Source: Nanobdellota archaeon (GTDB taxonomy: Archaea; Nanobdellota; Nanobdellia; Woesearchaeales; JAHWHD01). From it: 10,928 nt of DNA. Location of the stretch: the NCBI GenBank assembly GCA_034722435.1, contig JAYENX010000040.1, positions 1-10,928 on the forward strand, in the 5' to 3' direction. A program made the position numbers and the translations under genes. The notes beneath the pieces are model-generated. The model saw only the letters and a list, made by a program, of their open reading frames with translations, searched no databases and was not told the DNA's origin. Positions 1 through 10,928 of the stretch are shown here, piece after piece; position 1 is the stretch's first letter, and each line of letters opens with the position of its first letter.

Positions 1-671
1 TCTTCTTTTAAGATTATCCCTAGATGTAGTTTTCTAAGTATAACAAGTTCTGAAACTTTTATTCTAGGTCTTCTAAATGCTTCTTTCAGAAGGTCATGCA
101 TTGCTTTTATTCTATCACTTATTCCTTTAGTGACATATGCTTCAAAGTTATCTAAATCTTCTTTTTTAATAGGAAGGACAAACCCATCTACCCAAAAAAC
201 AATTGAATTTCCTTTTGCATGGAATTCTATTTTGCCATATTCTGTAATGAAAATATATTTGCGATTATTTCGCATCAGTGACATTTGAACGTGATATTTT
301 TTAGTCAGAATATATATTGCATTATCAAAATCGCTCCTTTTATCGATAAATTCACAGATACAATTTATTGAATGGGGTCTGACAAGAAGTGTTTTTTTGA
401 GAAATTCCCACCACCTGAGAAATGCTTTTATCTCATTTATTCTGCATAATTTAACTCTAATCACCTTTGCAACATATAATTGCACATCCTTACACCATCC
501 TAATCTTATAATGTCAGATTTAGCTTTAGAGAGAGTTGTCTTGTTTATTTTCAATTTTTTAACTAATTCTGATTGCAATACTCCTTCTGGTTGTTTAAGA
601 CAAGCATGCAATAATCTAAAGTGATGAATGGAGAAGCGTATAGGCAGGGTTTCTGGAAACAATTCAATCAT
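1..671 (-). CDS. N-terminal winged-HTH protein of unknown function, at least 223 aa, 3' end beyond the window edge (absent from the ORF track)
   Basis: Manual translation from ATG at 671 is open to position 1: MIELFPETLPIRFSIHHFRLLHACLKQPEGVLQSELVKKLKINKTTLSKAKSDIIRLGWCKD...LLVRPHSINCICEF...RKLHLGIILKE. The segment LQSELVKKLKINKTTLSKAKSDIIRLGW fits a MarR/ArsR-like HTH. GGAG lies upstream of the ATG, and the start overlaps the stop of the preceding ORF. Confidence 0.85.
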   Translation of the reverse strand, partial: MIELFPETLPIRFSIHHFRLLHACLKQPEGVLQSELVKKLKINKTTLSKAKSDIIRLGWCKDVQLYVAKVIRVKLCRINEIKAFLRWWEFLKKTLLVRPHSINCICEFIDKRSDFDNAIYILTKKYHVQMSLMRNNRKYIFITEYGKIEFHAKGNSIVFWVDGFVLPIKKEDLDNFEAYVTKGISDRIKAMHDLLKEAFRRPRIKVSELVILRKLHLGIILKE

Positions 672-801
672 TTTTAAGCTCCTTCCGAGATTCATCAATA
701 ATTTGTTGACCAAAATAAAAATCCCTAATCAGTCTTAGACCTTCTGGAATCTGTTGCTCCAGTTCCTTAGACAAAACATTCAAATCAGTTCTTGTTTCCA
801 T
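664..801 (-). CDS. Small 45-aa hypothetical protein (absent from the ORF track)
   Basis: METRTDLNVLSKELEQQIPEGLRLIRDFYFGQQIIDESRKELKND*. GAGGT lies 5 nt before the ATG. It overlaps the AbrB-like gene upstream and the wHTH gene downstream, exactly filling the gap. Confidence 0.7.
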   Translation of the reverse strand: METRTDLNVLSKELEQQIPEGLRLIRDFYFGQQIIDESRKELKND

Positions 802-949
802 TTTTACCTCTCAGAATTAAGTTACCTTGTTGATCAATGTCTATAATCACTGTGTCCCCCTTTCGGAAATTCTGTTGTTCGACCCAATATTTGGGTAAGC
901 AGATTAGTTTACTATAACTATATCCTATTAGTTTTCTTTTGATTACCAT
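785..949 (-). CDS. AbrB/MazE/SpoVT-family DNA-binding protein (54 aa)
   Basis: MVIKRKLIGYSYSKLICLPKYWVEQQNFRKGDTVIIDIDQQGNLILRG matches the swapped-hairpin pattern S..I.LPK.W......GD.V.I......L.L. ATG 949 is preferred over the track start at 1009 because a TATA box sits about 26 nt upstream. Confidence 0.8.
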   Translation of the reverse strand: MVIKRKLIGYSYSKLICLPKYWVEQQNFRKGDTVIIDIDQQGNLILRGKNGNKN

Positions 950-974
950 TGTAAGAAACAGAAAAGTTTTATTT

Positions 975-982
975 TTTATAAA
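975..982 (-). promoter_or_regulatory. Archaeal TATA box for a leaderless AbrB-operon transcript
   Basis: TTTATAAA ends 26 nt before ATG 949, which is archaeal promoter spacing. Confidence 0.55.
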
Positions 983-1075
983 TGGAGTAATATAAAGAAA
1001 CGAGAACAATATTACTTATAACAACACCAACACAATATTAGATATCTCCATAATACGTATTACCATACTAAGAAT

Positions 1076-1115
1076 GGAAAGATTAATATATTAATTGATA
1101 TTTTAGTATCAATTA
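1076..1115 (+). promoter_or_regulatory. BRE/TATA promoter of the wHTH gene with an overlapping inverted-repeat operator candidate
   Basis: GGAAAGA (1076-1082) is followed by TTAATATA (1083-1090), about 25 nt before ATG 1115. The 9-bp inverted repeat TAATTGATA (1092-1100) / TATCAATTA (1107-1115) covers the expected start site. Confidence 0.55.
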
Positions 1116-1777
1116 TGAAAGATTTCAAACCAAGATTTGTACCTCCAATTTTAATTAAAAGGGCGAATATTCCCAGTCTCCCAGCAGTATGTTTAATATA
1201 CAATTTAGCGAATTTTGAAGGTGGAAATGGTTGGAAAGATAGAAAACTGATAGCTAAGACGGATAAACAAATAAAATATGGATTCTTGAAATTTAGTCCA
1301 CAAAAATCTAATTTCTATAAATACTTAGAAGAATTGAAAGAAAAAGGGTTTATACAAAATAAAGAGGAACCATTTGAGGATAAAAGAAACAAAATTAGGC
1401 ATAAGAAGGAATATAGATTGAAAAAAAGAAATGGTCGTTTGTTATTAAGGATTATTGATTTATTCCACACTCTTAACTCACTGAAATTAAGAGGGGCGGA
1501 AAATTTGAATTTTCTTCTTGAATTTGAAAAAACTGACTATTACAGAGAAGATCCTTTTTTTACTCATAAAGCAATCAAAAAATGGTCTAATTTCCAAATT
1601 AAACAATTAGAAGTAGAGATTACAAATTACAAAGATCAATATAACAAAACTTGCGAAAAACTAGCCAACATTGTACCGCGCGGTACAAGAAGTGACAAAG
1701 AACTCGAAAAAGAAATTGAATCAATGTATATTGAACCAAAAAGAACAAAAAAACAAAGGAGGTTAAGTAAGAAATAA
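1115..1777 (+). CDS. Winged-HTH transcriptional regulator-like protein with coiled-coil and basic C-terminus (220 aa)
   Basis: KSNFYKYLEELKEKGFIQNKEEPFEDKRNKIRHKKEYRL resembles the recognition helix plus wing of PadR/MarR-like wHTH proteins. The gene is divergent from the AbrB operon. Confidence 0.7.
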   Translation: MKDFKPRFVPPILIKRANIPSLPAVCLIYNLANFEGGNGWKDRKLIAKTDKQIKYGFLKFSPQKSNFYKYLEELKEKGFIQNKEEPFEDKRNKIRHKKEYRLKKRNGRLLLRIIDLFHTLNSLKLRGAENLNFLLEFEKTDYYREDPFFTHKAIKKWSNFQIKQLEVEITNYKDQYNKTCEKLANIVPRGTRSDKELEKEIESMYIEPKRTKKQRRLSKK

Positions 1778-1785
1778 CTGGTGTT

Positions 1786-1876
1786 ACGCCATTATGTTCC
1801 CTCTCGGGGCGTTGGCGTTTATATTCAATATAATGTCCGGACAGCTCAGGACTCGATATTCAAACTCGAGTTCGGG
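1786..1876. repeat. GC-rich hairpin element, copy A
   Basis: Stem-loop acgcca-ttatgttcc-ctctc-ggggcgt-tggcgt (1786-1818), palindrome tgtccggaca (1834-1843) and inverted repeat actcga/tcgagt (1851-1871). Both arms and the aaactc..agttcg motif are shared with copy B. Confidence 0.6.
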
Positions 1877-1961
1877 TGTTGTACTATATTTCTAATTTAA
1901 ACCGAAATACATAGGACTTAAACCTTAAATTTAACAACCTAATGATACATTAAAATTTAAG

Positions 1962-3131
1962 TTAAGATTTGTTTTCCAATGATTCACTAAGTGAATATTT
2001 GTTTAGTATATGATATACTTTAGTAATATTTAAATCATCTTTTGAAGAACAATTATTAAATATTGCATTAACTCCTGAATTCATACCATTAAATTCTGTA
2101 AATATTCCTGCCGATTGCCCATCAAATATTGCATTAACTCCTGAATTCATACCATCAAATTTAGCCATTCCACCCGCAGAATAACCTCTAAATATTGCAT
2201 TAACTCCTGAATTAAGTCCAGTAAACCTAGTCAGTCCACCCGCAGCAGGACCCTCAAATTGAGTATTAACCCCTGAATTAGTTCCAGTAAATTTTGATTG
2301 CAAACCAGCTTCGATATCTCTAAATTGAGCACCAACTCCTGAGTTGGTTCCATTAAATTTTGATTGTGAACCTGCCCTATAACCATTGAATTGAGCATCA
2401 ACACCCGCTTTTTTCCCAATAAATTGTGCTTCATAACCTGATTCTCGTCCTTCAAATTTCGCATTAATTCCTGATCCATTTCCTTCGAATTTAGTACCTA
2501 AACCAGTCCTATGACCTTTGAATTGAACTCCAACACCTGCGTTTTTCCCTATAAATTGAGTTTCATAACCTGCACCAATTCCTTCAAAATTCGCATTAAT
2601 ACCTGCCCCATCTCCTTCAAATTTTATTCTTGAACCTGCAGTTTCACCCAAAAATATAGTATTTAAACCTGAATTATTGCCTTTAAAAATAGCATTAAAA
2701 CCTACAAATTTCCCTTTAAATTTAGCATTAGAACCTGCCTCTTCACCTTCAAATACGGCATTAGAACCTGCCTTTTCACCTTCAAATATAGTATTGGAGC
2801 CTGCGCCAGTTCCTTCAAATAATGCACCATGTCCGGCATGAGTACCCATAAAAGCCTGATCACTATCAATTGTAGTAATAAACGCACCAGCATAATTCCC
2901 TGAAAAATCCTTAACATTATTTCCTTTTGCGTGTAATAAACTTTGTGATAAACCATTAGAAATCTGTCCAGAATCACTTTCCATATTAATATATTGTTTT
3001 AATTCTTCATCCGATATGTCTAATAAATGTGCAGCTTTTTGCAAGAATCTTCTTCCTTTTTCTGAATTTTCATAATAATTATCAACTATATTTTGTAATC
3101 TTTTATCGATATTAATTTTTTCAGTTTTCAT
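1962..3131 (-). CDS. Tandem 11-residue Gly-rich repeat protein, predicted beta-solenoid (389 aa)
   Basis: Long ORF with GAGGTG four nt before the ATG. Residues 96-359 are 24 in-register repeats of G-x-x-[AS]-G-x-x-[ATS]-x-F-x. There is a helical N-terminal region and no signal peptide or TM segment is visible. Confidence 0.9.
   Translation of the reverse strand: MKTEKINIDKRLQNIVDNYYENSEKGRRFLQKAAHLLDISDEELKQYINMESDSGQISNGLSQSLLHAKGNNVKDFSGNYAGAFITTIDSDQAFMGTHAGHGALFEGTGAGSNTIFEGEKAGSNAVFEGEEAGSNAKFKGKFVGFNAIFKGNNSGLNTIFLGETAGSRIKFEGDGAGINANFEGIGAGYETQFIGKNAGVGVQFKGHRTGLGTKFEGNGSGINAKFEGRESGYEAQFIGKKAGVDAQFNGYRAGSQSKFNGTNSGVGAQFRDIEAGLQSKFTGTNSGVNTQFEGPAAGGLTRFTGLNSGVNAIFRGYSAGGMAKFDGMNSGVNAIFDGQSAGIFTEFNGMNSGVNAIFNNCSSKDDLNITKVYHILNKYSLSESLENKS
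2055..2846 (-). repeat. Coding tandem repeat, 24 x 33 bp
   Basis: Repeats run from GTHAGHGALFE to GMNSGVNAIFN. An exact 32-bp duplicate lies at 2058-2089 and 2124-2155, with a third 24-bp copy at 2190-2213 (66-bp period). Confidence 0.95.
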
Positions 3132-3172
3132 TTTTCACCTCTGCATCTATACAATATAGAGAAACTTACAAG

Positions 3173-3187
3173 TATTTAAATCTTGCG
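3173..3187 (-). promoter_or_regulatory. BRE+TATA promoter of the repeat-protein gene
   Basis: The minus strand reads CGCAAGA-TTTAAATA, ending about 42 nt upstream of ATG 3131. Confidence 0.6.
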
Positions 3188-3233
3188 GTTTTGTTACTAC
3201 TATCAAGAGACGGGGAATTAAAGTATTTAAAAA

Positions 3234-3247
3234 CCAAAATTTATAAA
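3234..3247 (+). promoter_or_regulatory. Possible BRE+TATA promoter with no downstream ORF
   Basis: CCAAAA-TTTATAAA points toward hairpin element B. The region is AT-rich, so this could be chance. Confidence 0.3.
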
Positions 3248-3286
3248 TACTAGTTTAACTATTATAACAATATAAGATTTAGTCTA

Positions 3287-3349
3287 CCCACGACGCTGAT
3301 ATGCTCGTAAGAGCCGGGCGCTGGCGTTAAACTCCAAGTTCGAGTCCGC
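3287..3349. repeat. GC-rich hairpin element, copy B
   Basis: cccac-gacgctgatatgctc-gtaa-gagccgggcgctggcgttaaactccaagttcga-gtccgc. It shares arms with copy A and termini plus the 3' half with copy C. Confidence 0.6.
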
Positions 3350-3429
3350 TCTAATCAACTGGAAATTCTTAGTAAAAAATTTTGTAGGCGTTAAAATAGT
3401 TTATAAACTGAAATGCTTATTTGTAAAGG

Positions 3430-3465
3430 CCCACTCCTGGACGTGAACTTCAGGTTTAGGTCCGC
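3430..3465. repeat. GC-rich hairpin element, copy C (short form)
   Basis: It has the same cccac...gtccgc ends as B. Positions 3437-3466 match 3321-3350 at 21/30 ungapped. It is flanked by tgtaaag at 3422-3428 and 3466-3472. Confidence 0.55.
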
Positions 3466-3482
3466 TGTAAAGAGATTTAATT

Positions 3483-3713
3483 TTATTCAATTGCTTTTTT
3501 AGCAATCCATTTCACAATTTTTAAAATTAAGAAGGCAACTACTACTAAAATAATGATGTTAACTAATAAACCCAACCAAGGATCAACTTCAGTAATATTT
3601 AACAGATTATATTTTGAACTTAATGGTAATAAAAAGTCTGCAACTTTGGATACTAAGACAGCAGTTATAACTGAAACTACAATTAAAAATTCGTCTTTTT
3701 GATCTAATCTCAT
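3483..3713 (-). CDS. Small two-TM membrane protein (about 76 aa)
   Basis: Two hydrophobic segments, FLIVVSVITAVLVSKVADFLLPL and WLGLLVNIIILVVVAFLILKIV, are followed by a basic tail. ATG 3713 has GGTG upstream; the track's TTG start at 3725 is an alternative. Confidence 0.7.
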   Translation of the reverse strand: MRLDQKDEFLIVVSVITAVLVSKVADFLLPLSSKYNLLNITEVDPWLGLLVNIIILVVVAFLILKIVKWIAKKAIE

Positions 3714-3725
3714 ATATAGCACCAA

Positions 3726-4103
3726 TTAACTTTTCTTGTAACCAAATTTTTTCTCATAATCTTTATGACTAAGCAAGTCAAGGATTAATGCAATGATTTC
3801 TACTTCGCTTCCTCTGATTGTGTAAATCATTCTCCAAGCACCAGACAGATTTAGTTTCCAGATGTTATTTACATCATACCTATTAATATAGTCTTTTGGA
3901 ATTTTGTTTTTGGCAAGATGGGTTCCAACTTGCGGATTGTCTTTAAGAAAATCTATTTTCGTTCGTATTGAATTGAACAAAATTTGATGATCTGTTCCTG
4001 TTACACCCTTTGCAATTTCTTCCCCAACAAGTTTATTTAACTTTTCAAACTCATCTTTTGCATCTCCTGTAATTTTTACTTTAATTGGTTTACCTTTAAA
4101 CAT
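3726..4103 (-). CDS. RelE/ParE-superfamily toxin-like protein (125 aa)
   Basis: It shows the RelE-fold pattern (I.FLKDNP..G....K...P.......NIWKLNLSGAWRMIYTI....IIALILDLLSHKDYE). It starts 1 nt after the stop of the upstream small DNA-binding gene. Confidence 0.75.
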   Translation of the reverse strand: MFKGKPIKVKITGDAKDEFEKLNKLVGEEIAKGVTGTDHQILFNSIRTKIDFLKDNPQVGTHLAKNKIPKDYINRYDVNNIWKLNLSGAWRMIYTIRGSEVEIIALILDLLSHKDYEKKFGYKKS

Positions 4104-4104
4104 T

Positions 4105-4374
4105 CTATAATTCCACCCCTTCCTGTATAGCTTTATCTAGCTTAGAGCTTGGATTGTATATCCACAAAATACCTTTCCTACCATCAATAATTTTCCCACC
4201 TTCCTCTAAGTACTCCAAAATGACGTTCAATGTTTGATGCATCACTTGTTTTGGTAATTTTGCTTTAAGCTCTTTCCTTGTCAGTAACTTATTTGCTTTT
4301 TTCAACGTTTCCTCTACCATTAACACAGTCTTTAGACTGGGATAATGGATTACCCTCTGGTTTGTCATTTTCAT
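4105..4374 (-). CDS. Winged-HTH protein, probable cognate antitoxin (89 aa)
   Basis: YPSLKTVLMVEETLKK...LTRKELKAKLPKQVMHQTLNVILEYLEEGGKI is wHTH-like. GGTGA precedes the ATG, and the gene is directly upstream of the RelE-like gene. Confidence 0.7.
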   Translation of the reverse strand: MKMTNQRVIHYPSLKTVLMVEETLKKANKLLTRKELKAKLPKQVMHQTLNVILEYLEEGGKIIDGRKGILWIYNPSSKLDKAIQEGVEL

Positions 4375-4515
4375 GTGAGATCACCGTCCGTACACCTTTT
4401 TCATAGGCTGAGCCTCGAAGATGTGTCACCTTATGATCTAAACACCTCAATTTTGTGTCTAAACCTCTTTTTTTGCAGATTTATATAAGTCTATATAATT
4501 AATAGTATAAACTCA

Positions 4516-4530
4516 TATATAAATATTTCG
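4516..4530 (-). promoter_or_regulatory. BRE+TATA promoter of the TA operon
   Basis: The minus strand reads CGAAATA-TTTATATA. An alternative TTATATAA lies at 4481-4488. Confidence 0.5.
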
Positions 4531-4716
4531 CGGAATGTCTTGAAACGAGAGTTTAAACAAATTATTAAATAGTTCCTGATCCAGTTCTTTTTAGCATGAC
4601 AAAAAACAAAGAGCCCTTGACAATATTGCTTATCAAAAGAAAAAATAAAAACTAAGTATTTAAGCTAGTACATTAGCGGTTTTTTATTTTAATTCTACAA
4701 TATAAAACACATAAGC

Positions 4717-4724
4717 TTTATAAA
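4717..4724 (+). promoter_or_regulatory. TATA box of the GHKL-transglutaminase operon
   Basis: TTTATAAA lies about 38 nt before ATG 4762, with GTGA just upstream of the ATG. Confidence 0.55.
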
Positions 4725-4761
4725 TAACTCTCAAGTTTAGTTACTTAATAGTGACTAAAAT

Positions 4762-7700
4762 ATGAATCTATACGAAGCTTTAAAGAATAGAGTTAAACAG
4801 AAGATTCCTGAATGGATTAGATTGGCAAATGTTGAAGGGCATGCGCAGATGCCGCGAATGATTGTTGTTGATGATGTTGAAGAAGCAGGCAGGTTAAGAC
4901 GTAGATATCCAGACACTTTAGTTGTTCATTCTCCAAAGATTTATGATGAGCATTCACGTTGGGAAGTGGACGATTCATTTAACTCTTCAAATGACCCTTT
5001 AGAAATAAGATTAAGCAATAACGATAAAATAAAAGGAATTCTAGTCGAACCTGAGTCAATGATGTTAGCCATGTCTAATCTTTACCAAGATTGGATGGAA
5101 CCTCCTAAAGATCTTAATCAAGTTGTAGATTCTTTAGAAAATAGTGTTGAGAAAGCTACTGTAAAACGGCAGAAAGGTATGGATGGTCTTCAAAAAGCTG
5201 CAATGAATCTTTCAGGTAAGAAAGATCCTCAAAAGATAAGGAGTTTGATTAATTGGATTTTGAAACATCAATTTGAGTTTCCTGAACATTTTATTAGAGA
5301 AGCAGTGCAGAATGCTGATGGTGCTTATGAAAATAAAAAAGAAAACCAAATTGATGTGTATATTGATACTGCTAATAGACAGGTAAGGATAGAAGATAAA
5401 GGGATGGCTATGACCTCCAAAACTATAGACGACAAATTCTTTAACATGTTTAAGTCAGAGAATGAACATCTTGATTTTGCAGCAGGTAAGTTTGGAATAG
5501 GGGCTGTAAGTTTCTTCGGGTTGGATCACGAAAGTGTTGAAATTGATAGTCTGACTGAAGCGGGAGAAGGTTCACGAGTTGTTGTAAATAGAAAACTTAT
5601 GAAAGGAGATTATCTTCCAAGTAACAGAACCGAACACGGTACAACTATAACGATAAATCTTGCAGAGCAGTCAGATATAGATTTTAATAAAGTTAAAGAA
5701 ATTCTTGAACAGGATTGTTGCTATATTGAAACTCCATTGTTCTTGCATATGGATGGCAATAGCAGAAGATTGAACAGAGAGTTATTTCCAGATGATGCAA
5801 TGACTTTCCAAGAAAATAATGCTCAAGGTTTTTTACAGAAATATGGTAATGGTGGAGAATTGCACCTTCTCGATCATAGGATTAGATTGAAGACATTACC
5901 AATTAAAGGTGCTAATGGCGTTGTAAACTGTGACGGGTTAAGCACCACGTTCTCTAGAGACAGTATCAAGGACGATGCGGTGTTCAAGAATCTGTGGAGT
6001 TTTATCAATCTAAAAAGAAAAGAACTGTATCAAAATGAAGCTGTTGATTATACAGGATTACCTATAGATGAAAGACTAAAAAGGTATAGTCATTTTGTTC
6101 AGGAGTCATTATTTGTTGAAGATGGAAAAGCTAACGAGGAATGGATACGTGATAATTTCTCAACATTAAAAGAAGGTAAAAGATTTCGTAAAGGTTTAAC
6201 ATGGAAGACCCATACAGACTTTAGCTTTCTTAATAAATGGGGTGCATTACCTGATTATGTGTTTAACACATTAAGAGGTTTAGTCAGTGCGCCATATAAA
6301 ATATTAAAAGCTTATATTGAAGAAGATAGGGATATTAAGATAGGGGGAATGGATATTGACCTTGGTTTTTTAGCAACTCCAAAACCTAAAGAGGAAGATA
6401 TTCAAACTATTGTTGATAATGAGTTAATATTAGAGAATCAGCTTGAGAACATTATTACTTTAAGGAACAGTGAGCGTAAGCATAAAATAAAGAATGCTTT
6501 AGACAGTATTACAAATCCATTACCTAGGTGGTATGAGTCTAAGGCTACTTATTTTCTGAATAATGCAGGATGGATTTTAAACCCCATTATAGGACTTGGA
6601 GGAACTATAGCAGGATTTTTATCCGGATTTCCTAAAGTGGGCATGGGAATAGCTGCCACAACTGTTGCGTACAGTATACCTGCGCTTGCGAGTAATGCTA
6701 AGAATATTGCGAAAGGTATGTACAGTGTGGGATATAATATTGTTCAGGCAGTTAGTCATTGGTTAAAAGAAAAAGTTCTTAATGAAGAGATTTCAAAAAG
6801 GTATAGCGAAGTTGCAGCTGGTTTTAAGAAGCCGAAAGAATCTGTAAAGTCGTATAAGAGAGTTAAGCCGGCAGTTGTTAAGAAATTAAATTTAAAACGT
6901 GCGTCATCAACAAGATCATATCCTGAGACTATGGATTGGAAGCACAGTTTAAGGTCTAGCACACGAGAAGATATCGCGAGCGTAATTAATTCGCACGTAG
7001 ATTTTTTAAAACCTGAATATAGTAAGTCTGAGACTTTTACTAATTTGAACGGTCCTACATGGGAATATGATACTGGAGAATTACAAGTAAGTAAAACTAC
7101 GCCATTACCTGAAGAAATTTCAAAAAAAGTAAATGATAAATCAAGTCTGGAACAAAAATTATGGGAAGTATTTAACCATATTAAAAAGTTTGAGTATGAT
7201 GCTGTTACATCAGAAGATGTTGCGAAACATGGCGGTATTTTAGAGGCGATTATTGGAGAGAAAAAAGCTAAATGCGATCAAGCAAATACGCTTGCAGCAC
7301 ATTATCTAAATCAATTAGGTGTTAAAAATATAAGGTATGCAAAGGGTGAATCGCACGGGGTTCCTCATGCCTGGCTAGAGGTAGAAATGAAAGGAGATTG
7401 GTATGTTGCAGATTATACACCAGACAATATAAATCCAGAACTTGAAGAAATGTTAAATTCTGGAACAATAATTCCATCCTGCGATTCAGGCAAGAACATA
7501 TTTGCAGGGTATAATAATGATAATATGAGTCTATGGAGAAAAATTAAGTTAGGCGCTAAAATGGCATATCATGGTGTGAAGAAACATGGCGTCTTAGGTT
7601 TTGGTGAAAAAGTTTTTAGATTGGATAAAAATATAAATCCAAGAAAGTTAGGTTATTTTGAAACTTTGGCTACATTGCCAATGAGAGTAGTAGGATTTCC

Positions 7701-9570
7701 TTTTGCATTATATAATGGAATAAAAGAGTTTGGTGTGGCTGGTTGTGGAAAGAGGATTCTTAAAGAACGTAAAAGAATTGGGTTAACATCACTAGCTGCT
7801 GTTGTTACTATGATGTTAGCAGGGTCTTATTTTGGAGGGGATACTGGAAATCTAACAGCTATGCCTCTTGATGTTAAGCCGACAAAGATTATTCAAACAG
7901 CGAAGGTTACTAAAAAAGTAAAAGAAAACGTATATAACAATAATAATTCAAGTCACACGATTCATCGTTTGCTACCTAAATCTAGGAGGCAAATAGCAAG
8001 TAATAATGCCACTTTCAATCCAGATGTACCAGCAGGATATTTTGCAGTATCACGGAGCGGATTTCTCTGGCAGAGGGATAGTGACAAAGCAGCATGGTCA
8101 GTTTACAAAAAAATTCCCATACCTGAAAATATGCACATAAGTGGACAAATATCTAAAAAATTAAATTTACCCGTATCAAAAGCTGAAACATTAGAAGGGA
8201 AAATTTCGGCATTGACGAAGCATTTCAATGAGTATGAATATGATGTAGTTACATCTGAAGATGTAAAGAAGTATGGTGGTGTTTTAGCGGTTGTTGAGAA
8301 AGAGAAAAAAGGTACTTGTGCAGAGGTAAATACGTTAGCCGCAGTATATGCTCACAAGATGGGAATTAGAAAAATAAGATATGTTAATGGTTTTTTAAAT
8401 GGTGTTGGACATGCTTGGCTTGAGTTTGAACGTGTTGGAAAATGGCACTTGGTTGATTTTACACCAAAAAAGATAAATCCTGAACTTGCAAAGATTATGC
8501 CTAAGCAACCAAGTACGCATATTATGGATCTTGATAATTTTTCTTATAATATGATGCTAAAAGATGAAAATGCATTTGTATATATAAAAATAAAAGAAGG
8601 GGATACAAGATGGAAATTTGCAACCGAAATTAAGAAATGGACAGGTGTTAAAAGAAAAAATATTTTAGATCGAATTCCTTTATCAAAAAAAGGGTATCTT
8701 CGTCAAGGAATTTATGAAGTTGGCAAGCTATTGTCTTCTGATACTAATCAATCACCTCCGTTTATTATTGAAAATGGCGAGCTATGTAAAATAGAGACAT
8801 ACCCCTTAAGACATCGTCTTAATGATAAATTCCAATTTTGTGGGAAGACATGGAGTGATTATTGCCTGAGACCTTTAAGTGATGCTTTAGAAGGATTGGA
8901 AGTAAAGAAAGGTAAAGTTTTTACGGATATTAAAAAAGGAGATACGCGATTTAAACTTGCAAATAAATTGAAAAGGGTTGCAGGTTCAAATTCAACATGG
9001 CAAGATATTGCAGAAAGAATTGAGTTAATACGAGGAGATTTTGCAACAGGTAAATATGAAGTTGGAAAGTATGTTAATGATAGAGTTGTAATTGGAGATA
9101 AGATTAAAAGATATGTCGAACCTGTTAAGGTAGTAGAGAATGTTAAACCAATCGAATCGGAAAGATTGCCTAAGAAAGATGTTGTTAAATTAATGGTAGT
9201 GCCAGAAAAATTAAACTTGCCAGTACAATCAGAATCAGAACTTGTTGTTCCTTATCAGGATAATACTCATTTGTACTTATTAGGTATGGGTCTTCTATGT
9301 GGAGCTGTATACCTCGGAACCAGAAAAAGTGAAAGATTAGATGAACTTAATAGAGATCAAAGGGTTACGCTTTATTCTTTAGCAGAAGCTTTACCAGAGG
9401 TTGATGTTTATTACACGCCTCACGTTTCAAGTGCTTTTGATTTATCTAAGAACAGGGTTAGATTGAATCCTAAGGCAAGTATAATCCCAGAGATTGCAGC
9501 TTTAGGGTATGCCACATTTATGAGAGATGAAGAATTAGCTAAAACAGTGATTAAGAGGTATGGAAAATGA
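4762..9570 (+). CDS. Multidomain membrane protein: Hsp90-like GHKL ATPase + 2 transglutaminase-like (Cys-His-Asp) domains + 2 LysM-like repeats (1602 aa)
   Basis: GHKL boxes: FIRE180AVQN184AD, IED212KGMAM, G242KFGIG, G293TTITI. Hydrophobic segments at aa 604-643, 1006-1024 and 1504-1519. Triads: C838/H869(HAW)/D884(DYTP) and C1186/H1217(HAW)/D1232(DFTP). Confidence 0.9.
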   Translation: MNLYEALKNRVKQKIPEWIRLANVEGHAQMPRMIVVDDVEEAGRLRRRYPDTLVVHSPKIYDEHSRWEVDDSFNSSNDPLEIRLSNNDKIKGILVEPESMMLAMSNLYQDWMEPPKDLNQVVDSLENSVEKATVKRQKGMDGLQKAAMNLSGKKDPQKIRSLINWILKHQFEFPEHFIREAVQNADGAYENKKENQIDVYIDTANRQVRIEDKGMAMTSKTIDDKFFNMFKSENEHLDFAAGKFGIGAVSFFGLDHESVEIDSLTEAGEGSRVVVNRKLMKGDYLPSNRTEHGTTITINLAEQSDIDFNKVKEILEQDCCYIETPLFLHMDGNSRRLNRELFPDDAMTFQENNAQGFLQKYGNGGELHLLDHRIRLKTLPIKGANGVVNCDGLSTTFSRDSIKDDAVFKNLWSFINLKRKELYQNEAVDYTGLPIDERLKRYSHFVQESLFVEDGKANEEWIRDNFSTLKEGKRFRKGLTWKTHTDFSFLNKWGALPDYVFNTLRGLVSAPYKILKAYIEEDRDIKIGGMDIDLGFLATPKPKEEDIQTIVDNELILENQLENIITLRNSERKHKIKNALDSITNPLPRWYESKATYFLNNAGWILNPIIGLGGTIAGFLSGFPKVGMGIAATTVAYSIPALASNAKNIAKGMYSVGYNIVQAVSHWLKEKVLNEEISKRYSEVAAGFKKPKESVKSYKRVKPAVVKKLNLKRASSTRSYPETMDWKHSLRSSTREDIASVINSHVDFLKPEYSKSETFTNLNGPTWEYDTGELQVSKTTPLPEEISKKVNDKSSLEQKLWEVFNHIKKFEYDAVTSEDVAKHGGILEAIIGEKKAKCDQANTLAAHYLNQLGVKNIRYAKGESHGVPHAWLEVEMKGDWYVADYTPDNINPELEEMLNSGTIIPSCDSGKNIFAGYNNDNMSLWRKIKLGAKMAYHGVKKHGVLGFGEKVFRLDKNINPRKLGYFETLATLPMRVVGFPFALYNGIKEFGVAGCGKRILKERKRIGLTSLAAVVTMMLAGSYFGGDTGNLTAMPLDVKPTKIIQTAKVTKKVKENVYNNNNSSHTIHRLLPKSRRQIASNNATFNPDVPAGYFAVSRSGFLWQRDSDKAAWSVYKKIPIPENMHISGQISKKLNLPVSKAETLEGKISALTKHFNEYEYDVVTSEDVKKYGGVLAVVEKEKKGTCAEVNTLAAVYAHKMGIRKIRYVNGFLNGVGHAWLEFERVGKWHLVDFTPKKINPELAKIMPKQPSTHIMDLDNFSYNMMLKDENAFVYIKIKEGDTRWKFATEIKKWTGVKRKNILDRIPLSKKGYLRQGIYEVGKLLSSDTNQSPPFIIENGELCKIETYPLRHRLNDKFQFCGKTWSDYCLRPLSDALEGLEVKKGKVFTDIKKGDTRFKLANKLKRVAGSNSTWQDIAERIELIRGDFATGKYEVGKYVNDRVVIGDKIKRYVEPVKVVENVKPIESERLPKKDVVKLMVVPEKLNLPVQSESELVVPYQDNTHLYLLGMGLLCGAVYLGTRKSERLDELNRDQRVTLYSLAEALPEVDVYYTPHVSSAFDLSKNRVRLNPKASIIPEIAALGYATFMRDEELAKTVIKRYGK
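7153..8499 (+). repeat. Intragenic duplication of the transglutaminase-like domain (about 7153-7455 and 8197-8499)
   Basis: FEYDAVTSEDVAKHGGILEAIIGEKKAKCDQANTLAA aligns with YEYDVVTSEDVKKYGGVLAVVEKEKKGTCAEVNTLAA, and DYTPDNINPEL with DFTPKKINPEL. The catalytic Cys residues are 348 aa apart. Confidence 0.9.
8581..9069 (+). repeat. Two LysM-like about 50-aa repeats (8581-8727 and 8920-9069)
   Basis: YIKIKEGDTRWKFATEIKK...GIYEVGK aligns with FTDIKKGDTRFKLANKLKR...GKYEVGK. Both resemble the LysM Y.VK.GDTLW.IA start. The duplication is clear; the LysM label is tentative. Confidence 0.6.
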
Positions 9571-10886
9571 AACTTGCTTTTGATGTATCGATAGAAGATA
9601 TGGTAAGGAAGAAAGCAGACAGGTATCATAATCCTATAGATTACCTTGATGATTTAATTATTGGAAAAATGTATAGACCCAGAAGAAAGATTGATGTAGA
9701 TGTATATCCCAGTGTGATCAGTGTAAAATCTGAAGGTCCTTCAGACGAATCGTTTATTGGTGAGATACAAGACGGAGATATATTTGCGAAAGCAGAAGTG
9801 CTTCCGCCAATTGCAGAGTATGAAACAGTAATAGCACATACCGGCAACAAAATTCTTATAGTACATGGAAATAGAACTATTGAGGTAGCAGATTTGGAAT
9901 CTGAAAATTCATCTGTAGAAATATTTAGAGAAAGAAACGGTAATGATGAAGCTAAAAGGTTAAAAGAGTTGTATAGTAATTCTGATCTTGATGTTAGGAT
10001 AAATGGTCAAACATTAGAAAAAGCTGTAGGGTTTGAGTTTGATAAAGATGGTGTTAGAGGAGTTATTGCATATGATAAAAGATCGAGAGGTAATGTGCAT
10101 TATTTTAATAATGGAAGATTTGTTGATAAATTAAGTTCAGACATGGGTGGCGTGGATATTTTCCTGCACCAACATGGATTAGCCCCTAACGTTGCAAAGA
10201 CTAAAGTGTTGACAAAAGGAGAGTTTAGGCAAGAGAACGAAAGAATAAATCAAGCGCTTTCCGACGTGTTTGTTGATTATGTTAAACAGTTTAATGGTAG
10301 CGTACAGTCTTATCAAACATTGATGAGGAATGTTCATAATAAATATCCAAGCGCGAGTCTTAATTCTGTGATAAAAGATAAAATTTTGTTTGCAGATCGA
10401 AATGGTGAGTTTAGAAAAGATTATACTCTTGATTATGTGACTGAGCATATTGGAGTTAGACTTTCAGAGAGTGATGATGGTTTATATCAAAGTGTTATGG
10501 GAGAATCAAGGCAAAGTAGACATAAGAAATTAATGGAAGAATTAAGAAGGAAACAGAGAGAGGAAATGTTGAAGAAGAAAAGAGAGATGAAGAAAAAAGA
10601 GATAAAGAGAAGTCAAGTTAAAAGCAGGGTTGTTGAACACGATTATAATCCTTTGCTTCAAGAGGTTGGTACAATATTGAATATTGAAGTTAATGAAGGG
10701 GAAGCGTATAGTTTTAGTGATGGTACTTTGAAAGTTCCAAGAAAAGCATTAGACAATGATGCTCTTAAAATCGCAATGGATGCTGTTCCGCATATTGGAA
10801 GAGATGAAAGTTCTAGATTAGAACTCTATAGTAAAATAGTAAAGTATTCTTCAGGTGTTAATCCAGAGAAAGGTTTTTTCGGGTAA
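9567..10886 (+). CDS. Degenerate Hsp90/GHKL-like paralog lacking ATP-binding motifs, with a charged helix (439 aa)
   Basis: It has an ATGA overlap with the upstream stop. The N-terminus (AFDVSIEDMVRKKADRYHNPIDYLDDLIIG) parallels the upstream KDPQKIRSLINWILKHQFEFPEHFIREAVQN. The middle region (VRINGQ...GVRGVI...VHYFNNGRFV...LAPNVAKTKV) parallels the upstream transducer region. There is an E/K/R-rich helix at aa 318-352. Confidence 0.75.
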   Translation: MKLAFDVSIEDMVRKKADRYHNPIDYLDDLIIGKMYRPRRKIDVDVYPSVISVKSEGPSDESFIGEIQDGDIFAKAEVLPPIAEYETVIAHTGNKILIVHGNRTIEVADLESENSSVEIFRERNGNDEAKRLKELYSNSDLDVRINGQTLEKAVGFEFDKDGVRGVIAYDKRSRGNVHYFNNGRFVDKLSSDMGGVDIFLHQHGLAPNVAKTKVLTKGEFRQENERINQALSDVFVDYVKQFNGSVQSYQTLMRNVHNKYPSASLNSVIKDKILFADRNGEFRKDYTLDYVTEHIGVRLSESDDGLYQSVMGESRQSRHKKLMEELRRKQREEMLKKKREMKKKEIKRSQVKSRVVEHDYNPLLQEVGTILNIEVNEGEAYSFSDGTLKVPRKALDNDALKIAMDAVPHIGRDESSRLELYSKIVKYSSGVNPEKGFFG

Positions 10887-10928
10887 TACATCATCTAATA
10901 ATATAATTCAATAAGTCTATCTAAAAAT

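Follow-up and report, generated by a model that had tools for sequence, protein, structure and literature searches.

What could a pair of overlapping genes accomplish in an archaeon when the first joins an Hsp90-type ATPase to predicted membrane helices and thiol-enzyme domains, and the second resembles the same ATPase with its catalytic residues gone? The question is raised by contig JAYENX010000040.1 of the Nanobdellota archaeon assembly GCA_034722435.1, a stretch of 10,928 nucleotides that was analysed as a whole and is called the window here. The host, a tiny archaeon, has its relatives among the Woesearchaeota (DPANN), in line with the DPANN-like cell guessed from the letters alone. Both genes lie within 4762-10886 on the + strand, to which all coordinates below refer. 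Gene A (P0001, 4762..9570) encodes a membrane protein of 1602 aa, in which an Hsp90-like ATPase and transglutaminase-fold domains were recognized from the ORF, Pfam and NCBIfam scans, and relatives. Gene B (P0002, 9567..10886) encodes 439 aa and is predicted, from the ORF and an AlphaFold (AF2) model with the Hsp90 N+middle fold, to be a soluble pseudo-ATPase paralogue. The ATGA at 9567-9570 is common to the end of gene A and the start of gene B, as noticed in the first-pass annotation. A candidate archaeal TATA-like box, TTTATAAATA (4717..4726), precedes the gene A start by 36 nt, and a Shine-Dalgarno-like site for gene B, AAGAGGT (9553..9559), lies inside the end of gene A; both were read directly from the sequence.

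The Hsp90-type ATPase of A and its degenerate counterpart B

The ATPase part of A is, by its motifs and profile alignments, of the Hsp90 type. It is preceded by an N-terminal extension (residues 1-135, 4762..5166), which has residues P31, H56, and P58 conserved in the family alignments and yielded neither a Pfam match nor an Atlas lead on its fold. The GHKL (Bergerat) ATP-binding domain follows at approximately residues 140-330 (5179..5751), as located by PDB profile and hhalign, and a middle-domain-like region occupies approximately residues 331-470 (5752..6171) and carries the catalytic loop T395-T-F-S-R399-D at nucleotides 5944-5961. All four GHKL boxes expected from the first reading were found, namely motif I (E180/N184/D186-G187), motif II (D212-x-G214, with the second Gly replaced by Ala216), motif III (G242-K-F-G245-I-G247), and motif IV (G293-T294). 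Among 20 relatives, E180, N184, D212, G214, G242, K243, G245, G247, G293, T294, and R399 are invariant, as are D186-G187 and the loop residues T395, S398, and D400; position 216 is not invariant.

Alignment of A to true HtpG by hhalign reached a probability of 99.5% (E 2.9e-23 over A 159-416) and paired TTFSRD (395-400) with the HtpG catalytic loop LNISRE, and the A profile matched the Grp94/Hsp90 N domain in the PDB at E 1.5e-4. NCBIfam HtpG gave A 38.2 bits, below its 371-bit cut-off, and the sole Pfam ATPase match was HATPase_c at 16.8 bits, under the 26.4-bit cut-off. A histidine-kinase identity for this ATPase was rejected, since Pfam found no HisKA-type DHp/His-box or receiver domain in A, and Hsp90 proteins, not kinases, match it best. 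The Bergerat N domain, motifs I-IV, and the SR[ED] loop of the middle domain are features that A has in common with HtpG, TRAP1, Grp94, and cytosolic Hsp90. Unlike these proteins, the pair occurs in an archaeon, and neither A nor B has a Pfam HSP90 (PF00183) match in the middle and C-terminal region; PF00183 has no match anywhere in this 94.5%-complete genome. Hsp90 is generally described as missing from archaea.

Gene B presents the same scaffold in a different state. Its pseudo-N domain (residues 1-150, 9567..10016) keeps a conserved N-terminal strand/helix (F5, S8, D11, K15) and is devoid of motifs I-III; the middle domain (residues 151-312, 10017..10502) has G183 and H203 invariant and R184 near-invariant; a long helix assigned by DSSP on the model (residues 315-352, 10509..10622) leads to a tail domain (residues 361-430, 10647..10856) with the same order of secondary structure as the A tail, although the sequence homology of the two tails is not significant. 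At the position of the catalytic loop, B reads AKTK here versus T.TKSR across its family. Sequence searches with B returned no family match. Its AF2 model (pLDDT 91.5) shows the Hsp90 N+middle fold and matches TRAP1 (Foldseek E 2.8e-11; VIA Z 13.9, 308 residues aligned, rmsd 6.1). Hsp90 N+M is the best match of the predicted fold, in VIA by a narrow margin: Hsp90 proteins scored up to Z 13.9 over residues 1-322 and MORC2/3 and GyrB Z 11.5-12.2 over 1-280, these rows lying within ~2 Z units of each other.

The ATP motifs I-III (E..N, DxGxG, GxxGxG) are without conservation across 31 B-family members, and in the hhalign register E180 of A faces a variable B position and N184 faces K/R. The direct comparison of B with A by hhalign is colinear with A 168-431 and borderline (E 2.6e-4, probability 42%). 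The in silico evidence, from the predicted fold and from family conservation, supports B as a dead Hsp90-like paralogue of the A ATPase part, as first proposed, on a relationship that is borderline by sequence.

Membrane regions, enzyme domains, and topology of A

Hydropathy of A gave the three hydrophobic regions noted at first sight, with five candidate segments (605-623, 626-644, a weak 969-987, 1006-1024, and 1502-1520). Region 1 (residues 597-645, 6550..6696) contains two candidate transmembrane helices with Kyte-Doolittle peaks of 1.48 and 1.34. By hydropathy and charge counts, region 2 (residues 966-1026, 7657..7839) includes a KRILKERKR patch besides the weak segment 969-987 and the clear transmembrane helix 1006-1024, and hydropathy assigns region 3 (residues 1502-1520, 9265..9321) one transmembrane helix, followed by RKSER. 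These membrane parts have low confidence in the AF2 model.

Two transglutaminase-fold domains are arranged between the hydrophobic regions, and the Cys-His-Asp assignment made from the sequence was recovered by Pfam Transglut_core (PF01841), which matched two stretches of A at E 7.7e-14 and 52.3 bits against a 23-bit cut-off. Domain 1 (residues 728-898, 6943..7455) carries C838 (7273), H869 (7366), and D884 (7411), and domain 2 (residues 1068-1246, 7963..8499; best Pfam stretch 1139-1232) carries C1186 (8317), H1217 (8410), and D1232 (8455). The two domains share 39% identity (E 4e-36), their AF2 models have pLDDT 83-97 and 85-92, respectively, and all 22 sequences compared keep the triad unchanged, whether the module is placed on A or on B. 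The Foldseek neighbours of domain 1 include TgpA, a bacterial TGase, and LapG (4fgq, 4u65); the periplasmic domain of TgpA (6g49) is near at a probability of 1.0, yet with an E value of 0.015.

Downstream of domain 2, a 53-residue repeat was identified by internal BLAST, with copy 1 (GDT...G.YEVGK) at residues 1273-1325 (8578..8736; pLDDT about 72-77) and copy 2 at 1386-1439 (8917..9078; low model confidence) sharing 40% identity (E 1e-8). The repeat suspected earlier is therefore real, but its reading as LysM, which is by pattern only, found no support: Pfam LysM (PF01476) has no match to whole A at E 1 or to the isolated repeats at E 10, no Pfam family is detectable in them, and the model confidence of the region is too low for judging the LysM beta-alpha-alpha-beta fold. 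The pseudomurein endoisopeptidases PeiW and PeiP recall A in that their thiol catalytic domain has the transglutaminase fold and is accompanied by short tandem repeats, possibly for binding wall polymer; unlike A, they are soluble phage enzymes without ATPase or membrane module, and they are absent from the fold and sequence search results for A. The chain ends in a small tail domain (residues 1529-1602, 9346..9567; helix, three strands, two helices; pLDDT 76-88) with N1569 and Y1583 conserved.

Both transglutaminase domains of A may be extracellular, with conflicting topology evidence for domain 1. Four clear helices by hydropathy and the loop at residues 669-735 after region 1, which holds 19 K/R in 67 residues, place domain 1 in the cytoplasm on that reading, and therefore at least one enzyme copy may be non-external. 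This placement would suit a membrane-proximal quality-control or degradation machine, in which the Hsp90-like pair holds or remodels clients and a cytoplasm-facing transglutaminase-fold peptidase cuts them. Hsp90 proteins are chaperones, and an analogous membrane quality-control/degradation model was put forward by Zhang and Aravind for MoxR-vWA-YebA/TgpA-like operons, whose TGL domain they assigned to a loop on the cytoplasmic side (PMC3495828). However, the positive-inside argument is weakened because the genome is lysine-rich overall (K+R make up 14.8% of P0001), and the periplasmic domain of TgpA was found by experiment to be external and transglutaminase-active (PMC3507681). Furthermore, in the forms with the enzyme fused to B (see below), the enzyme is flanked by two transmembrane helices between two obligatorily cytoplasmic domains and is therefore outside; the enzyme domains of P0053 likewise sit between single transmembrane helices with necessarily cytoplasmic outer flanks. 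We consider such a degradation machine quite improbable.

TgpA (PA2873 of Pseudomonas aeruginosa) is a close comparison, being like A a polytopic membrane protein with a transglutaminase-fold Cys-His-Asp domain and a functional tie to a chaperone-like ATPase (PMC3495828, PMC3507681). The difference lies in the ATPase, which in A is of GHKL/Hsp90 type and fused to the membrane protein, and in the TgpA/MoxR-vWA operons is a separate AAA+ MoxR. No MoxR or vWA/DUF58 gene was found in the window or the joining contig, and P0001 has no Pfam TgpA_N (DUF3488) or DUF4129 match.

Linkage of A and B, module exchange, and the predicted complex

In all nine independent loci with readable adjoining DNA, an A-type gene lies directly upstream of B, and the junctions are an overlap or a 1-2 nt gap. 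The distribution of the enzyme between the two chains differs. In three relatives, L011, L013, and L015, the TM-transglutaminase-TM module is found on B, between the middle domain and the tail, and A is without enzyme domains and retains four transmembrane helices. Comparison of these sequences in silico thus shows the transglutaminase module to migrate between A and B.

The complex model of A and B reached an ipSAE of 0.84 (runs 0.83-0.85), compared with 0.63 for the best control and 0.00-0.01 for unrelated partners. At least 88% of contacts agree between runs, and the pLDDT of the partner is at least 86. Of 80 solved complexes, 58 attained this mark, as did 2 of 110 mismatched pairs; the A-B model differs from the calibration of the tool in using its own alignments and a riding ATP. 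In the model, the N-terminal strand/helix of B swaps onto the N domain of A, with B 1-22 packing on A 227-232/275-282 and A 139-174 on B 69-83/102-104, and the tails meet through A 1531-1602 and B 400-438. N-terminal strand exchange together with C-terminal contact is also the arrangement of the closed Hsp90 dimer; the modelled pair differs from that homodimer in appearing as a heterodimer, of whose protomers one is live and the other dead. Because Hsp90 dimers are solved structures, the passing score may be a memory of Hsp90 likeness, and the model supports binding of A and B with the qualification that it possibly reflects such memory in part.

The lack of any ATP motif in B, and the generic HATPase_c hit as the only, sub-threshold Pfam ATPase match of A, could also be expected if the two proteins did not pair functionally, B being a decaying tandem duplicate or the A ATPase a histidine-kinase-type signalling domain. 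The B ORF is intact, however, and its invariant residues persist across 31 sequences, even where identity falls to about 14-35%; B stays beside A in all readable loci, the whole module has been exchanged with A, and the features expected of a kinase are those missing above. We give this explanation very little credence. Unlinked homologues, the lack of a predicted complex, and an already characterised family had been named at the outset as grounds against the proposal, and none of the three was found. The dead paralogue, the linkage, and the predicted heterodimer stand from it, alongside the module exchange seen in relatives; the LysM identity of the repeats does not.

A possible inside-out machine and its setting

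We slightly favour the view that A and B constitute a membrane-integrated, asymmetric Hsp90-like ATPase clamp controlling an outer thiol enzyme. The two proteins would be co-translated and form the halves of the clamp, with the sole working ATP site on A. The membrane module of A, ~1000 residues between the middle domain and the tail, would display the transglutaminase-fold domains, and B would be the soluble paralogue with the N+middle fold, no ATP motifs, a long helix, and an A-like tail. Pairing would most likely take place via the tails and, in the ATP state, also by N-terminal strand exchange as between Hsp90 protomers. ATP binding and hydrolysis at the A site would set the cytoplasmic domains in motion; transmitted by the membrane helices, the movement would switch the outer thiol enzyme or set its position, an inside-out control. 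The enzyme may be a peptidase, an isopeptidase, or a cross-linker, with substrates on the envelope or on the surface of a partner cell. The domain content, the dead B site, the strict linkage, the module migration, and the controlled complex prediction were obtained in silico; from there we infer the signalling direction, the enzyme chemistry, the substrate, and hence the function of the pair.

A similar logic is assumed elsewhere. By the current view of LapD-LapG and FtsEX-type systems, a nucleotide state in the cytoplasm is passed on through the membrane to control an external hydrolase, as proposed for A-B; LapG is moreover a transglutaminase-like cysteine protease among the structural neighbours of the A enzyme. 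The resemblance is an analogy of logic only, with unrelated components: LapD-LapG and FtsEX rely on a c-di-GMP receptor and an ABC ATPase, respectively, and in A-B a single chain or two paralogues carry both ATPase and enzyme.

The family is rare, with about 40 clusters in 1.84 billion proteins, the count also given for B, and overall only about 20-40 in billions of proteins; of the 401 genomes sampled from the phylum, 3 had it, and these belong to one order. Such a patchy distribution, together with gene neighbourhoods that vary between loci, would be in keeping with an accessory conflict or host-interaction machine, serving either defence (a sensor ATPase with a membrane/surface effector) or the attack or anchoring of a host wall, and not own-envelope housekeeping. 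ParE-type toxin-antitoxin pairs adjoin the module in L001, in L002-L005, and, by a weak match (E 0.003), in the window itself; small regulators and a MazE/AbrB-like gene lie upstream of the pair in the window, and the repeats after domain 2 could bind wall polymer. Toxin-antitoxin proximity may nevertheless be due to chance, because such pairs are common in small archaeal genomes, and the reading of the repeats as LysM lacks support. In PADLOC-DB 2.0, no family matched P0001, P0002, or two relatives, and two other relatives gave only generic GHKL noise to TmtA (E 5.6e-4 to 1.5e-3). No relatives were found on viral contigs, no nuclease or other typical effector was present, and the window contig joins a chromosomal contig with an rRNA operon and redox genes. 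Hence we hold a conflict or host-interaction role to be unlikely. With Pfam HSP90, TgpA, and PADLOC all unmatched, the first impression that no named family fits this architecture is upheld, and the literature search found no paper on the gene pair; A-B is rare, conserved, outside named families, and apparently undescribed.

Few ATP-driven clamps have been studied as much as Hsp90, and asymmetric ATP hydrolysis in Hsp90 and TRAP1 has long been debated. All Hsp90 forms known to us are soluble homodimers, and none of them resembles A in carrying a ~1000-residue membrane module with enzyme domains before a small unrelated tail. Tentatively, A-B could represent a new class of membrane-embedded Hsp90-like machine, an obligate live/dead heterodimer in which one ATP site drives a thiol enzyme on the outer face for remodelling or cutting the DPANN cell's own surface or that of its host. 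It would add to Hsp90 a membrane-integrated form, a naturally asymmetric live/dead form, and a form wired to an enzyme across the membrane; its asymmetry bears on the hydrolysis debate, and the placement of the enzyme module on A in some loci and on B in others offers a ready-made natural experiment on coupling. If true, transmission of work across a membrane would be shown for an Hsp90-type ATPase for the first time, and archaea would be found to employ a chaperone family that is considered missing from them. DPANN archaea live attached to other cells, with surface proteins almost all of unknown function, and A-B, all of whose functions are predicted, is a candidate surface machine for their biology that hints at ATP-driven control of a cell-surface enzyme.

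The Hsp90-like ATPase and its probable dead partner

Gene A (P0001; ORF at 4762-9570, 1602 aa) is present as one copy in the genome. Pfam assigned two stretches of it to Transglut_core (E 7.7e-14) and returned HATPase_c only below the cut-off, and NCBIfam returned HtpG at E 6e-10, far below the cut-off of that model. A profile built from eight relatives recovered the N domains of Grp94, Hsp90 and HtpG among PDB sequences (E 1.5e-4) with the Hsp90-specific landmarks aligned, and a 20-sequence profile matched true HtpG over residues 159-416 (probability 99.5%, E 2.9e-23), placing TTFSRD of A opposite the Hsp90 catalytic loop LNISRE. All members of the A family have E180, N184, D212, G214, G242, K243, G245, G247, G293, T294, and R399, and the single departure in P0001 is Ala216, found where motif II has its second glycine. 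The N-terminal 135 residues gave no Pfam match and no Atlas lead.

Beyond residue 480, five candidate segments fall into three hydrophobic regions. The two transglutaminase-fold domains (728-898 and 1068-1246) share 39% identity (E 4e-36), and the Cys-His-Asp triad is intact in both. Across 22 sequences, the triad is invariant. Among solved structures, the closest in fold are a bacterial transglutaminase, the TgpA periplasmic domain, TglA, a Cytophaga cysteine protease, and LapG, with weak E-values owing to the long query. A 53-residue repeat occurs in two copies (E 1e-8), and an 85-residue tail forms the C-terminal end. The repeats had been described as LysM-like in the first-pass annotation, an identity for which Pfam gave no match, including a search with the repeats alone at E 10.

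Gene B (P0002; ORF at 9567-10886, 439 aa) shares the ATGA at 9567-9570 with the end of A, and AAGAGGT lies 7 nt before its start. It matched no sequence family in Pfam or NCBIfam and, as a profile, no PDB sequence; a profile search of 1.84 billion representatives recovered only 40 proteins. The AlphaFold2 model of B, based on a 31-sequence alignment, is confident (pLDDT 91.5), and Foldseek ranked TRAP1 and other Hsp90 proteins on top (E 2.8e-11). The N and middle domains are covered by the VIA alignment (Z 13.9, 308 residues, rmsd 6.1 Å), and GyrB and MORC come next after Hsp90 at Z of about 12.

The homology of A and B is seen only with deeper alignments and through the fold. BLASTP of A against B was empty, as was hhalign when the alignments held just 4 and 8 sequences (probability 0.2%). 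The stand-alone-B profile aligned colinearly with A 168-431 (E 2.6e-4) at a probability of just 42%, and B was not significant against the true HtpG profile. A much stronger hhalign value (E 1e-35, alignments A3 vs A5) was set aside as evidence for N-domain homology, because the transglutaminase and tail parts shared by the fused forms inflate it. Homology of the two tails is likewise not claimed (hhalign E 0.2), the order of secondary-structure elements being all that they share.

None of the E..N, DxGxG, and GxxGxG motifs was found across the B family. In the hhalign register, the catalytic Glu of A (E180) falls on a variable position in B, and the Mg-binding Asn (N184) is replaced by Lys or Arg. 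The GT of motif IV is kept in most B proteins and is NS in P0002, while the TTFSRD loop corresponds to T.TKSR in the B family and AKTK in P0002. The earlier proposal that B is a dead ATPase partner is thus supported by fold and conservation, and is only borderline by sequence alone.

Pairing, module exchange and the predicted complex

An A-type gene directly precedes a B-type gene in the window, in the loci L001, L002-L005, L011, L013, L014, L015, and L016, and on the contig of P0003, the protein most similar to B. The genes overlap or are separated by 1-2 nt. Wherever the adjoining DNA could be read, the two genes were paired, and no conserved neighbors other than A and B were found around the pair. 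The same order is seen in two more distant pairs. One is a variant on contig C7 of genome G081 (L020, 3-6612), where an ORF cut off by the contig end and no shorter than 1713 aa carries two transglutaminase-like domains and no ATPase part in the sequence available. It overlaps a B-like gene of 489 aa that matches the B profile at E 1.4e-29. The other is a divergent pair in metagenome assemblies (L021, 870-6525; L022, 963-6618): a 1375-aa protein with a GHKL ATPase and Transglut_core, whose ATPase matches family A at a hhalign probability of 99.9%, is followed after 1 nt by the start of a 508-aa B-like gene.

In three loci (L011, L013, and L015), the product of gene A is 633-833 aa long and has four transmembrane helices besides the ATPase and the tail, without the transglutaminase. 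Gene B of these loci is 715-782 aa long and comprises the N and middle domains, one transmembrane helix, the transglutaminase domain, one helix, and the tail. The enzyme module has therefore shifted from one partner to the other and takes an equivalent position in each, between middle domain and tail. This comparison is strong evidence that A and B work as one unit.

We modeled A 100-480, A 1516-1602, ATP, and B together. The complex reached an ipSAE of 0.84 (0.83-0.85 in three runs), with contact agreement of at least 88% among the runs and partner pLDDT of at least 86, whereas controls with unrelated partners scored 0.00-0.01. In the calibration of the tool, 58 of 80 solved complexes reached the mark, as did 2 of 110 mismatched pairs, and our run departs from that calibration in its author-made alignments and the riding ATP. 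A control in which the N and middle part of A was replaced scored 0.63, indicating that the tail-to-tail contact scores by itself. The predicted interfaces set the strand and helix at the N terminus of B against the N domain of A, and vice versa, and also involve both catalytic loops and both tails. The pass may reflect the likeness of the complex to closed Hsp90 dimers, which are solved structures.

Membrane topology

If paired with the soluble B, the tail of A must be cytoplasmic. A tail inside the cell and the single helix at 1502-1520 would together place transglutaminase domain 2 and the repeats outside. For domain 1, the four clear helices and the K/R-rich loop after region 1 would suggest an inside location. 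Three observations argue for an outside location instead. The weak segment at 969-987 followed by KRILKERKR reproduces the post-enzyme helix and basic patch of single-domain relatives; in the related protein P0053, single helices bracket two enzyme domains; and the fused-B forms place the enzyme on the membrane side opposite the ATPase-like domains. In the AlphaFold model of A 590-1602, pLDDT falls under 50 along the membrane and linker stretches, too low to settle the topology.

Host, surroundings and relation to known systems

The window spans an entire contig (10,928 bases). The genome behind it (1.3 Mb, 94.5% complete) carries an archaeal rRNA operon (SSU 1395 bits, LSU 1022 bits). Window positions 10764-10928 overlap positions 1-165 of contig C56, which carries this operon, and the last 40 codons of B recur identically at the start of C56, so the locus is chromosomal. 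Peroxiredoxin, DUF2202, and rubrerythrin genes lie on C56, with the rRNA operon 47 kb further on. Further Transglut_core matches at C3:35427-35747, C2:1291-1578, C9:1334-1588, and C56:40005-40160 bring the transglutaminase-like genes to five in this very small genome. Of seven related loci in the collection of species-representative genomes, most belong to MAGs labeled Candidatus Woesearchaeota, which bears out the DPANN host guessed previously. About 3 kb from P0003 (65% identity to B; Logan SRR11241199), three genes with Sigma70_r2/r3/r4 Pfam matches adjoin ELP3 and RsmB-like genes, which is odd for an archaeal contig. A bacterial origin of the window, suggested by these neighbors, is rejected on the archaeal rRNA and the Woesearchaeota relatives. 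A sigma-70 promoter and terminator scan of the window, not applicable to an archaeon, gave chance-level results, and the Rfam search of the window found no RNA families.

Of 401 genomes sampled from the phylum, 3 matched the B profile, all in one order. This tally counts the window's own genome and G360, a genome flagged unpublished that enters no other result. No relatives were found on viral contigs, and no PADLOC defense family matched. In three neighborhoods, the module is accompanied by toxin-antitoxin pairs of the ParE type, and those flanking it in L001 (12487-12968) and L002 (12009-12478) share 34% identity. In the window, two overlapping small genes at 3726-4374 (-) encode a weakly ParE-like 125-aa product (E 0.003) and an 89-aa possible winged-helix antitoxin. 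The patchy distribution and the ParE-type neighbors keep an accessory or conflict role in play. Elsewhere in the window, a 389-aa ORF at 1962-3131 (-) consists almost entirely of an 11-residue G..AG....F. repeat and has no Pfam match. Small putative regulators cluster at 3-1777: one gene is MarR-like (3-713, -), another is MazE/AbrB-like (785-1009, -; E 1e-4), and a third (1115-1777, +) encodes a lysine-rich protein of 220 aa whose winged-helix matches are faint.

The cytoplasmic parts of A and B would work like Hsp90, yet neither a PF00183 match nor an HtpG equivalog score places them in that family. The membrane enzyme of A is similar to TgpA, the external domain of which is active as a transglutaminase in vitro (PMC3507681), and the tie of a chaperone-like ATPase to a membrane transglutaminase-fold protein is reminiscent of the MoxR-vWA-TGL operons (PMC3495828). 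Both systems differ from A/B in ATPase class, fusion, and the dead paralogue. Our literature search for the architecture found no paper, within a coverage that is incomplete and leaves absence unproven. Collectively, the A-B pair is real, conserved, and apparently undescribed, and its novelty is a new arrangement of known folds. The mechanism and biological role of the pair are inferred. In silico evidence gives good support to the structural reading, in which a live and a dead Hsp90-like protein are paired, with a transglutaminase-fold enzyme on the opposite side of the membrane.

Follow-up and report, generated by a model that had tools for sequence, protein, structure and literature searches.

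TgpA of Pseudomonas aeruginosa (PDB 6g49) sits in the inner membrane and has a transglutaminase-like domain in the periplasm. In the LapG/LapD system (PDB 4fgp, 4u65), a periplasmic cysteine protease of the transglutaminase-like (TGase) type is under cytoplasmic control. The archaeal proteins described here share with TgpA a TGase-like Cys-His-Asp domain that is flanked by membrane segments and exposed outside the cytoplasmic membrane, and the model of the first TGase copy (copy 1) matched TgpA structurally in Foldseek. However, the bacterial TgpA has no GHKL ATPase, duplicated TGase, LysM-like repeats or paired B gene, and its sequence shows no detectable relation to gene A beyond the superfamily. 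LapG was among the best structural matches of copy 1 (probability 1.0, TM-target 0.42–0.44). The analogy with LapG/LapD, in which a cytoplasmic nucleotide-dependent module may control an external protease of TGase fold, is a lead only: there, one protein is the protease and another the transmembrane regulator, and signalling is by c-di-GMP, not by a GHKL ATPase. With the Hsp90/HtpG, MORC and sacsin-type GHKL proteins, gene A shares the N-box, G1 and G2-like motifs and weak HATPase_c/HtpG/sacsin matches, but the scores are under the curated cut-offs, and its ATPase is fused to membrane segments and TGase.

The window, meaning the whole stretch of 10,928 nucleotides analysed, carries gene A, which by translation encodes a membrane protein of 1602 aa, from a Woesearchaeota-like archaeon with a small genome, and the partner gene B (Table 1). 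Judged by its homologs, gene A supplies the A component of a two-gene module that is archaeal and rare, and the gene B product is a soluble or membrane partner. The relatives (P0003–P0012, P0016–P0032; loci L009, L011–L013) are uncharacterised and come from Woesearchaeota MAGs. They carry the ATPase, the C-tail, a TGase with conserved triad, and gene B, which was directly downstream of gene A at all loci examined, the gene neighbourhoods of P0003–P0009 being outside this count. The gene A family is archaeal and very rare, with 28 matches among 1.84 billion protein representatives, and the module was present in 5 of the 301 genomes searched in the order, all within DPANN-type archaea. This architecture of GHKL ATPase, TGase and partner gene corresponded to none of the families named in Pfam, NCBIfam or PADLOC, and a literature search found no paper on the module. 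The sole match in IMG/VR was an unrelated GHKL protein, giving no evidence for a viral origin. Metagenome scans with hairpin motifs and copy 2 motifs returned no further relatives, and a search for shorter proteins covering aa 560–1030 no fragments. The N-terminal domain of gene B was considered as a “dead ATPase paralog”, which the comparison with the gene A ATPase region did not support (hhalign, E 0.53).

Table 1 Features of the two-gene module in the window (nt, window positions; aa, gene A product unless stated).
Feature	aa	nt	Strand	Evidence or remark
Gene A: GHKL ATPase, two TGase units, LysM-like repeats, C-tail	1–1602	4762..9570	+	ORF, Pfam, homologs
Hsp90/MORC-like GHKL ATPase region	~150–470	5209..6171	+	family motifs, weak profile matches
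Gly-rich double hump with Pro-Lys joint	604–624, 626–646	6571..6699	+	hairpin or single crossing
TGase unit 1, triad C838/H869/D884	728–899	6943..7458	+	AF2, Foldseek, HMM 178.5 bits
Fifth hydrophobic segment, TLATLPMRVVGFPFALYNGI	968–987	7663..7722	+	candidate membrane segment or relic
Conserved basic loop, KEFGVAGCGKRILKERKR	988–1005	7723..7776	+	7 K/R in 18 aa
Most hydrophobic segment, in-to-out	1006–1024	7777..7833	+	KD 1.64, GES 1.91
TGase unit 2, triad C1186/H1217/D1232	1068–1250	7963..8511	+	BLASTP, HMM 156.8 bits, tree
Two LysM-like repeats	1273–1325, 1386–1439	8578..9078	+	40% identity, E 2.6e-8
Last membrane segment, out-to-in, then TRK	1502–1520	9265..9321	+	GES 1.46
Conserved C-tail	1521–1602	9322..9567	+	BLASTP to P0003 C-terminus, invariant columns
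Gene B, partner	439 (gene B)	9567..10886	+	overlap with gene A of 4 nt

The GHKL region had no N-terminal hydrophobic segment and is predicted to be cytoplasmic; the family-conserved C-tail is cytoplasmic as well. In the window protein, HATPase_c (PF02518) scored 16.8 bits, below its gathering cut-off of 26.4, and the HtpG, HSP90 and sacsin matches from NCBIfam were far under their cut-offs. The family-invariant motifs REAxQN, DxGxGM and GKFGIGA were present, and the Bergerat-fold motifs E180/N184 (REAVQN), D212–G214 (EDKGMAM) and G242–G247 (GKFGIG) were invariant across eight members. Among the relatives scanned, P0005 just reached the GHKL cut-offs (PF02518, 26.4 vs 26.4; PF13589, 25.1 vs 25.0), P0007 was clearly above that of PF13589 (29.7 vs 25.0) and P0008 exactly at it (25.0 vs 25.0). 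The others had GHKL profile scores just under the cut-off.

The original prediction had claimed an intragenic duplication of the TGase domain, with intact, identically spaced triads, and both points were borne out. BLASTP aligned aa 768–906 with 1107–1256 at 44% identity (E 3e-40), and a wider self-comparison extended the repeat to aa 728–898 and 1068–1246 (39% over 183 columns, E 3e-34). The predicted interval, 7153–8499, leaves out the first ~210 nt of repeat unit 1. Pfam Transglut_core (PF01841) passed its gathering score (52.3 bits, cut-off 23) over two stretches, and the family HMM delimited domains at aa 734–900 (E 2e-55) and 1074–1251 (E 1e-48). The distance from Cys to His was 31 and from His to Asp 15 in both copies, and both triads aligned with the invariant Cys, His and Asp of 25 relatives. 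In the phylogeny, a check proposed with the original prediction, the two copies formed one clade (support 97/95), and the duplication is therefore lineage-specific. By these comparisons, the two copies arose by a recent internal duplication. For copy 1, the one modelled, AF2 gave a pLDDT >90 over aa 729–899, and Foldseek matched the model with TglA (E 9e-4), the TGase 4xz7, LapG, TgpA and CPR-C4 (probabilities 0.9–1.0). Because of these structural neighbours, the TGase may have a protease-like role. A predicted complex between TGase 1 (aa 725–905) and TGase 2 (aa 1065–1255) scored 0.02, gave no answer and was given no weight.

The two copies have diverged unequally. Copy 1 evolves slower (branch length 0.51, vs 1.02 for copy 2), and nearly all family matches scored best against it. 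Its net charge, −10, is inside the family range, vs +10 for copy 2. Net charge and sequon counts were discarded as compartment markers, the outside TGases of the family being acidic like copy 1 and the counts too small. The only known ortholog, from an unpublished genome of the same genus, was 51% identical overall and ~75% in the C-tail; its gene is incomplete, the middle (aa 556–975) being absent from its assembly. Conservation within the C-terminal half of the gene A product peaked in this comparison at aa 976–1026, with ~65% identity. In the ortholog the catalytic Cys of copy 2 is replaced by Ser, the sole exception to the invariant triads. This partly bears out what the original prediction had named as evidence against it, loss of one triad in most homologs.

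Apart from P0032, the relatives had one TGase, either in A (~960–1420 aa) or in B (~710–780 aa, between two membrane segments). Hydrophobic segments enclosed the TGase on both sides in 23 relatives. Around the upstream segment, the 15-aa flanks held on average 3.7 K + R on the N-terminal and 1.1 on the C-terminal side; around the downstream segment the means were 1.2 and 4.2. By these flanking charges, the TGase of the 23 relatives is outside the cell. For 14 B-type proteins, outside TGases follow also from an N-terminal domain without signal peptide. P0032 carried a pair of TGase-family domains (E 9e-40 and 1.5e-17), the second degenerate, between the same two membrane segments and with none in between; this duplication is independent of the one in the window protein. 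A hydrophobic pair between two TGases was found only in the window protein and its same-genus ortholog.

Topology was assessed by a simple hydrophobicity and positive-inside calculation on the KD, GES, Wimley-White (WW) and Hessa scales. The protein has five comparably hydrophobic segments, of which parity permits four (or six) crossings, and the choice is between 626–646 and 968–987. The humps 604–624 and 626–646 had GES trapezoid values of 1.65 and 1.39 and WW-octanol sums of −3.7 and +0.6. The original prediction had placed a single membrane segment between the TGase copies. The one it named, 1006–1024, is strong, and the KRILKERKR before it and the TRK after the last segment (1502–1520) are both present, but 968–987, right before the K/R cluster, was overlooked. 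The latter holds Arg975 and two Pro and was graded “putative” by GES (0.72; KD 1.13), and its WW-octanol sum (−4.1) matches those of 1006–1024 (−4.3) and 1502–1520 (−4.4). Its ortholog counterpart reads LLLAPVALPFVLYNGI; over the same 16 residues the ortholog lacks Arg and averages GES 1.52, vs 0.63 in the window. The basic loop between 968–987 and 1006–1024 is cytoplasmic under every model. Segment 1006–1024 has six K/R before and one after it, and 1502–1520 none before and four after. The last segment corresponds in position and charge flanks to the post-TGase segment of the relatives, ahead of the homologous C-tail, with no significant sequence similarity between the two. When 604–646, 968–1005 and 1006–1026 were compared with the membrane segments of the relatives by hmmsearch, none matched significantly (best E 0.14, K-rich + TM3 against 996–1016), and homology of the cassettes is therefore not demonstrated. 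In the AF2 model of aa 590–1060 only the TGase core was folded, the membrane regions having a pLDDT <50.

Copy 2 and the LysM-like repeats, being enclosed by a K/R-preceded and a K/R-followed segment as in the 23 relatives, are most likely outside. From sequence alone, placement of the two TGase copies on opposite sides of the membrane and on the same side are about equally likely. The favoured reading, in which tandem duplication of a cassette left both copies outside, comes close to an even chance. The unit of membrane segment, basic linker, TGase, spacer, membrane segment and K/R would have been duplicated in tandem in this lineage. The ATPase would be inside; a single passage through the membrane within aa 604–668, or three, would bring TGase 1 outside, 968–987 would cross back in, the loop would stay inside and 1006–1024 would cross out. 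TGase 2 and the two repeats would then be outside, and 1502–1520 would cross in, leaving the tail inside. Copy 1 would retain the ancestral catalysis, most likely that of a cysteine protease or transamidase of the LapG/TgpA kind with surface proteins or glycans as substrates, and copy 2, joined to the glycan-binding-like repeats, would drift toward a binding or regulatory role. The outside TGase of the relatives, the hydrophobic 968–987 conserved in the ortholog and the same-side duplication in P0032 argue for this arrangement, as does the conservative nature of copy 1 in branch length, family matches and charge, next to a copy 2 whose Cys was lost in the ortholog. Duplication of a two-segment cassette would also be a single step, leaving the ATPase and the tail in place. 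The spacings are near those of the family: 968–987 lies 98 aa after the catalytic His of copy 1 (81–96 aa for the second membrane segment of B-type relatives), and 191 aa separate 1006–1026 from the His of copy 2 (~150–210 in relatives). On the other hand, 626–646 (GES 1.39, KD 1.34, crude Hessa 7.5) outranks 968–987 (0.72, 1.13, 9.5), and the known non-membrane segments of the family set all have GES values of 1.10 or less. Parity in the family requires membrane spans with GES values as low as 0.73 (P0010) and 0.82 (P0003), and a value of 0.72 does therefore not exclude 968–987. Also against the same-side arrangement, the would-be outside flank 952–966 has four K/R, a number reached by 2 of the 23 relatives, and the flank before 604 holds two, the family minimum.

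The placement of the copies on opposite sides, as originally predicted, was reproduced by the TopPred-style default, which returned four “certain” segments (604–624, 626–646, 1006–1026, 1501–1521) with correct parity and copy 2 outside; the cytoplasmic location of copy 1 was not established by it, and we hold the whole arrangement to be somewhat under an even chance. The two humps would form a tight hairpin that leaves TGase 1 and 968–987 inside; 1006–1024 would then lead out to TGase 2 and the LysM-like repeats, and 1502–1520 back in. Segment 968–987 would be a relic of the ancestral post-TGase segment, its insertion blocked by the flanking basic residues, the likely origin being a tandem duplication after which the membrane segment ahead of copy 1 was lost. 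Consistent with this, hump 2 outscores any non-membrane segment of the family, and tight two-segment hairpins right behind the ATPase recur in the A-type relatives P0003, P0007 and P0010, with hump 2 aligned by MAFFT to the second hairpin segment of the A-type relatives. The third segment of these relatives has no hydrophobic counterpart ahead of TGase 1, and aa 647–727 are devoid of hydrophobic segments; the basic 952–966 is atypical of outside flanks, and N-x-S/T sequons numbered one in 647–966 and seven in 1027–1500, a difference that is not significant. Yet all other TGases of the family with readable topology are outside, and the relocated copy would be the slower, family-typical one, with the divergent copy in the ancestral place. 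A hydrophobic stretch of membrane-segment grade (LLLAPVALPFVLY in the ortholog) would be left in the cytoplasm, and at least two evolutionary steps would probably be needed. A third reading, in which the Gly-rich stretches are interfacial or re-entrant, or topologies are dual or mixed, so that the side of copy 1 is heterogeneous or different, is improbable. Hydrophobicity is weak in each of the five segments (KD 1.13–1.64), which are rich in Gly and Pro, AF2 predicted 604–646 without helix, and P0009 and P0012 show parity conflicts when “certain” segments alone are counted. However, the positive-inside pattern is clean family-wide, and the flanks of 1006–1024 and 1502–1520 are strongly polarised.

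How membrane topology is reshaped by tandem duplication of an “in-out-in” cassette, or by the loss of one membrane segment, can be studied on the duplicated protein as a compact test case from nature. One polypeptide having an intact Cys-His-Asp TGase enzyme on both membrane faces, through a lost leading segment and a stranded 968–987, has somewhat less than an even chance; if true, it would be a natural topology flip, moving a catalytic domain into a new compartment. For episymbiotic archaea, a putative protease or transamidase at the cell surface, driven by ATP and equipped with glycan-binding-like repeats, would be a plausible tool for remodelling the envelope, their own or that of the host. 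The repeats gave no match to Pfam LysM (PF01476) in the gene A product at E up to 1, and LysM proteins dominated their Foldseek list, every E being >0.8. AF2 predicted a beta-alpha-alpha-beta arrangement in both, with pLDDT values of ~60 and 70–84.

The window is the entire contig C40 (10.9 kb) and belongs to a 1.30 Mb genome, 94.5% complete, whose 16S rRNA gene scored 1395 bits as archaeal vs 1057 bits as bacterial. The nearest relatives of gene A were found in Woesearchaeota MAGs. In the gene A protein, Pfam recognized Transglut_core in two stretches (52.3 bits, cut-off 23) and gave a sub-threshold match to HATPase_c (aa 175-300). The NCBIfam matches to HtpG, HSP90 and sacsin were weak, and a PADLOC search of this protein gave no match. 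Five segments of comparable hydrophobicity were found.

Gene pair and hydrophobic segments of the gene A protein (KD, 19-aa peak; GES, trapezoid; scale values provisional)
Feature	Position	Length	KD	GES	Remark
Gene A	4762..9570 (+)	1602 aa			ORF translation
Gene B	9567..10886 (+)	439 aa			ORF; 4-nt overlap with the gene A stop
Hydrophobic segment	aa 604-624		1.48	1.65	
Hydrophobic segment	aa 626-646		1.34	1.39	
Hydrophobic segment	aa 968-987		1.13	0.72	
Hydrophobic segment	aa 1006-1024		1.64	1.91	
Hydrophobic segment	aa 1502-1520		1.28	1.46	

The two transglutaminase-like (TGase) copies aligned with 44% identity (E 3e-40). By self-comparison, the repeat unit spans aa 728-898 and 1068-1246 (E 3e-34), reaching farther upstream than in the original prediction. 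The intragenic duplication proposed there was confirmed and refined, and the intact triads were borne out as C838/H869/D884 in copy 1 and C1186/H1217/D1232 in copy 2, spaced by 31 (Cys to His) and 15 (His to Asp) residues in each. The AF2 model had a pLDDT above 90 for copy 1 (aa 729-899) and was uninformative over the membrane segments. Foldseek grouped the copy 1 model with cysteine enzymes of the TGase fold from bacteria, namely TglA, LapG, CPR-C4 and the TgpA periplasmic domain. Downstream of copy 2 there were two further repeats (aa 1273-1325 and 1386-1439, E 2.6e-8). Both are predicted to have a beta-alpha-alpha-beta order, and LysM structures lead their Foldseek matches, none of which is significant; calling them “LysM-like” is therefore plausible but unproven.

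A maximum-likelihood tree of the TGase domains grouped both window copies and copy 2 of the ortholog from the same genus in one clade (97/95), with the two copy-2 sequences as sisters (100/99). The duplication is therefore lineage-specific and older than the split of the two species. Its dating, like the Cys-to-Ser change in copy 2 and the hydrophobicity and conservation of aa 968-1026, is based on an unpublished same-genus genome (G001/G093; loci L008, L015, L017). Copy 2 evolved about twice as fast as copy 1 (path length 1.02 vs 0.51). It is basic (net charge +10), copy 1 and the family are acidic, and in the ortholog its catalytic Cys is replaced by Ser. A second, independent TGase duplication was found in the relative P0032 (1469 aa; domain E-values 9e-40 and 1.5e-17). 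There the pair has a single membrane segment on either side and Pro/Thr-rich linkers; its second member is degenerate, lacking the Cys and truncated in the His/Asp part.

The family is small: the C-terminal 1023 aa of gene A had 28 matches (E up to 1e-3) among 1.84 billion protein representatives, and 5 of 301 genomes from the same order had a match. A gene B homolog lies directly 3' of gene A in all seven further loci examined (L009, L011, L012, L013, L014, L015, L018), and is the only other window gene common to them. Two layouts were recognized: (i) A of ~800 aa without TGase and B of ~710-780 aa, with a TGase flanked by exactly two hydrophobic segments (the B-type cassette; P0010/P0011 and about 14 others); and (ii) A of ~960-1420 aa, with a single TGase ahead of the last membrane segment, and B of ~420 aa (P0003-P0009, P0012/P0013). 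The TM-TGase-TM cassette is thus carried by B instead of A in some relatives. By hhalign, the gene B N-terminal domain had no significant similarity to the gene A ATPase (E 0.53); the two share a suggestive T-x-[ST]-[KR]-[SD]-R-V motif match.

Copy 1 keeps the Cys-His-Asp triad; when 27 TGase domains of the family were aligned to it, 26 had the triad too. Across 23 relatives, the segment upstream of the TGase had a mean of 3.7 K+R before and 1.1 after, and the downstream one 1.2 before and 4.2 after. Since these flank charges are consistent and the N-terminal domains lack signal peptides, the TGase is placed on the cell exterior across the family.

In the window protein the ATPase must be inside the cell, and homology and charge place the C-tail there as well, so the number of crossings is even. 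Segment 1006-1024, with 6 K/R ahead of it and 1 behind, looks just like the pre-TGase segments of the family, and 1502-1520, with 0 ahead and 4 behind, just like the post-TGase ones; copy 2 is therefore outside in every reasonable model. That half of the original prediction, which had copy 2 extracellular and copy 1 cytoplasmic, is well supported. A cytoplasmic copy 1, the unusual part of that prediction, is about an even bet and depends on whether 626-646 or 968-987 crosses the membrane. Homology tests between individual membrane segments of gene A and its relatives gave nothing significant.

Both copies lying on the same side is a reading we hold tentatively, at slightly under an even chance. 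The TGase is outside in every other member with readable topology, and 968-987 has a Wimley-White sum of -4.1, equal to those of the two accepted segments. Its ortholog counterpart, the 16 residues LLLAPVALPFVLYNGI, contains no Arg and has a mean GES of 1.52, vs 0.63 in the window; conservation in the C-terminal half is highest at aa 976-1026. The segment lies 98 aa past the catalytic His, which matches the second membrane segment of the B-type cassette (81-96 aa). The family needs segments scoring 0.73-0.82 as membrane-spanning, copy 1 is the conservative copy, and tandem duplication of a two-segment cassette keeps the ATPase and tail positions in one step. A six-crossing variant, in which aa 652-668 would add one very weak segment, is also conceivable and has low prior weight. 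Opposite sides, with a cytoplasmic copy 1, is only slightly less likely. Segment 626-646 outranks 968-987 by GES, by KD and by a rough Hessa sum, and non-membrane segments of the family never exceed GES 1.10. The A proteins of relatives recurrently have tight hairpins right after the ATPase, with whose second segment MAFFT aligned 626-646. The flank 952-966 has 4 K/R, a number reached by outside flanks in only 2 of 23 relatives. Any other arrangement is improbable.

From the fold neighbours (LapG, TgpA) and the architecture, gene A most likely encodes an ATP-driven, membrane-anchored Hsp90-like module that would display, and possibly control, an external cysteine protease or transamidase of the TGase fold. 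After duplication of the domain in the window lineage, copy 2 may be specialising in binding.

Elsewhere on the contig, a 389-aa protein (1962-3131, minus strand) consists nearly entirely of ~11-residue Gly/Ala/Phe-patterned repeats (G.NA.F.G...) and had no Pfam match. At 3726-4374 (minus strand), a ParE-like toxin ORF (weak Pfam match, 18.6 bits) has a small winged-helix ORF immediately upstream, and a separate small ORF (785-1009, minus strand) is MazE/AbrB-like. These ORFs, several wHTH proteins and the lack of other genes common to relatives suggest a mobile or accessory island. Among the related loci, the MAG with L012 and L023 (G043; 44,686-base contig) is publicly titled “uncultured Methanosarcinales archaeon”, but its order in the collection is that of the window genome, and the label looks unreliable. 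At L006 (G000:C56:47758-49363), the 16S rRNA match is 1606 bases long against a model of 1478 positions, suggesting that this gene holds an insertion.
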